In this document: piece after piece, positions 1-64,000 of the stretch
Numbering within the stretch: position 1 is the first letter of the stretch
Layout of the letters: every line of letters starts with the position of its first letter
Position numbers and translations under genes: made by a program
Assembly (NCBI RefSeq): GCF_057098645.1
Contig: NZ_CM169472.1
Strand: one strand, 5' to 3'
Length of the DNA stretch: 64,000 nt
The notes under the pieces: generated by a model
Told to the model about the DNA's origin: nothing
The model's database searches: none
The model's input: only the letters and a program-made list of their open reading frames with translations

Positions 1-131
1 AATAGCGATTTTTCCAACGACAAAAGCTAAATATCGCAAAAACCTCAGTAAAAATCTTGCTGGAGCTATTATTGCTAAGTAACATTTACCCCCTGAAGTT
101 AATGGATCAATCAACAGAGATGTGAGTTGTA

Positions 132-257
132 ATGAATCGTCTTATTGAATTAACAGGTTGGATCGTTCTTGTCGTTTCAGTCATTCTTCTTGGCGTGGCG
201 AGTCACATTGACAACTATCAGCCACCTGAACAGAGTACTACGGTACAACACAAGTAA
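132..257 (+). CDS. blr: Small membrane protein Blr, 41 aa (beta-lactam resistance / divisome-associated)
   Basis: Hand translation gives MNRLIELTGWIVLVVSVILLGVASHIDNYQPPEQSTTVQHK*, which I recognise as Blr; it lies just upstream of cnu as in K-12. Below the ORF-track size cutoff. Confidence 0.7.
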   Translation: MNRLIELTGWIVLVVSVILLGVASHIDNYQPPEQSTTVQHK

Positions 258-529
258 GCTCTGCACTTGTAGAGCGACATGCTGCCCGTCCGGGTGCATG
301 TTTTCACTTGTCGGATATTAAACCAGGAATTTATTATCTTGTTCGATGTTGTTGGTGATTGTCAGGGATAGTAAAGCGCGTTACTCTTTTCAGAGCAGTT
401 TTTCATCCCTGAATATTTGCCATCAGCGCATTCTTATTATTGTAATAACACAAGCGTTCACTTTTGGTGAAATTTTATCATCACTAATAATACCTACCCC
501 TTTGGTATTAATTATTTTATGGACCTTTT

Positions 530-745
530 ATGACTGTTCAGGACTACTTATTAAAATTTCGCAAAATCAATTCACTCGAAAGTCTGGAAAAACTCTACGA
601 CCATCTTAATTACACCCTGACGGACGATCAGGAACTGATAAATATGTATCGTGCTGCCGATCACCGTCGCGCAGAGCTGGTTTCTGGCGGGCGTTTGTTT
701 GACCTCGGCCAGGTACCGAAGTCCGTCTGGCACTATGTTCAATAA
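530..745 (+). CDS. cnu: Hha-family nucleoid-associated regulator Cnu (YdgT), 71 aa
   Basis: ORF-track protein [12 protein letters not shown]...VWHYVQ matches Cnu from memory; position upstream of ydgK-rsx. Confidence 0.9.
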
Positions 746-806
746 AGAAAGTAGCGATCGGTTATAAAAGCCTTATAATAACGCCCCTAAAATTAGATTT
801 GCCTGT

Positions 807-1271
807 TTGCGTCGCTATTCTGGAGAACCTATGACCACCACAACGCCACAACGTATTGGAGGCTGGTTGCTTGGCCCGTTGGCCTGGCTTTTAGTCGCTC
901 TGTTAAGTACGACGCTGGCGTTGTTGCTGTATACCGCTGCGTTATCTTCTCCGCAAACATTTCAAACGCTCGGCGCACAAGCACTGACGACACAAATCTT
1001 ATGGGGCGTTTCTTTTATTACCGCTATCGCCATGTGGTATTACACACTGTGGTTGACCATCGCTTTCTTTAAACGTCGGCGTTGTGTTCCTAAACACTAT
1101 ATTATCTGGCTGCTTATTTCCGTATTGCTGGCAGTAAAAGCGTTCGCTTTTTCCCCCGTGGAAGATGGCATAGCCGTTCGCCAGTTGCTGTTTACTTTGT
1201 TGGCAACCGCATTGATCGTCCCCTATTTCAAACGCTCGTCGCGGGTGAAAGCGACGTTTGTGAATCCGTAA
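807..1271 (+). CDS. ydgK: Inner membrane protein YdgK (DUF2569); annotated start probably at 831 (MTTTTPQ...)
   Basis: Hydrophobic ORF immediately upstream of rsxA; internal Met at 831 would give the 146-aa form. Confidence 0.8.
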   Translation: MRRYSGEPMTTTTPQRIGGWLLGPLAWLLVALLSTTLALLLYTAALSSPQTFQTLGAQALTTQILWGVSFITAIAMWYYTLWLTIAFFKRRRCVPKHYIIWLLISVLLAVKAFAFSPVEDGIAVRQLLFTLLATALIVPYFKRSSRVKATFVNP

Positions 1272-1347
1272 TAACCTTACAGTTAACCTGTTGTCGCCTG
1301 CTCTGGATTAACGGATAATAGGCGGCTTTTTTATTTCAGGCCGAAAA

Positions 1348-1928
1348 ATGACTGACTACCTGTTACTGTTTGTCGGAACTGTACTGGTCAATAACTTTGT
1401 ACTGGTCAAGTTTCTCGGTCTCTGTCCGTTTATGGGGGTTTCCAAAAAGCTGGAAACCGCGATGGGCATGGGGCTGGCAACAACGTTTGTGATGACGCTG
1501 GCGTCTATTTGCGCCTGGCTTATCGATACGTGGATTTTGATCCCACTTAATCTGATTTACCTGCGCACCCTGGCATTTATTCTGGTGATTGCTGTGGTCG
1601 TGCAGTTCACCGAGATGGTGGTGCGCAAAACCAGCCCGGTGCTTTACCGTTTGCTGGGGATTTTTTTGCCGCTTATCACCACCAACTGTGCCGTGCTCGG
1701 CGTGGCGTTGCTGAATATCAATCTCGGGCACAATTTCTTGCAGTCGGCGCTGTACGGTTTTTCCGCCGCTGTCGGTTTTTCGCTGGTGATGGTGCTCTTC
1801 GCAGCCATCCGCGAACGCCTTGCTGTGGCTGATGTCCCGGCTCCTTTTCGCGGTAATGCCATTGCGTTAATTACCGCAGGTCTTATGTCTCTGGCCTTTA
1901 TGGGCTTTAGTGGTTTGGTGAAGTTGTA

Positions 1929-1929
<1 letters not shown>
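1348..1929 (+). CDS. rsxA: Rnf/Rsx electron transport complex subunit A
   Basis: 193-aa polytopic membrane protein, first gene of the rsxABCDGE order. Confidence 0.92.
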
Positions 1930-4818
<2,889 letters not shown>

Positions 4819-5877
4819 ATGGTATTCAGAATAGCTAGCTCCCCTTATACCCATAACCAGCGCCAGACATCGCGCATTATGCTGTTGGTGTTGCTCGCAG
4901 CCGTGCCAGGAATCGCAGCGCAACTGTGGTTTTTTGGTTGGGGTACTCTCGTTCAGATCCTGTTGGCGTCGGTCAGTGCTCTGTTAGCCGAAGCTCTCGT
5001 ACTCAAACTACGCAAACAGTCGGTAGCCGCCACGTTGAAAGATAACTCAGCATTGCTGACAGGCTTATTGCTGGCGGTAAGTATTCCCCCCCTCGCGCCA
5101 TGGTGGATGGTCGTGCTGGGTACGGTGTTTGCGGTGATTATCGCTAAACAGTTATATGGCGGTCTGGGACAAAACCCGTTTAATCCGGCAATGATTGGTT
5201 ATGTGGTCTTACTGATCTCCTTCCCGGTGCAGATGACCAGCTGGTTACCGCCACATGAAATTGCGGTCAACCTCCCTGGTTTTATCGACGCCATACAGGT
5301 TATTTTCAGCGGGCATACCGCCAGTGGTGGTGATATGAACACACTACGCTTAGGTATTGATGGCATTAGTCAGGCGACACCGCTGGATACATTTAAAACC
5401 TCTGTCCGTGCCGGTCATTCGGTTGAACAGATTATGCAATATCCGATCTACAGCGGTATTCTGGCGGGCGCTGGTTGGCAATGGGTAAATCTCGCCTGGC
5501 TGGCTGGCGGCGTGTGGTTGCTATGGCAGAAAGCGATTCGCTGGCATATTCCCCTCAGCTTCTTAGTAACGCTGACGTTATGCGCAACGTTGGGCTGGTT
5601 GTTCTCACCAGAAACACTGGCAGCACCGCAAATTCATCTGCTGTCTGGAGCGACCATGCTCGGCGCATTCTTTATTTTGACTGACCCGGTTACCGCTTCT
5701 ACGACCAATCGTGGTCGTCTTATTTTCGGCGCGCTTGCGGGCTTATTAGTCTGGTTGATCCGCAGTTTCGGCGGCTATCCTGACGGCGTGGCTTTTGCCG
5801 TCCTGCTGGCGAACATCACGGTTCCTCTGATCGATTACTACACGCGTCCGCGCGTCTACGGCCATCGCAAAGGGTAA
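4819..5877 (+). CDS. rsxD: Rnf/Rsx complex subunit D
   Basis: 352-aa membrane protein in conserved operon position. Confidence 0.92.
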
Positions 5878-5880
5878 ACC

Positions 5881-6501
5881 ATGCTGAAAACTATCCGAAA
5901 ACACGGCATTACGTTGGCGCTATTTGCAGCGGGTTCAACAGGGTTAACTGCGGCCATCAACCAGATGACCAAAACGACGATTGCTGAACAGGCCAGTCTG
6001 CAACAAAAGGCTTTATTTGATCAGGTGCTGCCAGCCGAACGCTATAACAATGCGCTGGCACAGAGTTGCTATCTGGTAACTGCGCCAGAGTTAGGTAAAG
6101 GTGAGCATCGGGTTTACATCGCCAAACAGGATGACAAACCGGTAGCCGCCGTTCTGGAAGCAACCGCGCCAGATGGCTATTCCGGTGCGATTCAGCTGCT
6201 GGTGGGAGCCGATTTTAACGGCACGGTACTTGGCACGCGCGTGACAGAGCACCACGAAACGCCAGGGCTTGGCGATAAAATCGAACTGCGCCTTTCTGAC
6301 TGGATCACCCATTTTGCGGGTAAAAAAATCAGTGGTGCGGATGATGCGCACTGGGCGGTGAAGAAAGATGGTGGTGATTTCGACCAGTTCACCGGCGCAA
6401 CGATTACTCCCCGCGCGGTGGTTAATGCGGTAAAACGCGCCGGATTGTACGCTCAGACGTTACCGGCACAACTTTCTCAACGTCCTGCCTGTGGAGAATA
6501 A
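5881..6501 (+). CDS. rsxG: Rnf/Rsx complex subunit G
   Basis: 206 aa, conserved operon position. Confidence 0.9.
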
Positions 6502-6504
6502 AGC

Positions 6505-7200
6505 GTGAGCGAAATTAAAGACGTTATTGTTCAGGGGTTGTGGAAAAACAACTCTGCGCTGGTCCAGTTGCTCGGCCTTTGTCCTCTGTTGGCGGTCACG
6601 TCCACTGCCACTAACGCTCTGGGTTTAGGACTTGCGACTACGCTGGTACTGACGCTGACCAACCTGACCATTTCGACGCTGCGTCACTGGACGCCAGCCG
6701 AGATCCGCATTCCCATTTACGTGATGATCATCGCCTCGGTGGTCAGCGCTGTACAGATGCTGATCAACGCCTACGCCTTTGGCCTGTATCAATCATTAGG
6801 GATTTTTATTCCGCTGATTGTCACTAACTGTATCGTTGTGGGCCGCGCTGAAGCCTTCGCCGCCAAAAAAGGTCCGGCGCTTTCGGCACTGGACGGCTTT
6901 TCAATTGGTATGGGCGCAACCTGCGCCATGTTCGTGCTGGGTTCACTACGCGAAATTATCGGCAATGGCACATTGTTTGACGGTGCAGATGCGCTGTTAG
7001 GTAGCTGGGCAAAAGTATTACGCGTGGAGATTTTCCACACCGACTCCCCTTTCCTGCTGGCGATGCTGCCACCAGGTGCATTTATTGGCCTGGGACTGAT
7101 GCTGGCAGGAAAATACCTGATTGATGAAAGAATGAAAAAGCGCCGTACTGAAGCAGCTGCCGAACGTGCATTGCCAAACGGTGAAACAGGGAATGTCTGA
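6505..7200 (+). CDS. rsxE: Rnf/Rsx complex subunit E
   Basis: 231-aa membrane protein paralogous to RsxA; its stop overlaps the nth start (ATGA). Confidence 0.92.
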
Positions 7201-7835
7201 TGAACAAAGCAAAACGCCTGGAGATCCTCACTCGCCTGCGTGAGAACAATCCTCATCCCACCACCGAGCTTAATTTCAGTTCGCCTTTTGAATTGCTGAT
7301 TGCCGTACTGCTTTCCGCTCAGGCGACCGATGTCAGTGTTAATAAGGCGACGGCGAAACTCTACCCGGTGGCGAATACGCCTGCAGCGATGCTTGAACTG
7401 GGCGTTGAAGGGGTGAAAACCTATATCAAAACGATTGGGCTTTATAACAGCAAAGCAGAAAATATCATCAAAACCTGCCGTATCTTACTGGAGCAGCATA
7501 ATGGCGAGGTTCCGGAAGATCGTGCTGCGCTTGAAGCCCTGCCCGGCGTAGGTCGTAAAACAGCCAACGTCGTATTAAACACTGCATTCGGCTGGCCGAC
7601 TATTGCTGTCGACACGCACATTTTCCGCGTTTGTAATCGTACTCAATTTGCGCCGGGGAAAAACGTCGAACAGGTAGAAGAAAAGCTACTGAAAGTGGTT
7701 CCGGCAGAGTTTAAAGTCGACTGCCACCATTGGTTGATCCTGCACGGGCGTTATACCTGCATTGCCCGCAAGCCCCGCTGTGGCTCTTGTATTATTGAAG
7801 ATCTTTGTGAATACAAAGAGAAAGTTGACATCTGA
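7200..7835 (+). CDS. nth: Endonuclease III (DNA glycosylase/AP lyase)
   Basis: 211 aa with HhH-GPD region and C-terminal 4Cys cluster (CIARKPRCGSCIIEDLC). Confidence 0.93.
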   Translation: MNKAKRLEILTRLRENNPHPTTELNFSSPFELLIAVLLSAQATDVSVNKATAKLYPVANTPAAMLELGVEGVKTYIKTIGLYNSKAENIIKTCRILLEQHNGEVPEDRAALEALPGVGRKTANVVLNTAFGWPTIAVDTHIFRVCNRTQFAPGKNVEQVEEKLLKVVPAEFKVDCHHWLILHGRYTCIARKPRCGSCIIEDLCEYKEKVDI

Positions 7836-8445
7836 AGAAAAGGGGTAACACCGATTACCCCATTGATAACCTTTCTTTATCCTCTTTTAAAACATCTTTT
7901 TAACGTCAATGATGCCATTGCTTAGCGTTATCATCAGGTAATCCGTTTGCGGATAACCAAAAATGCAGGTTAATTGTTTTTTTAATAGCGAAATTTTCTA
8001 TTCATTCGTGATCAAGATCACGATGCTGTGGCAATGTAAAAACATTGCAAGAATCAGGTTAAAATCATTTAAATTTACACACGCAACAAATATTGACCTA
8101 CAAAACATTACACTGGCTATTTTTCAGAAACTGGACTATCTCACTAGGAAAAACGCTAAATAGCAGAACATATCGCCGTCAAGCCATCATCCCCCTCTCA
8201 ATGCAGTGAAAAAATCTGCCGTTACGTTTTTTGAAAAATTTAACGCTGGATAACATTTCCCGGAATGGTTGAATTCCCCGCCTCAGTTATATGTAACAGA
8301 TTATTACAAAGGACTTGTCTGAAAGTGCAAGATAGTGAACATTACCTGCCGTTTCCCCTCCCACTATAACAATTGCGCGTATGTTTTTTAGGCATAACGC
8401 GAGAAAGCACCCCCGTTAATATGGGATGTAAAAAAAGAGGTAAAA

Positions 8446-9948
8446 GTGTCCACTGCAAACCAAAAACCAACTGAAAGCGTCAGTTTGAACGCTTTCAAAC
8501 AACCGAAGGCGTTCTATCTCATCTTCTCGATTGAGTTATGGGAACGTTTTGGTTATTACGGCCTACAAGGAATTATGGCTGTTTACCTGGTTAAACAACT
8601 GGGTATGTCTGAAGCGGATTCAATCACCCTTTTCTCTTCCTTTAGTGCCCTGGTTTATGGTCTGGTCGCTATCGGCGGCTGGTTAGGTGACAAGGTACTG
8701 GGTACTAAACGCGTAATTATGCTCGGCGCTATTGTGCTGGCGATTGGTTATGCTCTGGTTGCCTGGTCTGGTCACGACGCCGGTATCGTTTATATGGGTA
8801 TGGCGGCTATTGCGGTCGGTAACGGCCTGTTTAAAGCTAACCCGTCTTCTCTGCTTTCTACATGCTATGAGAAAAACGACCCGCGTCTGGACGGTGCATT
8901 CACCATGTACTACATGTCCGTCAACATCGGCTCTTTCTTCTCTATGATCGCCACCCCGTGGCTGGCCGCGAAATACGGCTGGAGTGTTGCGTTTGCGTTG
9001 AGCGTTGTAGGCCTGCTGATCACTATCGTTAACTTCGCCTTCTGCCAACGCTGGGTTAAACAGTACGGTTCAAAACCAGATTTCGAGCCTATCAACTACC
9101 GTAACCTGCTGCTGACCATTATTGGTGTTGTGGCACTGATCGCTATCGCCACCTGGCTGCTGCACAATCAGGAAGTTGCGCGTATGGCGCTGGGCGTTGT
9201 TGCCTTCGGTATCGTGGTGATCTTCGGTAAAGAAGCCTTCGCGATGAAAGGTGCTGCGCGTCGTAAAATGATCGTTGCCTTCATCCTGATGCTCGAAGCC
9301 ATTATCTTCTTCGTGCTGTACAGCCAGATGCCAACGTCACTGAACTTCTTTGCGATTCGTAACGTTGAACACACCATTCTGGGCCTGGCCGTAGAACCTG
9401 AGCAGTATCAGGCACTGAACCCGTTCTGGATCATCATTGGTAGCCCGATTCTGGCCGCTATCTATAACAAGATGGGCGATACCCTGCCGATGCCAACTAA
9501 GTTTGCAATCGGTATGGTGATGTGTTCTGGTGCGTTCCTGATTCTGCCGCTGGGTGCAAAATTCGCGTCTGACGCAGGTATCGTGTCTGTAAGCTGGCTG
9601 GTCGCAAGCTATGGCCTGCAGAGTATCGGGGAACTGATGATCTCTGGTCTGGGTCTGGCAATGGTTGCTCAACTCGTTCCGCAGCGTCTGATGGGCTTCA
9701 TTATGGGTAGCTGGTTCCTGACCACTGCCGGTGCAAACCTGATTGGTGGTTATGTTGCGGGTATGATGGCTGTGCCGGATAACGTTACCGATCCGCTGAT
9801 GTCACTGGAAGTCTATGGTCGCGTATTCTTGCAGATTGGTGTCGCTACTGCCGTTATTGCAGTACTGATGCTGCTGACCGCGCCGAAACTGCACCGCATG
9901 ACGCAGGATGACGCTGCAGACAAAGCGGCGAAAGCAGCCGTAGCGTAA
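8446..9948 (+). CDS. dtpA: Proton-dependent di/tripeptide permease DtpA (TppB/YdgR), POT family
   Basis: 500-aa MFS/POT transporter with the ERFGYYG signature motif. Confidence 0.92.
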
Positions 9949-9972
9949 AATTCAGGGAAACTCTTTTACAAG

Positions 9973-10002
9973 TCGCTAACTTTTCGTTAGCGGCTTTTTT
10001 TT
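9973..10002 (+). terminator. Rho-independent terminator downstream of dtpA
   Basis: Hairpin cgctaac-tttt-cgttagcg followed by a run of T. Confidence 0.6.
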
Positions 10003-10052
10003 GTTCAGCAACGCACTACCATACTTTAAACCACAGACAAAAGGAGTTACCG

Positions 10053-10658
10053 ATGAAATTGTTCTACAAACCGGGCGCCTGCTCTCTCGCTTCCCATATC
10101 ACCCTGCGTGAGAGCGGAAAGGATTTTACGCTCGTCAGTGTGGATTTAATGAAAAAACGTCTCGAAAACGGTGACGATTACTTTGCCGTTAACCCTAAGG
10201 GGCAGGTGCCTGCATTGCTGCTGGACGATGGTACTTTGCTGACGGAAGGCGTTGCGATTATGCAGTATCTTGCCGACAGCGTCCCCGACCGCCAGTTGCT
10301 GGCACCGGTAAACAGTATTTCCCGCTATAAAACCATCGAATGGCTGAATTACATCGCCACCGAGCTGCATAAAGGTTTCACACCTCTGTTTCGCCCTGAT
10401 ACACCGGAAGAGTACAAACCGACAGTTCGCGCGCAACTGGAGAAGAAGCTGCAATATGTGAACGAGGCACTGAAGGATGAGCACTGGATCTGCGGGCAAA
10501 GATTTACAATTGCTGATGCCTATCTGTTTACGGTACTGCGCTGGGCATACGCGGTGAAACTGAATCTGGAAGGGTTAGAGCACATTGCGGCATTTATGCA
10601 ACGTATGGCTGAACGTCCGGAAGTACAAGACGCGCTGTCAGCGGAAGGCTTAAAGTAA
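10053..10658 (+). CDS. gstA: Glutathione S-transferase
   Basis: 201 aa, recognised GstA sequence ([18 protein letters not shown]...). Confidence 0.92.
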
Positions 10659-10701
10659 TAGCCATCGGCCCACAGATCGTTGTGGGCCGAAATGAGATAT
10701 T

Positions 10702-11565
10702 TCAGAGCTTTGTTGCGCTGAAGTAATGTTCTGGTTTGGCAATACGATCCTGAGCAGCCACCACTTGCAGCTCATATTCCTGCATTGCTTTGGTGGTCAC
10801 CATGATTTCGTAGACTGCAGCGGTCACATGTTCCAGGGCCTCCTGCAGCGTTGCCCCCTGAAGCAGTTTCACCAGCAGTAAACCGCTCGTCACATCACCA
10901 ACACCTACCGGCTGGCGCATACCAAAATCCACCAGTGGCCGGCTGATATGCCAGGCTTCATCGGCGGTGACCAGCAGCATTTCAAAACGGTCACGGCTGT
11001 AGCCAGCTCGCGCCAGGTGTTTAACTAACACAATTTGTGGCCCTTGCGCAATGAGTTCGCGCGCTGCCAGAACCGCTTCTTCGACGTTATTTACCGCATG
11101 CTCACAGAGTATTTCCAGCTCAACCAGATTTGGCGCAATGATATCGCTGGCAGGCAAACCGTGCCGCACATGAAACTCTGCGACACCCGGTGCAACGATA
11201 CAGCCTTTTTCCGGATGACCCATTACCGGATCGCAAAAATATTTCGCCTGCGGATTCGCGGCTTTCACCTGACGGACGATACCGAGAATATGTTCACCCT
11301 GCTCCGCCGATCCCAGATAGCCACTTAATACGGCATCACAGGTGTGTAATTTATCAATGGCGGCAATGCCTTGCACAATTTCGGTTAAATGGCTGGGCGG
11401 CATCACGCAGCCAGTCCATTTGCCGTATTGGGTGTGATTAGAAAATTGAACGGTGTTCAGCGGCCAGACGTTCGCGCCCAGGCGGCGCATCGGAAACTCT
11501 GCCGCACTGTTACCCGCATGACCATAAACAACGTGAGACTGGATAGCGAGAATATTTTTCATCAT
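10702..11565 (-). CDS. pdxY: Pyridoxal kinase 2
   Basis: 287 aa, ribokinase-like PdxY; sits in the pdxY-tyrS-pdxH cluster. Confidence 0.9.
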
Positions 11566-11623
11566 GTTCCCTGTATAAAAACCAGGGGGAGTGATTTCTC
11601 ACTCCCCCTTTCCACTTAATGCA

Positions 11624-12898
11624 TTATTTCCAGCAAATCAGACAGTAATTCTTTTTGCCGCGACGCAGTAAGGTAAAACGACCAAACAGACGATCTTCTT
11701 CTTTAAAGAAGTATTCAGGATCGGACTGTTTTTCACCGTTAATGGTGATGGCATTGGAGGCGATAGTTTTACGCGCCTGACCACGGGAAGGTTGCAGTTC
11801 AGAATCGACCAGCGCCTGCATCAGGTCTGCGCCCTTTTCCATCTCAACCATCGGTACGCCGTCCTGCGCCAGCTGTTCGAAGTCCGCTTCACTCAGCGCA
11901 CTCAAGGAACCGCTGAACAGGCATTCGGTAATACGTTTTGCCGCCTGCAAACCTTCTTCACCGTGAACCAGACGGGTCACCTGCTCCGCCAGTACATACT
12001 GGGCGCGCGGTGCTTTACCGCTGTTTTTATCTTCTTCTTCCAGGGCGTTGATCTCTTCAATGCTCATAAAGGTGAAGAACTTCAGGAAGCGGTAAACGTC
12101 GGCATCCGCAGTGTTGATCCAGAACTGGTAGAATTTGTACGGGCTGGTTTTCTTCGGATCCAACCAGACTGCGCCGCCTTCAGTTTTACCAAATTTGGTG
12201 CCATCTGCTTTGGTGATCAGCGGAACGGTCAGGCCAAACACCTGATTCTGATGCAGACGACGGGTCAGGTCGATACCAGAAGTGATGTTACCCCACTGAT
12301 CAGAACCACCAATTTGCAGCACCACACCGTACTGTTTGTTCAGACAGGCGAAGTCATAACCCTGCAACAGGTTGTAGGAAAACTCAGTGAACGAAATCCC
12401 CTGATCTTCACGGTTGAGACGCTGCTTAACCGCTTCTTTGTTGATCATCTGGTTAACGGAGAAGTGTTTGCCAATATCGCGCAGGAAGGTCAGCACATTC
12501 ATATTGCCGAACCAGTCATAGTTGTTCGCCGCGATAGCAGAGTTTTCTCCACAGTCGAAATCGAGGAACGGGGCAACCTGCTTACGGATTTTGTCCACCC
12601 ACTCCTGAACAGTTTCTTCAGTGTTCAGCTTACGCTCGGCAGCTTTGAAGCTCGGGTCGCCAATCAGACCCGTCGCGCCGCCTACCAGCGCAACCGGCTT
12701 GTGGCCCGCCTGCTGGAAGCGTTTCAGGCATAACAATGGAACAAGATGCCCCAAATGCAAGCTGTCAGCGGTAGGATCGAAGCCGCAATAGAGCGCGATC
12801 GGGCCTTGCGCCAGTCGCTCTGCTAACGCTTCCTCGTCCGTCACCTGGGCTACCAGCCCCCGCTCTTGCAATTGTTTAATCAAGTTACTGCTTGCCAT
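11624..12898 (-). CDS. tyrS: Tyrosyl-tRNA synthetase
   Basis: Class I aaRS with HLGH and KFGKT motifs; start taken at MASSNLIKQ (the ORF track extends 4 codons further upstream). Confidence 0.93.
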
Positions 12899-13026
12899 CA
12901 AAATCTCCATGTATATAACGACTGCACCTTTGCCGGTACACGACTTTTCGCCAGATGCGAAAGAGACATAGAATAAAGTGCCAGAATCAGGAGTACCAGC
13001 GATTAAAGCAAGATTTTTGCATCTTT

Positions 13027-13683
13027 TCAGGGTGCAAGACGATCAATCTTCCACGCATCATTTTCACGCTGGTACAAAAAGCGGTCATGCAGGCGATGCT
13101 CACCCCCCTGCCAGAACTCAATCTGTTCAAGGCTGACGCGAAAACCGCCCCAAAAGCTCGGCAATGGCACTTCGCCCTGTTGAAACTTCTGCTTCAGCTC
13201 CAGGAATTTACTTTCAAGGATACCGCGGGCAGAAATGCGACTGGACTGCTTCGAAACCCATGCACCAATCTGGCTATCACGCGGGCGGCTATGAAAATAT
13301 TTCATCACTTCGAGAGTCGAAAGTCGTTCCGCTTTACCGATCACCATCACCTGGCGCTCAAGGGTATGCCACGGGAACAGCAGGCTAACGCGCGGATTAT
13401 TTTCGATTTGATGTGCTTTACGGCTGCCGAGGTTGGTGTAAAACACCATGCCTTTTTCGTCGTAATGTTTGAGTAAAACGATGCGCTGATAAGGCTGACC
13501 ATGTTCATCCACGGTAGCGACCACCATCGCGGTAGGGTCCGCCAGTTTGGCTTCACAAGCCTGAGAGAGCCAGCGTTCAAAAAGGGTTAATGGATCGGCA
13601 GGAAGATCGCGGCGGCGTAACCCGCCTTTGGTGTATTCACGGCGCAGATGCGCGATTTGCTGCAATTCGTCGTTATCAGACAT
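13027..13683 (-). CDS. pdxH: Pyridoxine/pyridoxamine 5'-phosphate oxidase
   Basis: 218 aa, recognised PdxH sequence. Confidence 0.92.
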
Positions 13684-13741
13684 GGTTTTCTTTACGGATT
13701 GTCAGTGGGTGACGCTATTGTGCGCCGCCCCTGGAAAAATC

Positions 13742-14071
13742 TCAACGCTGTGGATTTTGTAACTGACAGTTATTCAATACGATGCGGTCGCGTTTATAGA
13801 CAGTCGCTTCATCGCCTTTCGACCAGAAAACATAGATTCCGTCAGTGTAACGCGCGCCAGAGGCTGAAATGCCCTGTTTGAGATGCAGTAGTTGATTATC
13901 GTAAACAAAACTGACCTCCTGGCGCGGATTATTCAGTTTGACCGTCAACGGTTTTTCATCACACTGGTATTCCAGCGTATCGGTTTGCATGCGCTCAACC
14001 AGCTGATTGAACGCGCTACAGCCGGTGAGAAGCACCGGCAAACAGATCAGTAACAGTTTTTTCATAGACAT
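13742..14071 (-). CDS. mliC: Membrane-bound lysozyme inhibitor of C-type lysozyme (lipoprotein)
   Basis: 109 aa with lipoprotein signal peptide (LLTGCSA). Confidence 0.88.
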
Positions 14072-14168
14072 ATCCCGAAGACTTTCCTGGTCTGGAGGGC
14101 AATACGCCCACCCTAACGTTCCAAGTGTAACGGCAGACGCGGTAAGAAAAATTCAGTTAACTCTGATA

Positions 14169-15278
14169 TCACGGGTTAGCGGGGAAAATAGCCCCGAGTA
14201 CCGTCTCCTGGCTTGCGCCAGTGACGGAAGGCAGATTTCCTGGTAATCCCGCCAGCGTACGCCAGGCAAGCCAGGCGAAAGCCAATGCTTCCATGTCATC
14301 GCCACTAATGCCAACGGCATCGGTGGTGGTGACTTCTGTGCCTGGCAGTAATGCCGCCAGACGCGCCATGAGTAGCGGATTACGACTTCCTCCACCACAT
14401 ACCAGCAATCGTTCACAGCCACCGCTCAACAAAACTTGTTCAGAAATGGTCACGGCGGTGAGTTCTGCCAGTGTGGCCTGCACATCACGGGGATCAACAC
14501 CCGGAAAATGGCGCAAATGGCGCTCCAGCCAGCCATAGTTAAAGTATTCGCGTCCGGTGCTTTTCGGTGCGGGTTGCGAGAAATACGGGTCGCTGAGCAT
14601 ATTTTGCAGTAGTGGGAGAATAACTTTACCCGCCCGTGCCCACTCGGCATCTTTATCGTAAGGTTTACCGGCCTGACGCCAGATCCAGGCATCCATCAGC
14701 ATGTTACCAGGACCGGTATCGTAGCCCCCAACCGGCTGCCCAGGAATGAGCAGTGACAGATTGGCGATGCCGCCAATATTGAGCACCATTCGTCGCTCGG
14801 TTGGGTGAGCCAGCAAGGCATGATGGAACGCAGGTACCAGCGGTGCGCCTTGTCCTCCCAAGGCAATATCGCGACGGCGAAAATCACCGACAACCGTAAT
14901 TCCGGTGCGTGCCACAATTTGATTATTATCGCCAATCTGTAAAGTGTGTGGTGCCACGCCCGTCGGTTCATGCCAGACGGTTTGACCGTGACAGCCGATC
15001 GCAACTATATCTCTCGCCTGCAGGTTTTGTTCCTTAAGCAAGGCATTGACCGCATCAGCAAAAAGTCGCCCGAGTTGAGTATCAAGCTGTCCAAACTGCG
15101 AAAGTGTAAGCTGCTGGCCCTGGCAAATATCCAGTACAGCCTGTTTCAGAGACACCGGGATCGGCCAGCTCAAACTTGCCAGCTGTGCGACCCGGTGTTC
15201 ATCAATTGTCGCCAACACAACATCAACACCATCAAGGCTGGTGCCTGACATAACGCCAATAAAGCGGCCCGATTTCAT
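14169..15278 (-). CDS. anmK: Anhydro-N-acetylmuramic acid kinase
   Basis: 369 aa, recognised AnmK; conserved position. Confidence 0.9.
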
Positions 15279-15551
15279 AGTTCATCCTTTTTCAATCTGA
15301 CGTTTGCGCACCACTCAAACATAAACTTTTCGTGAATACCATGCGGAATGACCGATTTTTACCGTTGGTAGTAAAACATTATCTTCAAATCAATAATCAT
15401 CATGAATGTTTTGTTTATAATTGGTTGATCCTACTTTCATTATGATTTGCTCATATTTGGTAGAACATGTAACCATGGATTCACATATGCCATATACTTT
15501 GACCATGAGGGATGCTTGCGTGGCGTTTCATGGTAAACAGGAGATTTTTCA

Positions 15552-16019
15552 ATGATTAAACGCGTATTGGTTGTTTCAATGGTAGGTCTGTCTCTTGTCG
15601 GTTGTGTTAATAACGACACCCTGTCAGGGGATGTTTATACCGCTTCTGAAGCGAAACAAGTACAGAATGTCAGCTATGGCACCATCGTTAACGTACGTCC
15701 GGTACAGATTCAGGGCGGTGATGATTCCAACGTGATCGGTGCAATTGGCGGTGCTGTTCTTGGTGGTTTCCTGGGAAATACTGTTGGTGGCGGAACCGGG
15801 CGTTCTCTGGCTACTGCAGCAGGCGCTGTTGCAGGTGGCGTAGCCGGTCAGGGCGTACAGAGTGCAATGAACAAAACGCAGGGTGTCGAGCTGGAAATTC
15901 GTAAAGACGATGGTAATACCATCATGGTGGTACAGAAACAAGGCAACACTCGTTTCTCTCCGGGCCAACGTGTCGTACTGGCCAGCAATGGCAGTCAGGT
16001 GACCGTTTCTCCGCGCTAA
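15552..16019 (+). CDS. slyB: Outer membrane lipoprotein SlyB
   Basis: 155 aa, lipobox LVGC, glycine-rich zipper region. Confidence 0.92.
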   Translation: MIKRVLVVSMVGLSLVGCVNNDTLSGDVYTASEAKQVQNVSYGTIVNVRPVQIQGGDDSNVIGAIGGAVLGGFLGNTVGGGTGRSLATAAGAVAGGVAGQGVQSAMNKTQGVELEIRKDDGNTIMVVQKQGNTRFSPGQRVVLASNGSQVTVSPR

Positions 16020-16026
16020 ATAGTTT

Positions 16027-16053
16027 GCGTGTGGTCAGGTTACTGACCACACG
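16027..16053. terminator. Hairpin between convergent slyB and slyA
   Basis: gcgtgtggtcag-gtta-ctgaccacacgc inverted repeat; the T tract is weak. Confidence 0.4.
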
Positions 16054-16064
16054 CCCCCTTCATT

Positions 16065-16505
16065 TCACCCTTTGGCCTGTAACTCAATGATATTATACTC
16101 AAGTTTTGCGATGAGCGTAATCAGTTGTTCCAGTTCCTCTGCGGAGATGCCATGTAAAATTTCCGCGCGGGTTTTGTTAATAACAGCTTCCATTTCGCTG
16201 ATCAGCGGCTCTGCCTTTTCCGTCAGTTTAATACGTTTAGCCCGACGATCGCTGGCACAAGTTTGACGCGAAATTAACCCTTTTTCTTCCAGTTGGTCCA
16301 GAGTACGGACCAGTGATGGCTGCTCGATGCCAATCGCTTTTGCCAGTTGAATTTGCGACTGGTCTGGAGGTAACTGATGGATATTGTGTAACGTAACCCA
16401 ATGGGTTTGTGTTAACTCCAGCGGTTTCAGGCGATGGTCTATCAGAGCACGCCATATGCGCACCAACCGTGCCAGATCAGAACCTAGTGGCGATTCCAAT
16501 TTCAT
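16065..16505 (-). CDS. slyA: MarR-family transcriptional regulator SlyA (annotated start may be the TTG two codons in)
   Basis: Recognised SlyA sequence ([23 protein letters not shown]...). Confidence 0.92.
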
Positions 16506-16699
16506 CTCCTTATAATTAGCTTGCTAAGATATTATGCGGCTTTTAGAATAGTGTGCAGCAATTGTATTGCTAAAACAAATGTATTGCTGCATTTGGTTAC
16601 CGTCAGACATATTTTTCAGAAATTGCGCGTAAATTTTTCGCACTTAAAGAATATTTATTAATCTAACGCAATATATTCGGTCGTAAAGGAATCTACTTT

Positions 16700-16936
16700 G
16701 TGAAGTTTATGCTCAATGCAACAGGATTGCCCTTACAAGATCTGGTGTTCGGTGCGTCCGTCTACTTTCCTCCGTTTTTCAAAGCCTTCGCGTTTGGATT
16801 CGTCATCTGGCTTGTCGTACACCGCCTGCTTCGTGGCTGGATCTACGCCGGTGACATCTGGCATCCCTTATTAATGGATTTATCGCTGTTTGCGATTTGC
16901 GTTTGCCTTGCTCTGGCAATACTGATTGCGTGGTAA
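16700..16936 (+). CDS. ydhI: Small inner membrane protein YdhI (DUF1656)
   Basis: 78-aa hydrophobic ORF, first gene of ydhIJK, divergent from slyA. Confidence 0.85.
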
Positions 16937-16938
16937 CT

Positions 16939-17796
16939 ATGTCAATTAAAACAATTAAGTATTTCTCAACAATCATTGTAGCGATAGTTGCGGTTCTTGC
17001 CGGATGGTGGTTGTGGAATTATTACATGCAATCTCCGTGGACACGCGACGGGAAAATACGCGCAGAACAGGTTTCTATCACCCCACAGGTGTCGGGACGT
17101 ATTGTTGAGCTGAATATAAAAGACAACCAGCTGGTTAACGCAGGGGATCTTCTGCTCACGATCGATAAAACGCCCTTTCAGATCGCCGAGCTGAATGCAC
17201 AGGCTCAGCTGGCGAAAGCGCAATCTGACCTCGCAAAAGCCAATAACGAAGCGAATCGTCGTCGTCATCTCTCACAAAATTTTATTTCTGCCGAAGAACT
17301 CGATACCGCTAACCTCAATGTTAAAGCGATGCAGGCCAGTGTTAATGCCGCACAGGCGACGCTGAAACAGACACAATGGCAACTGGCGCAAACGGAAATT
17401 CGCGCCCCGGTGAGTGGATGGGTGACTAACCTCACTACCCGCATCGGCGATTACGCTGACACCGGGAAACCGCTTTTTGCCCTTGTCGACAGCCACTCGT
17501 TTTACGTCATTGGTTATTTTGAAGAAACCAAGTTGCGCCATATCCGCGAAGGTGCACCAGCACAAATTACCCTCTATAGTGATAACAAAACGTTACAGGG
17601 TCACGTTTCCAGTATCGGTCGGGCGATTTATGATCAGAGCGTTGAAAGTGACTCAAGCCTTATTCCGGATGTGAAACCTAACGTCCCCTGGGTTCGTCTC
17701 GCCCAACGCGTTCCCGTCCGCTTTGCGCTGGATAAAGTTCCAGGCGATGTCACGCTGGTGTCGGGCACCACCTGTAGCATTGCCGTAGGTCAATAA
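16939..17796 (+). CDS. ydhJ: HlyD-family membrane fusion protein YdhJ
   Basis: Start taken at MSIKTIKYF (ATG at 16939); coiled-coil periplasmic adaptor features. Confidence 0.85.
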
Positions 17797-19808
17797 TGAA
17801 CGCATCGTCATGGTCCTTGCGCAATTTGCCCTGGTTCAGGGCCACGCTGGCGCAATGGCGTTATGCGTTACGCAATACCATTGCCATGTGTCTGGCGCTG
17901 ACGGTTGCCTATTATTTGAATCTGGATGAACCCTATTGGGCGATGACCTCGGCTGCAGTGGTTAGCTTTCCCACCGTTGGCGGTGTCATCAGCAAAAGCC
18001 TCGGACGCATCGCTGGCAGTTTACTGGGAGCCATTGCGGCACTGCTTCTTGCCGGGCATACGCTCAATGAGCCGTGGTTTTTTCTATTGAGCATGTTGGC
18101 GTGGCTTGGCTTTTGTACCTGGGCCTGTGCGCACTTCACGAATAACGTCGCGTATGCATTTCAACTGGCGGGCTACACGGCTGCCATCATCGCCTTTCCG
18201 ATGGTTAATATTACTGAGGCCAGCCAGCTGTGGGATATCGCTCAGGCGCGCGTTTGCGAGGTGATTGTCGGTATTTTGTGCGGCGGCATGATGATGATGA
18301 TCCTGCCTAGCAGTTCCGATGCTACAGCCCTTTTAACCGCATTGAAAAACATGCACGCCCGATTACTGGAACATGCCAGTTTACTCTGGCAGCCTGAAAC
18401 AACCGATGCCATTCGTGCAGCACATGAAGGGGTGATTGGGCAGATACTGACCATGAATTTGCTGCGTATCCAGGCTTTCTGGAGCCACTATCGTTTTCGC
18501 CAGCAAAACGCGCGCCTTAATGCGCTACTCCACCAGCAATTACGTATGACCAGTGTCATCTCCAGCCTGCGACGTATGTTGCTCAACTGGCCCTCACCGC
18601 CAGGTGCCACGCGAGAAATTCTCGAACAGTTGCTGACGGCGCTCGCCAGTTCGCAAACAGATGTTTACACCGTCGCACGTATTATCGCCCCGCTACGCCC
18701 GACCAACGTCGCCGACTATCGGCACGTCGCCTTCTGGCAGCGACTACGTTATTTTTGCCGCCTTTATCTGCAAAGTAGTCAGGAATTACATCGTCTGCAA
18801 AGCGGTGTAGATGAACATGCCAGACTCCCACGGACATCCGGCCTGGCTCGTCATACCGATAACGCCGAAGCTATGTGGAGCGGGCTGCGTACATTTTGTA
18901 CGTTGATGATGATTGGCGCATGGAGTATTGCTTCGCAATGGGATGCCGGTGCCAATGCATTAACGCTGGCAGCAATTAGCTGCGTACTCTACTCCGCCGT
19001 CGCAGCACCGTTTAAGTCGTTGTCACTGCTGATGCGCACGCTGGTGTTACTTTCGCTATTCAGCTTTGTGGTCAAATTTGGTCTGATGGTCCAGATTAGC
19101 GATCTGTGGCAATTTTTACTGTTTCTCTTTCCACTGCTGGCGACAATGCAGCTTCTTAAATTGCAGATGCCAAAATTTGCCGCACTGTGGGGGCAACTGA
19201 TTGTTTTTATGGGTTCGTTTATCGCTGTCACTAATCCCCCGGTGTATGATTTTGCTGATTTTCTTAACGATAATCTGGCGAAAATCGTTGGCGTCGCGTT
19301 GGCGTGGTTAGCGTTCGCCATTCTGCGTCCAGGATCGGATGCTCGTAAAAGCCGCCGCCATATTCGCGCGCTGCGTCGGGATTTTGTCGATCAACTAAGC
19401 CGCCATCCAACACTGAGTGAAAGCGAATTTGAATCGCTCACTTATCATCACGTCAGTCAGTTGAGTAACAGCCAGGATGCGCTGGCTCGCCGTTGGTTAT
19501 TACGCTGGGGTGTAGTGCTGCTGAACTGTTCTCATGTTGTCTGGCAATTACGCGACTGGGAATCGCGTTCCGATCCGTTATCGCGAGTACGGGATAACTG
19601 TATTTCACTGTTGCGGGGAGTGATGAGTGAGCGTGGCGTTCAGCAAAAATCACTGGCGGCCACACTTGAAGAATTACAGCGGATTTGCGACAGCCTTGCC
19701 CGTCATCATCAACCTGCCGCCCGTGAGCTGGCGGCAATTGTCTGGCGGCTGTACTGCTCGCTTTCGCAACTTGAGCAAGCACCACCGCAAGGTACGCTGG
19801 CCTCTTAA
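17796..19808 (+). CDS. ydhK: Putative efflux transporter YdhK (fusaric-acid-resistance / aromatic acid exporter family)
   Basis: 670-aa membrane protein; start overlaps the ydhJ stop. Confidence 0.85.
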
Positions 19809-20330
19809 TTACTTAATTACACCACAGGCATAGCGTTCACCGCCACCGCCCAGCGGTTTAGGTTGATCGGACATATTATCGCCGCCAACGTGGACCATCA
19901 GCGCTTTGTCTTTGATTTCATCCAGTGATTTCAGACGAGGCGCGATGACGGCATCGGTAGCTTTGCCGTCATTATTGACGACCAGTGCAGGCAGATCGCC
20001 TAAATGCCCGGCACCTTCTGGCCCTTCATGTTTACCGGTATTTTGTGGATCAAGATGCCCGCCTGCGGATTCCGCGGCGCTGGCTTTGCCATCTTTGGTG
20101 GCTGGCTGGCAGCTTCCTTTGGCATGAATATGGAAGCCATGTTCACCGGGGGGTAATGCTTTCAGATCGGGCGAAAACTCCAGACCTTTATCGGTTTCAG
20201 TAATGGTGACGCTACCAATTGACTGCCCAACCCCTTGCGACGTGACGAGGTTCATCTCGACTTTTTCACTGGCAGCTTGTGCGCCGGTCGCAACAACCAG
20301 CGCCAGAATAGCCAGACTAAAACGTTTCAT
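19809..20330 (-). CDS. sodC: Periplasmic Cu,Zn superoxide dismutase
   Basis: Start taken at MKRFSLAIL (signal peptide); Cu/Zn-binding His-rich core. Confidence 0.92.
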   Translation of the reverse strand: MKRFSLAILALVVATGAQAASEKVEMNLVTSQGVGQSIGSVTITETDKGLEFSPDLKALPPGEHGFHIHAKGSCQPATKDGKASAAESAGGHLDPQNTGKHEGPEGAGHLGDLPALVVNNDGKATDAVIAPRLKSLDEIKDKALMVHVGGDNMSDQPKPLGGGGERYACGVIK

Positions 20331-20410
20331 AGGACCTCCGTTCATTGTGCATTCCTGAATAAGTGTAAACCAGTGACACATTTTTGAACGGCGGCTATTC
20401 CTAAAAGTGC

Positions 20411-21307
20411 TTACGGTACGTCGTAACCCAGTGCCGCTTTACGGATACGAAACCATTGTTGACGGGTCATTTTCAGTGTTTCTGCTTCGACAGCTGCCCG
20501 TACGCGCTCAATTTTACCTGAGCCGATAATTGGCAGCGGCTGCGATGGTAAACGTAATACCCAGGCGTAAACCACCTGTTCAATCGAGCCCGCGTTTAAC
20601 TCCTCTGCCACCACAGCCAGTTCATCACGCAGCGGCTGGAAATAATCATCATTAAACAGACGACCACCACCAAGGCAGGACCACGCCATCGGACGAACAC
20701 GCAGTTGTTGCAGTTGGTCGAGCGTGCCATCCAGCAGTAACGGCTGATGTACCGGGGATATTTCCACCTGATTAGTGGCAAGGGTAAACGGCAGACGTGA
20801 TTGCAACAGGGCAAATTGCGCAGGCGTAAAGTTCGATACGCCAAAATGACGCACTTTGCCGCTCTGATGCAGATGTTTGAACGCGTCCGCCACTTCATCG
20901 GCATCCATTAACGGGTCCGGGCGGTGGATTAACAGCAGATCCAGATGATCGGTCGCAAGATTAATTAGCGACTGTTCGGCGCTCTTAATGATGTGATCGC
21001 GGTCAGTGATGTAATGACCAATGACGTTTTCTTCACGCGCGGTCGTCGCGATACCGCATTTACTGACGATTTCCATCCGCTCACGCAGGTGAGGTGCCAG
21101 TTTCAGCGCCTCGCCAAACGCCGCTTCGCACTGATAGCCACCATAAATATCAGCATGGTCCACGGTGGTCACGCCGAGATCCAGATGCTCTTCAATAAAA
21201 CTGACCAGCTGGCGGGCGGACATGTTCCAGTCCATCAATCGCCAGTAGCCCATCACAAAACGGGAAAACTCCGGGCCTTGCGGCGCAATAGTAATACGCT
21301 GAACCAT
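20411..21307 (-). CDS. ydhF: Aldo-keto reductase family oxidoreductase YdhF
   Basis: 298 aa, recognised AKR-family sequence; conserved position. Confidence 0.88.
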   Translation of the reverse strand: MVQRITIAPQGPEFSRFVMGYWRLMDWNMSARQLVSFIEEHLDLGVTTVDHADIYGGYQCEAAFGEALKLAPHLRERMEIVSKCGIATTAREENVIGHYITDRDHIIKSAEQSLINLATDHLDLLLIHRPDPLMDADEVADAFKHLHQSGKVRHFGVSNFTPAQFALLQSRLPFTLATNQVEISPVHQPLLLDGTLDQLQQLRVRPMAWSCLGGGRLFNDDYFQPLRDELAVVAEELNAGSIEQVVYAWVLRLPSQPLPIIGSGKIERVRAAVEAETLKMTRQQWFRIRKAALGYDVP

Positions 21308-21355
21308 AATCGCTTCCTCTTATCAGATATGAGAGGAGTATACGCAAGATTAGGC

Positions 21356-21595
21356 TCAAAAGAGTGATGGTTGCTCCGGTTCGTCTGATGACGCTGGCTT
21401 ATTTGCACGTAATTTGCGCATTAATCGTTGCCGACAAAGGCGCAGCACCTCTTGTTTTTCGCCATCGCTCATTTTATTCCAGTTAAAACGCTCATCCCGA
21501 CTACGAAAACAGCCGCGACAAAACCCGCGTTCGTCAGACTGGCAAATTCCCCGGCACGGGCTCTGGACGGGAAAGAACTCTAATTGCTCCGCCAC
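21356..21595 (-). CDS. ydhL: DUF1289 Cys-rich small protein YdhL (79 aa, GTG start)
   Basis: The track ORF is an upstream extension; GTG at 21593-21595 gives the 79-aa form with CRGICQSDERGFCRGC. Confidence 0.75.
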   Translation of the reverse strand: MAEQLEFFPVQSPCRGICQSDERGFCRGCFRSRDERFNWNKMSDGEKQEVLRLCRQRLMRKLRANKPASSDEPEQPSLF

Positions 21596-21697
21596 TTCGC
21601 CCTCCTCAAATAAGATTATTACCATTATTGAAGCTGTTAATGCCCAAAGTAGCAACTTTGCTTGCACTAGACCGACTGGTCTACTACACTCCAACGC

Positions 21698-22297
21698 ATG
21701 AACAAACACACCGAACATGATACTCGCGAACATCTCCTGGCGACGGGCGAGCAACTTTGCCTGCAACGTGGATTCACCGGGATGGGGCTAAGCGAATTAC
21801 TAAAAACCGCTGAAGTGCCGAAAGGGTCCTTCTATCACTACTTTCGCTCTAAAGAAGCGTTTGGCGTAGCCATGCTTGAGCGCCATTACGCCGCATATCA
21901 CCAGCGACTGACTGAGTTGCTGCAATCCGGCGAAGGTAACTACCGCGACCGCATACTGGCTTATTACCAGCAAACACTGAACCAGTTTTGCCAACATGGA
22001 ACCATCAGTGGTTGCCTGACAGTAAAACTCTCTGCCGAAGTGTGCGATCTGTCAGAAGATATGCGTAGCGCGATGGATAAAGGCGCTCGCGGCGTGATCG
22101 CCCTGCTCTCGCAGGCTCTGGAAAATGGCCGTGATAGCCATTGTTTAACCTTTTGTGGCGAACCGCTGCAACAGGCACAAGTGCTTTACGCACTATGGCT
22201 GGGTGCGAATCTGCAGGCCAAAATTTCGCGCAATTCCGAGCCACTGGAAAACGCGCTGGCACATGTAAAAACCATTATTGCGACGCCTGCCGTTTAG
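21698..22297 (+). CDS. nemR: TetR-family electrophile-sensing repressor NemR
   Basis: 199 aa, TetR-type N-terminal HTH; directly upstream of nemA. Confidence 0.9.
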   Translation: MNKHTEHDTREHLLATGEQLCLQRGFTGMGLSELLKTAEVPKGSFYHYFRSKEAFGVAMLERHYAAYHQRLTELLQSGEGNYRDRILAYYQQTLNQFCQHGTISGCLTVKLSAEVCDLSEDMRSAMDKGARGVIALLSQALENGRDSHCLTFCGEPLQQAQVLYALWLGANLQAKISRNSEPLENALAHVKTIIATPAV

Positions 22298-22333
22298 CAG
22301 GCATTTTTTATCACCAGACGACCGGGAGCCTTT

Positions 22334-23431
22334 ATGTCATCTGAAAAACTGTATTCCCCACTGAAAGTGGGCGCAATAACTGCGGCAAACCGTATTTTTA
22401 TGGCACCGCTGACGCGTCTGCGCAGTATTGAACCGGGTGACATCCCTACCCCGTTGATGGCGGAATACTATCGCCAACGTGCCAGTGCCGGTTTGATTAT
22501 TAGCGAAGCCACGCAAATTTCTGCCCAGGCAAAAGGGTATGCTGGTGCACCTGGCATCCATAGTCCGGAACAAATTGCCGCATGGAAAAAAATTACCGCT
22601 GGCGTTCATGCTGAAAATGGTCATATGGCCGTACAGCTGTGGCACACCGGACGCATTTCTCACGCCAGCCTGCAACCTGGCGGTCAGGCACCGGTAGCGC
22701 CTTCAGCACTTAGCGCGGGAACACGTACTTCTCTGCGCGATGAAAATGGTCAGGCGATCCGTGTTGAAACATCCATGCCGCGTGCGCTTGAACTGGAAGA
22801 GATTCCAGGTATCGTCAATGATTTCCGTCAGGCCATTGCTAACGCGCGTGAAGCCGGTTTTGATCTGGTAGAGCTCCACTCTGCTCACGGTTATTTGCTG
22901 CATCAGTTCCTTTCCCCTTCTTCAAACCATCGTACCGATCAGTACGGCGGCAGCGTGGAAAATCGCGCACGTTTGGTACTGGAAGTGGTCGATGCCGGGA
23001 TTGAAGAATGGGGTGCCGATCGCATTGGCATTCGCGTTTCGCCAATCGGTACTTTCCAGAACACAGATAACGGCCCGAATGAAGAAGCCGATGCACTGTA
23101 TCTGATTGAACAACTGGGTAAACGCGGCATTGCTTATCTGCATATGTCAGAACCAGATTGGGCGGGAGGTGAACCGTATACTGATGCGTTCCGCGAAAAA
23201 GTACGCGCCCGTTTCCACGGTCCGATTATCGGCGCAGGTGCATACACGGTAGAAAAAGCCGAAACGCTGATTGGCAAAGGGTTAATTGATGCGGTGGCAT
23301 TTGGTCGTGACTGGATTGCGAACCCGGATCTGGTCGCCCGCTTGCAGCGCAAAGCTGAGCTTAACCCACAGCGTGCTGAAAGTTTCTATGGTGGCGGTGC
23401 GGAAGGCTACACTGATTACCCGACGTTGTAA
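22334..23431 (+). CDS. nemA: N-ethylmaleimide reductase (Old Yellow Enzyme family, FMN)
   Basis: 365 aa OYE-family sequence. Confidence 0.92.
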
Positions 23432-23511
23432 TCCAACATTGCGAGCGGCGCAAAGCCGCCGCTATACTAAAACAACATTTTGAATCTGTTAGCCATTTTG
23501 AGGATAAAAAG

Positions 23512-23919
23512 ATGCGTCTTCTTCATACCATGCTGCGCGTTGGCGATTTGCAACGCTCCATCGATTTTTATACCAAAGTTCTGGGCATGAAACTGCTGCG
23601 TACCAGCGAAAACCCGGAATACAAATACTCACTGGCGTTTGTTGGCTACGGCCCGGAAACCGAAGAAGCGGTGATTGAACTGACCTACAACTGGGGCGTG
23701 GATAAATACGAACTCGGCACTGCTTATGGTCACATCGCGCTTAGCGTAGATAATGCCGCTGAAGCGTGCGAAAAAATCCGTCAAAACGGGGGTAACGTGA
23801 CCCGTGAAGCGGGTCCGGTAAAAGGCGGTACTACGGTTATCGCGTTTGTGGAAGATCCGGACGGTTACAAAATTGAGTTAATCGAAGAGAAAGACGCCGG
23901 TCGCGGTCTGGGCAACTAA
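23512..23919 (+). CDS. gloA: Glyoxalase I (lactoylglutathione lyase)
   Basis: 135 aa, recognised GloA ([21 protein letters not shown]...). Confidence 0.93.
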
Positions 23920-24021
23920 TCTCCTGCCGGGCGCGAACTCATCGCGCCCGCATCTTTACTGCATCGACAAGTAATATTTGTCATAATGCGCGCTGCAATT
24001 TATCCGTATTAAGAGAATCAG

Positions 24022-24669
24022 ATGTCCGATAACGCTCAACTTACCGGTCTGTGCGACCGTTTTCGTGGTTTTTATCCTGTTGTGATCGATGTTGAAACAG
24101 CTGGATTTAACGCCAAAACCGATGCGCTGCTTGAGATTGCCGCCATCACCCTGAAAATGGATGAACAAGGCTGGCTGATGCCGGACACCACATTACATTT
24201 CCACGTCGAACCATTTGTCGGCGCAAATTTGCAGCCAGAGGCCCTCGCCTTCAACGGCATTGACCCGAACGATCCCGATCGCGGCGCGGTCAGCGAATAC
24301 GAGGCGCTGCACGAAATTTTTAAAGTTGTACGTAAAGGTATTAAAGCGAGCGGCTGTAACCGCGCCATTATGGTGGCACACAACGCCAATTTCGATCACA
24401 GCTTTATGATGGCCGCCGCTGAACGCGCCTCACTGAAACGTAACCCGTTCCACCCTTTCGCCACTTTTGACACTGCTGCACTGGCCGGGCTGGCACTCGG
24501 ACAAACCGTATTGTCAAAGGCTTGCCAGACCGCTGGCATGGACTTCGACAGCACCCAGGCGCACTCCGCGCTGTACGACACCGAACGCACTGCGGTGCTG
24601 TTTTGTGAAATCGTCAACCGCTGGAAACGTCTGGGAGGCTGGCCGCTACCTGCCGCCGAAGAGGTGTAA
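24022..24669 (+). CDS. rnt: Ribonuclease T (DEDDh exonuclease)
   Basis: 215 aa, recognised RNase T sequence. Confidence 0.92.
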
Positions 24670-24761
24670 TCGAGTCGATGCCTGATGACATGCAATGATT
24701 CAGGCATCTATAGTGAGGCTATTCCACGCATCATGCATGATATTCACGGGGAATAGCGTTA

Positions 24762-27700
24762 ATGGCAGATAATCCAAACCCTTCATCGCCCCTGCCGGAC
24801 GTGTTTTCACCGGCGACCCGCGACTGGTTTCTTCGCGCCTTTAAACAGCCGACCGCTGTCCAGTCGCAAACCTGGCATGTGGCGGCGCGAGGCGAACATG
24901 CGCTGGTGATTGCACCGACCGGCTCCGGGAAAACGCTGGCAGCATTTCTCTACGCCCTCGATCGGCTCTTCCGCGAAGGCGGCGAAGATACCCGCGAGGC
25001 GCATAAGCGTAAAACCTCACGCATTCTCTATATTTCACCGATAAAAGCCCTGGGCACCGACGTTCAGCGCAACTTACAGATCCCGTTACAGGGTATTGCC
25101 GATGAACGGCGGCGGCGCGGCGAAACGGAAGTCAATCTTCGCGTGGGGATCCGTACTGGCGATACGCCTGCACAGGAACGCAGCAAACTCACCCGTAATC
25201 CGCCGGATATTCTGATCACCACACCCGAATCACTCTATCTGATGCTGACCTCCCGCGCGCGCGAAACGCTACGCGGCGTCGAAACGGTAATTATTGATGA
25301 AGTCCACGCGGTAGCGGGCAGTAAACGTGGTGCGCATCTGGCGTTAAGTCTGGAGCGGCTCGATGCGCTGCTCCACACCTCAGCACAGCGAATTGGCCTT
25401 TCTGCCACTGTGCGCTCAGCCAGCGATGTGGCAGCATTTCTTGGCGGCGATCGCCCGGTTACGGTAGTCAACCCGCCCGCAATGCGCCATCCGCAGATAC
25501 GGATTGTCGTACCAGTCGCCAATATGGATGATGTCTCACCGGTCGCCAGCGGCACTGGCGAAGACAGCCATGCCGGCCGGGAAGGCTCCATCTGGCCATA
25601 TATTGAAACGGGTATCCTTGATGAAGTGTTGCGCCATCGCTCGACCATTGTCTTTACTAATTCGCGGGGGCTGGCGGAAAAACTGACGGCACGATTAAAT
25701 GAGCTTTACGCCGCACGCTTACAGCGTTCCCCGTCTATCGCCGCTGATGCGGCCCATTTCGAGTCGACCTCTGGCGCAACCTCTAACCGTGTACAAAGTA
25801 GCGACGTTTTTATTGCCCGCTCACACCACGGCTCCGTCTCTAAAGAACAACGAGCAATCACCGAGCAGGCGCTGAAATCGGGTGAGTTACGCTGCGTGGT
25901 CGCAACTTCCAGTCTCGAACTGGGGATTGATATGGGCGCTGTGGATCTGGTGATTCAGGTGGCAACGCCGCTTTCTGTTGCCAGTGGGTTACAACGCATT
26001 GGACGTGCCGGACACCAGGTAGGAGGTATCTCCAAAGGGCTTTTTTTCCCCCGAACCCGGCGTGACTTAGTCGATTCCGCAGTCATTGTAGAGTGTATGT
26101 TCGCAGGCAGGCTGGAAAACCTGACACCTCCGCATAATCCACTCGACGTCCTTGCGCAGCAAACCGTTGCCGCCGCGGCGATGGATGCATTACAGGTAGA
26201 CGAATGGTACTCCCGCGTACGCCGTGCCGCACCGTGGAAAGATCTGCCAAGACGTGTTTTTGACGCCACGCTGGATATGCTTTCCGGGCGCTATCCCTCT
26301 GGCGATTTTTCTGCTTTTCGACCAAAACTGGTCTGGAACAGGGAGACCGGGATATTGACCGCCCGACCTGGCGCTCAGCTGTTGGCAGTTACCAGCGGTG
26401 GCACCATTCCGGATCGTGGCATGTATAGCGTGTTATTACCCGAAGGTGAAGAACAGGCCGGTTCGCGGCGGGTGGGTGAACTGGATGAGGAGATGGTATA
26501 TGAGTCGCGGGTGAACGATATTATCACTCTCGGCGCAACCTCATGGCGGATCCAGCAAATCACCCGCGATCAGGTGATTGTGACTCCTGCTCCGGGTCGT
26601 TCTGCCCGGCTCCCCTTCTGGCGTGGTGAAGGTAACGGACGTCCGGCTGAATTAGGCGAGATGATTGGCGATTTTCTTCATTTGCTGGCGGATGGAGCGT
26701 TCTTTTCCGGGACTATTCCCCCGTGGCTGGCTGAAGAAAATACGATCGCCAATATTCAGGGGTTGATTGACGAGCAGCGCAACGCGACGGGCATCGTTCC
26801 GGGGAGTCGTCATCTGGTCCTCGAACGGTGCCGTGATGAAATTGGCGACTGGCGTATTATTTTGCACTCTCCCTATGGAAGACGGGTGCATGAACCTTGG
26901 GCGCTGGCGATTGCCGGGCGAATACATGCGCTATGGGGCGCTGATGCGTCTGTGGTCGCCAGTGATGACGGCATTGTTGCGCGCATTCCTGACACTGATG
27001 GTAAATTGCCTGACGCCGCGATTTTTTTGTTTGAACCAGAAAAGTTGCTGCAAATTGTCCGCGAGGCGGTAGGCAGCTCAGCACTTTTCGCCGCCCGTTT
27101 TCGCGAATGCGCCGCGCGGGCGTTATTAATGCCGGGCCGCACGCCGGGCCATCGCACCCCGCTCTGGCAACAACGGCTGCGCGCCAGTCAGTTGCTGGAA
27201 ATCGCTCAGGGATATCCGGATTTTCCGGTCATTCTCGAAACCCTACGCGAATGTCTGCAAGATGTTTATGATCTTCCCGCACTGGAACGTTTGATGCGTC
27301 GCCTGAACGGTGGCGAAATTCAAATATCCGATGTAACGACTACTACGCCCTCGCCTTTCGCCACAAGTTTATTGTTCGGCTATGTCGCGGAATTTATGTA
27401 CCAGAGCGACGCCCCGCTGGCAGAGCGCCGGGCATCCGTACTGTCGCTGGACAGCGAGTTACTGCGCAATCTACTCGGACAGGTCGATCCGGGGGAATTA
27501 CTCGACCCGCAGGTCATTCGCCAGGTGGAAGAAGAGTTGCAACGACTGGCTCCTGGCAGAAGAGCGAAAGGTGAAGAAGGATTGTTCGACCTGCTGCGCG
27601 AACTGGGGCCAATGACCGTTGAAGACCTGGCGCAACGGCATACAGGCAGCAGTGAAGAGATTGCGTCGTATCTGGAAAATCTTCTTACAGTAAAACGAAT

Positions 27701-29378
27701 CTTCCCGGCGATGATTAGCGGACAGGAGCGTCTTGCCTGTATGGATGATGCCGCCAGGCTGCGCGATGCCCTCGGCGTACAACTACCAGAGTCTCTGCCA
27801 GAGATTTATTTGCATAGAGTCAGTTACCCGCTTCGCGACCTCTTTCTGCGCTATCTCCGGGCTCATGCTCTGGTCACGGCTGAACAACTGGCTCATGAGT
27901 TTAGTCTCGGTATTGCCATTGTCGAAGAGCAGCTTCAGCAACTGCGCGAACAGGGTCTGGTGATGAATCTGCAACAAGACATCTGGGTGAGCGATGAAGT
28001 ATTTCGTCGTCTGCGTTTGCGCTCGCTGCAAGCCGCCAGAGAAGCGACGCGTCCCGTTGCAGCCACGACCTATGCGCGATTGCTGCTGGAACGTCAGGGC
28101 GTATTACCCGCCACCGATGGTAGCCCGGCGCTCTTTGCCTCAACATCGCCAGGCGTTTATGAGGGCGTAGATGGCGTGATGCGGGTAATCGAACAGCTTG
28201 CCGGAGTCGGCTTACCCGCCTCACTCTGGGAAAGCCAGATCCTGCCTGCCCGCGTACGCGACTATTCGCCAGAAATGCTCGATGAATTACTGGCAACCGG
28301 TGCGGTTATCTGGTCGGGGCAAAAAAAACTGGGTGAAGATGACGGCCTGGTGGCACTGCATCTACAGGAATATGCTGCAGAATCGTTCACTCCCGCCGAA
28401 GCGGATCAGGCGAATCGTTCGGCGCTGCAACAAGCGATAGTCGCTGTTCTGGCTGACGGAGGAGCCTGGTTTGCACAACAAATCAGCCAACGGATACGCG
28501 ACAAAATCGGCGAATCGGTTGATCCCTCGGCACTGCAAGAGGCGTTATGGGCGCTGGTCTGGCAAGGCGTCATCACCAGCGATATTTGGGCACCGTTACG
28601 CGCCCTCACCCGCAGCAGTTCCAACGCACGCACCTCAACTCGCCGCAGTCACCGGGCTCGTCGTGGGCGTCCTGTCTATGCACACCCCGTCTCGCCGCGG
28701 GTATCTTACAACACACCAAATCTGGCTGGACGCTGGCCGTTATTGCAGGTGGAGCCACTAAACGATACCGAAAGGATGCTGGCGCTGGCGGAAAATATGC
28801 TCGACCGCTACGGCATCATCAGTCGTCAGGCGGTGATAGCCGAAAATATCCCTGGCGGGTTTCCATCGATGCAAACGCTTTGTCGAAGTATGGAAGACTC
28901 CGGGCGAATTATGCGAGGTCGTTTTGTAGAAGGTCTGGGGGGTGCGCAATTCGCTGAACGTCTGACTATTGACCGCTTGCGCGATCTGGCGACACAAGCC
29001 GCGCAAACGCGCCACTATACACCAGTGGCGCTCTCCGCCAACGATCCGGCTAATGTGTGGGGAAATCTTCTGCCCTGGCCTACACATCCGGCAACGCTGG
29101 TACCAACGCGTCGGGCGGGTGCGCTGGTGGTCGTTTCTGGCGGCAAATTGTTACTCTATCTGGCGCAAGGTGGCAAAAAAATGCTGGTCTGGCAGGAAAA
29201 AGAGGAATTACTCGCCCCAGAGGTTTTCCACGCGCTGACTACCGCACTGCGTCGCGAACCACGGCTGCGCTTTACGCTAACAGAAGTGAATGATCTACCG
29301 GTCCGGCAAACGCCGATGTTTACGCTGCTGCGTGAAGCGGGATTTTCAAGTTCGCCACAAGGGCTGGATTGGGGATAG
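24762..29378 (+). CDS. lhr: Large ATP-dependent helicase Lhr (superfamily 2)
   Basis: 1538 aa; Walker A (APTGSGKT) and DEVH box in the N-terminal helicase core. Confidence 0.92.
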   Translation: MADNPNPSSPLPDVFSPATRDWFLRAFKQPTAVQSQTWHVAARGEHALVIAPTGSGKTLAAFLYALDRLFREGGEDTREAHKRKTSRILYISPIKALGTDVQRNLQIPLQGIADERRRRGETEVNLRVGIRTGDTPAQERSKLTRNPPDILITTPESLYLMLTSRARETLRGVETVIIDEVHAVAGSKRGAHLALSLERLDALLHTSAQRIGLSATVRSASDVAAFLGGDRPVTVVNPPAMRHPQIRIVVPVANMDDVSPVASGTGEDSHAGREGSIWPYIETGILDEVLRHRSTIVFTNSRGLAEKLTARLNELYAARLQRSPSIAADAAHFESTSGATSNRVQSSDVFIARSHHGSVSKEQRAITEQALKSGELRCVVATSSLELGIDMGAVDLVIQVATPLSVASGLQRIGRAGHQVGGISKGLFFPRTRRDLVDSAVIVECMFAGRLENLTPPHNPLDVLAQQTVAAAAMDALQVDEWYSRVRRAAPWKDLPRRVFDATLDMLSGRYPSGDFSAFRPKLVWNRETGILTARPGAQLLAVTSGGTIPDRGMYSVLLPEGEEQAGSRRVGELDEEMVYESRVNDIITLGATSWRIQQITRDQVIVTPAPGRSARLPFWRGEGNGRPAELGEMIGDFLHLLADGAFFSGTIPPWLAEENTIANIQGLIDEQRNATGIVPGSRHLVLERCRDEIGDWRIILHSPYGRRVHEPWALAIAGRIHALWGADASVVASDDGIVARIPDTDGKLPDAAIFLFEPEKLLQIVREAVGSSALFAARFRECAARALLMPGRTPGHRTPLWQQRLRASQLLEIAQGYPDFPVILETLRECLQDVYDLPALERLMRRLNGGEIQISDVTTTTPSPFATSLLFGYVAEFMYQSDAPLAERRASVLSLDSELLRNLLGQVDPGELLDPQVIRQVEEELQRLAPGRRAKGEEGLFDLLRELGPMTVEDLAQRHTGSSEEIASYLENLLTVKRIFPAMISGQERLACMDDAARLRDALGVQLPESLPEIYLHRVSYPLRDLFLRYLRAHALVTAEQLAHEFSLGIAIVEEQLQQLREQGLVMNLQQDIWVSDEVFRRLRLRSLQAAREATRPVAATTYARLLLERQGVLPATDGSPALFASTSPGVYEGVDGVMRVIEQLAGVGLPASLWESQILPARVRDYSPEMLDELLATGAVIWSGQKKLGEDDGLVALHLQEYAAESFTPAEADQANRSALQQAIVAVLADGGAWFAQQISQRIRDKIGESVDPSALQEALWALVWQGVITSDIWAPLRALTRSSSNARTSTRRSHRARRGRPVYAHPVSPRVSYNTPNLAGRWPLLQVEPLNDTERMLALAENMLDRYGIISRQAVIAENIPGGFPSMQTLCRSMEDSGRIMRGRFVEGLGGAQFAERLTIDRLRDLATQAAQTRHYTPVALSANDPANVWGNLLPWPTHPATLVPTRRAGALVVVSGGKLLLYLAQGGKKMLVWQEKEELLAPEVFHALTTALRREPRLRFTLTEVNDLPVRQTPMFTLLREAGFSSSPQGLDWG

Positions 29379-29428
29379 AGAAAGGACTGACGGATGCCCG
29401 TTCGCATCCGTCAGTATTGCAGGACGGA

Positions 29429-29776
29429 TTATTCCGCGTCCGGCTCTTCAGACTTGTATTTAGCGGCAGTTTCTTTGATCAGCTGCTGCAGTTCGCCACG
29501 CTGATACATTTCGATCACGATATCACAACCGCCGACCAGCTCGCCGTCAACCCACAGTTGCGGGAAGGTCGGCCAGTTAGCATATTTCGGCAGTTCCGCA
29601 CGAATGTCCGGATTCTGCAGAATATCAACATAGGCAAAACGTTCGCCACATGCGGCAAGCGCCTGGACTGCCTGGGCAGAGAAACCGCAGCTCGGCAGTT
29701 TCGGTGAACCTTTCATGTACAGCAGGATCGGGTTTTCAGCAATCTGGCGTTGGATTTTTTCGATAGTGGTGCTCAT
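29429..29776 (-). CDS. grxD: Monothiol glutaredoxin Grx4
   Basis: 115 aa with the CGFS active-site motif. Confidence 0.93.
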   Translation of the reverse strand: MSTTIEKIQRQIAENPILLYMKGSPKLPSCGFSAQAVQALAACGERFAYVDILQNPDIRAELPKYANWPTFPQLWVDGELVGGCDIVIEMYQRGELQQLIKETAAKYKSEEPDAE

Positions 29777-30110
29777 TGTCTTGCTTCCTCAAACTTCTTT
29801 ACGGCAGTAATCTGACATTGTAGCGGGTCAGTGCGGCATCGGAAAATAACATTTTCATCACGCTTTAGCTATTTTATCCCTTTGCTCTATTTGTTGCATT
29901 TCAAATATTCGTTTCTTCCCAGATGCACGACAAACTGGCGTATTTATAACCATTTTTAGCTTTCACTGCTGCATTTTTTTGCGCTCGCCAACGAAACGTA
30001 TTTTTTAACAATAAAAGCTATTAACTTTCTCTTCTTCTATGCATTAGAATCATCAAGTTTTGTAAATCAGACGCAGGCATGGTAGACCTGCCTTAACAGA
30101 GGGACGCTCA

Positions 30111-30938
30111 GTGGCGCGGATAAACCGTATTTCGATCACGCTCTGTGCTTTACTTTTTACCACCCTGCCTTTAACGCCTATGGCCCATGCTTCAAAGCAA
30201 GCCAGGGAGAGTTCTGCTACCACTCATATCACCAAAAAAGCAGATAAAAAGAAAAGCACGGCAACCACCAAAAAGACCCAGAAAGCCAGCCAGAAAACAG
30301 CGAAAAAAGCCGCCAGTAAAAGTACGACCAAAAGCAAAACCGCTTCTTCCGTTAAAAAATCTTCCATTACCGCTTCTAAAAACGCCAAAACTCGCAGCAA
30401 ACTCGCCGTCAATAAAACGGCCTCAGCCAGCTTTACCGAAAAGTGTACCAAACGTAAGGGCTATAAATCGCATTGTGTGAAAGTCAAAAATGCCGCGTCA
30501 GGAACCCTTGCCGACGCACACAAAGCGAAGGTGCAAAAAGCCACAAAAGTGGCAATGAATAAACTGATGCAGCAAATTGGTAAGCCATATCGTTGGGGTG
30601 GCAGCTCACCGCGTACCGGTTTTGATTGCAGCGGCCTGGTTTATTACGCTTATAAAGATTTGGTGAAAATTCGAATTCCGCGTACGGCGAATGAAATGTA
30701 TCACCTGCGTGATGCAGCACCTATCGAACGTAGTGAACTGAAAAACGGCGACCTGGTCTTTTTCCGTACTCAGGGACGCGGTACAGCCGATCATGTCGGT
30801 GTGTATGTCGGCAACGGCAAATTTATTCAGTCACCGCGTACGGGTCAGGAAATTCAAATCACTTCTCTCAGTGAAGACTACTGGCAGCGCCACTATGTTG
30901 GCGCTCGCCGGGTAATGACCCCAAAAACACTTCGCTAA
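30111..30938 (+). CDS. mepH: Peptidoglycan DD-endopeptidase MepH (YdhO), NlpC/P60 family
   Basis: Signal peptide, Lys/Thr/Ser-rich linker, C-terminal NlpC/P60 domain (catalytic Cys in DCSGLV, His in DHVGVYVG). Confidence 0.88.
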   Translation: MARINRISITLCALLFTTLPLTPMAHASKQARESSATTHITKKADKKKSTATTKKTQKASQKTAKKAASKSTTKSKTASSVKKSSITASKNAKTRSKLAVNKTASASFTEKCTKRKGYKSHCVKVKNAASGTLADAHKAKVQKATKVAMNKLMQQIGKPYRWGGSSPRTGFDCSGLVYYAYKDLVKIRIPRTANEMYHLRDAAPIERSELKNGDLVFFRTQGRGTADHVGVYVGNGKFIQSPRTGQEIQITSLSEDYWQRHYVGARRVMTPKTLR

Positions 30939-31065
30939 AACTTTACCCTGTTGTTACGGCAACAGGGTAAGTTCATCTTTTGTCTCACCTTTTAATTTGC
31001 TACCCTATCCATACGCACAATAAGGCTATTGTACGTATGCAAATTAATAATAAAGGAGAGTAGCA

Positions 31066-31647
31066 ATGTCATTCGAATTACCTGCACTACCATATGCTAA
31101 AGATGCTCTGGCACCGCATATTTCTGCGGAAACTATCGAGTATCACTACGGCAAGCATCATCAGACTTATGTCACTAACCTGAACAACCTGATTAAAGGT
31201 ACCGCGTTTGAAGGTAAATCACTGGAAGAGATTATTCGCAGCTCTGAAGGTGGCGTATTCAACAACGCAGCTCAGGTCTGGAACCATACTTTCTACTGGA
31301 ACTGCCTGGCACCGAACGCCGGTGGCGAACCGACTGGAAAAGTCGCTGAAGCTATCGCCGCATCTTTTGGCAGCTTTGCCGATTTCAAAGCTCAGTTTAC
31401 TGATGCAGCGATCAAAAACTTTGGTTCTGGCTGGACCTGGCTGGTGAAAAACAGCGATGGCAAACTGGCTATCGTTTCAACCTCTAACGCGGGTACTCCA
31501 CTGACCACCGATGCGACTCCGCTGCTGACCGTTGATGTCTGGGAACACGCATATTACATCGATTATCGCAATGCACGTCCTGGTTATCTGGAGCACTTCT
31601 GGGCGCTGGTGAACTGGGAATTCGTAGCGAAAAATCTCGCTGCATAA
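31066..31647 (+). CDS. sodB: Fe superoxide dismutase
   Basis: 193 aa, recognised SodB ([20 protein letters not shown]...). Confidence 0.95.
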
Positions 31648-31757
31648 TAACTGATGGCAAATGCAGCATTGCCTGATGCGCTTCGCTTACCATGCCAACG
31701 CGGATGAGGCGTTAACAGCGCATTCGGCAAGATAAATCGCACGTTGTCAGCAACTGT

Positions 31758-31787
31758 AACGCAGAAGGTTATCCTTCTGCGTTTTTG
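31758..31787. terminator. Bidirectional terminator between sodB and ydhP
   Basis: aacgcagaagg-ttat-ccttctgcgtt followed by TTTTTG. Confidence 0.6.
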
Positions 31788-31792
31788 TTTAA

Positions 31793-32962
31793 TTAGCTGT
31801 TAGCAACGCAAACTGTTTCAGGTTGTTTTCTGGCTGACATAAACACCAGCAATAATGCCAGTCCCGCGACAATCGCCCCCATCACCGGCACAAAGCTGTA
31901 TCCCAGCCCAGCGGAAATTACCGCGCCACCAGCAGCTGCTCCCAGCGCATTTCCAAGATTAAAGGCACCAATATTGACTGATGAAGACAGACCTGGCGCT
32001 TCACTGGCGACACGCATCACGCGCATCTGTAACGGCGGTACGACCGCAAAGGTTGCTGCGCCCCACACCACCATGCTAATAGCTGCGCCGAACTCATTGC
32101 GGGCCAGGAACGGGATTGCCAGCATAATCACCATCAGCAGCAACAAAAAGCCTTTCAACGTGCCGTTAACTGAACGATCTGCCAGTTTGCCGCCGAGATA
32201 GTTACCGATAGAGAATCCGACACCAATCAGCACCAGCATTGCCGTGACGAACACTGGTGTTGCGTGGGTAATACTTTGCAGTACCGGAGAGATATAGGTG
32301 TAGAGAGTAAACATTGCACCAGCTCCCAGTACCGTCGTCAGCAATGCAGACAGCACCTGTGGACGCATTAATACCGCCAGCTCTTTTTTCACTTCAGGTC
32401 GTGCCCCTGCACCACCTTTAGGTAATGAGAAGAACAGACTTACCATTGAAATCACGCCCAGCCCCGCCGTTGCCAGAAATGACATCCGCCAGCCGATGGT
32501 TTCACCCAACCAGGTCGCCGCCGGCACGCCACCGATATTTGCCAGGGTTAACCCCATAAACATAGTGGCAACTGCGCTGGCCTGTTTATGTTTTGGCACC
32601 ACGCTTGCGGCCACGACTGAACCCAAACCAAAAAATGCTCCGTGATTCAGGCTGGTCAAAATGCGTGAAAGCATCAGGGTCATATAATCCGGCGCGATGG
32701 CGGAAAGTACGTTGCCTAGCGTGAAAATTGCCATCAGGAAAATCAACGCACTGCGGCGGGCACGATGAGAAAGTAGAAGCGTCATCAGCGGCGCGCCAAC
32801 CATTACGCCAACTGCATAGGCACTGATTAACATTCCGGCAGCGGGAATCGAGACATCCACACCGCGCGCAATGACGGGCAACAAGCCCATTGGCGAGAAC
32901 TCCGTTGTCCCGATACCAAACGCGCCAATCGCCAGCGCCAGCAACGGATAGTTAATTTTCAT
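31793..32962 (-). CDS. ydhP: MFS transporter YdhP
   Basis: 389-aa 12-TM MFS-like protein in conserved position. Confidence 0.88.
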   Translation of the reverse strand: MKINYPLLALAIGAFGIGTTEFSPMGLLPVIARGVDVSIPAAGMLISAYAVGVMVGAPLMTLLLSHRARRSALIFLMAIFTLGNVLSAIAPDYMTLMLSRILTSLNHGAFFGLGSVVAASVVPKHKQASAVATMFMGLTLANIGGVPAATWLGETIGWRMSFLATAGLGVISMVSLFFSLPKGGAGARPEVKKELAVLMRPQVLSALLTTVLGAGAMFTLYTYISPVLQSITHATPVFVTAMLVLIGVGFSIGNYLGGKLADRSVNGTLKGFLLLLMVIMLAIPFLARNEFGAAISMVVWGAATFAVVPPLQMRVMRVASEAPGLSSSVNIGAFNLGNALGAAAGGAVISAGLGYSFVPVMGAIVAGLALLLVFMSARKQPETVCVANS

Positions 32963-33127
32963 GCCTTATCTCCACCTCTTCGCGTCATTACGCGATATTC
33001 ATTAAAGTGGCGAAAGCATGACAGCAATCACAAAAAAATGAAAATAACAAAAAGAGAAAACACTTTTGCCATTTTGCTAACAAACAGGAAGGAGATGCGA
33101 GGGAGAACGCGCTCCCTCGAGAGGAAA

Positions 33128-33217
33128 TCAGTGCAGCGCGGCAGTCAAACCCACGGCTACGATCAAACCGAGGACGATAATCGTTGTTACCAGTGAAAAT
33201 TTAAGGTCGGTGCTCAT
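33128..33217 (-). CDS. ynhF: Small membrane protein YnhF (29 aa)
   Basis: Hand translation of the minus strand gives MSTDLKFSLVTTIIVLGLIVAVGLTAALH*; below the ORF-track cutoff. Confidence 0.75.
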   Translation of the reverse strand: MSTDLKFSLVTTIIVLGLIVAVGLTAALH

Positions 33218-33515
33218 CAAGTTTTCTCCTTTTTTATTACCACACAAAAAGTGATATTACGCATTTTTACACACTGTGATGAAAAAATCTCCCGTCATTT
33301 ATAATGATAAGTGTTTTTACCACTTCCCCTTTTCGTCAAGATCGGCCAAAATTCCACGCTTACACTATTTGCGTACTGGCCATTGACCCCTTCCTGACGC
33401 TCCGTGTCGTTTTTCCGGCGTACCGCAACACTTTTGTTGTGCGTAAGGTGTGTAAAGGCAAACGTTTACCTTGCGATTTTGCAGGAGCTGAAGTTAGGGT
33501 CTGGAGTGAAATGGA

Positions 33516-34541
33516 ATGGCAACAATAAAAGATGTAGCGAAACGAGCAAACGTTTCCACTACAACTGTGTCACACGTGATCAACAAAACACGTTTCGTCG
33601 CTGAAGAAACGCGCAACGCCGTGTGGGCAGCGATTAAAGAATTACACTACTCCCCTAGCGCGGTGGCGCGTAGCCTGAAGGTTAACCACACCAAGTCTAT
33701 CGGTTTGCTGGCGACCAGCAGCGAAGCGGCTTATTTTGCCGAGATCATTGAAGCAGTTGAAAAAAATTGCTTCCAGAAAGGTTACACCCTGATTCTGGGC
33801 AATGCGTGGAACAATCTTGAGAAACAGCGGGCTTATCTGTCGATGATGGCGCAAAAACGCGTCGATGGTCTGCTGGTGATGTGTTCTGAGTACCCAGAGC
33901 CGTTGCTGGCGATGCTGGAAGAGTATCGCCATATCCCAATGGTGGTGATGGACTGGGGTGAAGCAAAAGCTGACTTCACCGATGCGGTCATTGATAACGC
34001 GTTCGAAGGCGGCTACATGGCCGGGCGTTATCTGATTGAACGCGGTCACCGCGAAATCGGCGTTATACCCGGCCCGCTGGAACGTAACACTGGCGCAGGC
34101 CGCCTTGCCGGTTTTATGAAGGCGATGGAAGAAGCAATGATCAAGGTGCCGGAAAGCTGGATTGTGCAGGGTGACTTTGAACCTGAATCCGGTTATCGCG
34201 CCATGCAGCAAATCCTGTCGCAGCCGCATCGCCCTACTGCCGTCTTCTGTGGTGGCGATATCATGGCAATGGGCGCACTTTGTGCTGCTGATGAAATGGG
34301 GCTGCGCGTCCCGCAGGATGTTTCGCTGATCGGTTATGATAACGTGCGCAACGCCCGCTATTTTACGCCGGCGCTGACCACGATCCATCAGCCAAAAGAT
34401 TCGCTGGGTGAAACAGCGTTCAACATGCTGTTGGATCGTATCGTCAACAAACGTGAAGAACCGCAGTCCATTGAAGTGCATCCGCGCTTGATTGAACGCC
34501 GCTCCGTGGCTGACGGCCCGTTCCGCGACTATCGTCGTTAA
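33516..34541 (+). CDS. purR: Purine repressor PurR (LacI family)
   Basis: 341 aa, recognised PurR ([23 protein letters not shown]...). Confidence 0.95.
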
Positions 34542-35470
34542 TCACCCGTTGCGGGAGTCTCTTCCGGCTCCCGCAGCCACTCCTTATTCAGCGTCTCACT
34601 ATCGCCGAGATACTCAAGCAACCAGGTTAACGCAGGCGACATATCATTTTGCTGCCATGTCAGACAACATGCCGAATCCGGAAAGGGGTTTTCCAGTTCT
34701 AATGCTACCCACTTCCCCTCATTAAGCCACGGTTTGGCGAAATGTGTTGGCACCATCCCTATGCATAATCCTGCAGAGATACAGGTTGCCGATGATTCCC
34801 AGTCAGGTACGACAAGTCTTTTTTGGTTATCCAGCAACCAGGTAATACGTTTAGGTAGCGTTCGCGAGGTGTCTTCGCGCACCAACGACGGCCAGTTGCG
34901 CAACGTATCATCGCTGAACGGGCCATCCATCAACGCCAGCGGGTGGTGACTGGCAACAACGCAACTCCAGCTTAGCATCCCCATATCCCGGAAGGCATAA
35001 CGACCGCCTACCGGAATCGCGCGTGTTGCGCCAATCGCCAGTTCCACGCGCCCGTCGGAAAGCGCATCCCAGACACCGTTGAACACTTCCTGAAAGACAA
35101 GAAGTTCGACATCATCAAAATGGCGATAAAAATCAACGATCATCTGCCGTGTACGTTCTGGCCTGACAATATTATCCACTGCGATAGCTAACTGACCGCG
35201 CCAGCCGTTCGCTATCTGCTGACATTGCTGCCGAGTGATCTGCATTTTTTTGACAACAGAGCGCCCTTCTTTGAGAAACCACGCTCCGGCAGCGGTCAGC
35301 TCCACATCACGGTGCCGTCGTTCAAACAGCGGCACCGCCAGCCACTCTTCCAGCTGACGTACGGTATAGCTGACCGCAGAAGGAACGCGATGCAGCTCCT
35401 GTGCCGCAGCGCTAAAACTACCATTACGCGCTACCGCATCAACAACTTCGAGTGAATATTCTGACCACAT
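34538..35470 (-). CDS. punR: LysR-family regulator PunR (YdhB)
   Basis: 310-aa LysR-type protein, divergent from punC; its 3' end overlaps the purR stop. Confidence 0.85.
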
Positions 35471-35582
35471 AGTCTGCCTGCAAAATTTTTGAAACCAGTC
35501 ATCAAATATTACCGTTTCACAACACTAATTTCACTCCCTACACTTTGCGGCGGTGTTTAATTGAGAGATTTAGAGAATATAC

Positions 35583-36794
35583 ATGCAACCTGGGAAAAGA
35601 TTTTTAGTCTGGCTGGCGGGTTTGAGCGTACTCGGTTTTCTGGCAACCGATATGTATCTGCCTGCTTTCGCCGCCATACAGGCCGACCTGCAAACGCCTG
35701 CGTCTGCTGTCAGTGCCAGCCTTAGTCTGTTCCTTGCCGGTTTTGCCGCAGCCCAGCTTCTGTGGGGGCCGCTCTCCGACCGTTATGGTCGTAAACCGGT
35801 ATTATTAATCGGCCTGACAATTTTTGCGTTAGGTAGTCTGGGGATGCTGTGGGTAGAAAACGCCGCTATGCTGCTGGTATTGCGTTTTGTACAGGCTGTG
35901 GGTGTCTGCGCCGCGGCGGTTATCTGGCAAGCGTTAGTAACGGATTATTATCCTTCACAGAAAGTTAACCGAATTTTTGCGACCATCATGCCGCTGGTGG
36001 GTCTGTCTCCGGCCCTGGCTCCTCTGTTAGGAAGCTGGCTGCTGGTCCATTTTTCCTGGCAGGCGATTTTCGCCACCCTGTTTGCCATTACCGTTGTGCT
36101 GATTCTGCCTATTTTCTGGCTCAAACCCACGACGAAGGCCCGTAACAATAGTCAGGATGGTCTGACCTTTACCGACCTGCTACGTTCTAAAACCTATCGC
36201 GGCAACGTGCTGATATACGCAGCCTGTTCAGCCAGTTTTTTTGCATGGCTGACCGGTTCACCGTTCATCCTTAGTGAAATGGGCTACAGCCCGGCAGTTA
36301 TTGGTTTAAGTTATGTCCCGCAAACTATCGCGTTTCTGATTGGTGGTTATGGCTGTCGCGCCGCGCTGCAGAAATGGCAAGGCAAGCAGTTATTACCGTG
36401 GTTGCTGGTGCTGTTTGCTGTCAGCGTCATTGCGACCTGGGCTGCGGGCTTCATTAGCCATGTGTCGCTGGTCGAAATCCTGATCCCATTCTGTGTGATG
36501 GCGATTGCTAATGGCGCGATCTACCCGATTGTTGTCGCCCAGGCGCTGCGTCCCTTCCCACACGCAACTGGTCGCGCCGCAGCGTTGCAGAACACTCTTC
36601 AACTGGGTCTGTGCTTCCTCGCAAGTCTGGTAGTTTCCTGGCTGATCAGTATCAGCACGCCATTGCTCACCACCACCAGCGTGATGTTATCAACAGTAGT
36701 GCTGGTCGCGCTGGGTTACATGATGCAACGTTGTAAAGAAGTTGGCTGCCAGAATCATGGCAATGCCGAAGTCGCTCATAGCGAATCACACTGA
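35583..36794 (+). CDS. punC: MFS purine nucleoside transporter PunC (YdhC)
   Basis: 403-aa MFS transporter divergent from punR. Confidence 0.85.
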
Positions 36795-37084
36795 TCTATA
36801 TCGATATACTTATACTTAGGCTGCTAACAAAATTTTGTTGTATGATTGAAATTAGCGGCCTATACTAATTTCGAGTTGTTAAAGCTACGATAAATATTAT
36901 GTTTTTACGGGGACAGGATCGTTCCCGACTCACTATGGATGGTCATTTCGGCAAGGGTTCTTCCTTTCCCTCTGTTCTACGTCGGATTATAGACTCGCGG
37001 TTTTTTCTGCGAGATTTCTCACAAAGCCCAAAAAGCGTCTACGCTGTTTTAAGGTTCTGATCACCGACCAGTGATGGAGAAACT

Positions 37085-38233
37085 ATGAGTTCATCGTGTA
37101 TAGAAGAAGTCAGTGTACCGGATGACAACTGGTACCGTATCGCCAACGAATTACTTAGCCGTGCCGGTATAGCCATTAACGGTTCTGCCCCGGCGGATAT
37201 TCGTGTGAAAAACCCCGATTTTTTTAAACGCGTTCTGCAAGAAGGCTCTTTGGGGTTAGGCGAAAGTTATATGGATGGCTGGTGGGAATGTGACCGACTG
37301 GATATGTTTTTTAGCAAAGTCTTACGCGCAGGTCTCGAGAACCAACTCCCCCATCATTTCAAAGACACGCTGCGTATTGCCGGCGCTCGTCTCTTCAATC
37401 TGCAGAGTAAAAAACGTGCCTGGATAGTCGGCAAAGAGCATTACGATTTGGGTAATGACTTGTTCAGCCGCATGCTTGATCCCTTCATGCAATATTCCTG
37501 CGCTTACTGGAAAGATGCCGATAATCTGGAATCTGCCCAGCAGGCGAAGCTCAAAATGATTTGTGAAAAATTGCAGTTAAAACCAGGGATGCGCGTACTG
37601 GATATTGGCTGCGGCTGGGGCGGACTGGCGCACTACATGGCGTCTAATTATGACGTAAGCGTGGTTGGCGTCACCATTTCTGCCGAACAGCAAAAAATGG
37701 CTCAGGAACGCTGTGAAGGCCTGGATGTCACCATTTTGCTGCAAGATTATCGTGACCTGAACGACCAGTTTGATCGTATTGTTTCTGTGGGGATGTTCGA
37801 GCACGTCGGACCGAAAAATTACGATACCTATTTTGCGGTGGTGGATCGTAATTTGAAACCGGAAGGTATATTCCTGCTCCATACCATCGGTTCGAAAAAA
37901 ACCGATCTGAATGTTGATCCCTGGATTAATAAATATATTTTCCCGAACGGTTGCCTGCCCTCTGTACGCCAGATTGCTCAGTCCAGCGAACCCCACTTTG
38001 TGATGGAAGACTGGCATAACTTCGGTGCTGATTACGATACTACGTTGATGGCGTGGTATGAACGATTCCTCGCCGCATGGCCAGAAATTGCGGATAACTA
38101 CAGTGAACGCTTTAAACGAATGTTTACCTATTATCTGAATGCCTGTGCAGGTGCTTTCCGCGCCCGTGATATTCAGCTCTGGCAGGTGGTGTTCTCACGC
38201 GGTGTTGAAAACGGCCTTCGAGTGGCTCGCTAA
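37085..38233 (+). CDS. cfa: Cyclopropane-fatty-acyl-phospholipid synthase
   Basis: 382 aa with SAM-binding motif VLDIGCGWG. Confidence 0.93.
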   Translation: MSSSCIEEVSVPDDNWYRIANELLSRAGIAINGSAPADIRVKNPDFFKRVLQEGSLGLGESYMDGWWECDRLDMFFSKVLRAGLENQLPHHFKDTLRIAGARLFNLQSKKRAWIVGKEHYDLGNDLFSRMLDPFMQYSCAYWKDADNLESAQQAKLKMICEKLQLKPGMRVLDIGCGWGGLAHYMASNYDVSVVGVTISAEQQKMAQERCEGLDVTILLQDYRDLNDQFDRIVSVGMFEHVGPKNYDTYFAVVDRNLKPEGIFLLHTIGSKKTDLNVDPWINKYIFPNGCLPSVRQIAQSSEPHFVMEDWHNFGADYDTTLMAWYERFLAAWPEIADNYSERFKRMFTYYLNACAGAFRARDIQLWQVVFSRGVENGLRVAR

Positions 38234-38272
38234 AGGCTATTCTATCGCCCCCTCTCCGGGGGCGATTTCAGA

Positions 38273-38914
38273 TCAGGCTTCTGTACCTGGTTGATTCATG
38301 GCATTTTCTCGTGCCGCCAGCACACGTTCTACCGTATCTACCACTGCCTGAGTTTGTGGATCGATTTCAATGTTGACGCGTGCGCCAAGTTTTTTCTTCC
38401 CAAGAGTCGTGCGTTCCAGTGTTTCCGGAATTAAATGGACGCAAAAACGCGTTGGCGTGACTTCGCCGGCGGTCAGGCTAATACCGTCGATGCCAATAAA
38501 TCCTTTGTACAGGATATATTTCATCAACTGACTATCCTGGACTTTAAACCAGATCTGGCGATTATTTTCCGAGGTTAATATTTTCGCCACTTCAGCGGTG
38601 GTCATAATATGACCTGACATTAAGTGTCCGCCAATTTCATCACTGAATTTCGCCGCACGCTCAACGTTTACCCAATCCCCCACTTTTAAATCGCCAAGAT
38701 TGGTAATGCGCAACGTTTCTTTCATCAGGTCAAAACTGACATGGTTGCCGTTAATTTCCGTCACGGTCAGGCAGCAACCGTTATGCGCCACGGACGCACC
38801 GGTTTCCAGGCCGTCCAGCATGTGGTCGGGTAACTCCACCACATGCGTGCGAAAATTTGGTTTCTCGTCAATCGACACCAGTTTTGCGGTGCCCTGTACA
38901 ATCCCCGTAAACAT
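38273..38914 (-). CDS. ribC: Riboflavin synthase alpha subunit
   Basis: 213 aa, recognised sequence ([15 protein letters not shown]...). Confidence 0.92.
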
Positions 38915-39107
38915 ACTTACAACTCCTGAAATCAGTTAAGACATTCTGTTCAGCACAATAGCAGGTGGCAAACGCCCTTACCAGTGAAGGGGTAAGAATG
39001 ACTATTTTTTCACTGGAGAATTAATAAATCCTCGCTACAATAGACTGAATTTCCCCTGCTTCTTCTTTTTGCTGCCCATTCAGGCGGCTTTTTAGTCTCT
39101 CATATAA

Positions 39108-40502
<1,395 letters not shown>

Positions 40503-40510
40503 TAAAGACA

Positions 40511-40545
40511 AGGCGCAACCTTCACGGGGTGCGCCTGTGTTTTTA
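40511..40545 (+). terminator. Rho-independent terminator after mdtK (overlaps the ydhQ stop)
   Basis: aggcgcaacc-ttcacgg-ggtgcgcct followed by GTGTTTTT. Confidence 0.5.
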
Positions 40546-41799
40546 CGCAGGCTGGAGCGTTGCGCCAATCCCGTCTTCGTCTGGCTGTAGTTTCAGTGCG
40601 TTACACAGAGTTTGCCGACTGGCATCTGTTATCTCAACGCGTATATCCCCGGTAACTTCCCCTTTCACATTGATGAAGTCAGGTGAAATTTCTTTCGCAC
40701 TGGTTTGCAGGCAAATCGCTCCCTCTCCGCGCAGGCGTTTCACTTTCAGTTGCACATGCGTTGCCGCACCAGTGATCAGCCACAGTTTTCCGCCATTCAG
40801 ATTGATGTTACCAACAATGAAAGTGACACTGTCACCTTTTACCGTACTGCCGTCGAGAATCAACACACCGCCCTGCTGTACAGTAATCGTTGATTGTTGC
40901 AGATCTGCGTCATAGCCAATAATCATTGAAGCGCCGTCCAGTAATGCAACACTCCCGGTCAGTTCAACCGGTGCGCGATCTTCCTCTACGACAAAATTTT
41001 CGTCCGCGCTGGTGGGTGACAACAGGATCACTGTTCCACCTTGTATTACCGCATTTTCCAGCGTACCGGCATGCACTTCAGCCCGACCACCCACATTCAC
41101 GGACAGGTTTTGCGTCTTACCGGAACTGTAGAGCTGAAGGCCATCCGTCCCCAGACGATAAATGGATCCATTCTCAACAATAGTGTCAGAGTCTTCACCA
41201 CCGAGATTATTCATGGTGCCACCAGCAAGCAACGTATCACTGGCTTTCCCGGCCAGCATAAAAACGCCGCCCTGATTAATCTCACAATTGCTGGCTTCCC
41301 CACCTGGATACACCAACAATTCACCACCTTCATCTACCACGACCGCTGAGGTTGTCCCATTAACCAACAGGCCGCCCTCTTGATCGAGAATGATTTTTTC
41401 CGCGCGATGTCCTTCCAGTACACGCAGGTTACCGCCATTTTCCAGCAACAAACCGCAGGCATAACCCTGATCAACGCTGAATTCACCTTCGGGATGGCGG
41501 CCATTAACCGTAGCGAGCGTAGAGAGACTAATTGCGCCTCCCTCGGACTGAACAATATCTGTGGCAATGGCACCGTCGCTGACCGATAGCGTGCCATTGT
41601 TACCGTACTGTGTGCATTTGGCGATCCCACCGGTTGCCACTTTCAACCAGCCAGCCCCCGTGACCACGGTATTTTCGGCTCTTCCGCCAGCTTCAACAAT
41701 CAACTCGCCTTCAGTAAGTTGCGTCGCGCCAATGACCTCGCCGATCTTAACAATTTGCACATTCCCGTCGCTCATCAAGTTTTTCGCATCAGACCCCAT
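40543..41799 (-). CDS. ydhQ: Autotransporter-passenger-like beta-helical protein YdhQ
   Basis: 418 aa, Gly/Asn/Thr-rich repetitive beta-strand composition; no obvious C-terminal beta-barrel. Confidence 0.85.
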   Translation of the reverse strand: MGSDAKNLMSDGNVQIVKIGEVIGATQLTEGELIVEAGGRAENTVVTGAGWLKVATGGIAKCTQYGNNGTLSVSDGAIATDIVQSEGGAISLSTLATVNGRHPEGEFSVDQGYACGLLLENGGNLRVLEGHRAEKIILDQEGGLLVNGTTSAVVVDEGGELLVYPGGEASNCEINQGGVFMLAGKASDTLLAGGTMNNLGGEDSDTIVENGSIYRLGTDGLQLYSSGKTQNLSVNVGGRAEVHAGTLENAVIQGGTVILLSPTSADENFVVEEDRAPVELTGSVALLDGASMIIGYDADLQQSTITVQQGGVLILDGSTVKGDSVTFIVGNINLNGGKLWLITGAATHVQLKVKRLRGEGAICLQTSAKEISPDFINVKGEVTGDIRVEITDASRQTLCNALKLQPDEDGIGATLQPA

Positions 41800-42106
41800 G
41801 ATTTATTCCTTTGCTGCATCTGTGTGCCTTTATTGCTACCTAAGTGTAAAGGCTACGGAGGATTTATCCACGACAGATTTGAGATGGTGGCAAACAACTC
41901 TGTTTAAACTCTGATACACGAATTATTGGGTTGTATCAGATGTAAATGCGATCCTGAATAAAAATCGCCCTTGCAAATCAACAAAATATAGCCAATTTGC
42001 TTAAAAGCTCTGCAAATGGTCGAAATAGCGCAGAAAATTACGTTTTGCCTCTTGCCACCTTCCCACTCTGCCGCTAATATTCGTCCCCGTTGTCACCTAC
42101 AACGTT

Positions 42107-42183
42107 GCGTTCATAGCTCAGTTGGTTAGAGCACCACCTTGACATGGTGGGGGTCGTTGGTTCGAGTCCAATTGAACGCACCA
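42107..42183 (+). tRNA. valV: tRNA-Val (anticodon GAC)
   Basis: 77-nt cloverleaf including CCA; anticodon loop cttGACat. Confidence 0.93.
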
Positions 42184-42187
42184 TCCT

Positions 42188-42264
42188 GCGTCCGTAGCTC
42201 AGTTGGTTAGAGCACCACCTTGACATGGTGGGGGTCGGTGGTTCGAGTCCACTCGGACGCACCA
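42188..42264 (+). tRNA. valW: tRNA-Val (anticodon GAC), second copy
   Basis: 77 nt, 4-nt spacer after valV; differs from valV by compensatory changes in acceptor and T stems. Confidence 0.93.
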
Positions 42265-42371
42265 GATTTTCTTAATCTGGTCTTCTACTTTTTCCCTCTG
42301 CTTCTTCTCTGTATCCAATACGTTAAAAGATTTACACTGTCTTCGTATGCGTTATCAGAAGGAGAATCGCT

Positions 42372-42677
42372 ATGGCAACTTTGTTACAACTTCATTTTTC
42401 TTTCAATGGCCCATTTGGCGACGCAATGGCTGAGCAGCTTAAACCGCTTGCTGAGTCGATTAATCAGGAACCTGGTTTTCTGTGGAAGGTATGGACCGAA
42501 AGTGAAAAGAACCACGAAGCCGGTGGGATCTACCTTTTCACTGATGAAAAAAGCGCCCTTGCCTATCTGGAAAAACACACTGCCCGACTGAAAAATCTCG
42601 GCGTTGAGGAAGTTATCGCCAAAGTTTTCGATGTCAATGAGCCACTGAGTCAAATCAATCAGGCAAAACTCGCCTGA
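42372..42677 (+). CDS. ydhR: Putative monooxygenase-like small protein YdhR
   Basis: 101-aa ORF following valVW; hairpin plus T-run after its stop (42684..42705). Confidence 0.85.
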
Positions 42678-42802
42678 CAGATTTTAATCAAGGGCGGTTA
42701 GCGCCCTTTTCATCCCTGTCTGAAATTTCTCAAATTCTAAAAATTTCAACCAAACTTATCTGATAACACTAAATTCGAAAGAATGCGTACAGGTAAGTAA
42801 CA

Positions 42803-44407
42803 ATGAAAAAAATTGCTATTGTGGGTGCCGGGCCTACGGGGATCTACACCTTATCCTCGCTTCTACAGCAACAAACTCCACTTTCTATTTCTATCTTCGA
42901 GCAGGCTGACGAGGCCGGTGTCGGGATGCCATACAGTGATGAGGAAAACTCAAAAATGATGCTGGCAAATATTGCCAGTATTGAAATACCGCCGATTTAT
43001 TGTACGTATCTCGAATGGCTACAAAAGCAAGAAGCCAGCCATCTCCAGCGTTATGGCGTTAAAAAAGAAACCTTGCACGATCGTCAGTTTTTACCGCGAA
43101 TTCTGCTGGGCGAATATTTCCGCGATCAATTTTTACGATTAGTAGACCAGGCACGAAAGCAAAAATTTGCAGTGGCTGTTTATGAATCATGCCAGGTTAC
43201 CGATCTGCAAATTACAAATGCTGGCGTCATGCTCGCTACAAATCAGGATTTACCCAGCGAGACGTTTGATTTAGCGGTGATTGCCACGGGTCACGTCTGG
43301 CCTGATGAAGAAGAAGCAATCCGAACGTATTTTCCCAGCCCGTGGTCAGGCCTGATGGAAGCAAAGGTCGATGCGTGTAACATGGGTATTATGGGAACAT
43401 CCTTGAGCGGACTGGATGCGGCAATGGCAGTGGCAATTCAGCATGGTTCGTTCATTGAAGATGATAAACAACACGTCGTTTTTCACCGCGATAACGCAAG
43501 TGAAAAGCTAAATATTACGTTAATGTCGCGCACGGGTATTTTACCCGAAGCCGATTTCTATTGCCCTATTCCCTACGAGCCCTTACACATCGTCACTGAT
43601 CAGGCATTAAATGCTGAGATTCAAAAAGGCGAATATGGCCTTTTGGATCGGGTATTTAGATTGATAGTAGAGGAAATCAAGTTTGCTGATCCAGACTGGA
43701 GCCAACGCATAGCCTTAGAGAGCCTGAATGTCGATTCCTTTGCTCAAGCCTGGTTTGCCGAGCGCAAACAACGCGACCCATTTGACTGGGCAGAAAAAAA
43801 TCTCCAGGAAGTCGAACGCAATAAACGAGAAAAACATACTGTTCCCTGGCGTTATGTCATTCTGCGCCTGCATGAAGCAGTACAGGAAATTGTTCCACAT
43901 CTGAATGAACACGACCATAAACGGTTCAGTAAAGGCCTTGCCCGGGTTTTCATCGATAATTATGCCGCAATCCCTTCAGAGTCTATTCGTCGGCTGCTGG
44001 CCTTACGTGAAGCGGGAATCATTCATATTCTCGCTCTCAGTGAAGACTACAAAATGGAAATTAACGAGTCGCGCACCGTCCTGAAAACGGAAGACAACAG
44101 CTACTCGTTTGACGTTTTTATTGATGCCCGCGGGCAGCGTCCGCTTAAAGTGAAAGATATTCCTTTCCCTGGACTACGCGAACAATTACAGAAAACAGGG
44201 GATGAAATCCCTGATGTTGGTGAAGATTATACGTTACAGCAACCCGAAGATATTCGTGGGCGCGTAGCGTTCGGCGCGTTGCCCTGGTTAATGCACGACC
44301 AGCCTTTCGTTCAGGGACTTACGGCATGTGCAGAAATTGGTGAGGCGATGGCTCGGGCGGTCGTAAAACCTGCATCCCTTGCTCGTCGGCGTCTTTCGTT
44401 TGATTAA
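42803..44407 (+). CDS. ydhS: FAD/NAD(P)-binding protein YdhS
   Basis: N-terminal Rossmann motif IAIVGAGPTG; 534 aa. Confidence 0.85.
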   Translation: MKKIAIVGAGPTGIYTLSSLLQQQTPLSISIFEQADEAGVGMPYSDEENSKMMLANIASIEIPPIYCTYLEWLQKQEASHLQRYGVKKETLHDRQFLPRILLGEYFRDQFLRLVDQARKQKFAVAVYESCQVTDLQITNAGVMLATNQDLPSETFDLAVIATGHVWPDEEEAIRTYFPSPWSGLMEAKVDACNMGIMGTSLSGLDAAMAVAIQHGSFIEDDKQHVVFHRDNASEKLNITLMSRTGILPEADFYCPIPYEPLHIVTDQALNAEIQKGEYGLLDRVFRLIVEEIKFADPDWSQRIALESLNVDSFAQAWFAERKQRDPFDWAEKNLQEVERNKREKHTVPWRYVILRLHEAVQEIVPHLNEHDHKRFSKGLARVFIDNYAAIPSESIRRLLALREAGIIHILALSEDYKMEINESRTVLKTEDNSYSFDVFIDARGQRPLKVKDIPFPGLREQLQKTGDEIPDVGEDYTLQQPEDIRGRVAFGALPWLMHDQPFVQGLTACAEIGEAMARAVVKPASLARRRLSFD

Positions 44408-44418
44408 AGGTAAAGCTA

Positions 44419-45231
44419 TCAGCACTCAACAAACTGATGCTGTTCATTAAGACGATAGCGGACTCCGGCTCGAATATTGTTTTCACCTTCAATGGCGACG
44501 GCGAAACGAACTCTTTCGCCGTCATGATATGCCAGTGCGGCGCTTCCTCCTGGCCCGAGAATAATTGAGTCGACCACGCCCGTGCTCACTACCGTTGAAT
44601 TTTCACCGCTGGCAATGATGTGTACATTGTCGCCGCTGTTGGCAATTCTGGCGTTTGCGCCAAAGCTGGCGATTTGCACCAGGTCACCATTACTAGCGAC
44701 ATGACATCGTTCACCCAATGTACAAACGCGTACTCGCATTCCGGTATTCGCAATCCGACTGCTATCTCCAGCGCTGCTTATCCGCGAAGAATTGCCGGTT
44801 ACAGCAACCCGTGCGCGCTCACCGGAGCTGCCAATGTGACTGTTAAAGCCGACACTTCCAATCCGCACGCTATAACCCATACTGGCAATTTGTGCAGCAT
44901 ACCCAGCGGTTGCGATTCTGGCGTTATCCTCACAACAGCCGATGCGAGCATGATCGTCGCTGCGGGCAAACTGACTGCAAAATGGTATCTCTCCGGGGTC
45001 TGTGGCCAGTTTTTGCATAGAGGAAACTTCCTGATGCGCGAAGTTTTCATCCGCCAGCCATTTTTTCCACGCATACTCAACCAGACTCTCCGCCCAGTCC
45101 GTATATCCTTCCTCAATCAGTGCATGATGAATATCGGCATAACTACCGCCGCGTGGGAAATGGCGCAGGAACCAGCGATACATCACCGCTCCGATACGCC
45201 ATTCTCGCAGGTCTGCTCGTGTAATGATCAT
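44419..45231 (-). CDS. ydhT: YdhT, uncharacterised protein with a 9-residue periodic repeat
   Basis: 270 aa; about 15 consecutive xxRIxxxGx nonamer units; first gene read into the ydhUXWV block. Confidence 0.82.
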   Translation of the reverse strand: MIITRADLREWRIGAVMYRWFLRHFPRGGSYADIHHALIEEGYTDWAESLVEYAWKKWLADENFAHQEVSSMQKLATDPGEIPFCSQFARSDDHARIGCCEDNARIATAGYAAQIASMGYSVRIGSVGFNSHIGSSGERARVAVTGNSSRISSAGDSSRIANTGMRVRVCTLGERCHVASNGDLVQIASFGANARIANSGDNVHIIASGENSTVVSTGVVDSIILGPGGSAALAYHDGERVRFAVAIEGENNIRAGVRYRLNEQHQFVEC

Positions 45232-45234
45232 TCG

Positions 45235-46020
45235 TTAGTGCCGGTGATAGCCATCGACCATGCTTTTAAAGGTTTCGTGTGGCGTACGCCCCGTGGTGCA
45301 AAGATAAAGATGACCGAAGATAAAAAAGAGGCTTATAAATGCCAGAGCAAAATGCGCCTGCAATAACCAGTATCTTACGCCAGGAAACACATCTCCCACG
45401 GCTTGCGGATAGAGACACAGCAGCCCCGTCAATAGTAACAACGGCAGCAATCCATACATGACACCAACATAGGCAACCTGCTGTAAGGGATTAAATTTAG
45501 ACTGGGTTGTTGCCGGGAAAGGATGTTCTTCCCCCTGCATAATGCCAAACAAATAAAATCGCGTTTGTTTTGCCGCCCGCTCCAGCCAACCCTGACGACG
45601 AATGCGATAGTGGTGGCCATTACCCCCAACGGCATTGATCAGAACAAAGCCAAGCCAGCATGCCAGTAACAAAAATCCGCAAACTTCATGCACCGCAACC
45701 AGACTTTTAACCGCAGTTGCGCCCACCAGCGCAAAGTGATTTATCAGCCCACTTGCCAGCAACAATACAAAGAGTAACGCATTCGACCAGTGCCATAATC
45801 TGACCGCTTTGCTGTAAAGATAAATCCTCTCACCATGATCGGTGGCTGATTTCTTCACGCCACGAGCACGAAGCAAGGCGTGCTGCCCCAGCACCAACCA
45901 CATCCCAACCAGCAATACTCCGGCAATGATCAACCACACCGGCCAAAATTCGGGAGTGAACTGTGGCACATAGTTCGCTAACTGGCTCTGAAACTGTTCA
46001 GCATGTTGCGACGGGTTCAT
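45235..46020 (-). CDS. ydhU: Membrane cytochrome b-type subunit YdhU (PhsC/FdnI-like)
   Basis: 261 aa, polytopic with conserved His; overlaps ydhX by 4 nt. Confidence 0.85.
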   Translation of the reverse strand: MNPSQHAEQFQSQLANYVPQFTPEFWPVWLIIAGVLLVGMWLVLGQHALLRARGVKKSATDHGERIYLYSKAVRLWHWSNALLFVLLLASGLINHFALVGATAVKSLVAVHEVCGFLLLACWLGFVLINAVGGNGHHYRIRRQGWLERAAKQTRFYLFGIMQGEEHPFPATTQSKFNPLQQVAYVGVMYGLLPLLLLTGLLCLYPQAVGDVFPGVRYWLLQAHFALAFISLFFIFGHLYLCTTGRTPHETFKSMVDGYHRH

Positions 46021-46685
46021 ACATTTTCCTTTTTAATCAAATGTTGACCGAACCGGCGATACAGATGCGGTTTCCCGGCACCAGGTAGCTGATATTGATA
46101 GTATTTATTATCCTGCAACCACGCCTGAATTTCTGGGCTATCTTCGCGACCAAAGATCAATGCGTGTTCCGGGCAGGCGCTGACGCAAATGGGCGGAAAG
46201 CCTTTTGCCAGTCGGGACTCAGCGCAGAAATCACATTTATCTGCCACTTTAGTGACAGGGTTAAGGTAGCGAACCTGGTACGGACAAGCGCCAATGCAAT
46301 AACTGCAGCCGATGTACTGCGATTTTTCTACCCGCACGATCCCCTGCTCATCACGCCACGACGCCCCTGTCGGGCATACGTCGATGCACGGAGCATCTTC
46401 GCAGTGCTGACATGACTGGCGAAAAAAGTGATACTGCGTTTCGTTGTCGTTATCGGTGACTGGAATGTGTGCTATCGATAAACGGCTTCCCTGAGCGGGG
46501 ACGTGATTGGTTTTACGGCATGCGCGGGCGCAAATATTACAGCCATTGCACCGTGACTCGTCATGAATCATGGCATACCGAACTTCCTTTTCTTGCCTCG
46601 TGTTCGCTAACAGAGAAGACGCAGAACCAGTAAAAAAGATTACTGTTCCCATCCCCAGAACAAATTTGCGTCGAGTGAAGGACAT
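46017..46685 (-). CDS. ydhX: 4Fe-4S ferredoxin-like protein YdhX with Tat signal
   Basis: Start at MSFTRRKFVLG (twin-arginine motif); several CxxCxxCxxxCP clusters. Confidence 0.85.
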   Translation of the reverse strand: MSFTRRKFVLGMGTVIFFTGSASSLLANTRQEKEVRYAMIHDESRCNGCNICARACRKTNHVPAQGSRLSIAHIPVTDNDNETQYHFFRQSCQHCEDAPCIDVCPTGASWRDEQGIVRVEKSQYIGCSYCIGACPYQVRYLNPVTKVADKCDFCAESRLAKGFPPICVSACPEHALIFGREDSPEIQAWLQDNKYYQYQLPGAGKPHLYRRFGQHLIKKENV

Positions 46686-46748
46686 CTGATTATCCCCTAA
46701 TGCAGTGGCTGCAACTGTCCACCCTATCCATGACATCTCCCTGAAATT

Positions 46749-47396
46749 TCAGGGGTTCTGAAACTGCTCTACCTCGAACCATTCGCATAAGCCATAAGCC
46801 TTGCCATAGGTCATAAATCGCTCGCTAAACAAGTACAACACCGCCGTCGATGACTCCACCTGCCGTATATCGGCATATTCAGGTGCAACATCCATCGCGG
46901 CGATCGCGGCTTCAATCTGCGCTTCCTGGAAGTAATATGGCGCTTGCATCAGCATGGCGACTTTGTAAGGACGAGGATACGTCTGGCACTCAAAACGAAC
47001 GGCGTGTGCAATGGCGCGACAAATGTCCTGCTCCACAACTTGCAAAGACATCGCCGCGTAGTTTTCACTCATGGCCTGCGTTGAGTAATAGTAATCATCC
47101 TGGCTTCCCGTCATACACGCGATATCCGCGTAGTCTCCGTTCTGCTTGATGTTTTCCAGCAAAACTGACAGTTCCTCTTCTGCAACCGAATAGGGTGGCG
47201 AGAGAAACACGGTGCGCGCCACCAGCTGCCCAGCCGCAGAATGCTGGCGAATGAACTCTGCCAGGATTTCAGCCGGTTCTGGTTCCGTTACCGTATCAAC
47301 GGGGTGACGCATCCCCTGCAACCATTGCCGCTTCGCCTCGTCAACTTCGCTGACTTTCGCTAACGGCAATTCATCCCGATGGTTCATCTTACCCAT
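46749..47396 (-). CDS. ydhW: Uncharacterised protein YdhW
   Basis: 215-aa ORF in conserved position between ydhX and ydhV. Confidence 0.8.
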   Translation of the reverse strand: MGKMNHRDELPLAKVSEVDEAKRQWLQGMRHPVDTVTEPEPAEILAEFIRQHSAAGQLVARTVFLSPPYSVAEEELSVLLENIKQNGDYADIACMTGSQDDYYYSTQAMSENYAAMSLQVVEQDICRAIAHAVRFECQTYPRPYKVAMLMQAPYYFQEAQIEAAIAAMDVAPEYADIRQVESSTAVLYLFSERFMTYGKAYGLCEWFEVEQFQNP

Positions 47397-47399
47397 TCC

Positions 47400-49247
<1,848 letters not shown>

Positions 49248-49287
49248 TTACTGATTTAGTGTATGATGGTGTTTTTGAGGTGCTCCA

Positions 49288-49563
49288 GTGGCTTCTGTTT
49301 CTATCAGCTGTCCCTCCTGTTCAGCTACTGACGGGGTGGTGCGTAACGGCAAAAGCACCGCCGGACATCAGCGCTATCTCTGCTCTCACTGCCGTAAAAC
49401 ATGGCAACTGCAGTTCACTTACACCGCTTCTCAACCCGGTACGCACCAGAAAATCATTGATATGGCCATGAATGGCGTTGGATGCCGGGCAACCGCCCGC
49501 ATTATGGGCGTTGGCCTCAACACGATTTTCCGCCATTTAAAAAACTCAGGCCGCAGTCGGTAA
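49288..49563 (+). CDS. insA: IS1 InsA (transposition repressor / DNA-binding protein)
   Basis: 91-aa [27 protein letters not shown]... matches InsA. Confidence 0.93.
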
Positions 49564-49985
49564 CCTCGCGCATACAGCCGGGCAGTGACGTCATCGTCTG
49601 CGCGGAAATGGACGAACAGTGGGGATACGTCGGGGCTAAATCGCGCCAGCGCTGGCTGTTTTACGCGTATGACAGGCTCCGGAAGACGGTTGTTGCGCAC
49701 GTATTCGGTGAACGCACTATGGCGACGCTGGGGCGTCTTATGAGCCTGCTGTCACCCTTTGACGTGGTGATATGGATGACGGATGGCTGGCCGCTGTATG
49801 AATCCCGCCTGAAGGGAAAGCTGCACGTAATCAGCAAGCGATATACGCAGCGAATTGAGCGGCATAACCTGAATCTGAGGCAGCACCTGGCACGGCTGGG
49901 ACGGAAGTCGCTGTCGTTCTCAAAATCGGTGGAGCTGCATGACAAAGTCATCGGGCATTATCTGAACATAAAACACTATCAATAA
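49482..49985 (+). CDS. insB: IS1 InsB reading frame (expressed as InsAB' transposase by -1 frameshift)
   Basis: 167-aa ORF in the -1 frame overlapping insA; the A-run slippery site lies near 49535-49545. Confidence 0.9.
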
Positions 49986-50387
49986 GTTGGAGTCATTACC
50001 TACGCTGCTGACTCTGTCCCCAACACCAGATATTTTCCCTAACCCGATAGTGTATGAGAAAAGATTTAACGCCGATAAACTAATCCTTTATGGTTAGGAG
50101 AAAAAATAATGTGGTTATTCTGGGCTCTTAACATTGATCATTATCAATTAAAATTACAAAGCAAGAAATTATAAGTGAACTGATATTTATTATCATTTGA
50201 AATAAATTTAACTTAAGCGACAATTATTTGTGACGGTCATTGCAGAAAATAAAAATAATATTATCGCTATAAATTAAAATACATACCGAAATTCGTATAA
50301 TTTCAGCAGTTGTTATTTAGAATGATTAACTGGACCGCAACTGAAGCAAGAATATCAGGATGAAGCTTATCGCCTCATCCTGAATGG

Positions 50388-50597
50388 TCATTTTACCAGT
50401 GCGTTAATGACGGTTTCCATCGCCTGCTTTTCCAGCTCACTGCGCTGAATGCGTTTATTGGCTAATGCTGTACGTAATACGCCTGCGATAACAATATGCT
50501 TTGGTTCCTGCCCCAGATCGCGCATTTCCAGCACAACTTTACCGACAACTCTGCACATTTCTCGGTACAGTTCATCCTCTTTTGTCCGATTTCCCAT
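50388..50597 (-). CDS. fumD: Small protein YdhZ (FumD, fumarase D), 69 aa
   Basis: ORF MGNRTKEDELYREMCRVVGKV... in the position upstream of pykF. Confidence 0.8.
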   Translation of the reverse strand: MGNRTKEDELYREMCRVVGKVVLEMRDLGQEPKHIVIAGVLRTALANKRIQRSELEKQAMETVINALVK

Positions 50598-51153
50598 TCT
50601 TTATACCTATTTATCATGCCAACTATCAGCATATATCAATCTAACCAATTAAACAAAAATCAAACAAAATCAGACAAATAACGCGATAAATTATTTTAAC
50701 TGTAGCAATTGAGCGATGATGTATTTATACACCGGATGAACTTTCACTTATCTTCACAGTGACAACCCCGGCACCAGACGTTGCGCAAACAGCGAAGTTT
50801 TTGCGTAACCTTTTCCCTGGAACGTTAAATCTTTGATAACAATTTATTGTCTAACAAGTTGTATATTTTTTGAAACGCTGTTTTTGTTTTCCTTTTGGAT
50901 TAATTTCAGCGTATAATGCGCACCAATTGACTCTTGAATGGTTTCAGCACTTTGGACTGTAGAACTCAACGACTCAAAAACAGGCACTCACGTTGGGCTG
51001 AGACACAAGCACACATTCCTCTGCACGCTTTTTCGATGTCACCTATCCTTAAAGCGAGGCACCACCACTTTCGTAATACCGGATTCGCTTTCCGGCAGTG
51101 CGCCCAGAAAGCAAGTTTCTCCCATCCTTCTCAACTTAAAGACTAAGACTGTC

Positions 51154-52566
51154 ATGAAAAAGACCAAAATTGTTTGCACCATCGGACCGAAAACCGAATC
51201 TGAAGAGATGTTAGCTAAAATGCTGGACGCTGGCATGAACGTTATGCGTCTGAACTTCTCTCATGGTGACTATGCAGAACACGGTCAGCGCATTCAGAAT
51301 CTGCGCAACGTGATGAGCAAAACTGGTAAAACCGCCGCTATCCTGCTTGATACCAAAGGTCCGGAAATCCGCACCATGAAACTGGAAGGCGGTAACGACG
51401 TTTCTCTGAAAGCTGGTCAGACCTTTACTTTCACTACTGATAAATCTGTTATCGGCAACAGCGAAATGGTTGCGGTAACGTATGAAGGTTTCACAACTGA
51501 CCTGTCTGTTGGCAACACCGTACTGGTTGACGATGGTCTGATCGGTATGGAAGTTACTGCCATTGAAGGTAACAAAGTTATCTGTAAAGTGCTGAACAAC
51601 GGCGACCTGGGTGAAAACAAAGGTGTGAACCTGCCTGGCGTTTCCATTGCCCTGCCAGCACTGGCTGAAAAAGACAAACAGGACCTGATCTTTGGTTGCG
51701 AACAAGGCGTAGACTTTGTCGCTGCTTCCTTTATTCGTAAGCGTTCTGACGTTATCGAAATCCGTGAGCACCTGAAAGCGCACGGCGGCGAAAACATCCA
51801 CATCATCTCCAAAATCGAAAACCAGGAAGGCCTCAACAACTTCGACGAAATCCTCGAAGCCTCTGACGGCATCATGGTTGCGCGTGGCGACCTGGGTGTA
51901 GAAATCCCGGTAGAAGAAGTTATCTTCGCCCAGAAGATGATGATCGAAAAATGTATCCGTGCACGTAAAGTCGTTATCACTGCGACCCAGATGCTGGATT
52001 CCATGATCAAAAACCCACGCCCGACTCGCGCAGAAGCCGGTGACGTTGCAAACGCCATCCTCGACGGTACTGACGCAGTGATGCTGTCTGGTGAATCCGC
52101 AAAAGGTAAATACCCGCTGGAAGCGGTTTCTATCATGGCGACCATCTGCGAACGTACCGACCGCGTGATGAACAGCCGTCTCGAGTTCAACAATGACAAC
52201 CGTAAACTGCGCATTACCGAAGCGGTATGCCGTGGTGCCGTTGAAACTGCTGAAAAACTAGATGCTCCGCTGATCGTGGTTGCTACCCAGGGCGGTAAAT
52301 CTGCTCGCGCAGTACGTAAATACTTCCCGGATGCCACCATCCTGGCACTGACCACCAACGAAAAAACGGCTCATCAGTTGGTACTGAGCAAAGGCGTTGT
52401 GCCGCAGCTGGTTAAAGAGATCACTTCTACTGATGATTTCTACCGTCTGGGTAAAGAACTGGCTCTGCAGAGCGGTCTGGCACACAAAGGTGACGTTGTA
52501 GTTATGGTTTCTGGTGCACTGGTACCGAGCGGCACTACTAACACCGCATCTGTTCACGTCCTGTAA
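51154..52566 (+). CDS. pykF: Pyruvate kinase I
   Basis: Start taken at [15 protein letters not shown] (ATG 51154), giving 470 aa; the track ORF is an N-terminal over-extension. Confidence 0.95.
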
Positions 52567-52595
52567 TATTGCTTTTGTGAATTAATTTGTATATC

Positions 52596-52624
52596 GAAGC
52601 GCCCTGATGGGCGCTTTTTTTATT
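52596..52624 (+). terminator. Rho-independent terminator of pykF
   Basis: gaagcgccc-tgat-gggcgcttc followed by TTTTTTTAT. Confidence 0.65.
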
Positions 52625-52802
52625 TAATCGATAACCAGAAGCAATAAAAAATCAAATCGGATTTCACTATATAATCTCACTTTATCTAAGATGAATCCGA
52701 TGGAAGCATCCTGTTTTCTCTCAATTTTTTTATCTAAAACCCAGCGTTCGATGCTTCTTTGAGCGAACGATCAAAAATAAGTGCCTTCCCATCAAAAAAA
52801 TA

Positions 52803-52831
52803 TTCTCAACATAAAAAAGTTTGTGTAATAC
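52803..52831 (+). promoter_or_regulatory. lpp sigma70 promoter (-35 TTCTCA, 17-bp spacer, -10 TAATAC)
   Basis: Hexamers read directly at 52803-52808 and 52826-52831, upstream of the lpp RBS GAGGG. Confidence 0.6.
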
Positions 52832-52864
52832 TTGTAACGCTACATGGAGATTAACTCAATCTAG

Positions 52865-53113
<249 letters not shown>

Positions 53114-53134
53114 TAGTACCTGTGAAGTGAAAAA

Positions 53135-53160
53135 TGGCGCACATTGTGCGCCATTTTTTT
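53135..53160 (+). terminator. lpp rho-independent terminator
   Basis: ggcgcacattgtgcgcc followed by ATTTTTTT. Confidence 0.75.
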
Positions 53161-53175
53161 GTCTGCTATTTACCA

Positions 53176-54180
53176 TTACTGCGTCGCGCGTAACATATTC
53201 CCTTGCTCTGGTTCACCATTCTGCGCTGACTCTACTGAAGGCGCATTGCTGGCTGTGGGAGTTGCTCCACTGCTCACCGCAACCGGATACCCTGCCCGAC
53301 GATACAACGCTTTATCGACTAACTTCTGATCTACAGCCTTATTGTCTTTAAATTGCGTAAAGCCTGCTGGCAGTGTGTATGGCATTGTCTGAACGTTCTG
53401 CTGTTCTTCTGCCGATAGTGGTCGATGTACTTCAACATAACGCATCCCGTTAGGCTCCACGGAATATTTCACCGGTTCGTTGATCACTTTCACCGGCGTT
53501 CCCGTCCGCACGCTGGAGAACAAGGCTTTAATATCCGGTGCATTCATGCGAATACACCCTGAACTGACGCGCAAACCGACGCTGTCCGGCGCACTGGTGC
53601 CATGAATGAGGTATTCGCCATTACCATGCGCGAGGCGCAGTGCGTAACGTCCTAGCGGGTTATTTGGTCCGGCAGGAACGACTGGCGGTAATTTAATGCC
53701 ACGCTCCAGCGAACGTTGACGAATGCCTGCCGTAGGCGTCCAGGTTGGGTTAGGGATTTTCTGCCCCACACGCGTTTCCATCACCGGCGTTTCCAGCCCC
53801 TGCAAGCCAATACCTATCGGATAAACCTGCACGATATTTTCTCCCGGCGGATAATAATAAAGGCGCAGCTCTGCAAGGTTAACGATAATCCCCTGACGCG
53901 GCGCATCAGGTAATAACAGTTGCGAAGGAATAGTTATCGTCGTACCGGGTTTTGGCACCGGGGCGATAGTGTTATTGGCTTCAAGGATCAACATTGCCGC
54001 AGTATCAAAACGTCGGGCGATGGCCTGAAGGTTTTTATCCCCTTCCTGCACCGTATACGTTTGATTTTGCCCAACCAGTCGGCTTCCGGTTGGTGGTAGC
54101 GGATAATCAACCGCCCAGGCAGCCTGGATGGCGCTAAAAGCGCCGATAAGCGTGAGTGTAAGCAAAGACGCACGTTTCAT
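53176..54180 (-). CDS. ldtE: L,D-transpeptidase LdtE (YnhG), LysM + YkuD domains
   Basis: 334 aa with signal peptide; catalytic motif [20 protein letters not shown]. Confidence 0.9.
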
Positions 54181-54328
54181 TGTAAACCTCCTGTATTTGC
54201 CGGAGACTCACGCTGAAACGTCGGATGGCGCTTATGTTCACCTGAAACCGAAACACTCCTGTGCAGGTCAGTGTAAACATTGACCATCCGGCAATGTGAG
54301 CCAACCGGATGAAAGCTGTCCCTTTAGT

Positions 54329-54745
54329 TTAGCTAAGTGCAGCGGCTTTGGCGCGAATTGCGCGAATCATCGCTTCCAGACCTTGTGAACGAGATGGGGT
54401 GAGATGTTGGGTGAGCGCCATTTTTTCAAACCACGGACGCACATCGAAATTGACAATATCCTGCGGCGTCATCTGATCGTAGAGAATAAATACGACCGCA
54501 ATAAGCCCTTTTACAATCGCCGCATCGCTGTCGCCTTGCAATTCAATAATTCCCTGCGCATTCTGGCGCATGACAATCCACACCTGACTCTGGCAACCCT
54601 GAATGCTATTTTGTGGGCTTCTGTCTTCGTCGCGTAATTCTGGCAGACGCTGGCCCAGCTCAATAATGTAGAGATATTTCTCTTCCCAGTTGGCGCAGCG
54701 TAAAAAATTACGCAGCAATTTTTCTTTATCCGGCAATAAAGCCAT
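54329..54745 (-). CDS. sufE: Cysteine desulfuration protein SufE
   Basis: 138 aa; last gene of sufABCDSE. Confidence 0.92.
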
Positions 54746-54757
54746 AGTGCCTCCCTG

Positions 54758-55978
54758 TTATCCCAGCAGACGGTGAATACGTTGCAGGCCGGTCACCAGA
54801 CGATCCACTTCTTCATGGGTGTTATACATGGCCAGCGACGCCCGACACATCGCAGGGACGTTGTAATAGGCCATTAATGGCATAGCGCAGTGATGTCCGG
54901 TACGCACAGCAATGCCGTAATTATCGAGAAAACTGCCAACATCATAGGCGTGGTGTTTACCGAGATTAAAAGCAATAACGCCAAGCCTGTTCTGCGGACC
55001 ATAGAGAGTGAGATCCGGTACAGATTCCAACTGTGATAGCGCGTAATGCATCAGATTCTGTTCATACTCGGCTATGTTATTAAGCCCCAGCGCCGAAACA
55101 TACTCCAGCGCCGCGCCAAGACCAATGATGCCCCCGGTATTGGGTGTACCGGCTTCAAACCGCCATGGTGCTTTGGTCCAGGTAGTGCCTTCACTCAGGC
55201 TGACGGTGGCCATCATAGAACCGCCCCCTTCCCACGGCGGCATCTCCTGCAACAAGGCTTCTTTCACATAAAGAATGCCAATTCCGGTGGGGCCATACAG
55301 TTTATGCCCGGAGAACACGTAAAAGTCGCAATCCAGCGCCCGAACATCCACCGGATGATGCATCACCGCCTGAGCGCCATCCACCAGCACTTTTGCGCCA
55401 TGCTGGTGCGCAAGCGTGATCATTTCCGCCAGCGGATTTTCTGTTCCCATCACGTTGGAGACATGAGTAATTGCCAGCAGGCGAGTTTTCTCATCGAACA
55501 GATTAGGCAGCGTCTCCAGTTGCAACGTACCGTCGGGGTTGAGCGGGATCACACGCAGCTCTGCGCCAACGCGTGCGCAAAGCATCTGCCAGGGAACAAT
55601 GTTAGCGTGGTGCTCCATCTGACTTATGATGATGTTATCGCCCGCCCGCACGTTGCTGTTGCCCCAGCTATTGGCGACCAGATTGATCCCTTCCGTCGTG
55701 CCGCGGACGAACACCAGCTCTTCCGCCGAACGGGCATTAATAAACAGCGATGCCCGCTTGCGCACGTTCTCCATTTTCTCGGTCGCCTGGGCGCTTAAGG
55801 TATGAATACCACGATGCACCGCCGCGTAGCCATGACGATAAAACTCGGCCTCGGCGTCAATCACCTGGCTCGGTTTCTGCGCACTGGCGGCGCTGTCGAG
55901 ATAAGCCAGCGGCAAACCGTTTACCTCACGCGAAAGCACCGGAAAGTCGGCCCGCACTTTGTCGACGGAAAAAGTCAT
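54758..55978 (-). CDS. sufS: Cysteine desulfurase SufS (PLP-dependent)
   Basis: 406 aa, class V aminotransferase-like; active-site Cys near C-terminus (RTGHHCA). Confidence 0.93.
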
Positions 55979-57246
55979 CTTGCACCTCCTGGCAGCCGTT
56001 GACCGATTCGGGCCAGCACCTGCTGTTTAAGCCCCTCATCACGCAGTGCTTCCGTCAGTTCGGCAGCAAAGGCGTAAATGATCATCTGCTGGGCATCCTG
56101 CTGATTGATCCCGCGCGAGCGCAGATAGAACATCTGTTCATCATCAATACGCCCCACCGTCGCGCCGTGGCTGCATTTCACATCATCTGCATAGATTTCC
56201 AGCTGCGGTTTCGTATCCACTTCCGCCAGTTTGCCCATCAGCAGATTATTGTTGGTCATCTGACCATCCGTTTTGATGGCGTGCTGCGCGACGTTGATCA
56301 AACCGTTAAATACCGCGCGGCCTTTGTCGCTGACGATAGTTTTGTGCAACTGTCGGCTGTTACAAAAACCTTTATTGTGTTCCAGCCAGGTACGGGTATC
56401 ACACACCTCGTTTTTCACCGGCATCGCCAGGCTATTGATCCGCAACATGCTGTTTTCGCCATTGAGTTGCGTACTGGTGTTGTGTCGTAACACTGCGCCA
56501 CCCAGCAGGAAACTGTGGCTAAATGCGGTGGCATCGTCAGCCAGCAACAAATCGTTATGGGCAAAGTGGTGACTGACCGGGTTTTCAAACGCCAGCTTGA
56601 TATGCTGCAAGTGGGCATTCGCTGCGACGTTGATAGTGAACCGTGCCCCGGTAAAATGACGAGCATCATTAAGGCTGACAAAATGTTCGATCACCGTTGC
56701 TTCGGCACCTTCCGCCAGATCCAGATGATGTCGGTAATGGGCAGTGTTCACCTCTTCACCTGCCACGCCCTGGGTGATATGCATTAACAGCAATGGCTTT
56801 GCCGGCCGTTGACCGCGCTTCACGGCGATATGCGTCACGCTTTGTGCCAGGCTTTCCGTCAAATGCAGAAACACTTCCGCCTGAATAGCATCGGGTAACC
56901 CCTGACGGTCGTCGTTAATGCTCACTTCATACCCGCTGCCTTCAGTCGCATCGCTCAGCGCAGGCACGTAACGTCCATCGACAAACACCAGCCGCACGGC
57001 GTCTAACGTTAACGCTAAGGCATCTCGCTGCTGTGGGGATATCTCTCCCGCAATGCTGACAAACTGACTATTGGTCAGCCCTTCCAGCGGCGTATATTTC
57101 CAGTTTTCATGTTTACGTGTCGGCAGTCCGGTACGCAGCAATTGTTGTAAATGCTGTTGTGCTTGCGGGGAACGTTTCACCCCTTCAGCTTCAAACAAAT
57201 GATGCCACTGTTGCAGTGCGTTACTGCTGTTCGGTAAGCCAGCCAT
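55975..57246 (-). CDS. sufD: Fe-S cluster assembly protein SufD
   Basis: 423 aa; overlaps sufS by 4 nt and sufC by 26 nt. Confidence 0.92.
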
Positions 57247-57967
57247 AACCCTGCTCCTCCAGTTGTTTGACCAACGTGAAATCGCCGGATTTCACAATTC
57301 GTCCCTGATATAGCACATGGACGTAATCAGGCTTGATGTAGTCGAGAATGCGTTGGTAGTGCGTAACAATGATGAATGAGCGCTTGCCGTCACGCAGCGA
57401 GTTCACGCCATCGGCAACCACTTTTAATGCGTCAATATCCAGCCCGGAGTCCGATTCATCAAGAATGCATAACCCCGGTTCCAGCACCGCCATTTGCAAA
57501 ATATCGTTGCGCTTTTTCTCGCCGCCGGAAAAACCAACGTTTACCGAACGGGTTAATAAATCTTCCGGCATCTTCAGGAGAGCGATTTTCTCTTCCATCA
57601 AATCCTGAAAATCAAAGCGGTCGAGCGTTTCCTGGCCGCGATAGCTGCGCACCGCATTAAGTGCCGTTTGCAGGAAAAACTGGTTACTGACACCTGGAAT
57701 CTCCACCGGATACTGGAAGGCCATAAAGATGCCTTCGCCTGCACGATCTTCCGGCGACAGCGCAAGCAAATCTTTGCCTTTGAACTCAACCGTGCCGCCC
57801 GTCACTTCATAATCTTCGCGCCCGGCAAGCGTTGCCGATAAGGTACTTTTGCCCGAACCGTTTGGCCCCATAATGGCGTGAACTTCGCCGGGACGAACGT
57901 CGAGGCTTAATCCGCGCAGAATAGCTTTATCTTCCACGCTGACGTGTAAACCTTTAATACTTAACAT
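57221..57967 (-). CDS. sufC: Fe-S cluster assembly ATPase SufC (ABC-type)
   Basis: 248 aa; Walker A GPNGSGKST and ABC signature. Confidence 0.94.
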   Translation of the reverse strand: MLSIKGLHVSVEDKAILRGLSLDVRPGEVHAIMGPNGSGKSTLSATLAGREDYEVTGGTVEFKGKDLLALSPEDRAGEGIFMAFQYPVEIPGVSNQFFLQTALNAVRSYRGQETLDRFDFQDLMEEKIALLKMPEDLLTRSVNVGFSGGEKKRNDILQMAVLEPGLCILDESDSGLDIDALKVVADGVNSLRDGKRSFIIVTHYQRILDYIKPDYVHVLYQGRIVKSGDFTLVKQLEEQGYGWLTEQQ

Positions 57968-57976
57968 GTTTATTCC

Positions 57977-59464
57977 TTATCCGACGCTGTGTTCAAGACT
58001 GATGGCGAGGAGTTTTTGTGCTTCAACGGCAAATTCCAGCGGCAGTTCCGAGAACACGTCTTTGCAGAAACCGTTAACAATCATCGAGATGGCGTCTTCT
58101 TCGCTGATCCCGCGCTGCAGGCAGTAAAACAGTTGATCTTCACCAATACGTGATGTTGTTGCCTCGTGCTCCAGTTGTGCGCTGTTATTGCGACATTCGA
58201 CATACGGGAAGGTATGCGCCCCACAATTAGCGCCAATCAGCATTGAGTCGCACTGAGTGAAATTGCGCGCATTGGTTGCCGTCGGCATGATTTTCACTAA
58301 GCCGCGATAACTGTTCTGACTATGTCCGGCAGAGATCCCTTTCGAGATAATGGTCGATTTGGTGTTTTTACCGATGTGGATCATCTTGGTGCCGGTATCC
58401 GCTTGCTGATGACCGCTGGTCAACGCCACTGAGTAAAACTCACCAATGGAGTTATCGCCGCGCAGAATGCAGCTGGGATATTTCCACGTAATCGCGGATC
58501 CGGTTTCTGATTGCGTCCATGACATTTTGCTGTTTTCGCCTTCGCACAGAGCACGCTTGGTGACGAAGTTGAGAATACCGCCGGTGTTGTTATCGCCAGG
58601 GAACCAGTTTTGTACCGTGGAATATTTCACCTCGGCGTTTTTATGGATGATGACTTCCACCACTGCCGCGTGTAACTGATAGCTGTCACGCACCGGAGCG
58701 GAACAGCCTTCAATGTAGCTGACGTAGCTGTCTTCGTCGGCCACCAGAATGGTGCGCTCAAACTGCCCGGTTTTTTCCGCGTTAATGCGAAAATAGGTGG
58801 AAAGTTCCATCGGGCAGCGCACGCCTTTAGGCACATAAATAAACGTACCGTCAGAGGCTACCGCCGCATTAAGCGCGGCAAAGAAGTTGTCATTCCCCGG
58901 CACCACGGTGCCGAGATATTTACGCACCAGTTCCGGGTGATCGTGGATCGCCTCACCAAAGGAACAGAAAATAATTCCCTGCTCCGCCAGTTTTTCGCGA
59001 TAAGTAGTGGCAACCGAAACTGAGTCGAAAATGGCATCCACCGCCACCTCTTTGCCTTCCCGCACGGGAACGCCCAACTGCTCAAACGCCGCCTCCACCT
59101 CTTTACTTAAAAAGGCGTTCGCGCCAGTTTGCTGCACCGCGCCAGGTTCAGACGCGCAAGTGTCGTCACAATTACCGCACGATGGTGCCGAGTAGTAGCT
59201 GTAATCCTGATAATTCAGCTTGTCGTAGTGCGCTTTCAACCAGTGCGGTTCTTCCATCTCCAGCCATGCGCGATAGGCGTTTAGACGAAACTCCAGCATC
59301 CACTCCGGCTCATTACGCTTCGCCGAAATTGCGCGCACCACCTCTTCGTTTATCCCCTTTGCCAGCTCATCGGTGGCTAACTGGGTGAAGAATCCTTCTT
59401 TATAATTCAGCGGGCCGCCGGTCCAGGTTTTGACATCGTCAGTTGCTTCAGTATTACGAGACAT
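57977..59464 (-). CDS. sufB: Fe-S cluster assembly scaffold SufB
   Basis: Start taken at [10 protein letters not shown] (ATG 59462-59464), giving 495 aa; the track ORF is extended 13 codons upstream. Confidence 0.93.
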
Positions 59465-59472
59465 AGTACCGC

Positions 59473-59841
59473 CTATACCCCAAAGCTTTCGCCACAGCCA
59501 CATTCATTCTGGGCTTTAGGGTTGTGAAATTTGAATATCTGATTAAGTCCTTCACGAACGAAATCGACTTCCGTGCCATCAATAAACGGCATCGCTTGCA
59601 GCGGGACAAACAGCTTCGCGCCGTCGTGTTCAAACAGCAGATCGTCTTTGTCCGGCTCGCTAACACTGTCGAGCACATAGCCAAAGCCCGCGCAGCCCGT
59701 TTGCTTCACACCTAAGCGCACGCCGACCATACCTGGCTGCTTTGCCACCAGCTCGCGGATGTGTATCGCCGCTGCGGGTGTCAGCGTTAAGCCTTGCCAG
59801 GCGAAATCCTGTGGGTTAAAGGTTCCTGAATGCATGTCCAT
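59473..59841 (-). CDS. sufA: Fe-S cluster A-type carrier SufA
   Basis: 122 aa, C-terminal CGCGESF motif. Confidence 0.93.
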
Positions 59842-59885
59842 CGATTTACCTCACTTCATCGCTTTCAGCGTATAACAGCATGTTA

Positions 59886-59900
59886 GTGATAATGATTATC
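59886..59900. promoter_or_regulatory. Fur box in the suf promoter region
   Basis: gtGATAATGATTATC, a near-perfect Fur consensus half-site array, about 45 bp upstream of the sufA start. Confidence 0.55.
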
Positions 59901-60130
59901 AGTTCAACCCAGCAAACGCAGGGGCTTTACCGTAAAACATGCTTTTTGCCTGCTTTTAATAAGCATAGACCCTGATGTGTGGGTTAACAGGCACGCTAAG
60001 AATTAGGTATCTCATTGTTAGATAATGGTTATTATCTAAGGAGCATTAAGGCTGTGATGAAAAAGAAAAGTTGTATTGAAAATGACTATTTAAGAGATAG
60101 GTAAAAAAGTGCAGCATTCAGAAATAAGAA

Positions 60131-60215
60131 AACCCTTAAGTCTGTGCGACACAGGCTTAAGGGTTTCTACCCCATCCGGCGCTTATCTCCGGCACTCTCA
60201 GTGGCTTAGCTCTTG
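60131..60215 (-). ncRNA. rydB: Candidate small RNA RydB (sufA-ydiH intergenic); boundaries approximate
   Basis: Minus-strand hairpin (60140..60176) followed by a U-rich tract; position matches where I recall rydB lying in K-12. Sequence identity not verified. Confidence 0.3.
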
Positions 60216-60388
60216 AAGGGGCGATAAGAATAATCTCATAAAGCTAACCCGCCGTTTTAACACAAACTGCGATTAGTATTATTTTTGAACAATATCAGGC
60301 GGGTAGATAAGCAGTATTAAGAAGGTCATCGAACCTGGACGGAGGTTAATCCAGGTCGATTTGGCGAACTTGCGGCATTAAGTCAGGA

Positions 60389-60577
60389 TCAATGCACGCC
60401 CAGACGCCAGGCAAAGTAGATTTCTTCTTTTAATTCAGCAGAAGAGAGAGTAAGCAGGTCAGCAAATTCAAGTTCTAGTTGTTTCAGACGTTTGAGATAT
60501 TGGGCAGGTGAAAGATTGCTCTGGTCACGGCGTAAAAATTCAATGGCCAGCTGGGTGGGATCAAGTTGAGTAGACAT
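60389..60577 (-). CDS. ydiH: Small protein YdiH (62 aa)
   Basis: Start taken at MSTQLDPTQLAIEFL (ATG 60575-60577); the track ORF is extended 27 codons. Confidence 0.8.
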   Translation of the reverse strand: MSTQLDPTQLAIEFLRRDQSNLSPAQYLKRLKQLELEFADLLTLSSAELKEEIYFAWRLGVH

Positions 60578-60676
60578 AGCATCCTCGCTTTTAGACAAGA
60601 CCTGCACAGTATACCACCGTTTACTGTGCAGATAATGACCAAAAGCAATATGCGTCACACTTTTCTGGTGACAACG

Positions 60677-61087
60677 TCACAAAATGGCGGTCGTCAATCG
60701 TGACGAACAGCACAAACGCCCTTTCTCATCGAAGATTTCAATCTGCCAGACCTGGTGACGCGAACCGAGATGCAACGGTTTGCATACGCCGCGTACCCGC
60801 CCTTCTCGTGCCGAGCGGACGTGGTTAGCATTGATTTCCAGACCAACCACTTTTTGCTCACCTTCGGTACATAAATAACCGGCAACGGAACCGATACTTT
60901 CGGCCAGTACCACGGATGCACCTCCATGTAGCAACCCGAAAGGCTGCTTTGTCCGCGAGTCTACTGGCATTGTCGCTTCAAGGGTGTCATCACCAATATG
61001 TTCAAAGCGAATATCCAGTAACCCCACCATGTTTCCTTCACCCATGGCATTCAGTGCTTCCAGGGTGATTTTTCGTTTCCATATCAT
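60677..61087 (-). CDS. menI: 1,4-dihydroxy-2-naphthoyl-CoA hydrolase MenI (YdiI), hotdog-fold thioesterase
   Basis: 136-aa PaaI-type thioesterase; overlaps ydiJ by 4 nt. Confidence 0.88.
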   Translation of the reverse strand: MIWKRKITLEALNAMGEGNMVGLLDIRFEHIGDDTLEATMPVDSRTKQPFGLLHGGASVVLAESIGSVAGYLCTEGEQKVVGLEINANHVRSAREGRVRGVCKPLHLGSRHQVWQIEIFDEKGRLCCSSRLTTAIL

Positions 61088-64000
61088 TTAATAATCTCCA
61101 GTAAAGCCTGCACAGGATGGCGTACCCCCGTGCCTTCAACCCGTTTGACCTGACTACGGCAGGAATATCCGGTCGCCAGACAGCGGTTACGCGGCAGTCG
61201 CTGCATAGCCTGATGCCAGGATAACTCATAGATCCCGAGCGAATTTTTATGGTTTTTCGCTTCATGTCCGTAAGTCCCTGCCATGCCGCAGCAACCCACG
61301 CTGACATTTTCCAGTTTCGCGCCAAAACGGGCAAATATCGCGGCCCATTGTGCTGGCGCCCCCGGCAAGGAGGTAACTTCGGTACAGTGACCAAAGAAAT
61401 ACCATGATTCACCGCTGACTGTAGCCACTGGCTGTGACTCAAGTGCGCTTGCCAGCCATTCATTCGCCAGTAAGACGTTAAACTCGCCACGTTCCTCGCC
61501 CAGTGCCAGTTTATATTCATCGCGATAACAAAGTACCAGCGCCGGATCGACGCCTACCATTGGCATACCCAGCTTCGCCATACGGTTGAGGAAATCCGCC
61601 GTCTTTTTCGCCGTCTTCGCAAAACGATTAAGAAAACCTTTAATATGCTGGGCTTTGCCATTTGGCGAAAATGGCAGTAACACAGGCTGGAAACCTAATT
61701 TTTCGACCAGACGGACAAAATCCGCCACCACTTGCGCATCGTAATAGCTGGTAAAGGGGTCCTGCACCACCAACACCGTGCGCGCTTTCTGCTCTGCATT
61801 GAGAGCTTCAAGCTGTTCCAGCGTCATGTTTGCCGAGCGATGCCCCACCATTTGTTGTTGTAGCGAGGGGACCGACAGCAGCGGCAAATCAACCATGCCG
61901 ATATGTTTTTCCGAGAGTTTGCGCATCAGCGGCTGGTTAATGAAGAAGTTAAAGATTTTCGGCGCGCGTGCCATCAGCGGTGCGTAGCTCTCGACCGTAG
62001 CGACGAGGTGGTCGCGCAGCGGACGTAAATAACGGGTGTGATAGAGCTGCAGGAAACGAGAGCGAAACTCCGGCACATCAATTTTGATGGGGCACTGGGT
62101 CGAACAAGCTTTACAGGCCAGACAGCCCGACATCGCCTCTTTGACTTCGTGTGAGAAGTCATATTCGCCTTTATTCGCATGCCAGCTATTGCGCGTGCGG
62201 GCAATTAACGTCCGCAAACTGACGCCGGATTCAGGCAGTTCTTGTTCCAGTTTGAGTGGATCAACGCCGCGATCCGCCAACAAACGCAGCCATTCACGCA
62301 CCAGCGTTGCGCGCCCTTTCGGTGAATGAATCCGGTTCTGGGTGATCTTCATCGACGGACACATCGGACTACGGGCATCAAAGTTGAAGCATAAACCGTT
62401 GCCGTTACACTCCATCGCACCGCGCCACTGCTGGCGTACCGCAATGGGGATCTGCCGATCGAATGTACCGCGCTTCACCGCGTCCACTTTCATCATCGGC
62501 GCATCGAGACCTTCTGGCGGGCAAATCTTCCCTGGGTTGAGTCGGTTATGCGGATCAAATGCCGCTTTCACTTTGCGCAGTTCTGCAAAAAGTTCCTCAC
62601 CGAAAAACGCCGGGCTGTATTCAGCGCGAAAACCTTTGCCGTGCTCGCCCCACAACAAACCACCGTATTTCGCAGTCAGCGCCACCACGTCATCAGAGAT
62701 TTGCTTCATCAAAATCTCTTGTTGAGGATCGCACATATCCAGCGCTGGACGGACGTGCAAGACACCTGCGTCGACGTGACCGAACATACCGTAGCTTAAG
62801 CCGTGGCTGTCGAGCAGCGCGCGAAATTCAGCAATATAATCCGCCAGGTGTTCCGGCGGTACGCAGGTATCCTCAGCAAACGGAATTGGCTTAGCGGCAC
62901 CTTTGGCATTGCCAAGCAGACCAACGGCTTTTTTGCGCATTGCATAGATACGTTCAACCCCCGCCAGCTCACAGCACACCTGCCAGCCGATGACACCTGC
63001 TTGATGACTGGCGATCAGCTCATCCAACCGCGCACAGAGTGCATTTACCCGCTCATCAATCAGCGCCTCATCATCACCAGCAAATTCCACAATGTTCAGC
63101 CCGAGCATCTCTTTGTCAGGCACATCGGTAATCAACTCGCTGACGGAATGCCAGACAATATCTTCCCGCGCCAGATTCAGCACTTTTGAGTCCACCGTCT
63201 CTACCGAAAGCGCCCGCGCCTCAACCATAAACGGCGCGTTACGCAGCGCAGAGTCAAAAGAGTCATATTTGACATTCACCAGACGGCGCACTTTAGGCAA
63301 GCGCGTAATATCCAGCCGCGCTTCGGTAATAAAGGCCAGCGTCCCTTCTGAACCCGTCAGAATGCGCGTCAGGTCGAACTCGGTCATCTCATCGTTAAAG
63401 ACATGACGCAGATCGTAACCGGTAAGAAAGCGGTTAAGTTTGGGGAAGTTGTCGATGATTAACTGGCGTTGCTGACGGCAACGTTGATAAACCGTGTTAT
63501 AAATTCGCCCGATTGTGGTATTGGATTTACCCAGCGTTTCCGCCAGCTCGACGGGTAAAGGTTGCGTATCGAGAATATCGCCCCCCAACAACACCGCGCG
63601 TACGCCAAGTACGTGATCTGACGTTTTGCCATAGACCAGCGATCCCTGACCGGATGCATCGGTATTGATCATCCCACCGAGCGTTGCCCGGTTGCTGGTC
63701 GAAAGTTCCGGCGCAAAAAAGTAGCCGAACGGTTTCAGGTACTGATTGAGTTGATCTTTTATCACCCCGGCCTCAACGCGCACCCAGCCCTCTTCAGGGT
63801 TAATTTCGATGATGCAGTTCATATGGCGGGACATATCAACAATAATCCCCTGGTTGAGCGCCTGACCGTTAGTGCCGGTGCCGCCGCCGCGGGGGGTAAA
63901 GATCAGCGATGAATAGCGTTCCTGCGCGGCAAGACGGGCGATCAGCGCCACATCTGCGGTTGAACGCGGAAATACCACCGCATCGGGGAGAAGTTGGTAA
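61084..64000 (-). CDS. ydiJ: FAD-linked oxidoreductase with Fe-S domain YdiJ (partial; 5' end lies beyond the window)
   Basis: At least 964 codons of open frame to the window edge; FAD-binding/oxidase and CxxCxxC cluster regions recognised. Confidence 0.85.
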   Translation of the reverse strand, partial: YQLLPDAVVFPRSTADVALIARLAAQERYSSLIFTPRGGGTGTNGQALNQGIIVDMSRHMNCIIEINPEEGWVRVEAGVIKDQLNQYLKPFGYFFAPELSTSNRATLGGMINTDASGQGSLVYGKTSDHVLGVRAVLLGGDILDTQPLPVELAETLGKSNTTIGRIYNTVYQRCRQQRQLIIDNFPKLNRFLTGYDLRHVFNDEMTEFDLTRILTGSEGTLAFITEARLDITRLPKVRRLVNVKYDSFDSALRNAPFMVEARALSVETVDSKVLNLAREDIVWHSVSELITDVPDKEMLGLNIVEFAGDDEALIDERVNALCARLDELIASHQAGVIGWQVCCELAGVERIYAMRKKAVGLLGNAKGAAKPIPFAEDTCVPPEHLADYIAEFRALLDSHGLSYGMFGHVDAGVLHVRPALDMCDPQQEILMKQISDDVVALTAKYGGLLWGEHGKGFRAEYSPAFFGEELFAELRKVKAAFDPHNRLNPGKICPPEGLDAPMMKVDAVKRGTFDRQIPIAVRQQWRGAMECNGNGLCFNFDARSPMCPSMKITQNRIHSPKGRATLVREWLRLLADRGVDPLKLEQELPESGVSLRTLIARTRNSWHANKGEYDFSHEVKEAMSGCLACKACSTQCPIKIDVPEFRSRFLQLYHTRYLRPLRDHLVATVESYAPLMARAPKIFNFFINQPLMRKLSEKHIGMVDLPLLSVPSLQQQMVGHRSANMTLEQLEALNAEQKARTVLVVQDPFTSYYDAQVVADFVRLVEKLGFQPVLLPFSPNGKAQHIKGFLNRFAKTAKKTADFLNRMAKLGMPMVGVDPALVLCYRDEYKLALGEERGEFNVLLANEWLASALESQPVATVSGESWYFFGHCTEVTSLPGAPAQWAAIFARFGAKLENVSVGCCGMAGTYGHEAKNHKNSLGIYELSWHQAMQRLPRNRCLATGYSCRSQVKRVEGTGVRHPVQALLEIIK

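Follow-up and report, generated by a model that had tools for sequence, protein, structure and literature searches.

The open reading frame at positions 132-257 (plus strand) of the window, the whole stretch of 64,000 nucleotides analysed here, is the Escherichia coli gene blr, a reading to which a probability of about 0.96 can be assigned. The frame runs from ATG to TAA over 41 codons plus the TAA stop and encodes the peptide MNRLIELTGWIVLVVSVILLGVASHIDNYQPPEQSTTVQHK. A clean ATG...TAA frame of 41 amino acids had been pointed out here in the preliminary description, and RefSeq places a CDS named blr (WP_001296096.1, "division septum protein Blr") on exactly the same bases in the E. coli O145 chromosome. 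Over bases 1-800, the window shows 100% identity with E. coli O145 chromosomes such as NZ_CP028379.1. Since blr is a known gene that RefSeq annotates in essentially every E. coli genome, the finding, although correct, is an ordinary one. As a discovery it has little weight: the gene was reportedly described in 2000, with a link to the divisome said to have been made in 2012, and has dedicated Pfam and NCBIfam models.

The identification as Blr, also proposed in the preliminary description, was borne out by these two curated models. The peptide matches PF24673 (Blr_divisome) with 87.9 bits (E = 2.9e-25; cut-off, 27 bits), with residues 1-41 aligned on profile positions 1-41, and the NCBIfam equivalog NF033231 (small_Blr) with 91.3 bits (cut-off, 40 bits), with residues 2-41 on positions 1-40. 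The K-12 protein (b4409, YP_025303.1, encoded by 1704551-1704676 of NC_000913.3) lies in the same ydgJ/cnu locus, is also 41 aa long and is identical at 39 of 41 residues; the two substitutions, A36T and S37T, are both located in the variable C-terminal tail. At the DNA level, there are only seven differences from K-12 in bases 1-529 of the window. When a 271-base query around blr was compared with complete E. coli genomes, 5390 of 5426 were matched with at least 80% coverage and, among the matches listed, all were annotated as blr.

The genomic position of the gene leads to the same conclusion. As had been noted from the start, the frame is upstream of cnu: cnu/ydgT occupies 530-745 (NF007703, 167 bits), with blr 272 bases upstream on the same strand, and is followed by ydgK and rsxA-E. 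According to RefSeq, blr is found in both the O145 chromosome and K-12 between the divergent ydgJ and cnu/ydgT, upstream of ydgK and rsxABC. For a wider comparison, orthologous DNA was taken from Salmonella, Citrobacter koseri, C. farmeri, Enterobacter, Lelliottia, Leclercia and E. fergusonii (seven loci, six genera), the Intestinirhabdus orthologue (P0042) being left out of this DNA comparison. The gene order add, ydgJ (minus strand), blr, cnu, ydgK, rsxA, rsxB is the same in the window and in all seven other loci. Further along this region, rsxC (2500-4818, plus strand) encodes 772 aa, whereas the K-12 annotation (2223 bases) implies 740 aa. A unit of about 32 residues is repeated in tandem throughout the C-terminal half of RsxC, and the difference in length from K-12 is probably one of repeat copy number.

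The Blr family is small. Word-indexed and exhaustive profile searches together gave 32 cluster representatives (50% identity) at E values up to 0.001. The matches inspected by name belong almost all to Enterobacteriaceae, in 11 genera: Escherichia, Shigella, Salmonella, Citrobacter, Enterobacter, Lelliottia, Leclercia, Intestinirhabdus, Kluyvera, Klebsiella and Superficieibacter. The sole match outside this family of bacteria, a fragment of 24 aa, comes from a contig of 240 bases attributed to Pseudomonas aeruginosa and was taken as contamination. The orthologues of other Enterobacteriaceae share with the Blr of the window the helix, a HIDNYQ(P/S)P motif and the terminal lysine. Most of them start four codons earlier, are 45-51 aa long and carry F, L or I at the position of the E. 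coli Met1.

Regarding the structure of the peptide, Blr is predicted to be a single membrane-spanning helix (approximately residues 2-27) with a tail of 14 residues. Among windows of 19 residues, the highest Kyte-Doolittle mean, 2.46, is reached at residues 4-22, and AlphaFold2, run with a 26-sequence alignment, returned one helix at residues 2-27, with a mean pLDDT of 94-98 over residues 1-20 and a low-confidence tail. Both predictions agree with the single transmembrane segment of the preliminary description; the hydrophobic segment itself, LIELTGWIVLVVSVILLGVAS, corresponds to codons 4-24 (141-203, plus strand). With its 41 aa, the peptide also has the size of the family, whose members are of about 41-51 aa and present an N-terminal helix and a short polar tail. 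A search of PDB sequences at E values up to 1 did not find any solved Blr structure.

The best conserved stretch of the family in the 26 sequences is the HIDNYQPP motif, placed at the junction of the helix and the tail (codons 25-32; 204-227, plus strand) and presumably on the periplasmic side of the membrane. Within it, H25, D27, N28, Y29, Q30 and P31 are invariant, while I26 and P32 are at least 90% conserved. HIDNYQ is retained in Klebsiella and Kluyvera, and Superficieibacter has HIDRYE. The complete set of invariant residues in this alignment is R3, E6, L7, G9, S16, L19, L20, A23, H25, D27, N28, Y29, Q30, P31 and K41, and the Blr of the window carries all 15.

All the functional evidence on Blr concerns the K-12 allele rather than the O145-type allele of the window. 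To our knowledge, blr is not essential. The result linking its inactivation to beta-lactam susceptibility is said to originate from Wong et al. 2000. Karimova et al. 2012 reportedly identified FtsL as the screen partner for Blr and found fluorescent Blr at the septum in an FtsN-dependent manner; in the same study, overproduction of Blr is said to have rescued ftsQ1(Ts) at low osmolarity, and the blr ftsQ1 double mutant to have been more prone to filamentation. Published K-12 work places Blr in the inner membrane and reports it at the division septum. According to PMC12429562, Blr is a 41-residue membrane polypeptide whose inactivation makes the cell more susceptible to beta-lactams and other inhibitors of peptidoglycan synthesis. 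By two-hybrid analysis, Blr contacts late divisome proteins, seven of the 12 divisome proteins tested being positive (PMC7648144); the partners of small membrane proteins in this assay (BACTH), those of Blr included, are described in the same work as implausibly numerous, with false positives being possible, and the list of direct partners of Blr is uncertain for this reason. Moreover, a role in stabilising the divisome under envelope stress is attributed to Blr, and the tagged protein is cleaved by the intramembrane protease RseP as one of its class I substrates, both in vivo, by the chromosomally encoded enzyme, and in vitro, by the purified one (PMC10470546). Another small, non-essential membrane protein is likewise reported to have many divisome partners by two-hybrid and to aid division under stress (PMC7648144, PMC12429562). 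It is longer than Blr, is encoded at a different locus and presented no sequence relationship in the Blr searches, so the likeness is functional only.

Considering these data, a mode of action can be proposed in which the Blr helix would be oriented N-in/C-out, and the helix and the adjoining HIDNYQPP motif could dock onto transmembrane or periplasm-proximal parts of late division proteins. Docked in this way, Blr would keep the division complex from falling apart if synthesis of the septal wall is impaired. Both the orientation and the part given to the motif are proposed on the grounds of conservation, the distribution of charges and the fact that RseP prefers type II substrates.

Concerning expression, a putative sigma-70 promoter was recognised at 57-85 (plus strand), with TTGCTG at 57-62, a 17-base spacer and TAACAT at 80-85. 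It is suggested by conservation across genera: CTTGC and GTAA-AT blocks are invariant and keep a constant spacing in the nine aligned upstream regions (seven genera), and the blocks at 57-85 are identical in K-12. The leader from this putative promoter to blr would measure about 40 bases. A scan for consensus promoters did not report any promoter upstream of blr, and it missed the site at 57-85 because its -35 hexamer matches the consensus at only three of six positions. Immediately downstream of the stop codon, folding and a terminator scan revealed two hairpins (258-275 and 276-302, plus strand), the second of which runs into UUUU (301-304) and is terminator-like. The RNA fold of 250-315 has an energy of -28.5 kcal/mol (z = -3.95 against shuffles), and the terminator scan gave a match at 283-296. 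In the hairpin at 258-275, the sole difference from K-12 (position 271) changes a U-A pair to U-G, and pairing is kept. Taking together the conserved promoter-like blocks and the terminator-like hairpin after the stop codon, blr is probably transcribed alone, as a monocistronic unit. A promoter-like site was also reported by the promoter scan before cnu (308-337).

An open reading frame of this length is, by itself, no more than chance gives. Open reading frames of at least 20 aa number 977 in the window; 179 have 41-59 aa, and in 63 of these the first start is ATG. The frame could then be imagined as a chance one in a non-coding spacer, whose conservation would come from signals in the DNA or RNA, for instance a small RNA or the cnu promoter region, a reading to which the lack of a strong ribosome-binding site and the structured region after the stop codon also lend themselves. 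However, an Rfam search of positions 1-1400 at E values up to 1 gave no match, and therefore no described RNA family explains the region. Above all, the substitutions follow the codons. Comparing the window with the seven other loci, pS over codons 2-37 is 0.40-0.94, near saturation, and pN is 0.025-0.19; dN/dS is about 0.04-0.13 where it could be computed, and the variable alignment columns number 13, 6 and 34 at codon positions 1, 2 and 3, respectively. With K-12 added to the frame test (nine sequences, seven genera), frame +1 is the only one that is free of stops across the 41 codons in nine of nine, and all the other frames, on both strands, contain at least one stop in each sequence. Judging from this comparison, blr is a conserved coding frame under purifying selection. 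The scores far above the cut-offs of curated protein models and the reported detection of blr by Ribo-RET in a K-12 derivative also stand against a chance frame, which is highly improbable. It is the homology, the synteny and the substitution pattern that raise blr above chance. Two antisense frames are also present, at 107-184 (25 aa) and 177-299 (40 aa), and a gene on the opposite strand could in principle account for the conservation, particularly as the third codon positions of the 107-184 frame coincide with those of blr. This explanation is vanishingly improbable given that no minus-strand frame across blr stays free of stops in any of the nine sequences; the 107-184 frame has no start codon in C. 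koseri, C. farmeri and Leclercia, and that at 177-299 is broken by stops in Salmonella, C. koseri, C. farmeri, Lelliottia and E. fergusonii. Conserved in neither case, both frames were rejected as genes.

It could also be proposed that the frame is a leader peptide whose translation regulates cnu, as blr is on the same strand and upstream, has a pair of hairpins after its stop codon, and some small open reading frames act as regulatory leaders (Weaver et al., 10.1101/511675). Nevertheless, this is very unlikely in view of the distance of 272 bases to cnu, the hairpins and the promoter-like site that lie within it, and the conservation of the peptide, which is under strong purifying selection and has a motif with six invariant residues, something rarely seen in leader peptides. 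Furthermore, deletion and overproduction phenotypes have been ascribed to the peptide itself (PMC10470546, PMC12429562). Translation of the frame has indirect support, from the purifying selection and, for K-12 derivatives, from ribosome profiling. With retapamulin (Ribo-RET), blr appears among the genes detected in a BW25113-type K-12 derivative, and it was found by this approach only, being absent from the proteomics and the reporter-transposon insertion results (PMC12350097, Supplementary Table S1). The gene is not named in the text of the Weaver preprint (10.1101/511675) and is absent from PMC11429745 and PMC11188072. The preliminary description had made its reading depend on homology to Blr and on ribosome occupancy; the former was found in the family matches and the latter in the Ribo-RET detection in the K-12 derivative (PMC12350097).

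Another aspect is the visibility of the gene to automatic tracks of open reading frames. In this allele blr has 41 aa and does fall below the 60-aa threshold of the track, as was observed initially. The broader claim, that the track was missing short real genes, is true, although the effect is modest, as only two annotated protein genes of the window are shorter than 60 aa: blr and cydH. The latter (ynhF; 33128-33217, minus strand) encodes a 29-aa accessory subunit of cytochrome bd-I and is annotated. Two others are just above the threshold, ynhH (64 aa) and ydiH (62 aa). A simple hydropathy filter was passed by 11 open reading frames of 20-59 aa in the window, and the two highest hydropathy scores among its short frames are those of blr and cydH. 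The gene is therefore useful as a control, since a 60-aa cut-off hides real genes, here blr and cydH.

Several observations concern other short frames and RNA genes of the window. The mechanical open reading frame of cydH has 39 aa (33128-33247), and the Rfam sRNA family STnc550 (33125-33515, minus strand, 396.5 bits) covers the same transcript; therefore, this "sRNA" family contains a small protein gene. Gathering-level Rfam matches were also obtained for the rydB sRNA (81.6 bits; 60162-60222, minus strand), between sufA and ydiH, and for the antisense family HPnc0260 (108.7 bits; 42226-42388, minus strand). The latter overlaps the start of ydhR and the second of two tRNA-Val genes (42107-42180 and 42188-42261).

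One of the frames that pass the hydropathy filter, the 31-aa MSLKLNLFQMIINISSLIISCFVILIDNDQC at 50128-50223 (minus strand), has a hydrophobic stretch with a mean Kyte-Doolittle value of 2.31 and sits in an AT-rich spacer between an IS1/ydhY remnant and fumD; it may be a chance open reading frame. The IS1 element, whose start is GGTGATGCTGCCAACTTACTGATTTAGTG, occupies 49234-50000, and its 767 bases replace 984 bases of E. coli O145 RM9872 that comprise the 5' end of ydhV and most of ydhY. As a consequence, ydhV is truncated (a 606-aa open reading frame at 47400-49220) and most of ydhY is lost. In the rest of the window up to 49233, there are only 19 scattered differences from RM9872. In the neighbouring fumD/ydhZ region, the matching RM9872 annotation has fumD/ydhZ as a frameshifted pseudogene, the exact RM9872 fumD sequence string was not found when searched in the window, and a 69-aa open reading frame is present at approximately 50388-50597 (minus strand).

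The failure of blr to appear in a 60-aa track is allele-specific. In the window, an in-frame TGA is found at 123-125, so ATG 132 is the sole canonical start for the blr frame in this strain, and the 41-residue form would be its only product. From position 120, the window reads ATG TGA GTT GTA ATG-AAT and K-12 reads ATG TGG GCT GTA ATG-AAT at the equivalent place. The K-12 frame is thus open upstream, and its mechanical first-start open reading frame has 66 aa from a TTG and would pass the 60-aa filter. Exact 41-base queries centred on codon 123-125, in which any 28-base seed must include the codon, found the TGA form in 399 of 5426 complete E. coli genomes (O157:H7, O55:H7, O145:H28 and some others), and the TGG form of K-12 in 4980 of 5426 (about 92%). 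It is because of this TGA, three codons upstream of blr, that the gene is hidden from the track only in this lineage; whether it passes the filter is decided by one base, which differs from one E. coli lineage to another. The start codon is the only aspect on which the analysis adds to the existing annotation, and this lineage dependence of the length of the open reading frame was new to us.

The same codon pair raises the question of where Blr starts. In the ATG-TGA at 120-125 (plus strand, blr frame), the ATG aligns with the apparent start in seven other genera, whereas the stop is lineage-specific. An ATG at this position (-4) is present in eight of the nine sequences compared. Enterobacter, Lelliottia, Leclercia and C. 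farmeri have ATT or ATC at the place of the E. coli Met1 and ATG four codons upstream, and the Blr of Klebsiella, Kluyvera and Superficieibacter begins with M-x-x-x-[F/L] before [N/T/S]R. Altogether, seven of the eleven genera sampled appear to start Blr four codons upstream, and among the sequences examined the Met1 of the E. coli annotation is found only in Escherichia, Salmonella and C. koseri. The common form of Blr would therefore be of about 45 aa or longer. Some deposited starts do not follow this pattern: in Enterobacter (locus L004, 2001-2126), Blr starts at ATT in the 41-aa form, and in C. koseri (locus L005, 2001-2156) at ATA in a 51-aa form. By comparison with the other sequences, the conserved ATG at -4 would be the more plausible start in both loci, and the RefSeq starts at ATT (P0046) and ATA (P0012) look as if they had been set to fit the 41-aa form.

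It is possible, then, albeit rather doubtful, that the true product is longer at the N-terminus, with 45 aa from the ATG at -4 or with the 51-66 aa that some records annotate. The TGA of the window would then be a nonsense mutation at the ancestral codon 2, and Blr would be produced only if ribosomes initiate, or re-initiate, at the internal Met, perhaps in smaller amounts. The N-termini of Klebsiella, Kluyvera and Superficieibacter and the ATG at -4 in the DNA of Enterobacter, Lelliottia, Leclercia and C. farmeri are consistent with a longer product, as is the fact that K-12-type alleles, 4980 of 5426, keep this ATG in frame and open. On the other hand, the TGA at 123-125 leaves the 41-aa product as the only one possible in the window. 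In E. fergusonii the extension was closed independently (AAG TAA at -4/-3) while the conserved 41-codon gene was kept, which argues that Met1 is a working start in Escherichia. Judging by the titles of the papers, the published functional work used the 41-residue protein. As for the longest forms, the ATG at -10 lacks conservation, two genera having AAG, and it is separated from blr by indels whose lengths are not divisible by three. The duplex energies with the Shine-Dalgarno region are weak for all the candidate starts and do not discriminate between the ATGs; that of ATG 132 (-2.9 kcal/mol) does not correspond to a Shine-Dalgarno of any strength.

The 41-residue protein encoded at 132-257 is the annotated form of Blr, and its relation to the rest of the family can be proposed tentatively, as an idea with the odds against it: the 41-residue Blr could be a derived, N-terminally shortened form, K-12-type strains could also make a 45-residue MWAV-Blr, and the lineage of the window could be a natural nonsense variant limited to 41 residues. 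For the family as a whole, the 41-aa models and some RefSeq starts in other genera (ATT, ATA) may misplace the N-terminus of Blr. If the proposal were true, the start-stop ATG-TGA, perhaps followed by re-initiation six bases downstream, could change the amount of Blr in the cell and hence the intrinsic tolerance to beta-lactams.

Follow-up and report, generated by a model that had tools for sequence, protein, structure and literature searches.

The long nth-dtpA intergenic region of Escherichia coli as a probable, spacing-conserved control region of dtpA

The nth-dtpA locus

The stretch of DNA analyzed here (64,000 nucleotides, hereafter the window) belongs to Escherichia coli O145:H28 strain RM12761. 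In the RefSeq annotation, the genes rsxD, rsxG, rsxE and nth are followed by dtpA, gstA and pdxY. The gene nth occupies positions 7200–7835 and dtpA (also tppB or ydgR), which begins with a GTG start codon, positions 8446–9948, both on the plus strand. DtpA is known to import di- and tripeptides as well as peptide-like antibiotics such as alafosfalin and to aid gut colonisation, and its promoter was found to be mutated repeatedly during long-term starvation.

The RefSeq gene borders leave a gap of exactly 610 bp between nth and dtpA (7836–8445), equivalent to 1,712,159–1,712,768 in MG1655. Among the 43 intergenic gaps within the window's first 50 kb it is the longest; their median length is 85 bp, and the next in size measures 334 bp. 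The gap was found in 5,423 of 5,426 complete E. coli genomes, and no annotated feature lies inside it in MG1655 or among the E. coli genomes listed. The initial annotation had drawn attention to a long region with several A/T tracts and no credible open reading frame (ORF), and these observations hold: the gap contains 11 runs of at least five A or T, and it yielded no conserved ORF and no Pfam match. Its description as unusually AT-rich is correct relative to the whole window (GC 0.372 vs. 0.509) but does not extend to other intergenic DNA, for which the value is ordinary (0.32–0.48 in the other window gaps of at least 100 bp).

A hairpin with a GC-rich stem of 7–8 bp (GGGGTAA-cacc-gATTACCCC, 7842–7861, plus strand) begins 7 nt past the nth stop codon and is the putative end of the rsx-nth operon. 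It has the stem of an intrinsic (Rho-independent) terminator but no U-tract on the plus strand, where its tail reads ATTGATAACC; in E. coli a T-run adjoins it only on the minus strand. All species examined carry a hairpin after nth, differing in sequence and mostly without a clean U-tract. The earlier statement that a strong upstream terminator is missing is thus right as to the U-tract, but it passed over the GC-rich hairpin that directly follows nth.

Start site and core promoter of dtpA

Published ChIP-exo data localise two regulators in the gap. The OmpR peak at 1710621–1710680 (U00096.2) corresponds to 8274–8333 in the window and has a quoted centre at -46.5 from the dtpA start site, and the GadX peak at 1710534–1710554 (U00096.2) corresponds to 8187–8207, with a quoted centre at -151. 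Coordinates were converted by adding 1,976 bp and then subtracting 1,704,323; we take 1,976 bp to be the offset between U00096.2 and U00096.3, and it agrees with the total lengths of both versions. The two distances, which come from supplements of one laboratory and were probably drawn from RegulonDB, place the dtpA transcription start site at 8348–8350 on the plus strand (about 1,712,671–1,712,673 in MG1655).

The start site falls 5–7 nt 3' of the -10 element of a core promoter at 8315–8343 (plus strand), which consists of a -35 element TTGTCT (8315–8320), a 17-bp spacer and a -10 element AACATT (8338–8343). The sequence GATAGTGAACATTAC in this region shows no variation across 71 species. A study that followed evolution during long-term stationary phase has reported that an A-to-T change at nth/dtpA (+503/-108), described as -10-adjacent, arose repeatedly and raised dtpA mRNA about 23-fold. 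This change is at window position 8338, where it turns AACATT into TACATT and so gives the -10 hexamer back its initial T. The poor core (TTGTCT/AACATT) and the 23-fold gain from a single change are as expected of an OmpR-activated sigma-70 promoter. A consensus promoter scan of 7700–8600 returned zero sites; such a scan cannot pick up so weak a promoter, and the result fits a weak promoter that depends on an activator. With a start at 8348–8350, the dtpA leader is about 97 nt long and about 515 bp of the gap lie upstream of the start. The ChIP-exo distances and the mutation at 8338 therefore do not support the long leader that had been suggested for this gap, its length being about 97 nt and not about 600.

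Regulators of dtpA

According to a database summary, dtpA is activated by phospho-OmpR and repressed by Leu-Lrp and GadX. Activation by OmpR has been reported with a fusion carrying -201 to +15, which was OmpR-dependent and was repressed when OmpR was overproduced. As this fusion reproduces both activation and repression at high OmpR, the blocks that lie further upstream are not needed for OmpR control. ChIP-exo at dtpA gave one OmpR peak only, spanning -17 to -76. The OmpR control anticipated by the initial annotation is thus supported by the fusion as well as by the ChIP data that it had proposed to consult, the one peak mapping to 8274–8333. KWWGTTACAT has been published as the OmpR motif, and GTTACATTTTGTTACAT as its repeat. 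Inside the peak, a proximal OmpR site, ATGTAACAGATTATTACAAAGG (8291–8312), adjoins the -35 element, contains an exact GTTACAT on the minus strand and hardly varies among 71 species. The gap's closest match to the repeat lies here (13 of 17 positions at 8291–8307; 12 of 17 on the other strand), in keeping with the tandem GTTACA-type half-sites of 10-bp phasing expected next to the -35 element of an OmpR-activated promoter. The xxACAT motifs of many other blocks were also considered as OmpR sites. Strong matches to the repeat were no commoner in the gap than in shuffled sequences; the idea of many OmpR sites was therefore dropped, and only the proximal site stands out.

GadX has been reported as a dtpA repressor bound at about -151, and its ChIP-exo peak (8187–8207; PMC4918353 and its supplement) overlaps a conserved block, block C, described below. 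Binding of YdcI to the nth-dtpA intergenic region has been reported, and genomic SELEX has placed tppB among new cAMP-CRP targets in vitro, in a gene-level listing (PMC3105977). OmpR and GadX are the factors whose sites the published data localise here; for CRP, Lrp and YdcI, regulation or binding has been reported.

Conservation and fixed spacing across the Enterobacteriaceae

One genome per species was scanned, which gave 80 Enterobacteriaceae loci with dtpA, and 71 of the gaps were aligned. In all 80 loci nth lies upstream of dtpA on the same strand. The gap measures 570–638 bp in 70 of the 80 species; longer gaps occur in Kosakonia and Phytobacter (about 1,060–1,185 bp) and in Intestinirhabdus (735 bp). 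The neutral baseline was taken from 249 four-fold degenerate sites in nth and dtpA, at which identity to E. coli averages 0.48.

Against this baseline the gap is a succession of conserved and unconserved segments. The first, 7836–7963, is a variable spacer after nth with an identity of 0.36, below the four-fold baseline; it is the site of gene insertions, and the nth-proximal spacer occurs in 26 distinct lengths (94–161 bp). It is followed by block A (7964–8021, 0.76), a spacer (8022–8096, 0.35), block B (8097–8180, 0.68), a second spacer that includes block C at 8204–8216 (8181–8234, 0.48), block D (8235–8258, 0.90) and a third spacer (8259–8285, 0.44). The OmpR site, the core promoter and the first 25 nt of the leader form the next conserved segment (8286–8375, 0.85). 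Within the leader, a first hairpin is variable in sequence (8376–8405, 0.51), and the part with a second hairpin, an A7 tract and the Shine-Dalgarno sequence is again conserved (8406–8445, 0.88). When ten four-fold sites were drawn at random, a mean of 0.85 was reached in none of 100,000 draws, which argues that the blocks are under selection.

The spacing of these blocks is nearly constant. The block 7964–8345 is 380 bp long in 64 of 71 species and 379–381 bp in all 71, despite about 156 bp of unconserved spacer. Between anchors from 7967 to 8340, seven of nine intervals have the same length in the 71 species and the other two are off by 1 bp in a few. For comparison, the dtpA-gstA gap (104 bp) occurs in 19 lengths, from 98 to 166 bp, across species. 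Small indels are tolerated in the transcribed leader and essentially none in the upstream array. No periodicity of 10–11 bp was seen in the conservation profile.

The longer gaps locate the left edge of the array. Kosakonia and Phytobacter have an extra gene between nth and block A (in Kosakonia, a 141-aa membrane protein encoded on the minus strand), and in Intestinirhabdus this position is taken up by additional non-coding DNA. As the array keeps its distance to dtpA despite these insertions, it appears to be a unit that belongs to dtpA, with a left edge at about -386.

The upstream blocks

The left part of block A (7964–8003, -386 to -347) is conserved and contains CAGGTTAAT-N2-T7 at 7966–7985 and AAAtTTTCTAT at 7991–8001. 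By our own count, this part in E. coli resembles what we take to be the Lrp consensus. It is followed by a CRP-type palindrome (8004–8025) with the core GTGATCAAGATCAC at 8008–8021 and the centre at 8014.5, or -335 from the start. Most species have TGTGA-N6-TCAC here (71-species consensus tGTGAtcnaGATCAc), and GTGA-N6-TCAC occurs only twice in the 64-kb window. Judged by its sequence, the E. coli core GTGATCAAGATCAC conforms to the TGTGA-N6-TCACA palindrome and is a candidate CRP site. Its centre at -335 is not a class I or class II position (-41.5, -61.5 or -72.5) and lies far beyond the usual activating positions. A direct repeat, TGTTA-N6-TGTT (8034–8050), stands out in most genera, its Escherichia version (ATGTAAAAACATTGCAA) being degenerate; the repeat presumably resembles an ArcA site.

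Block B (8097–8180, -253 to -170) contains ACAAaACAtTAcAC, ATTTTTcAGA, tGGgCTATATCACTG and AGCAGAACATATCGCC; its overall conservation is 0.68, rising to at least 0.85 at 8158–8177. Block C (cAGTGaAAAAAaC, 8204–8216) is conserved and is overlapped by the GadX region (8187–8216). Block D (GAAATTTAACGCTGgATAACATTT, 8235–8258), with a conservation of 0.90, has its centre near -101 and two xTxAC half-sites 10 bp apart, which makes it a candidate distal OmpR-type site; it matches the OmpR repeat at only 10 of 17 positions, so that we infer rather than read off this assignment. Both localised factors, OmpR and GadX, fall outside blocks A and B, an observation that counts against a role of the distal blocks. 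Readings of the blocks as Lrp, ArcA, Fur, sigma-54, sigma-28 or matS sites were made by eye against consensus sequences, and none is firm.

The dtpA leader

The 5' leader (8350–8445, plus strand, about 97 nt) comprises the tract UUUCCCCUCC, two hairpins, an A7 tract and the Shine-Dalgarno sequence AGAGG (8436–8440). At +3 to +12, UUUCCCCUCC does not vary between species. Hairpin 1 (8376–8401) folds in all 52 distinct sequences with a mean of -11.5 kcal/mol and a mean z of -2.8 against shuffled sequences, and its fold is kept although its sequence changes between species. Hairpin 2 has an inner stem CCCG/UGGG (8412–8425) with a UUAAUA loop, and its pairing survives GU, AU and GC changes. In the minimum-energy fold of E. 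coli, CCUC of UUUCCCCUCC pairs with GAGG of the Shine-Dalgarno sequence. As the whole leader folds no more stably than its shuffled versions (z -0.3), no claim is made for this pairing. As for riboswitch-type features, the leader shows two simple conserved hairpins, no Rfam match and the whole-fold z of -0.3. A leader peptide or upstream ORF is not indicated: conserved ATGs at 8381, 8421 and 8426 open ORFs of inconsistent length and lack a Shine-Dalgarno sequence, and the ATG at 8426, which has no ribosome-binding site, runs straight into a TAA (conserved ATG-TAA, 8426–8431).

In Salmonella, tppB mRNA has been verified as a target of the small RNA GcvB; E. coli retains the site, and RIL-seq chimeras have been obtained there. 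The best predicted pairing of GcvB R1 lies in the coding sequence at 8454–8472, outside the gap, and is no stronger than in shuffled sequences (p about 0.15). RNAduplex with full-length GcvB returned a meaningless long duplex and was set aside.

Tests for hidden genes in the gap

The longest ORF in the gap has 66 aa (7963–8163, plus strand). A Pfam search with the four longest gap ORFs (66, 42, 38 and 36 aa) gave no match, and across 71 species the gap shares no start codon that opens a consistent ORF. Within the block 7964–8345, stops occur in six frames in all species and no period-3 pattern is seen. An Rfam scan of 7600–8700 with E-values up to 10 returned chance-level matches to snoRNA and Bacteroides small RNA models, far below thresholds. 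RNAalifold on 35 diverse sequences of 7960–8350 gave no consensus structure (-1 kcal/mol) and no covariation, which argues that this region of about 390 bp is not a large structured RNA. Since the block is neither coding nor structured RNA, the constraint on it appears to act on the DNA.

The covariance-model search that had been proposed thus points to no RNA family in the gap, and the suggestion of an unannotated small RNA or upstream ORF finds no counterpart in Rfam, in the MG1655 RNA annotation, or in a conserved ORF or structure in 7960–8350. A hidden gene, for example a minus-strand transcript running from near the CRP site to the hairpin at 7861–7842, is already largely refuted and has a very small probability: the terminator-like site with its TTTTCTT in E. 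coli, the CRP site 150 bp upstream on that strand and the existence of 66-aa and 36-aa ORFs would suit it, but the candidate body (7862–7960) shows the lowest conservation in the gap (0.36) and varies in length, the minus-strand T-run is missing from other genera, no RNA is annotated in MG1655 or in the E. coli genomes listed, and the ORFs have unconserved start codons, stops in all frames and no Pfam match. The promoter, conserved body, terminator and known family by which a small RNA gene would be recognised are not found together here, as the body is unconserved and matches no Rfam family.

A model of the control region

The gap is probably the cis-regulatory region of dtpA joined to the end of the rsx-nth operon, with the far-upstream blocks also acting on dtpA. 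In this arrangement the terminator-like hairpin would close nth and be followed by a freely evolving spacer of about 120 bp (7836–7963). A control region of about 385 bp (7964–8347) would come next, in which conserved blocks, presumably bound by proteins, alternate with unconserved spacers of fixed length. The weak sigma-70 promoter (TTGTCT/AACATT) would need OmpR just upstream of its -35 element and would start transcription at about 8349, and the resulting leader of about 97 nt, with its two conserved hairpins, A-rich tract and Shine-Dalgarno sequence, would precede the GTG. Regulation of dtpA would also involve blocks A and B (-386 to -170), with the CRP-type palindrome at -335. The absence of indels suggests that the bound proteins may keep a fixed geometry through looping or wrapping of the DNA, and several signals could thereby be combined at one dtpA promoter.

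A stronger version is offered tentatively and is less likely than not. Here 7964–8345 would be the scaffold of a nucleoprotein complex of fixed geometry that holds CRP (-335), the factors of blocks A and B, GadX (-151) and OmpR (-101 and -47) in register, so that the region would be enhanceosome-like rather than a set of independent sites. In principle, a cause of the fixed spacing other than protein geometry is conceivable. In a related reading, block A would drive a conditional promoter not described so far.

Such a second promoter, in or just 3' of block A and dependent on CRP or on ArcA/FNR, would give a leader of 300–400 nt under some conditions. We regard it as rather unlikely. It would account for a conserved CRP palindrome that has no known promoter nearby and is adjoined in most genera by the ArcA-like repeat. 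In Salmonella, anaerobiosis and leucine both induce tppB, which would also suit it, and the known promoter's -10 region, AACATTAC, is repeated at 8102–8109. On the other hand, nothing convincing in the way of a conserved -10-like hexamer was seen on either strand at -41.5 or -61.5 from the CRP centre, and the DNA just 3' of the CRP-type site (8050–8095) is unconserved. The region 7960–8350 shows no conserved RNA structure or covariation, and MG1655 has no feature annotated in the gap. The pattern of indels, tolerated in the leader and absent from the array, is the opposite of what a shared transcript predicts.

It is improbable, too, that the far-upstream blocks serve another function of the DNA, as a site for nucleoid proteins or chromosome organisation or as a downstream element of rsx-nth. 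The position of the localised factors outside blocks A and B would be explained in this way. The locus is terminus-proximal (a published landing-pad site here is named 'chromosomal terminus'), and spacing as strict as this is unusual for ordinary promoters. The insertions speak against it, since the blocks keep their distance to dtpA and not to nth when genes are inserted. The GTGA-N6-TCAC spacing of the palindrome is CRP-like and differs from the 13-bp matS pattern, and the blocks are continuous, with the same fixed spacing, with the bound GadX and OmpR sites.

Implications

In outline, the control of dtpA was mostly known: its promoter, its regulation by OmpR and its regulation by a small RNA have been described, and the finding from which this analysis set out therefore adds little to them. 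The only new element is descriptive, namely a family-wide, spacing-locked control region of about 385 bp with far-upstream blocks. With a defined left edge at about -386 and an internal spacing that is fixed throughout the family, this region offers a cheap test of higher-order promoter architecture. There is also a practical side, since the nth-ydgR gap, assumed to be neutral, serves as a landing pad for reporter libraries. Only 7862–7963 looks neutral; an insertion further to the right would split the conserved regulatory array.

Comparison with known systems

The dtpA region can be compared with three systems. Promoters of class I and II activated by CRP share with it the GTGA-N6-TCAC palindrome, and tppB is a SELEX target of CRP; dtpA differs from them in that the site lies at -335 from the only known start, compared with -41.5, -61.5, -72.5 or -92.5.

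The csgD-csgB intergenic region carries many transcription-factor sites over several hundred bp. Like the dtpA region, it is AT-rich, extends over several hundred bp, is under OmpR control and brings several global regulators to one promoter. The dtpA region is not divergent, its upstream neighbour having the same orientation. The fixed spacing of 380 bp over about 25 genera was measured for dtpA only.

The ompF region of E. coli has OmpR sites F1–F3 next to the -35 element and a distant site, F4, at about -380 to -361. Alike, ompF and dtpA rely on OmpR beside the -35 element of a weak sigma-70 promoter, and low OmpR activates whereas high OmpR represses either gene; in both, the conserved DNA reaches to about -385 and a structured leader is targeted by a small RNA. 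Unlike ompF, dtpA shows a single OmpR peak in ChIP-exo, which is not at the distal blocks, and in place of a clear OmpR repeat its distal block carries a palindrome of the CRP type; dtpA also lacks the osmolarity response of ompF and ompC. Overall, we propose that dtpA may integrate its signals much as ompF does with its distant OmpR site F4.

Promoter and leader of dtpA

The 17-bp spacer between the -35 and -10 elements of the core dtpA promoter (8321–8337) carries a short inverted repeat in many genera. Both arms of the repeat vary together across genera, occurring as CCTG...CAGG, CCAG...CTGG and GTGC...GCAC, and in Escherichia the repeat is degenerate (TCTG...CAAG). The repeat may serve as the operator of a repressor that binds as a dimer. 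Further downstream, 61 of 71 species keep a start-stop in the leader, an ATG followed directly by TAA (8426–8431). This start-stop comes immediately 3' of the second leader hairpin (8412–8425), with the Shine-Dalgarno sequence (AGAGG, 8436–8440) 5 nt further on, and has no ribosome-binding site of its own. The start codon of dtpA is a GTG at 8446, and the opening GTGTC is identical in all 33 aligned species.

A stretch of 21 nt shortly 3' of nth (7876–7896, TTTATCCTCTTTTAAAACATC) is 76% complementary to the Shine-Dalgarno region of dtpA (8425–8445). On transcripts reading through from nth, such pairing could mask the dtpA ribosome-binding site. The stretch lacks conservation beyond Escherichia, and the complementarity may therefore be a chance match in AT-rich DNA. 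Closer to nth, the nth terminator hairpin of E. coli (7842–7861) is followed by TTTTCTT on the minus strand, so that it resembles a better terminator for a minus-strand transcript than for nth. The minus-strand T-run is missing from other genera.

Insertions and annotation of the nth-dtpA gap

In L085, the locus of E. coli GZ2408C and one among the matches listed (5,423 genomes have a match), the IS66-family element ISCro1 is inserted at the equivalent of window position ~8047. The site falls in the unconserved spacer between conserved blocks A (from 7964) and B (8097–8180) of the dtpA control array, and the element separates block A from dtpA. In Kosakonia oryzendophytica (L045, 1835–2260) and in the Phytobacter locus L081, the interval separating nth from the control region of dtpA holds an extra minus-strand gene for a predicted membrane protein of 141 amino acids. 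In NZ_CP007133.1, the locus tags skip from ECRM12761_RS10250 (nth) to RS10260 (dtpA) across the gap (7836–8445); RS10255 seems to have been a feature within it that has since been dropped from the annotation. The rsxC gene (2500–4818) is 2,319 bp long in the window compared with 2,223 bp in MG1655, and the difference of 96 bp probably reflects a variable repeat number within the gene. Massively parallel reporter libraries use the same nth-ydgR gap (ydgR being dtpA) as a chromosomal landing pad, and, depending on the exact insertion point, a landing pad placed there could cut the conserved control array of dtpA in two.

Follow-up and report, generated by a model that had tools for sequence, protein, structure and literature searches.

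The slyA-ydhIJK locus analysed here is an ordinary, well-annotated core operon of E. coli that was already known, and it is likely to represent a conserved enterobacterial unit in which a ligand-responsive MarR-type regulator lies beside an efflux operon ancestrally under its control. The large membrane protein of the operon, YdhK, is predicted to fold like the ALMT channels, and the pore arginines of TM3 and TM6 are conserved in it. As the binding of the regulator, the repression in sister genera and the fusaric-acid phenotype have already been published, the locus itself adds nothing new; the result for the ALMT fold and the conserved arginines bears on energisation across the whole FUSC/AaeB/MdtO family, of which no member has an experimentally determined structure.

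The window (the whole stretch of 64,000 nucleotides from contig NZ_CM169472.1) comes from an E. coli O145:H28 chromosome. The 3.9-kb stretch with slyA and ydhIJK was 100% identical to several O145:H28 chromosomes and was found in 5425 of the 5426 complete E. coli genomes, with at least 80% of the stretch present in 5409 of them. The arrangement given in the initial annotation, with slyA divergent from ydhI-ydhJ-ydhK, was recovered with all coordinates in agreement (Table 1), and its gene assignments (a MarR-type SlyA, a small membrane protein YdhI, an HlyD-type YdhJ, and a YdhK of the fusaric-acid/aromatic-acid family) were confirmed by profile matches, which are so strong that the gene identities are not due to chance. 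The junctions were also as described there: the TAA of ydhI (16934-16936) is followed by a 2-nt spacer and the ATG of ydhJ (16939), and the TAA of ydhJ (17794-17796) and the ATG of ydhK (17796-17798) overlap by 1 nt (TAATG). From this junction geometry, the three genes may be translationally coupled. A Salmonella-like contig has the same 2-nt gap between ydhI and ydhJ and the same 1-nt overlap between ydhJ and ydhK, and a more distant relative has a 4-nt gap and a 4-nt overlap at the corresponding junctions. The gene order MarR-DUF1656-adaptor-FUSC is syntenic in the related loci L005 (Salmonella-like), L006 and L007. An Rfam scan of positions 15000-21500 gave no match to an RNA family.

Table 1. 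Coordinates of the features at the slyA-ydhIJK locus (positions in the window)
Feature	Position	Strand	Basis and remarks
slyA, MarR-family transcription factor	16065..16499	-	RefSeq; 144 aa from TTG, in-frame ATG at 16505
slyA ORF from first ATG	16065..16505	-	ORF list
slyA-ydhI control region	16500..16699	.	200 bp, 31.5% GC
Perfect SlyA consensus, predicted operator TTAGCAAGCTAA	16516..16527	-	Consensus scan
Sigma-70-like promoter match TTGCTA-17-TAGAAT, ydhI direction	16521..16549	+	Consensus scan, 9/12 positions
Inverted repeat TGCAGCAAT/ATTGCTGCA around two direct repeats CAAxTGTATTGCT	16554..16591	.	Sequence scan
Sigma-E-like promoter match GCACTT-N16-TCTAA	16640..16666	+	Regex scan; 34 nt upstream of ydhI GTG
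ydhI, small membrane protein, DUF1656, AaeX paralogue	16700..16936	+	Pfam PF07869; 78 aa from GTG
ydhJ, periplasmic adaptor (membrane-fusion protein), AaeA/EmrA type	16939..17796	+	Pfam, N-terminal membrane anchor; 285 aa
ydhK, FUSC-family inner-membrane transporter	17796..19808	+	PF04632; 670 aa

The product of slyA was 99.3% identical to K-12 SlyA with one substitution, H135Y. Over its full length it matched the equivalog model for SlyA, NF002926 (NCBIfam; 276.8 bits, cut-off 120), its MarR domain was detected with PF01047 (E 8.9e-17), and the solved SlyA structures 3q5f and 3deu matched at E about 1e-78; by these matches the protein is assigned to the SlyA lineage of MarR-family factors. 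YdhI was identical to K-12 YdhI and 33% identical to AaeX, and matched PF07869 (DUF1656) with 53.9 bits (cut-off 26.5, E 1.8e-14). It is a DUF1656/AaeX-type protein: it is short, has two hydrophobic segments (about 21-44 and 53-78 by hydropathy), and is encoded directly upstream of the adaptor gene. YdhJ gave Pfam matches above the cut-off to HlyD_D23, HlyD_3 and Biotin_lipoyl_2 (HlyD/CusB adaptor domains, E about 1e-17), shared 42% identity with AaeA and 36% with MdtN, had TriAB, EmrA, AcrA and MacA as relatives in the PDB, and carries an N-terminal hydrophobic segment (1-30); its orthologues in the related loci matched HH_AAEA_pHBA and Beta-barrel_AAEA. Judged from these matches, YdhJ is an adaptor of the AaeA/EmrA type with lipoyl, hairpin and beta-barrel domains and a membrane anchor.

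YdhK matched PF04632 (FUSC) over profile positions 1-658 of 660 (E 8e-139, 464.7 bits, cut-off 30.9), and ydhK has been given the TC number 2.A.85.1.6 (PMC10971958); the profile match thus assigns it to the FUSC/aromatic acid exporter family (TC 2.A.85). When the N-terminal half was compared with the C-terminal half with hhalign, an internal duplication was detected (96.1% probability, E 3e-9). The helices of the AlphaFold2 model (pLDDT 93.5) were grouped into two sets of membrane helices plus a helical domain, and YdhK is accordingly modelled as two tandem units, each consisting of a six-helix membrane domain and then a helical cytosolic domain. Its sole solved relatives were plant ALMT channels (profile E 9.7e-11 to 2e-6; fold probability 1.00), and the top ten Foldseek matches of the model were all ALMT1, ALMT9 or ALMT12 with probability 1.00, at a sequence identity of 14-16%. 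Note that a PDB search with the single sequence reached only E 0.36 for ALMT12, and that the ALMT match needed a profile of 77 sequences; this profile was built from a representative library, the first homologue search having given only orthologues at least 76% identical. R71 and R152 of YdhK align with the ALMT1 pore arginines R80 (TM3) and R165 (TM6), respectively, and are conserved in 76 and 77 of the 77 family members; the pore arginines are kept in the N-terminal half only. As for other transporter classes, YdhK had no MFS Pfam match, MFS structures gave a probability of at most 0.3 and TM of at most 0.2, ABC structures a probability of at most 0.3, and no RND transporter chain was among the matches listed; on these fold and domain results, YdhK was not assigned to the MFS, RND or ABC transporters. 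AaeAB and MdtNOP have been placed under MFS in a review table (PMC8277102).

The closest comparison is with AaeXAB, the aromatic carboxylic acid efflux system of E. coli, which has the same order of a DUF1656 protein, an AaeA-type adaptor and a full-length FUSC transporter, an adjoining divergent regulator, and, like ydhIJK, no linked gene for an outer-membrane factor (OMF). The regulator of AaeXAB is a LysR-type activator (AaeR), whereas that of ydhIJK is the MarR-type repressor SlyA, and YdhK is only 24% identical to AaeB. YdhJ and YdhK are not AaeAB itself: YdhJ scored 242 against a cut-off of 400 and YdhK 119.5 against 870 with the NCBIfam equivalog models, and since these scores are far below the cut-offs, the two proteins are paralogues of AaeA and AaeB. 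The known substrates of AaeAB are pHBA, 6-hydroxy-2-naphthoate and 2-hydroxycinnamate, whereas a fusaric-acid phenotype, in Salmonella only, is what is on record for YdhIJK. Bucl8-FusCDE (Burkholderia), FuaABC (Stenotrophomonas) and MdtNOP (E. coli) also combine a FUSC protein with a periplasmic adaptor, FusCDE includes a DUF1656 small protein as well, and these FusC-type pumps confer fusaric-acid resistance (PMC7682875); however, their operons encode an OMF of their own, which ydhIJK does not, and the regulators and the gene order differ too. The module had been called tripartite-like in the initial annotation. This holds for the number of genes, but the third component is a DUF1656 accessory protein and not an OMF; no OMF gene was present among the first 50 kb of the window, nor was one linked to any of the five related loci examined, the neighbours of the operon being slyA/slyB on one side and sodC/ydhF on the other, and ydhIJK was not classed as a canonical tripartite system with a linked OMF.

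The six membrane helices and the helical cytosolic domain of the YdhK unit are shared with ALMT1, ALMT9, ALMT12/QUAC1 and mycobacterial Rv2571c. These proteins are, however, homodimers of one unit, whereas a single YdhK chain holds two units that have diverged from each other, and the ALMTs lack the periplasmic adaptor and the small partner found with YdhK. From structural homology, metabolomics and mutational scanning, it has been proposed that a mycobacterial FUSC protein of half the size exports alpha-ketoglutarate as an anion channel of the ALMT type (bioRxiv 10.64898/2026.03.10.710584). The fold and the two conserved residues suggest that transport by YdhK may be of the channel type and driven by the membrane potential. 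As a tentative proposal, which we consider more doubtful than probable, YdhK together with AaeB, MdtO and FusC would be a single-chain asymmetric ALMT-type channel and not a proton-coupled pump, monovalent aromatic carboxylates would exit through it down the membrane potential into the adaptor, and the cargo would be the endogenous SlyA inhibitors 4-hydroxybenzoate (4-HB) and 2,3-dihydroxybenzoate (2,3-DHB). As this cargo would be the same as the carboxylates that inhibit SlyA, slyA-ydhIJK would by itself act as a relief valve through which precursors of ubiquinone and siderophores are released. If this is true, YdhIJK would be a channel-powered efflux assembly, a class apart from tripartite pumps of the RND, ABC and MFS types.

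The same proteins may also be read as a proton-coupled secondary pump that spans the envelope with TolC like EmrAB-TolC, YdhK working by alternating access and not as a channel; we regard this as possible but rather unlikely. The adaptor is genuine and related to EmrA, AcrA and MacA, other FUSC operons such as mdtNOP of K-12 and bucl8-fusCDE carry an OMF gene (PMC7682875), and mutation of tolC causes hypersensitivity to aromatic acids, e.g., p-coumarate (PMC9301823). Against this, the fold of YdhK matched ALMT channels only, YdhK is not known to carry a proton-relay motif or to be proton-coupled, none of the five relatives had a linked OMF gene, and for AaeAB, the nearest paralogue that has been studied, the outer-membrane partner is itself given as 'AaeAB-?' (PMC8277102).

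The control region between slyA and ydhI was analysed as a 200-bp spacer and not as one of 194 bp (16506..16699), because slyA starts at TTG 16499 according to RefSeq and to the description of an "unusual UUG start codon" (PMC5797941); the length of 194 bp in the initial annotation would apply if the ATG at 16505 were used. The spacer is AT-rich as had been noted (flanks about 50% GC) and shows 100% identity to the fragment of K-12 MG1655 that primers TC65/TC66 delimit for EMSA; one data set links it to H-NS binding (PMC5797941). When both strands of the 64 kb were scanned with the SlyA consensus quoted from PMC5797941, TTAGCAAGCTAA was the sole match with zero mismatches; matches with three mismatches numbered 40 in the window against 52 expected, and since this number does not exceed chance, the perfect site alone is considered meaningful. 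That site is located 11-22 nt upstream of the ATG of slyA (16505), and the 12-mer is found at the same position in L005 and L007. The block AATTAGCTTGCTAA was invariant in the three-way alignment of the present locus, L005 and L007, which represent three genera. The -35 hexamer of the sigma-70-like match facing ydhI falls within the predicted operator, and both hexamers are retained in L005 and, nearly so, in L007. This palindrome-like site in the slyA leader would be the operator, and as it overlaps the ydhI-facing -35, one bound dimer could repress both directions. Note that sigma-70 promoter matches (4 against 4.1 in shuffles) and intrinsic terminator matches (5 against 6.1) were no more numerous than in shuffles, and the promoter assignments are thus leads only.

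The initial annotation had described the module as poorly characterised and had proposed SlyA footprinting and susceptibility panels with aromatic acids, which is partly outdated, as SlyA binding, repression and a fusaric-acid phenotype are in print; its statement that the substrate is not established is still true for the physiological substrate (PMC12506092). In EMSA, SlyA binds the 200-bp spacer fragment of E. coli K-12 (PMC5797941). All repression and phenotype data on ydhIJK come from Salmonella and Klebsiella. With Salmonella in vitro transcription, SlyA represses ydhI about 19-fold, and 3.2-fold in the presence of 2 mM salicylate (PMC6401476), and repression of ydhIJK by SlyA was also found by RNA-seq (PMC12506092). 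DNA binding by Salmonella SlyA is released by aromatic carboxylates (PMC6401476, PMC12506092), the protein studied being that of Salmonella and not the H135Y allele, and 4-HB and 2,3-DHB inhibit SlyA in an assay that was not on ydhI itself (PMC12506092). In K. pneumoniae, disruption of kvrA raised YdhJ 45- to more than 100-fold (bioRxiv 845925). In 30 ug/ml fusaric acid, growth of Salmonella is delayed when ydhIJK is mutated, alone or together with slyA, whereas growth is improved in slyA mutants (PMC6401476); this readout is a growth delay in Salmonella and not a measured efflux, and it is the sole evidence that YdhK may export aromatic carboxylates. The orthologous loci of Salmonella Typhimurium (slyA-ydhIJK) and Klebsiella (kvrA-ydhIJK) have the same gene order and junction geometry and the same perfect operator in the same place, with YdhK about 85% identical; repression has been demonstrated in these loci, whereas for E. 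coli K-12 the data are binding and a 2.2-fold rise, instead of a decrease, of ydhIJK on SlyA over-production (PMC5797941). In E. coli K-12, SlyA may either repress or activate ydhIJK.

The K-12 data would also fit an operon that is essentially cryptic in E. coli, i.e., a conserved leftover with little export that is silenced by H-NS, SlyA being too scarce to matter and, if it acts at all, an anti-silencer and hence an activator instead of a repressor. In chemostat cultures of K-12, in which SlyA could not be detected, all transcripts were unaffected by the slyA deletion (PMC5797941), the rise on over-production and the H-NS association of the AT-rich spacer are of the kind expected, and repeated losses of ydhIJK have occurred among other Enterobacterales (PMC6401476). 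Nevertheless, we consider this improbable: 5409-5425 of the 5426 complete genomes have the operon intact, which, together with the 98.9-100% identity of the proteins to K-12, speaks for purifying selection, the operator and the promoter-like element next to it do not vary across genera, and the orthologous regulators clearly repress ydhIJK in Salmonella and Klebsiella.

Under the preferred reading, in which SlyA is the ligand-responsive repressor of an efflux operon, accumulation of aromatic carboxylates would take SlyA off the DNA, and ydhI, ydhJ and ydhK would then be expressed from one mRNA, with their levels linked via the 2-nt gap and the 1-nt overlap. YdhK, in which two ALMT/FUSC anion-channel units would form a pseudo-dimer within one chain, would let the carboxylate anion leave the cytoplasm, the simplest driving force being the inside-negative membrane potential, and R71 and R152 of the N-terminal half may guide the anion through it. 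YdhJ, anchored in the inner membrane, would serve as the periplasmic adaptor and YdhI as a small accessory subunit comparable to AaeX or FusD, and the outer-membrane exit would be encoded outside ydhIJK, with TolC as the obvious candidate.

That ydhIJK is transcribed from a sigma-E promoter, chiefly in response to envelope stress, and exports envelope- or lipid-derived compounds instead of aromatic acids is very unlikely in our judgement: a sigma-E-like element does lie upstream of ydhI (Table 1), ydhJ and ydhK have been treated as sigma-E regulon genes, and ydhK is induced by the killing that follows loss of restriction-modification and is toxic when over-expressed (PMC2685091), but the pattern is loose (9 matches in 128 kb, both strands) and the element is poorly conserved in the Salmonella-like locus, ydhIJK does not appear in the main text of the sigma-E regulon paper PMC1312014, and the direct functional data all point to aromatic carboxylates (PMC6401476, PMC12506092). 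The inverted-repeat region of the spacer (Table 1) holds an SlyA-like site with three mismatches at 16562-16573. In the alignment with the Salmonella-like locus, the distal half of the spacer had diverged, as has likewise been stated for Salmonella (PMC6401476).

The initial annotation read the locus correctly: slyA-ydhIJK is a known, annotated, core operon of E. coli and not a novel one, and what is mildly new is limited to the uniqueness and invariance of a perfect operator and to a fold-level argument on how FUSC transporters may work. The gene coordinates all matched the ORF table and the raw sequence, apart from the slyA start and the slyA-ydhI intergenic length, which had been given as 194 bp and is corrected to 200 bp because the RefSeq start of slyA is a TTG codon (see table). 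The spacer (16500-16699) is AT-rich as described, with 31.5% GC against about 50% on both flanks. In the raw sequence, 2 nt separate the ydhI stop codon from the ydhJ start codon, and the ydhJ/ydhK junction reads TAATG, in which the final A of the ydhJ TAA is the first base of the ydhK ATG (1-nt overlap). The three genes would be carried on a single polycistronic mRNA, with translation presumably coupled via this gap and this overlap. In two singleton database entries, P0002 (845 aa) and P0048 (900 aa), of which one is labelled Salmonella enterica, a single chain contains adaptor as well as FUSC domains; the simplest explanation is a one-base change or a sequencing error at the TAATG junction that joined the two reading frames.

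Genes and sequence elements of the slyA-ydhIJK locus, with differences of the gene products from those of K-12 MG1655
Feature	Position	Strand	Basis and remarks	Product vs K-12 MG1655
slyA	ends 16065; RefSeq start TTG 16499; 144 aa	-	RefSeq annotation, ORF table	H135Y
ydhI	GTG 16700 to TAA 16934-16936	+	ORF table, raw sequence	identical
ydhJ	ATG 16939; TAA 17794-17796	+	ORF table, raw sequence	V16I, D136N, A145T
ydhK	ATG 17796-17798; end 19808	+	ORF table, raw sequence	S101L, D340E, T342A
SlyA consensus TTAGCAAGCTAA, zero mismatch	16516-16527	- (slyA strand)	consensus scan	
sigma-70-like TTGCTA-17-TAGAAT	16521-16549	+ (toward ydhI)	consensus match; -35 hexamer within putative operator; conserved	
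inverted repeat with two direct repeats	16554-16591		in the slyA-ydhI spacer	
sigma-E-like GCACTT-N16-TCTAA	16640-16666	+	34 nt upstream of ydhI; loose pattern	

The 3.9-kb stretch is core chromosome: several E. coli O145:H28 chromosomes carry it with 100% identity, and of 5426 complete E. coli genomes searched, 5425 have it (coverage of at least 80% in 5409). One complete genome had no match to it, and one of the 5430 matching places was on a plasmid record. The flanks are as in K-12 (anmK-slyB on one side, sodC-ydhF-ydhL-nemRA on the other), and every base of the 200-bp spacer is the same in the alignment to MG1655. The SlyA substitution between O145:H28 and K-12 (codon 135, 16095-16097) is a change in the C-terminal helix. 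The reported linkage of slyA to ydhJ and ydhK is 95-100% within the enteric cluster, compared with about 30% outside it (PMC6401476). In a Klebsiella oxytoca-like genome (GCA_045584145.1; L006, 1760-2683), a DDE transposase gene lies between the slyA orthologue and ydhI; the region near the operator is thereby cut off from the pump operon, and regulator and target are naturally uncoupled.

SlyA footprinting and export phenotypes had been proposed as checks, much of which is already published in the form of EMSA, Salmonella in vitro transcription and fusaric-acid growth. SlyA binds to this DNA: in E. coli K-12, binding to a 200-bp slyA-ydhI fragment was found by EMSA (PMC5797941), of which the primers (TC65/TC66) delimit exactly 16500-16699. 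SlyA over-production raised ydhIJK 2.2-fold in K-12, slyA deletion altered no transcript in K-12 chemostats because SlyA was undetectable in them, and one data set associated the locus with H-NS (PMC5797941). The orthologous SlyA and KvrA proteins repress ydhIJK: in Salmonella in vitro transcription, SlyA repression was about 19-fold on ydhI and 5.3-fold on slyA (PMC6401476), ydhIJK was among the SlyA-repressed genes by RNA-seq in a 2025 paper (PMC12506092), and loss of kvrA, the Klebsiella slyA orthologue, raised YdhJ 45- to more than 100-fold (bioRxiv 845925). Salicylate relieves the repression by Salmonella SlyA (at 2 mM, to 3.2-fold on ydhI and 2.8-fold on slyA; PMC6401476), and SlyA is also inhibited by 4-hydroxybenzoate and 2,3-dihydroxybenzoate, identified as its endogenous ligands (PMC12506092). 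Salmonella becomes more sensitive to fusaric acid when the operon is lost: at 30 ug/ml, ydhIJK and slyA ydhIJK mutants were late in growth, and slyA mutants grew better in fusaric acid (PMC6401476). The substrate had been described as not established, and the physiological function of YdhIJK indeed "remains to be determined" (PMC12506092). One paper counted ydhJ and ydhK among the genes of the sigma-E regulon and reported lower viability when ydhK was over-expressed (PMC2685091).

When scanned with the published SlyA consensus, the 64-kb window contained one perfect match only, 11-22 nt upstream of the ATG at 16505 on the slyA strand, and this site is the putative SlyA operator. The same 12-mer stands at the equal position in L005 (a Salmonella-like contig) and in L007 (a more distant relative, with YdhK 62% identical). 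In the three-way alignment of these sequences, the block AATTAGCTTGCTAA and about 30 nt beyond were invariant and the ydhI-proximal half of the spacer was diverged, in agreement with the published description (PMC6401476). The sigma-70-like element facing ydhI is a candidate promoter and only a lead, because such matches are no commoner here than in shuffled sequences. The sigma-E-like element upstream of ydhI was not conserved in L005. A second loose match of this kind (GCACTT-N17-TCAAA, 20383-20410, - strand), upstream of sodC, is probably due to chance because there were 9 such matches in 128 kb. An Rfam scan of the locus region matched no family.

Profile matches gave unambiguous identities for SlyA (equivalog, 276.8 bits with a cut-off of 120), YdhI (DUF1656, E = 1.8e-14), YdhJ (adaptor domains, E about 1e-17) and YdhK (FUSC, E = 8e-139, whole profile covered). 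YdhI, which shares 33% identity with AaeX, has two hydrophobic segments; YdhJ carries an anchor at its N-terminus (42% identity to AaeA, 36% to MdtN), and its solved relatives are EmrA, AcrA, MacA and TriAB; YdhK and AaeB share 24% identity. The reading as a further AaeAB copy was rejected on equivalog scores: YdhJ scored 242 with the AaeA model (cut-off 400) and YdhK 119.5 with the AaeB model (cut-off 870), both far too low, so that, judged by these scores, YdhIJK is a paralogous system. The term tripartite-like is accurate only as "three genes", because no outer-membrane factor gene was linked to ydhIJK here or beside five related loci retrieved, unlike E. coli mdtNOP and Burkholderia bucl8-fusCDE, which carry one.

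To our knowledge, no structure has been solved for any FUSC, AaeB or MdtO protein, and a single-sequence structure search with YdhK gave no significant match. A YdhK family profile (77 sequences from 50%-cluster representatives) matched, among solved structures, only the plant ALMT anion channels (ALMT9, E = 9.7e-11; ALMT1, 2e-7; ALMT12/QUAC1, 2e-6). The AlphaFold2 model built from this alignment was all-helical and of high confidence (pLDDT 93.5, pTM 0.91), and its ten best PDB matches were all ALMT1, ALMT9 or ALMT12 (probability 1.00), followed by MFS and ABC transporters (probability 0.3 or less). The placement of AaeAB and MdtNOP under MFS in a major review (PMC8277102) is unsupported by this fold evidence. 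By hhalign, the N- and C-terminal halves of YdhK are homologous to each other (probability 96.1%, E = 3e-9), and therefore one YdhK chain corresponds to an ALMT homodimer. R71 and R152 of YdhK, kept in 76 and 77 of the 77 family members, align with ALMT1 R80 and R165 (ALMT9 R143 and R226), TM3 and TM6 arginines described as malate-coordinating in the pore (bioRxiv 10.64898/2026.03.10.710584); at the corresponding positions of the C-half, other residues stand in place of arginine. The same 2026 preprint linked a half-size mycobacterial FUSC protein to ALMT and made the case for an anion channel through which alpha-ketoglutarate is exported; for full-length, adaptor-linked enterobacterial FUSC proteins, no ALMT link was found in the literature. 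The argument bears on whether FUSC proteins with a linked adaptor work as exporters of the channel type. YdhK may form a pseudo-dimeric ALMT-type pathway through which carboxylate anions would leave, driven by the membrane potential, with YdhJ as a putative periplasmic adaptor and YdhI as a putative accessory subunit; the outer-membrane exit would be unlinked to ydhIJK and is possibly TolC.

The 45-bp convergent slyB/slyA spacer contains a hairpin (16027-16054) whose perfectly paired 12-bp stem is closed by a loop of 4 nt (dG about -24 kcal/mol on each strand; z = -6.4 and -5.6), probably a bidirectional terminator; it has no clear U-run on either side and was not called by the terminator scan. 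At the other end, the stop codons of ydhK and the convergent sodC abut without spacer (TAA/TTA, 19806-19811), with no convincing terminator hairpin seen at the junction; in L005 and L006 these coding regions overlap, by 25 bp (6016-6040) and 8 bp (6018-6025), respectively. The ydhK and sodC transcripts probably overlap, because the pair is listed among the E. coli convergent "excludon" pairs by RNA-seq (PMC12288877), and they may interfere.

Follow-up and report, generated by a model that had tools for sequence, protein, structure and literature searches.

The convergent genes ydhK and sodC meet tail to tail in the analysed window, a stretch of 64,000 nucleotides of Escherichia coli DNA, and most probably form an ordinary terminator-less convergent junction, at which read-through transcription is ended inside the partner gene mainly by Rho. 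Such Rho-dependent ending of read-through within the partner is the best-supported explanation, having been demonstrated for sodC, and we infer it for ydhK. Since neither gene is provided with an intergenic terminator, each polymerase would continue beyond the end of its own gene and enter the neighbouring gene on the antisense strand, and the untranslated read-through RNA would then be terminated mainly by Rho. The two mRNAs would hence share complementary 3' ends, like approximately 75% of the convergent operons of E. coli, and the zero gap would be no device but the compact form in which a junction stably settles when it can do without a spacer.

The following features define the junction (window positions).
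17796..19808, + strand: ydhK coding sequence (open reading frame and RefSeq annotation), 670 aa; FUSC-family inner-membrane component of the YdhIJK efflux pump, closing the ydhIJK operon (PMC6401476 for operon function)
19806..19808, + strand: stop codon TAA of ydhK (sequence and open reading frame)
19809..20330, - strand: sodC coding sequence (open reading frame and RefSeq annotation), 173 aa; periplasmic Cu,Zn superoxide dismutase
19809..19811, - strand: stop codon TAA of sodC (TTA on the + strand), directly adjoining the ydhK stop

There are no intergenic bases: positions 19800-19820 read gcc TCT TAA to the end of ydhK and TTA CTT AAT TAC from the sodC stop onwards. An earlier note on this DNA had described the two stop codons as abutting with zero spacer, and this is borne out by the sequence, the open reading frames and the RefSeq annotation. 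Comparison with E. coli O145:H28 RM12761 revealed 100% identity over 1101 nt and five mismatches in the first 30 kb of the window; the RefSeq annotation of that strain has the same abutting junction, and that of MG1655 an identical one (ydhK at 1722121..1724133 on the + strand, sodC at 1724134..1724655 on the - strand). The abutment has long been present in reference annotation and is already known. That one of the stops or frames has been misassigned and a real spacer is present has a practically negligible probability. Apart from being a general possibility, such an artefact would be in keeping with the variable tail of YdhK past its GTL motif, but both open reading frames are unambiguous and the RefSeq and K-12 annotations are concordant. 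Moreover, the SodC C-terminus, ...RYACGVIK, is the same in nearly all relatives, and in all of them YdhK has a conserved C-terminal motif, beyond which a short tail of variable sequence (2-13 residues) leads up to the stop; this tail ends at, beside or within the end of sodC. With a gap of zero the two genes share no coding nucleotides in the window, as tail-to-tail overlapping genes would, and they lie as neighbours on opposite strands, tail to tail, as convergent excludons do.

Because the stops touch, intact mRNAs of ydhK and sodC cannot both end short of the other gene. The overlap of the two transcripts, which the earlier note had deduced from this arrangement, is supported for MG1655 by the published excludome and by the presence on ydhK of antisense RNA equal to sense. 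The ExcludonFinder study of Sanmartin et al. 2025 NAR (PMC12288877) lists ydhK-sodC among 165 convergent MG1655 excludons in its Table 1, the criterion being that the transcripts overlap in 50% or more of 58 RNA-seq sets; the Rho region located in ydhK and the antisense reads, both published, likewise reveal overlapping transcripts. In wild-type total RNA, for which Huang et al. 2020 (PMC7373196, Table S1c) give sense and antisense reads per million for each gene, the values are 17.7 and 21.0 for ydhK, 66.4 and 1.5 for sodC, 17.2 and 1.4 for ydhJ, and 84.7 and 2.3 for ydhF, ydhK being one of the few local genes with antisense as abundant as sense. Reads are about 14 times denser on sodC than on the sense strand of ydhK (127 versus 8.8 per kb), and the antisense density on sodC amounts to about one-third of the ydhK sense density and about 2% of sodC sense. 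On the basis of these densities, sodC read-through RNA is expected to be about 14 times as abundant as ydhK sense RNA in the final ~165-200 nt of ydhK. The amounts of p19-captured dsRNA are moderate, with 43-103 reads per million on ydhK and 8-57 on sodC, and the only p19-captured duplex listed is situated 1,183 nt before the ydhK stop (PMC7373196), so that part of the ydhK antisense RNA has another origin. All these RNA data are from K-12 grown under a few laboratory conditions, in which both genes are lowly expressed. Overlapping 3' ends are common in this organism, having been found by Conway et al. 2014 mBio (PMC4161252) in 276 of 370 convergent operons (~75%), with a mean overlap of 286 nt.

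The place where sodC transcription ends can be taken from the work of Adams et al. 2021 eLife (PMC7815308), who performed DirectRNA-seq in the presence and absence of the Rho inhibitor bicyclomycin and listed the Rho regions in supplementary file 2. Two features on this side of the junction are of importance.
19612 (MG1655 1723937), - strand: top Rho score of the Rho region for sodC read-through (PMC7815308), 197 nt past the sodC stop and antisense to ydhK
19551..19688, - strand: rut-like segment, rich in C and poor in G, of the RNA read through from sodC; it spans +121 to +258 past the sodC stop and lies antisense to the 3' coding part of ydhK

Position 19612 was mapped from MG1655 with an offset of 1704325 and, as Rho regions were defined by 800-nt windows, the distance of +197 nt is approximate. 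At this region the upstream and downstream values are 74 and 14 without bicyclomycin and 29 and 28 with it (Rho score 5.1, p 2.8e-5; PMC7815308), i.e. read-through beyond the sodC 3' end increases when Rho is inhibited, as expected of a Rho-dependent terminator. If the 21 antisense reads of ydhK are divided by the density of reads on sodC, 127 per kb (both from PMC7373196), a read-through of ~165 nt is obtained, near the Rho position; the estimate is rough, since some of the ydhK antisense RNA arises elsewhere.

The rut-like stretch has a C content of 0.33-0.35 and a G content of 0.18-0.19, which ranks it at the 98th percentile among 78-nt windows; it provides an untranslated C-rich, G-poor segment of the order of 80 nt near the sodC release sites. 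Rho loading sites usually bear such a C-rich, G-poor signature. Each of the 80 orthologous loci has a comparable stretch with C exceeding G between +100 and +300; the feature is not statistically exceptional, since 24% of random 300-nt segments drawn from the window contain one of equal strength. It is thus consistent with Rho loading without being diagnostic. The published data show that the sodC polymerase proceeds for ~165-200 nt within the 3' part of ydhK and stops in the bicyclomycin-sensitive region by the C>G stretch. Such behaviour is shared by neighbouring genes in the same Rho table, where slyB is read into slyA, grxD into lhr and mdtK into ydhQ, and an antisense position relative to a gene was reported for 51.5% of all Rho regions (PMC7815308).

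On the opposite strand three features have to be considered.
19203 (MG1655 1723528), + strand: Rho region inside ydhK, 605 nt before the ydhK stop (PMC7815308)
19944..19973, + strand: 10-bp hairpin in the ydhK read-through RNA, +136 to +165, with the weak U tail AUUGACGA; candidate weak terminator
20077..20113, + strand: second hairpin in the ydhK read-through RNA, +269 to +305, dG -18.9 kcal/mol, with the tail UUCCUUUG; candidate only

The sole + strand Rho region in the table for this part of the genome is the one internal to ydhK (1723528) and not one past its stop. Its upstream and downstream values are 54 and 20 without bicyclomycin and 382 and 449 with it, with a Rho score of 3.2 (PMC7815308), from which it follows that much of the ydhIJK transcription never gets to sodC in exponential LB. 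Transcription of ydhIJK is weak and already partly terminated by Rho ~600 nt before the ydhK stop, and little antisense RNA accumulates on sodC. The leftover ydhK transcripts would presumably be ended inside sodC, whether by Rho, by the weak hairpins restricted to E. coli and its closest relative, or by collision with the sodC polymerase.

The two hairpins raise the alternative that each gene is ended by a hairpin and U-tract embedded in the coding sequence of the other, with 19944-19973 or 20077-20113 serving ydhK. We regard this as improbable. It is in accordance with the 10 bp of the first hairpin and the -18.9 kcal/mol and UUCCUUUG tail of the second, with the finding that 19780-19990 folds better than shuffled sequence (z = -4.4), with the low level of sodC antisense, which is compatible with early termination, and, at the level of the class, with the TransTermHP prediction of embedded terminators in 146 of the 165 convergent excludons of E. 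coli (PMC12288877). Both hairpins, however, have poor U-tracts and occur only in E. coli and its close relative Escherichia sp. E1V33; in the orthologue comparison they were gone in E. whittamii and in every other genus. Furthermore, the curated Term-seq 3' ends of three conditions include none within MG1655 1723500-1724699, a segment that covers both hairpin positions (PMC7815308). On the sodC side the scan for a hairpin and U-tract yielded one weak candidate only (dG -10, tail UAAUUCUU), and the read-through is sensitive to bicyclomycin. The two hairpins are by-products of local codon choice, and as candidates they may contribute to termination in E. coli.

No convincing intrinsic terminator was found at the junction itself, the local scan having returned 9 sites versus 7.3 expected by chance, and no known sRNA or element was matched when positions 17000-22500 were searched against Rfam at E <= 1. 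A GC-rich hairpin with a U-tract, of the kind that forms an intergenic bidirectional terminator, has zero bases at its disposal between the two stops. The contention of the earlier note that there is no room for independent terminators consequently holds for the intergenic space and fails in so far as termination does occur, inside the partner coding sequence (for sodC by Rho, ~197 nt past the stop). Bidirectional intrinsic terminators between convergent genes have reportedly been observed by Ju et al. in 2019 using SEnd-seq. They likewise solve the problem of ending two converging transcripts, but need an intergenic hairpin of 30-50 nt, as present at lhr/grxD and mdtK/ydhQ in the window; ydhK/sodC has none.

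Tight spacing at this junction is widespread. Within E. coli, a 90-nt junction sequence was matched at >=80% coverage in 5,421 of 5,426 complete genomes. For wider comparison 80 species-level Enterobacteriaceae loci were fetched with a SodC query and both stops were located in each. In all 80 loci ydhK is the convergent neighbour of sodC, and the stop-to-stop distance ranges from -25 to +14 nt, being zero or negative in 76 of them. The distance is -25 nt in two loci (Salmonella), -22 nt in 26 (Enterobacter, Lelliottia, Leclercia), -11 nt in three, -8 nt in 19 (Kosakonia, Pseudocitrobacter, Franconibacter), -4 nt in one, 0 nt in 25 (Escherichia, Citrobacter, Superficieibacter), +1 nt in three and +14 nt, the longest spacer, in one. 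The reading frames thus overlap by 4-25 nt in 51 of the 80 species, and a real spacer between the two genes was seen in none of the 80 loci (maximum 14 nt). It is clear that the zero gap is stable and no accident, the exact stop positions drifting between genera. A spacer-less ydhK/sodC junction kept across the Enterobacteriaceae is an addition to what was known and may be useful for excludon studies.

The zero gap is, at the same time, ordinary and by no means rare. At the nine places in the first 50 kb of the window where genes converge, the stops are separated by -4, 0, 11, 39, 40, 43, 45, 50 and 145 nt, and hence by at most 11 nt in three of nine cases. These three pairs, purR/punR (-4 nt), ydhS/ydhT (11 nt) and ydhK/sodC, are exactly the pairs of this region in the MG1655 convergent-excludon list (ExcludonFinder, PMC12288877), and strong hairpins are present inside several of the wider gaps, of 40-145 nt (lhr/grxD, sodB/ydhP, mdtK/ydhQ). 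Where no intergenic signal is needed, deletion bias would reduce a spacer to zero length, so that selection need not be invoked for its conserved absence; selection for overlap could also account for the family-wide lack of spacers above 14 nt.

Selection of this kind is the basis of another explanation, according to which ydhK and sodC constitute a functional convergent excludon, the absence of a spacer having been kept so that sodC, dependent on sigma-S and expressed in stationary phase, represses ydhIJK, or the reverse. Polymerase collision or RNase III cleavage of the 3' duplex would then lead to mutually exclusive expression. We consider this unlikely. The overlap is documented and the tight junction extends through 80 species; ydhK antisense equals sense over the gene as a whole (21.0 versus 17.7), with a presumed ~14-fold excess of sodC read-through over sense in the overlap zone; dsRNA reads captured by p19 were recorded on ydhK (43-103 per million); and excludon pairs as a class show higher synteny. 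The regulators differ as well, sodC being dependent on sigma-S, whereas ydhIJK, a fusaric-acid efflux operon (PMC6401476), is repressed by SlyA, derepressed by salicylate and induced by sigma-E. Reciprocal expression of this particular pair, on the other hand, was not found in the literature, and in the RNase III mutants rnc-14 and rnc-38 the ydhK sense reads fall instead of rising, while the antisense/sense ratio stays at ~1.2 (PMC7373196). Validation of convergent excludons with p19 was stated by the excludome authors not to be feasible (PMC12288877). Nor does the overlap zone show excess synonymous conservation: no synonymous-site constraint was detected over the last 70 codons of ydhK (0.71-0.80 versus a gene mean of 0.73), and over the last 50 codons of sodC the values (0.62-0.67 versus 0.73) are no lower than in its first 25 codons. 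Natural insertions of 8-32 nt at the junction, described below, also argue against it. Since 75% of convergent operons overlap anyway, overlap alone is no sign of function.

The antisense interference that had been suspected between the two genes is plausible, and would act mainly from sodC onto ydhK. That the sodC read-through RNA is a conserved silencer of the SlyA-controlled YdhIJK aromatic-carboxylate efflux pump, acting under sigma-S in stationary phase, is a distinctly remote prospect. If true, it would explain why no lineage of Enterobacteriaceae has gained a spacer or terminator here.

The ordinary junction with Rho-dependent ending preferred here has several known counterparts. With convergent excludons (PMC4161252, PMC12288877), in which the pair was named in the 2025 paper, it shares adjacent convergent genes, a very short gap and complementary 3' ends; the concept, however, implies mutual exclusivity and RNase III processing, and for ydhK-sodC only the overlap is established. 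Rho termination within a neighbouring gene (PMC7815308; Peters et al. 2012 cited there) is matched by the bicyclomycin-sensitive drop ~200 nt past the sodC stop, at a site that is antisense to the neighbour, beside a C>G stretch and devoid of a hairpin with U-tract. This is documented on the sodC side only, the Rho region of ydhK being internal. The tail-to-tail arrangement with no spacer is also found in dnaQ-rnh and ilvA-ilvY (cited in PMC4161252) and in purR-punR of the window; purR and punR share TTAA, a 4-nt overlap, whereas the ydhK and sodC frames of E. coli touch without overlapping. The junction, the overlap and the Rho-dependent end of sodC have all already been published or catalogued, and beyond housekeeping their significance is small. 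The pair is a clean illustration of how E. coli genes dispense with intergenic terminators, which they can do because Rho stops untranslated read-through inside the neighbour.

A minor new point is an 8-bp variable-number repeat located at the junction.
19804..19819, no strand assigned: tandem 8-mer CTTAATTA, two copies (TRF and regular-expression search)

The first copy consists of C-T followed by the two stops, TAA and TTA, and the second copy forms the last sodC codons, so that n copies of CTTAATTA correspond to a gap of 8(n-2) nt. As sodC would lose its stop with a single copy, the common two-copy allele is the smallest viable one. This zero-gap allele is present in ~5,345 of ~5,425 complete E. 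coli genomes (~98.5%), and expanded alleles of three to six copies in ~77-79 of 5,425 (1.4%). Copy number in E. coli thus ranges from 2 to 6, with spacers of 0, 8, 16, 24 and 32 nt, and the head-to-tail copies vary between strains as in a variable-number tandem repeat. Three copies with an 8-nt gap (MCJCHV-1), four with 16 nt (SCU-387) and six with 32 nt (AHB7) were read directly, and the five copies of FDAARGOS_1252 were deduced from a matched span of 113 nt. The expanded alleles leave the YdhK and SodC proteins unchanged. The annotations examined, those of MCJCHV-1, SCU-387 and AHB7, carry identical protein accessions for YdhK and for SodC, suggesting a single lineage.

A repeat of the CTTAATTA type is absent from other zero-gap genera, e.g. 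Citrobacter. An origin of the E. coli zero gap by 8-bp duplication of the -8 state seen in Kosakonia and Phytobacter was considered and rejected, as the one-copy allele removes the sodC stop and zero-gap genera such as Citrobacter lack the repeat. The natural insertions of 8-32 nt are evidently tolerated, which speaks against a need for exact abutment; were the sodC read-through RNA a silencer, the repeat would be its natural tuning knob. The repeat alleles provide a natural set of 0-, 8-, 16-, 24- and 32-nt spacers that may help in excludon work or strain typing.

At the junction between ydhK and sodC, whose convergent stop codons abut, lies a tandem 8-mer, the copy number of which differs between E. 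coli genomes:

19804-19819 of the window: tandem 8-mer CTTAATTA; the array is found at 2969-3016, 345-368 and 345-376 (own coordinates) in loci L084, L085 and L086, respectively

Two copies are present in most genomes, while ~77-79 of the 5,425 E. coli genomes carry 3-6, the extra copies forming AT-rich spacers of 8-32 nt that leave both YdhK and SodC unaltered. The sodC stop would be lost with one copy.

Among relatives, the two genes share a dual-coding overlap of 22-25 nt, in which the final 6-8 codons of sodC lie opposite the sequence for the C-terminal tail of YdhK (...DQITPQA* or ...GYLxTPQA*), encoded on the antisense strand. It was found in L010, L015, L016 and 23 further loci (Enterobacter, Lelliottia and Leclercia) as well as in two Salmonella loci (L037 and L039); SodC lacks its final lysine in the group with a stop-to-stop distance of -22 nt. 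In L011, L019, L028 and L081, from a few species or metagenome-assembled genomes, ydhK is apparently truncated or frameshifted (ORFs of 67-440 codons), in agreement with the repeated loss of ydhIJK reported in Enterobacteriaceae, though assembly error may be responsible.

The window contains other tight convergent junctions:

34538-34541: stop codons of purR (+) and punR (-), overlapping by 4 nt, with TTAA common to both
44407-44419: ydhS (+) and ydhT (-), separated by only 11 nt

The purR/punR spacing is even tighter than the abutment of ydhK and sodC, and ydhS/ydhT is a third convergent junction without a terminator in this stretch; both pairs are among the published MG1655 excludons (PMC12288877).

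A 22-nt RNA duplex of RNase III type, captured by p19, has been located within ydhK of MG1655 (U00096.2, 1720972-1720996)(Huang et al. 2020, PMC7373196). It maps to ~18625 of the window, distant from the junction and some 1,183 nt before the stop codon of ydhK, which implies a further antisense transcript or else a very long sodC read-through. Published bicyclomycin data (Adams et al. 2021, PMC7815308) also place a Rho-dependent feature inside the gene:

~19203 (MG1655 1723528), + strand: Rho termination region inside ydhK

In the same data ydhK reads rose roughly 7-fold, from 54 to 382, upon Rho inhibition; together with the internal Rho region, this suggests substantial Rho-dependent silencing of ydhIJK during exponential growth in LB.

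Follow-up and report, generated by a model that had tools for sequence, protein, structure and literature searches.

The polycationic low-complexity segment of Escherichia coli MepH, its length alleles and the alternative-frame open reading frames within it

In the Gram-positive enzymes LytE, CwlO and Listeria p60, the NlpC/P60 domain carries low-complexity segments, rich in Ser/Thr or in Lys and variable in length, which join LysM, SH3b or coiled-coil wall-binding modules to the catalytic domain. Envelope lipoproteins of the LpoB type have periplasmic disordered linkers for which length and composition outweigh sequence; these attach a domain to its membrane anchor and so let it reach across the periplasm.

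In E. coli, opening of the cell wall for growth relies on three redundantly essential enzymes, including MepH, the control of which is partly understood. DD-endopeptidase activity on 4-3 cross-links is described for K-12 MepH in PMC11211486, citing Singh et al. 2012; mepH is redundant with mepS and mepM (PMC11211486), and its loss alone is tolerated (PMC6301998). The disordered N-terminus of MepS is the NlpI-binding element and becomes ordered on binding (PMC11211486). Prc degrades MepH, and NlpI speeds this degradation, both in vivo and in vitro (PMC8996183); a mepS mepM nlpI (or prc) mutant relies on MepH in order to grow in LB (PMC8996183).

Here we describe mepH as it occurs in a stretch of DNA of 64 kb, referred to below as the window. 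The K/T/S/A-rich segment of the encoded protein, to which a sequence-only reading of the window had drawn attention, was confirmed; it is an ordinary part of a gene already known. The additions made here are the assignment of the segment as a tail rather than a linker, a predicted Cys hairpin, the frequencies of the length alleles together with apparently repeat-mediated indels, chimeric database entries and the suggestion of constraint at the level of composition.

Gene identity and protein architecture

The mepH (ydhO) coding sequence occupies positions 30111..30938 of the window (+ strand), starts with GTG and encodes 275 residues; the assignment is based on the open reading frame, identity to annotated mepH and synteny. 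The peptide quoted in the sequence-only reading, KKADKKKSTATTKKTQKASQKTAKKAASK, is found in this open reading frame. The DNA of 30111-30938 matches mepH of E. coli O145 RM9872 (WP_000101188.1) at 100% identity and K-12-type genomes at 97%, and in 5,423 of 5,426 complete E. coli genomes the locus carries the annotation peptidoglycan DD-endopeptidase MepH. The gene order in the window, i.e. lhr, grxD (- strand), mepH, sodB and ydhP (- strand), is the same as in K-12, and the placement of grxD 5' and sodB 3' of mepH is also found in Salmonella, Citrobacter and Leclercia. A Shine-Dalgarno-like AGAGGGA (30098-30104, + strand) is present seven bases 5' of the GTG, and a terminator-like hairpin followed by a T-rich tail (30942..30971, + strand) lies downstream of the gene; an Rfam scan of 29300-31800 gave no match. 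Pfam NLPC_P60 (PF00877) matches residues 157-267 with 125.8 bits, against a cut-off of 23. At the level of sequence, the domain score, catalytic motif, near-identity and neighbourhood all agree in confirming the gene as an orthologue of MepH, the identity that had been proposed for it.

From an alignment of 120 database relatives, together with 50 curated full-length orthologues, four parts of the protein can be distinguished: a signal peptide, a variable polycationic stretch, a conserved Cys motif and a catalytic part. The signal peptide, residues 1-27 (30111..30191, + strand), reads from the sequence as Sec-type, with MARINR preceding a hydrophobic core and AHA preceding the Ser at the cleavage site. 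In all full-length orthologues the signal peptide (27 residues) and the catalytic part (145 residues) are constant in length. A lipobox is absent from the signal peptide, in which the sole Cys (C12) is preceded by Leu and cleavage is at AHA/S; a transmembrane segment is absent from MepH, which has been classed as a soluble periplasmic protein by signal-sequence prediction (PMC7516022).

The folded NlpC/P60 catalytic part (30507..30935, + strand), as assigned from Pfam, AlphaFold and structural matches, comprises a helix at residues 133-153, then the Pfam domain at residues 157-267. The catalytic C173, which is located in a DCSG motif, and H228 are both invariant in the 50 orthologues; the third position of the triad is occupied by Q240, which aligns with a His of Acd24020. 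PDB sequence and fold searches matched the catalytic part only, the matches including MepS, Clostridioides difficile Acd24020 and LytE, and returned no solved structure covering residues 28-125.

The conserved two-cysteine motif FTEKCTKRKGYKSHCVKVK, residues 108-126 (30432..30488, + strand), was defined by the orthologue alignment and the AlphaFold strands. It has the consensus TEKCTxRKGxKxxCVKVK and forms the last ~19 residues of the segment between signal peptide and catalytic part. C112 (codon 30444-30446) and C122 (codon 30474-30476) are invariant in the 50 orthologues, with K111, T113, R115, K116, G117 and K119 being nearly so. Strands at residues 108-113 and 121-126 are present in both AlphaFold models (pLDDT 59-78 in the model made with 132 sequences), and residues 108-126 are predicted to form a β-hairpin. 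Because the predicted strand register puts both Cys residues face to face, a C112-C122 disulfide is probably formed in the periplasm. The Cys pair is confined to the closer relatives among those compared.

Composition and predicted disorder of the tail

The sequence-only reading had identified a segment of about 100 residues, dominated by K, T, S and A, at 30190-30480, i.e. residues 27-123. Its dominance by these residues is clear: residues 28-123 (nucleotides 30192-30479) contain 25 K, 17 S, 16 T and 14 A, which together make up 75% of the 96 residues. The extent of the segment, by contrast, needs revision, since low complexity ends near residue 108, and it is residues 28-107 (30192..30431, + strand) which, by composition, pLDDT and identity, form the polycationic K/T/S/A-rich low-complexity tail. 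The segment is also strongly basic, as had been claimed, with 28 basic and 3 acidic residues in residues 28-123 (net charge +25); for residues 28-107 the net charge is about +21.

The strength of the bias was assessed against all 61 open reading frames in the 64-kb window that encode 150 aa or more, which yield 15,022 stretches of 96 residues. The mepH stretch ranks top with 77% K/T/S/A, the values elsewhere having a mean of 25.5%, a standard deviation of 6.3% and a maximum of 55%; the binomial P for the mepH bias against the window's own background is about 2e-23. Within MepH itself, the K/T/S/A content is 83% in a core at residues 41-111 versus 27% in the catalytic part (131-275), and the Shannon entropy, in 20-residue windows, goes down to 2.2 bits at residues 41-90, with values of 3.1-3.7 elsewhere in the protein. 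Tandem Repeats Finder gave 0 rows for 30000-31000, so the segment is a compositional bias and not a tandem array. Within the tail, residues 28-49 are somewhat better conserved, e.g. S28, Q30, K42, K47 and K48.

The position given for the segment, between signal peptide and NlpC/P60 domain, is correct, but the term 'linker' is not appropriate for it. The signal peptide is cleaved off, and there is neither a lipobox nor a transmembrane segment, so nothing is left upstream to be linked; as read from these sequence features, mature MepH has the segment as a tail with a free N-terminus.

In the AlphaFold model made with 132 sequences, residues 28-107 have pLDDT values of 48-59, which are a proxy only for disorder, and contain no helix or strand; residues 141-275 have pLDDT values of 93-98. 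An initial AlphaFold model, made with 50 close orthologues, was of poor quality throughout, even in the catalytic domain (mean pLDDT 47). In a charge-hydropathy plot the tail falls on the disordered side. The disorder attributed to the segment in the sequence-only reading is thus supported in silico, and the models suggest that residues 28-107 are probably unstructured.

Alternative-frame open reading frames and length alleles

The tail DNA comprises 41% A and 15% T. Because it is A-rich and T-poor, stops are scarce in its other frames, and two false open reading frames result, one in the +1 frame, of 97 aa and K/R/P-rich (30187..30480, + strand), and one antisense, of 75 aa (30224..30451, - strand). 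Both had been taken to be spurious, a view which several lines of evidence favour over the alternative, i.e. that one or the other is a real overlapping gene. Both are long, but when codon order is shuffled an equal or longer open stretch arises in 52% of cases in the +1 frame and in 7-35% in the minus frames, and neither has a Pfam match. The + strand open reading frame is whole in E. coli and E. albertii, yet in Salmonella, in Leclercia and in a relative of 79% identity, P0021, it contains stops; the antisense open stretches vary in frame and extent between orthologues. Gene callers have annotated the + strand open reading frame, in the case where a frameshift fuses it to the catalytic domain (P0041, see below).

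The 5' part of mepH is also less diverged than the domain at synonymous sites (dS 0.21 versus 0.77, compared with E. albertii) and has 1 SNP, against 12 in the domain, relative to K-12, as might be the case were a second frame under constraint. However, the dS gap is gone at larger distances, and the 27 substitutions relative to E. albertii fall 5, 6 and 16 on mepH codon positions 1, 2 and 3, respectively. This pattern implies that the mepH frame alone is maintained, since position 1, which is the wobble position of the +1 frame, changes least (5 of 27). Low 5' synonymous divergence was consequently rejected as a sign of an overlapping gene, and the existence of such a gene in either frame is exceedingly improbable.

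An A6 run spanning codons K82-K83 (30354..30359, + strand) has an A7 variant in public read assemblies. The A7 variant cuts the secreted protein short and joins the +1 open reading frame to the catalytic domain, giving P0041, a 246-aa 'putative exported hydrolase' with 101 member sequences. The frameshift was seen in the DNA of two read-assembly contigs, and an exact-match search found the A7 allele in 0 of 5,424 complete RefSeq genomes. With respect to annotation, then, the A-rich segment yields false open reading frames, and frameshifted assemblies yield chimeric 'putative exported hydrolase' proteins which are already in public databases.

The presence within 309 nt of seven runs of five A or more, A6 in three cases, and of the truncating A6-to-A7 allele in assemblies of several sequencing runs, raises the question of whether mepH is a phase-variable (contingency) gene, in which the A runs act as a frameshift on/off switch. 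The longest run is, however, only 6 nt, the Tandem Repeats Finder search returned 0 rows, and pseudogenes are isolated only, e.g. in ST2747. Phase variation was dropped because the A7 search of complete genomes was empty, and we consider it to have almost no likelihood of operating here. Ribosome sliding on poly-A, an idea that came from general knowledge, was set aside given that the longest run has six A.

The sequence-only reading had further stated that segments of this kind vary in length between strains, for which an alignment of orthologues was the proposed check. Between genera this is what the alignment reveals, the segment ranging from 91 to 118 residues while the flanking 27 and 145 residues are constant in number. 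Within E. coli, alignment with a K-12-type genome shows that the window has an additional 12-nt segment, CCAGAAAGCCAG (30278..30289, + strand), which encodes the extra residues KASQ and which K-12 lacks. A 7-nt direct repeat, CCAGAAA, borders this segment, with copies at 30278-30284 and 30290-30296. Complete E. coli genomes were typed with a 60-nt probe across the indel junction: the long allele, as in the window (275 aa), is present in 1,847 genomes (34.5%) and the short allele, as in K-12 (271 aa), in 3,504 (65.4%). These were the only two lengths in a spread sample of 59 genomes. The long allele is, from these comparisons, probably ancestral, because E. albertii and Citrobacter carry residues at that position, and the short one is probably a slippage deletion. 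In other respects K-12 mepH corresponds to that of the window: the gene has the same grxD-mepH-sodB setting, the catalytic parts are identical in protein sequence, and the tail in the window departs from that of K-12 only in the inserted KASQ and in L98 for H98.

The protein database also contains ten less common E. coli alleles with in-frame deletions, encoding proteins of 262 to 210 aa. Nine of them have the deletion in the tail. Eight of these nine were rebuilt exactly or within one residue by making one deletion in the gene of the window or of K-12; for the remaining one, P0010 (262 aa), a single deletion fits only with two mismatches. The nine tail deletions have junction microhomology of 1-9 nt: the 9-nt direct repeats ACCGCTTCT (30339-30347 and 30369-30377, + strand) mark the ends of the 30 nt deleted in the natural allele P0011 (261 aa), and the microhomology is 1-5 nt in the others. 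In P0017 (253 aa) it is the first helix of the catalytic part, downstream of the tail, that carries the deletion, and the rebuilding search gave no match for this allele.

Some natural alleles have lost 27-61 tail residues, in some cases together with both cysteines, implying that much of the tail is dispensable for viability, with the caveat that mepH is redundant with mepS and mepM. The rare deletion alleles are singletons; most come from draft or metagenome assemblies, and assembly error may account for some of them. At least 20% of the segment is missing in no more than 2 of the 5,424 complete genomes, one of which (ST2747) has an annotated pseudogene. The claim of length variation between strains is therefore borne out as regards the 12-nt indel and the rare deletions down to 210 aa, but the gene is essentially biallelic in E. 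coli and large deletions are very rare.

Constraint on the tail, its proposed role and comparison with known systems

Mean pairwise identity among the 50 orthologues is 33% for the variable stretch, 70% for the Cys motif and 89% for the catalytic domain, and residues 28-107 contain 15 positions with insert columns. Over the same 50 orthologues the tail contains 23-31% K+R, 1-5% D+E and 31-44% S+T, has a net charge of +15 to +23 and a length of 71-96 residues, and is poor in hydrophobic residues (median 8%). Relative to E. albertii, the dN/dS ratio (Nei-Gojobori) of the tail is 0.23 and that of the domain 0.02; relative to the somewhat more distant P0021 and Citrobacter the tail has values of 0.19-0.28, those at greater distances being saturated and alignment-dependent. 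The substitution data thus point to purifying selection on the tail, weaker than that on the domain. Among distant single-domain relatives, 31 of the 53 with a recognisable signal peptide have a net charge of at least +8, the median tail being of 92 aa. LysM or PG-binding Pfam domains were found in 0 of the 132 proteins scanned; 3 match SH3_CYT4, an SH3 family.

The manner in which charge and composition are kept while the sequence drifts, with a dN/dS of about 0.2, suggests a composition-dependent role. It may instead be that the tail has no function and is a spacer drifting neutrally, with a composition held only by mutational bias and by the need to be soluble and unfolded, with any length being suitable. 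The 33% identity, with indel columns throughout, could be so explained, but dN/dS in the closer comparisons is well below 1, and the ranges of charge, K+R, S+T and length in the orthologues are narrow. P0013 and P0025 stay basic even though their tails are partly read in the +1 frame, a point in favour of the spacer; against this, the distant relatives also have basic tails. Natural in-frame deletions of 9-61 residues, and the tolerated loss of mepH alone (PMC6301998), are likewise consistent with a spacer, yet the deletion alleles are singletons, and large loss is as rare in complete genomes as described above. On balance we regard a purely neutral spacer as unlikely, though deserving of consideration.

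In the reading that we prefer, in-frame indels arise at the short direct repeats and A5-6 runs of which the A-rich, T-poor DNA is full, the 12-nt polymorphism being probably due to slippage between the two CCAGAAA repeats. The flexible, strongly positive arm would keep MepH, a soluble enzyme devoid of a folded wall-binding domain, on polyanionic peptidoglycan or envelope surfaces, and may also help to present MepH to the NlpI-Prc degradation system. Selection would then act against alleles that lose the charge or the entire tail, but hardly at all on small changes in length. The descriptive part of this explanation, i.e. a periplasmic MepH with a polycationic tail, a hairpin, repeat-linked indels and false open reading frames, is very likely correct. 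That the tail acts via its composition rather than its exact sequence is a tentative proposal, for which we would claim rather less than even chances, and binding of peptidoglycan by the tail is something that we infer purely from its charge. Taken as a whole, with description and function blended, the explanation appears somewhat more probable than otherwise.

A further proposal is that the tail is a charge-only targeting module which acts on the anionic sacculus in place of LysM/SH3, and which, together with the hairpin, sets the rate of removal by NlpI-Prc, the indels serving to tune hydrolase dosage; this is possible, but we consider it doubtful. We found no mention of the MepH tail in the literature on MepH, MepS and NlpI-Prc. 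Should the tail or the Cys hairpin govern wall binding or NlpI-Prc turnover, it would provide a handle on the regulation of MepH.

MepS is like MepH in having an NlpC/P60 domain after a disordered N-terminal segment, with catalytic domains that superpose, and in its degradation by Prc being aided by NlpI (PMC11211486, PMC8996183). Given these similarities, the MepH tail might be a specific NlpI-docking element or degron, which folds on the adaptor and hands MepH to Prc as does the MepS N-terminus. NlpI does speed MepH degradation by Prc, in vivo and in vitro (PMC8996183), although Prc also degrades MepH without NlpI. The MepS N-terminus binds NlpI and becomes ordered (PMC11211486), but it uses hydrophobic residues to do so, with which the MepH tail is hardly provided (median 8%). 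The better conserved islands at residues 28-49 and 108-126 could serve as short binding motifs; however, no similarity to the MepS N-terminus was detectable, a BLASTP comparison of MepH residues 28-130 with MepS giving E = 4.8 (for a MepS sequence that may be inexact). Placement of the tail in a MepS-type NlpI-binding class is unsupported, there being no sequence relationship, no lipoprotein anchor and few hydrophobic residues, and specific docking of this kind is improbable, more so than the neutral spacer.

The differences between the two enzymes are substantial. The MepS segment is of about 36 residues, is lipid-anchored to the outer membrane, is not polycationic and makes hydrophobic contacts with NlpI. 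By contrast, the MepH segment is of about 80 residues, has a free N-terminus and a net charge of +21, and is nearly devoid of hydrophobic residues.

Compared with the LpoB-type lipoproteins, MepH differs in being without an anchor. Compared with LytE, CwlO and p60, it differs in having no LysM, SH3b or coiled-coil module to be joined to its NlpC/P60 domain, hence its low-complexity segment is a terminal tail rather than a connector.

Divergence along mepH and its flanks

The distribution of differences from K-12 along mepH is uneven, with only 1 SNP in the 390 nt encoding the signal peptide and the Lys/Thr/Ser/Ala-rich tail (window 30111-30500), compared with 12 SNPs, all 12 of which are synonymous, in the 438 nt of the catalytic part (30501-30938). 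The same trend is seen with E. albertii, for which dS is 0.77 in the domain, but 0.21 in the tail; the gap is gone in comparisons at larger distances. The absence of SNPs from grxD over 348 nt shows that SNP density in the mepH region is patchy, which points to a recombination mosaic as the likely cause of low tail and high domain divergence. Directly after the mepH stop codon, a hairpin with a 13-bp stem followed by a T-rich tail (30942-30971) is probably a terminator between mepH and sodB.

Deleted, frameshifted, and truncated alleles

An identical 183-nt deletion, mapping to window 30309-30496 with GCCGC microhomology at its junction, occurs in database proteins P0038 and P0048, on the background of the long allele (214 aa product) as well as that of the short allele (210 aa). 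Residues 67-127 are lost, and with them the two conserved cysteines. Its presence on two backgrounds means that the deletion arose more than once, that it was spread by recombination, or that both entries share an artefact. In four other database proteins (P0013, P0025, P0007, and P0071) part of the tail, window about 30231-30400, is read in the +1 frame before the mepH frame is restored; the shifted stretch remains strongly basic, being Lys/Arg/Pro-rich, and these paired frameshifts may be either genuine variants or sequencing errors in homopolymers.

Two complete E. coli genomes no longer carry the 5' part of mepH. The annotation of ST2747 (NZ_CP007394.1) lists mepH as a pseudogene with a missing N terminus, and TUM2805 (NZ_CP128950.1, 4.09 Mb) retains only the last 116 nt, adjoining grxD.

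Start codon and catalytic triad

Annotation of the mepH start codon is inconsistent between genera, in that the Salmonella enterica orthologue (GCA_006644965.1, 801-1655) is annotated from 11 codons upstream, giving 284 aa, whereas translation from the conserved GTG/VARINK start yields 273 aa.

The third catalytic triad position of the NlpC/P60 fold is occupied in MepH by Gln-240 (window 30828-30830), which is invariant in 50 orthologues. The aligned residue in Acd24020 from C. difficile is a His.

Follow-up and report, generated by a model that had tools for sequence, protein, structure and literature searches.

Purification of the bd oxidase of E. coli revealed an unexpected fourth subunit of ~3 kDa that forms a single helix (Thesseling et al., 2019; PMC6853902). 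The subunit was identified as YnhF by nano-LC-ESI-MS/MS, its gene was placed between ydhP and purR, and the name CydY was proposed for it (Thesseling et al., 2019; PMC6853902). Discovery of the gene dates from 2008 (Hemm et al.). Production of CydH at low oxygen and retention of its formyl-methionine are relayed second-hand in PMC6853902. In top-down mass spectrometry the 29-aa protein was detected intact and N-formylated, with 100% of its sequence covered (PMC12529367), and intact CydH also was seen by top-down proteomics in a separate study (PMC9264385). The peptide is reported to adopt two orientations in the membrane, as cited in PMC13232886.

CydH lies in a cleft between transmembrane helices TM1 and TM9 of CydA (PMC8951039). 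It occupies and blocks the site through which oxygen enters the Geobacillus enzyme, and a narrower alternative channel runs from CydB to heme d (PMC6853902). In Proteobacteria, homologues of CydH occur together with bd oxidases of the long-Q-loop type (PMC8951039). The bd-II oxidase is without a CydH-type subunit (PMC8585947), and both bd-II and the mycobacterial bd oxidases function without one (PMC8951039, PMC8585947). No knock-out or kinetic data on a cydH deletion were found in the literature searched, and the importance of channel blocking therefore stands as a proposal of the structural authors.

The DNA analyzed here is a stretch of 64,000 nucleotides from contig NZ_CM169472.1 of RefSeq assembly GCF_057098645.1, hereafter termed the window. 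The minus strand at positions 33128-33217 carries an ATG...TGA frame of 29 codons plus TGA whose coding strand begins ATG AGC ACC and ends CAC TGA. Reverse-complement translation yields MSTDLKFSLVTTIIVLGLIVAVGLTAALH, which is exactly the peptide given for this frame in the original prediction, where it was described from the letters alone as YnhF, a hydrophobic protein of 29 aa located between ydhP and purR. That description is borne out by RefSeq, by an identical protein chain of known structure, by family model NF033411 and by a GRAVY value of 1.63. All 29 residues match chain H of PDB entry 6RKO (6rko_H), which the PDB names 'Uncharacterized protein YnhF / Cytochrome bd-I ubiquinol oxidase CydH', and the same 29-aa sequence is present in eight PDB entries. 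The depositors of 6RKO reportedly are Safarian et al., who in 2019 used the name CydH. The peptide scored 50.2 bits against the NCBIfam equivalog NF033411.1 (small_mem_YnhF), for which the cut-off is 30, with residues 1-29 aligned on model positions 1-29. In all of the RefSeq E. coli entries listed, the ORF is named cydH and its product 'cytochrome bd-I accessory subunit CydH' (WP_000102278.1). Thus, the name YnhF in the original prediction denotes the right gene but is outdated, the current designation being cydH (also cydY). The prediction also lacked the function known since 2019, namely that of a fourth subunit in the cytochrome bd-I complex.

The genes in the window are ordered sodB-ydhP-cydH-purR-punR (punR being ydhB), and these flanks of sodB, ydhP, purR and punR identify the window as E. 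coli chromosome. The ydhP gene (31793-32962, minus strand) starts at 32962 and purR (33516-34541, plus strand) starts at 33516, leaving a gap of 553 bp between the two starts in which the cydH ORF is contained. The location of cydH as an orphan gene outside the cyd operon and adjoining purR agrees with the published description (PMC6853902). A 701-bp query around the ORF found a match in 5425 of the 5426 complete genomes of E. coli, usually with at least 99% identity, and the cydH ORF region itself was found in 5424 of the 5426, two being without a match. A second copy of the region was observed at one place, on a plasmid of one E. coli genome. Separately, in E. coli PCN061 (NZ_CP006636.1, 1697597-1699074) an IS1A insertion divides the 701-bp region in two.

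The sequence, length, genomic position and orientation of the window ORF all are identical to those of CydH/CydY/YnhF (NF033411; UniProt A5A618; 6RKO chain H), and every defining feature that could be tested was found. The ORF therefore is cydH itself, formerly ynhF and with the alias cydY, and not merely a CydH-like gene. Overall, the best explanation of the locus is that it specifies CydH, the 29-residue, single-helix fourth subunit of cytochrome bd-I (CydABX-CydH), a reading to which a probability of about 98% is assigned. Both the gene and its function already are known, and there is nothing novel at the ORF.

The frame is set apart by its ribosome-binding site and by its hydrophobicity. 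A Shine-Dalgarno sequence, AGGAG (33226..33230, minus strand), is positioned 8 nt 5' of the ATG and forms a duplex with the anti-Shine-Dalgarno sequence at the 3' end of 16S rRNA of -8.7 kcal/mol; a GGAG-type purine run is found close to the 5' side of the ATG in most of 116 related loci. Short frames as such are abundant, with 76 ORFs of 20 aa or more within 4.5 kb and 174 ATG-initiated ORFs of 25-40 aa in the six frames of the window, and the presence of an ORF by itself therefore is not significant. Among these 174 frames the CydH peptide is the most hydrophobic. Its best 19-residue Kyte-Doolittle mean is 2.53, at residues 10-28, which fits a protein of ~29 aa with one transmembrane helix.

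Conservation of the frame was assessed in two ways. A HMMER search in which the peptide was written twice as the query retrieved 21 cluster representatives at E <=0.001, all at least 60% identical, although the CydH family may reach further than this search and the genome scan described below because a 29-aa hydrophobic query is statistically weak and the DNA pattern of the scan required the conserved core. The core common to the HMMER representatives is DLKFSL.TT.IVL.LIVA.GLTA.LH, and several of the 21 are evident miscalls or have frameshifted ends. Six entries of 40-76 aa (P0001, P0003, P0004, P0016, P0017 and P0021) have either normal N-termini followed by unrelated C-terminal tails or N-terminal extensions; these odd lengths probably stem from frameshifts, sequencing errors or wrong automated starts.

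In the second approach, the GTDB set, in which each species is represented by a single genome, was scanned for a degenerate DNA pattern covering codons 4-20, and 116 loci were obtained. The hosts span about 20 enterobacterial genera plus Edwardsiella and include Escherichia, Salmonella, Citrobacter, Enterobacter, Klebsiella, Raoultella, Kosakonia, Cedecea, Buttiauxella, Lelliottia, Leclercia, Pluralibacter, Phytobacter, Atlantibacter and Superficieibacter, among others. As the pattern imposed codons 4-20, independent information is limited to the ORF boundaries (start and stop) and length, to codons 1-3 and 21-29, and to third codon positions. Each of the 114 complete ORFs, that is, those not cut by the end of a locus, has an ATG three codons before the pattern and is exactly 29 codons long; the stop codon is TGA in 97 copies, TAA in 16 and TAG in one. 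Across 108 distinct DNA sequences the unconstrained codons 21-29 showed mean column entropies of 0.48 bits at first codon positions, 0.47 at second and 1.45 at third, so that third positions are ~3-fold as variable as first and second positions. Pooled comparisons with E. coli gave pS values of 0.64-0.75 and pN values of 0.10-0.15, with pN/pS ratios of 0.14 over the full ORF and 0.23 over codons 21-29. The cydH gene is under purifying selection as a protein, and the signature is clear.

The two observations on which the original prediction had staked its refutation, a missing translation signal and a frame not conserved in related genomes, thus are contradicted by the data. Translation is documented by top-down mass spectrometry (PMC12529367), by the purified bd-I oxidase (PMC6853902) and by 6rko_H, and the ATG-started frame of 29 codons is kept in 114 of 114 complete copies. 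The translation and tagging checks that it had recommended had in effect already been done by others, through mass spectrometry and structure determination.

The arrangement of cydH with its divergent neighbor is similarly stable. The purR gene is divergent from cydH in every related locus with sufficient flanking sequence, and the gap between the two is 288-300 nt in Enterobacteriaceae and about 355 nt in Edwardsiella. Downstream of cydH, most genera have ydhP; this gene is absent from Cedecea, Buttiauxella, Edwardsiella and Salmonella arizonae, where sodB comes directly after cydH. The near-fixed distance between purR and cydH persists although the downstream neighbor changes.

The spacer in which cydH resides had been described as a gene-free gap of 550 bp. 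The size was accurate (553 bp), but the gap is not empty: apart from cydH, it includes a strongly conserved control region shared by the divergent purR and cydH genes. Conservation of the ~300 nt on the 5' side of the ORF greatly exceeds that of the near-saturated wobble sites within it. A palindromic PUR box, GGTAAACGTTTGCC, is situated in the purR leader at 33457-33470, about 45-60 nt 5' of the purR ATG, and almost all of the 107 sequences compared, which represent about 20 genera, retain it. This box presumably is one operator for purR autoregulation. Autoregulation of purR is attributed to Rolfes and Zalkin (1990) in the PMC3688515 supplement.

On the cydH strand, TGTGTAAAAAT (33263..33273, minus strand) resembles an extended -10 element (TGn + AAAAAT). 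Its T.TG..A.AAT core is invariant in 40 diverse upstream regions, and the 107 sequences show high conservation of the block. Conservation thus points to TGTGTAAAAAT as a candidate cydH promoter, from which the leader would be about 40 nt. A simple promoter scan recorded no promoter on the cydH strand; TGTGTAAAAAT was missed because it has no -35 element. The hexamer TAATAT (33254-33259) was considered as a cydH promoter and dropped in favor of TGTGTAAAAAT, as it is poorly conserved. Other invariant upstream blocks are AGATTTT (33284-33290), AAAGGGGAAG (33323-33332) and GGAATTTTG (33347-33355). The ynhF mRNA is reported to undergo 5' trimming that is RNase G-dependent.

Folding prediction placed a GC-rich hairpin with an 8-bp stem, CGAGGGAG-N6-CUCCCUCG, at 33098..33119 on the minus strand, 8 nt past the cydH stop codon. 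A 76-nt segment with the hairpin folds at -20.2 kcal/mol (z = -1.86), and the stem arms are moderately conserved. The hairpin is not called an intrinsic terminator because it is without a clean U-run, and it probably marks the 3' end of the cydH transcript or acts as a stabilizer. The start of ydhP is on the same strand, 166 nt beyond the cydH stop, and transcription might therefore continue into ydhP.

Binding of regulators has been recorded in the vicinity. An FNR peak at K-12 positions 1735542/1735575 presumably corresponds to about 33190-33223 in the window, a conversion based on the position of purR in U00096.2. An FNR-like sequence with two mismatches, TTGATGAGCACCGA (33207-33220), overlaps the cydH start codon. 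The FNR consensus scan at three mismatches was too permissive, returning 339 hits against about 255 expected. In the PMC3688515 supplements, the FNR ChIP-seq peak labelled ynhF/purR is among those without a change in expression in the fnr mutant. Neither ynhF nor purR is mentioned in the supplements of the ArcA ChIP paper. In Salmonella, a MarA/RamA peak has been labelled purR<>ynhF.

The conservation upstream of cydH bears on a different interpretation of the locus. Rfam family RF02081 ('STnc550', an 'enterobacterial sRNA' typed 'Gene; sRNA') matches 33125..33515 on the minus strand with a score of 396.5 bits (gathering score, 48), an interval that comprises the cydH ORF and the entire purR-cydH intergenic region up to the purR ATG. 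Taken with an upstream sequence that is more constrained than the wobble sites of the ORF, the match could signify that the locus mainly or additionally specifies an Hfq-type sRNA, the ORF being incidental or the transcript combining coding and regulatory functions. This interpretation is very unlikely. The 3' 90 nt of the RF02081 model are the cydH ORF, in which the consensus varies at third codon positions as expected of a coding sequence, and RNAalifold detected zero consensus pairs and no covariation in 40 diverse upstream regions of 300 nt. As the upstream 300 nt are conserved yet without consensus pairs, the constraint looks like that of DNA-level control elements, and the conserved blocks, including the invariant PUR box and the promoter-like motifs, resemble control sites of purR and cydH. 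A non-coding transcript with conserved structure accordingly was not found by either the wobble pattern of the ORF or RNAalifold with the 40 sequences, no mention of STnc550 was found in the literature searched, and the protein evidence rules out that the locus is solely non-coding. STnc550 thus covers the same DNA as cydH, but the model takes in the cydH coding sequence and its upstream part is without conserved structure; it looks like a mislabelled or legacy record of the mRNA and promoter region of cydH and not like an independent sRNA. It also is improbable, albeit marginally less so, that cydH has a second role, whether through an Hfq-associated STnc550 RNA that acts as both regulator and mRNA or through a fixed ~298-nt spacing and shared control region that couples the expression of purR and cydH, for instance via FNR and MarA/RamA, for which binding between purR and cydH has been reported.

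Two further alternatives concern the reading frame. The ORF list enters this frame as 33128-33247, with a TTG start at 33247 and a length of 39 aa, and the 29-codon ATG frame is nested within it; a few database gene calls (P0008, P0010 and P0014) likewise have N-terminal extensions. That the true product is this 39-aa protein nevertheless is extremely unlikely, as the AGGAG sequence falls within the extension and is placed to serve the ATG, the formyl-methionine form detected by top-down mass spectrometry with full coverage is of 29 aa (PMC12529367), and the PDB chain also has 29 residues. Moreover, the extension is not conserved, with Superficieibacter loci (L005, L075 and L096) possessing an in-frame TAA two codons before the ATG. 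The TTG start therefore is refuted in practice. The abundance of short frames noted above likewise might suggest a chance open frame without a product in a non-coding spacer, but the chance of this is negligible: a chain of identical sequence in a solved structure, detection by mass spectrometry, purifying selection and a length fixed across about 20 genera already refute it. Thus, assignment of the 29-codon ATG frame as cydH is retained.

With this assignment, the course of events for the product can be described. Translation from the ATG at 33217 gives the formylated 29-residue peptide, as demonstrated by mass spectrometry and in the PDB entries. The peptide inserts as one transmembrane helix with a hydrophobic core at residues 10-28, as seen in the structure and in keeping with the hydrophobicity determined here. 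In the solved enzyme, CydH binds CydA between TM1 and TM9, opposite CydX, and shields heme b595 from the membrane, and judging from the identity of the peptide it would be expected to associate with CydAB in the strain from which the window derives. In this position it closes the wide entry on the membrane side that the Geobacillus enzyme uses as its oxygen channel, and oxygen therefore is thought to reach heme d by the narrower CydB channel. Redirection of oxygen to the CydB channel may in turn influence selectivity or affinity, as the structural authors propose, and we infer that the blocking of the channel matters in this respect.

The locus carries little weight as a discovery, the gene having been known since 2008 and its role as a bd-I subunit since 2019. 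It is useful as a positive control, being a genuine gene of 29 codons that is recoverable from raw sequence alone and that is missed by size-filtered ORF tracks. The biological interest of CydH is that bd oxidases are targets for antibacterial drugs and that this subunit alters the path of ligands to the heme site.

Among the small subunits of bd oxidases, CydX, AppX and CydS, which are encoded in the cyd/app operons, likewise consist of one transmembrane helix with a length of about 30-40 residues, bind to CydA and are co-purified with the oxidase (PMC6853902, PMC8951039). CydH has no sequence relationship with these proteins: a Pfam-A scan of the CydH peptide with E values up to 1 returned no family and, specifically, no match to the CydX/YbgT-YccB family model. 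The contrast extends to gene location and to placement on CydA. CydX is encoded within the operon, contacts the opposite side of CydA (TM1, 5 and 6) and is required for assembly and stability, whereas CydH is the product of an orphan gene elsewhere on the chromosome, is located between TM1 and TM9, and is the proposed gate to heme b595.

Follow-up and report, generated by a model that had tools for sequence, protein, structure and literature searches.

YdhQ of Escherichia coli is a protein of the autotransporter passenger type, yet it is not a classical type Va autotransporter because neither of the two features that define this class, a Sec-dependent signal peptide and a β-barrel, was found. 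Its gene has been inherited vertically and is under purifying selection over the entire ORF. Since ydhQ is conserved across Escherichia without any export parts, the protein probably works inside the cell. We favor, with moderate confidence, the reading that a passenger β-helix has been retained as a cytoplasmic protein and acts as a binding scaffold. The cytoplasmic location is taken from the literature; the architecture, fold, distribution and selection come from the present analysis. Both ydhQ and its odd targeting are already on record in databases and publications. This, together with the lack of a signal peptide, the origin from the interior of a passenger and the Escherichia-specific insertion, goes beyond the initial annotation of the locus.

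Gene identity and reading frame

Within the 64-kb window (the whole stretch of DNA that was analyzed), the ORF list shows an uninterrupted frame at 40543–41799 on the minus strand, with an ATG start, 418 amino acids and a TAA stop. The gene is E. coli ydhQ, named "AIDA repeat-containing protein" in RefSeq. The NCBIfam model NF007409 (PRK09945, YdhQ equivalog) matches residues 1–418 of 418 with 937.6 bits (cutoff 830), and the 2-kb stretch around the gene matches strain 95-3192 at 100% identity and K-12 MG1655 at 98.7%. The features of the region are as follows:

40503–41980, no strand: Escherichia-specific segment of ~1.48 kb, from the mdtK stop codon to the valVW promoter
40503–40548, no strand: apparent bidirectional terminator hairpin common to the convergent mdtK and ydhQ (terminator scan, RNA folds)
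40543–41799, minus: ydhQ CDS, 418 aa plus TAA, a leaderless and barrel-less β-helix of the AIDA/Ag43 type
40591–40815, minus: partial Pertactin/autochaperone-type module, codons 329–403, comprising the first two thirds
41350–41574, minus: AIDA repeat unit with a β-hairpin (VNGRHPEGEFSV ... LLLENGGNLRVLEGHRAEK), codons 76–150, under the strongest constraint
41800–41980, minus: ydhQ 5' region, Escherichia-specific, with the RBS, an upstream in-frame stop and the presumed promoter
42107–42264, plus: valV and valW, two copies of tRNA-Val with anticodon GAC, divergent from ydhQ (ARAGORN, Rfam)

A Shine–Dalgarno sequence (AAGGA) is located at 41807–41811. An in-frame TAA at 41803–41805, two codons 5' of the ATG, makes an N-terminal extension impossible. 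The 30 nt directly 5' of the ATG are the same in E. coli, E. albertii and E. marmotae. On the minus strand upstream of ydhQ, no consensus sigma-70 promoter was detected, and an Rfam search of the 5' region returned no credible structured RNA. A longer ydhQ concealing a signal peptide or barrel was rejected on the basis of the upstream in-frame stop, the gap of only 40 nt between the ydhQ and mdtK stops, and the absence of a barrel from the window.

The product is a 43-kDa acidic protein (pI 4.4) with a single domain. Its composition (G 15.1%, L 10.5%, V 9.1%, A 8.1%, T 7.7%, N 5.5%) bears out only in part the initial description of G/N/T/V-rich repeats: the protein is rich in G, V and T and the repeats are real at the profile level, but N shows only a moderate increase. 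At the DNA level, neither direct nor tandem repeats were detected within ydhQ, and recent DNA repeats were accordingly rejected. Likewise, the GC content of the segment (50–53%) is similar to that of its neighbors, and a foreign base composition was discarded. The ORF list contains no heptosyltransferase gene beside ydhQ. A role in anti-phage defense was also rejected, as PADLOC gave no match for YdhQ and the PHROG matches were limited to families of unknown function.

Overall fold of YdhQ

AlphaFold predicts YdhQ as a right-handed β-helix with high confidence (pLDDT 92.3, pTM 0.88), in agreement with the passenger-like β-helix proposed in the initial annotation. The nearest solved structures are those of Ag43 and TibA, and Foldseek concurs on the top matches. 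The structure comparison gave the following values:

Ag43 (7koh): 27.1
TibA (4q1q): 25.1
Ag43b (7kob): 23.6
Vag8 (7akv), next best: 16.9

Matches ranking under Vag8 are generic β-helices, e.g., tailspikes and lyases. YdhQ thus has the fold of the Ag43/AIDA-I/TibA passengers, i.e., AIDA-type strand-loop-strand repeats arranged in a right-handed β-helix. The best-matching stretch aligns residues 26–142 of YdhQ with residues 201–317 of the Ag43 PDB entry. Residues 76–150 are almost invariant across the orthologue alignment, and a sliding-window analysis gave pN/pS values of 0.04–0.09 for codons 76–150 versus 0.14–0.31 elsewhere.

Pfam AIDA (PF16168) matches four stretches of YdhQ with an E-value of 6e-29, and the strand-loop-strand repeats of TIGR04415 match as well; the repeats are detectable by profile only. 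Toward the C-terminus, PF03212 is matched over profile positions 1–78 of 121 (E 2.2e-6). YdhQ therefore lacks a complete autochaperone/Pertactin module, whereas both P0026 and YejO have the full modules.

Missing export elements

The initial annotation had stated that the ORF ends without a C-terminal β-barrel, which proved correct. The autotransporter β-domain PF03797 showed no match to YdhQ even at E ≤ 1, and the same held for AC_1 (PF18883) and ESPR in Pfam. A tblastn search of the whole window with the linker-plus-barrel segments of four real autotransporters yielded zero matches. The AlphaFold model contains no barrel and no helix of at least four residues, and the C-terminus (...TLQPA) lacks a terminal aromatic residue.

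No signal-peptide features were seen at the N-terminus either. The first 12 residues carry a net charge of −1 and no hydrophobic core, hydropathy over 11 aa peaks at 1.35 in the N-terminal region, and SignalP 6.0 has been reported negative for YdhQ (PMC13101318). No segment of the protein is hydrophobic enough to span a membrane. A type Vb two-partner secretion exoprotein (TpsA) was also considered and rejected, given the lack of a signal peptide, of a TPS domain in Pfam or NCBIfam, and of an adjacent TpsB gene, the neighbors being mdtK and tRNA-Val. Lacking a signal peptide, a full autochaperone, an α-helical linker and a 12-stranded barrel, YdhQ is therefore not capable of type Va self-secretion.

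Relationship to autotransporter passengers

Among the relatives of YdhQ, only P0097 aligns with it end to end. This protein is encoded between narP and yejM and is annotated as "autotransporter YejO" in E. coli. Residues 2–392 of YdhQ are collinear with residues 72–486 of YejO at 28% identity, through the AIDA repeats into Pertactin. YejO has a complete Pertactin module (residues 414–538) and a β-domain starting at residue 585, both of which YdhQ lacks. Relative to YejO, YdhQ starts near residue 72 and stops near the equivalent of residue 486, and is thus devoid of ~70 N-terminal residues (the signal peptide and first rungs) as well as the last third of the autochaperone, the linker and the barrel. 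This collinearity identifies YdhQ, in terms of descent, as an internal passenger segment. P0117, an N-terminal fragment with a signal peptide, is also related to YejO, and we take it to be the YejO N-terminus from the overlap of the sequences.

YdhQ belongs to the same repeat family (Pfam AIDA, TIGR04415) as Ag43, AIDA-I and TibA. Solved passengers of this type are matched by phmmer with E-values from 2e-25 to 3.4e-13, although the Ag43 model is covered by YdhQ in its central part only (positions 249–468 of 948). Unlike these autotransporters, YdhQ has no extended signal peptide, complete autochaperone, linker or barrel, contains several cysteines, and was cytosolic in the sole available localization experiment. 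The cysteines number 3–6 in YdhQ orthologues, two being nearly invariant, compared with one in the 771 residues of YejO and one in the 1534 residues of P0026. Although suggestive only, this is consistent with YdhQ being freed from the limit on cysteines that applies to passengers which must cross the outer membrane.

In an exhaustive HMMER search of 1.84 billion representatives, YdhQ proteins were confined to one cluster at 50% identity, and the other full-length matches were large AIDA-repeat proteins with at most 38% identity. Short barrel-less proteins of similar domain content from other samples (P0065, P0117, P0121, P0124 and P0136) were examined as possible equivalents and set aside as ordinary autotransporter fragments, some of them frameshifted. 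Two frameshifted E. coli fragments, P0065 and P0121, resemble YdhQ in having AIDA repeats and a truncated Pertactin module without a barrel. However, they are singletons that end in out-of-frame sequence, and P0121 keeps its signal peptide. In contrast, the length of YdhQ is fixed, its start and end are conserved, and its dN/dS is ~0.1 genus-wide.

Distribution and selection

Of 5426 complete E. coli genomes, 5422 carry the ydhQ locus; in a sample of 30 E. coli records, 29 give the gene as an intact CDS. A genome scan detected ydhQ in Escherichia only. Intact orthologues were identified in E. albertii, E. marmotae, E. ruysiae, E. whittamii and several further Escherichia lineages, and in every orthologue with flanking sequence the gene lies between mdtK and tRNA-Val/ydhR. 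ydhQ is intact in all 12 other Escherichia orthologue sequences that were read at the DNA level. With the window included, all 13 sequences encode a protein of 418–419 aa with an invariant start; both the start (MGSDAKNL...) and the C-terminal end are kept among orthologues.

Substitution rates were estimated by the Nei–Gojobori method, with mdtK as a control:

dN/dS: ydhQ 0.05–0.14 (21 pairs); mdtK 0.011–0.025 (15 pairs)
dS: ydhQ pairs 0.41–3.7; mdtK pairs 0.11–0.90

The pN/pS ratio of ydhQ is 0.04–0.31 in all 30-codon windows, so that constraint extends over the whole ORF, including the C-terminal part. As every window is constrained and the start and end are kept, a currently decaying remnant is ruled out. 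A pseudogene was rejected on the grounds of the intact orthologues, the low dN/dS, the near-universal locus and the intact CDS annotations.

Cellular location and possible function

In the favored reading, YdhQ descends from a self-associating autotransporter passenger of the Ag43/AIDA-I/TibA/YejO lineage. The retained segment begins just beyond where the signal peptide and first rungs would lie and takes in roughly the first two thirds of the Pertactin/autochaperone module. The protein would fold and remain in the cytoplasm, where the surface of the β-helix may serve as a binding scaffold, with the AIDA repeat and hairpin of residues 76–150 as its most constrained surface.

The available localization data come from a surface-display study (PMC13101318), in which YdhQ is termed a "leaderless autotransporter" and its missing barrel goes undiscussed. 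If no signal peptide was added, a YdhQ-pFAST fusion was fluorescent and cytosolic, and an agarase fusion had no external activity. When an exogenous signal peptide was attached, reporter "display" rose. This result is unexpected for a barrel-less protein and counts against a cytoplasmic YdhQ. In our reading, though, these assays, which relied on a membrane-permeant fluorogen and on plate halos, cannot tell periplasmic or leaked protein from surface-anchored protein.

Other reports touch on YdhQ more indirectly. EF-Tu co-purifies with YdhQ, which an interaction network clusters with tufA and tufB (PMC2672614). YdhQ was also among 17 unannotated proteins from a UV-crosslinked RNA-binding-protein screen, with a significant growth-phase change (class Q3; PMC11066096). 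Both types of recovery are artifact-prone through abundant proteins. By proteomics, the protein has been seen to rise 5.5-fold with vanillin (PMC6561319). The deletion strain is a routine neutral control (PMC6962156; bioRxiv 10.1101/2023.03.28.534373), which argues against a strong laboratory phenotype. Positively selected ydhQ sites within E. coli have been reported (PMC9110714), and a passage of the same article, citing Roux et al. 2005, says that early adhesion needs ydhQ. A comparative vesicle-proteome survey lists YdhQ among COG3468 (adhesin AidA) proteins (PMC10458587). The text of a 2022 phylogenetic review of autotransporters treats ycgV, ypjA and yfaL and does not include ydhQ.

The main rival to a cytoplasmic YdhQ is that the protein is a true surface adhesin that contributes to both early adhesion and biofilm formation and leaves the cell in an unconventional manner, for instance by leaderless export, in vesicles, or through the barrel of another autotransporter or Bam/Tam acting in trans. 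Its homology to the passengers of Ag43 and TibA, which are adhesive, the adhesion statement attributed to Roux, the vesicle survey and the increase in display with an exogenous signal peptide would all accord with such a role. We nevertheless consider it unlikely. YdhQ carries no signal peptide, barrel or TPS domain, its unmodified fusions stayed in the cytosol or were externally inactive, and the display assays are blind to the difference between periplasmic or leaked and anchored protein. Furthermore, 3–6 cysteines are unusual in translocated proteobacterial passengers, and the co-purifying EF-Tu is a cytoplasmic protein. The same EF-Tu association, with the tufA/tufB clustering, the RNA-binding screen and the divergent orientation of ydhQ and valVW, could instead point to an intracellular scaffold linked to translation or RNA, contacting EF-Tu, tRNA or other RNA, for which the adjacency to valVW would be meaningful. 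That the Escherichia ancestor acquired an internal fragment of an adhesin gene, which then persisted for tens of millions of years in a translation- or RNA-associated cytoplasmic role, seems rather improbable to us. A pI of 4.4 makes YdhQ an unlikely direct binder of RNA, no RNA-binding domain was detected with Pfam or NCBIfam, EF-Tu is a frequent pull-down contaminant, and an insertion hotspot explains the tRNA adjacency more simply. If true, it would be the first intracellular function for an autotransporter β-helix fold.

Finally, ydhQ could be a non-functional autotransporter leftover, an expressed piece of junk awaiting decay. The homology to an internal passenger fragment, the lack of a reported knockout phenotype in papers using the deletion as a control, and the tRNA-flanked variable locus, a typical site of gene debris, are what such a relic would display. 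This is very improbable and already largely refuted by the selection data: dN/dS stays low with synonymous sites near saturation, constraint reaches the C-terminal part, and length, start and locus are almost uniform. The 5' region and RBS are likewise conserved, and the protein is detected by proteomics.

Removing YdhQ from the autotransporter class has several consequences. YdhQ is a core E. coli protein that is still called an "autotransporter" or "adhesin" in papers and surface-display toolkits, although it has neither defining feature. It should not be counted as a surface protein in adhesin inventories or in interpretations of positive selection and biofilm formation, and the reported "surface display" of signal peptide-bearing YdhQ calls for a mechanistic explanation or a re-test. 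YdhQ offers a clean case of a secretion passenger fragment that is under purifying selection after losing all export parts, and it raises a tractable question, namely, the role of a soluble Ag43-like β-helix in the cytoplasm.

The mdtK–valVW locus

The mdtK gene (39129–40502, plus strand) is convergent with ydhQ. The hairpin between them has a stem in which 40511–40517 pair with 40530–40536, and GTGTTTTTA comes next. The ydhQ stop codon, TAA, corresponds to the complement of 40543–40545, within the T-tract of this hairpin, so that the overlap between the ydhQ stop and the mdtK terminator noted in the initial annotation holds. The hairpin folds on both strands, with energies of −21.9 and −20.2 kcal/mol (z −3.3 and −2.3), and thus looks like a common bidirectional terminator. 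It is kept in E. albertii and E. marmotae. A derivation of the ydhQ stop from an ancestral mdtK terminator at the insertion junction was unsupported, since the hairpins after mdtK in Salmonella, Enterobacter and Pseudenterobacter have other sequences. The terminator is therefore part of the Escherichia-specific segment.

In alignments with Salmonella and Enterobacter, homology extends as far as the mdtK stop codon and begins again near 41985, where the valV promoter lies; the ~1.48 kb between these points is therefore specific to Escherichia. This segment contains the terminator, ydhQ and ~180 nt of 5' region, and no other gene. The spacer between the mdtK stop and tRNA-Val has the following lengths:

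Salmonella: 151 nt
Enterobacter: 153 nt
Pseudenterobacter: 410 nt
E. coli (window): 1604 nt

No similarity to YdhQ was found at the mdtK–tRNA-Val loci of Salmonella, Enterobacter and Pseudenterobacter. An integrase-type island was rejected because no direct repeats flank the ydhQ segment, which lies on the promoter side of the tRNA genes rather than at their 3' end. The analysis also dates a small insertion, confined to the genus, at valV, the locus at which Salmonella gained SPI-2. According to a passage of bioRxiv 10.1101/188599 that cites Hensel 1997, this island was first delimited at the locus from ydhE (= mdtK) to pykF. SPI-2 type III secretion genes are present beyond the tRNAs at the Salmonella locus.

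Terminator and spacer flanking ydhQ

The hairpin distal to mdtK (40503–40548), which appears to serve as a bidirectional terminator for mdtK and the convergent ydhQ, has a sequence in Escherichia that is unlike those of the Salmonella (L014), Enterobacter (L015), and Pseudenterobacter (L016) loci. The ancestral mdtK terminator was therefore replaced when ydhQ arrived. Within the genus, the E. albertii hairpin after mdtK carries paired changes that preserve the stem.

On the other side of the gene, the spacer between ydhQ and valV (41800–42106) holds an FlhDC binding site reported by genomic SELEX (PMC9962212), and ydhQ is a computationally predicted target of CsrA, owing to GGA motifs in its 5′ UTR (PMC5389547). 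The 30 nt directly 5′ of the ydhQ ATG are identical across three Escherichia species.

Allelic variants and a divergent orthologue

Shorter ydhQ alleles encoding 370–402 aa are rare in E. coli (protein hits P0003, P0007, P0008, P0010, P0012, P0013, and P0015) and show 79–94% identity with full query coverage. Judging from these sequences, the alleles suggest that β-helix rungs have been lost in-frame in single E. coli isolates. The most divergent intact orthologue, of 419 aa, lies in a sequence from Logan SRR31578456 (L005, 1–1636) and shares 71% identity at the protein level and 70% at the nucleotide level. The valV promoter is present upstream of this orthologue, and the 57 nt past its terminator gave no match to the mdtK 3′ end.

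The locus beyond valVW

The ydhQ side of the locus shows no variation within Escherichia. On the far side of valVW (window 42300–48000), content differs among lineages (L001, L003, L014, and L015): ydhS is absent in E. albertii; in E. marmotae, ydhS is followed by pykF and the ydhT–ydhY operon is missing; Salmonella carries SPI-2 type III secretion genes; and in Enterobacter the region is occupied by HSP20, GlgS, and type VI secretion-related genes.

At the valW–ydhR junction lies an Rfam match:

42226–42388, minus strand, full-length match to RF02194 ("HPnc0260 bacterial antisense RNA"), scoring 108.7 bits where the gathering score is 59

The match overlaps the 3′ end of valW, the valW terminator, and the start of ydhR, and the tRNA-containing sequence may be what drives it.

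A repetitive protein is also encoded beyond valVW:

44419–45231, minus strand, YdhT ORF (270 aa) with a striking series of short Ser/Gly-rich repeats

These repeats, exemplified by ...SSRISSAGDSSRIANTG..., suggest a putative β-solenoid-like repetitive region in YdhT.
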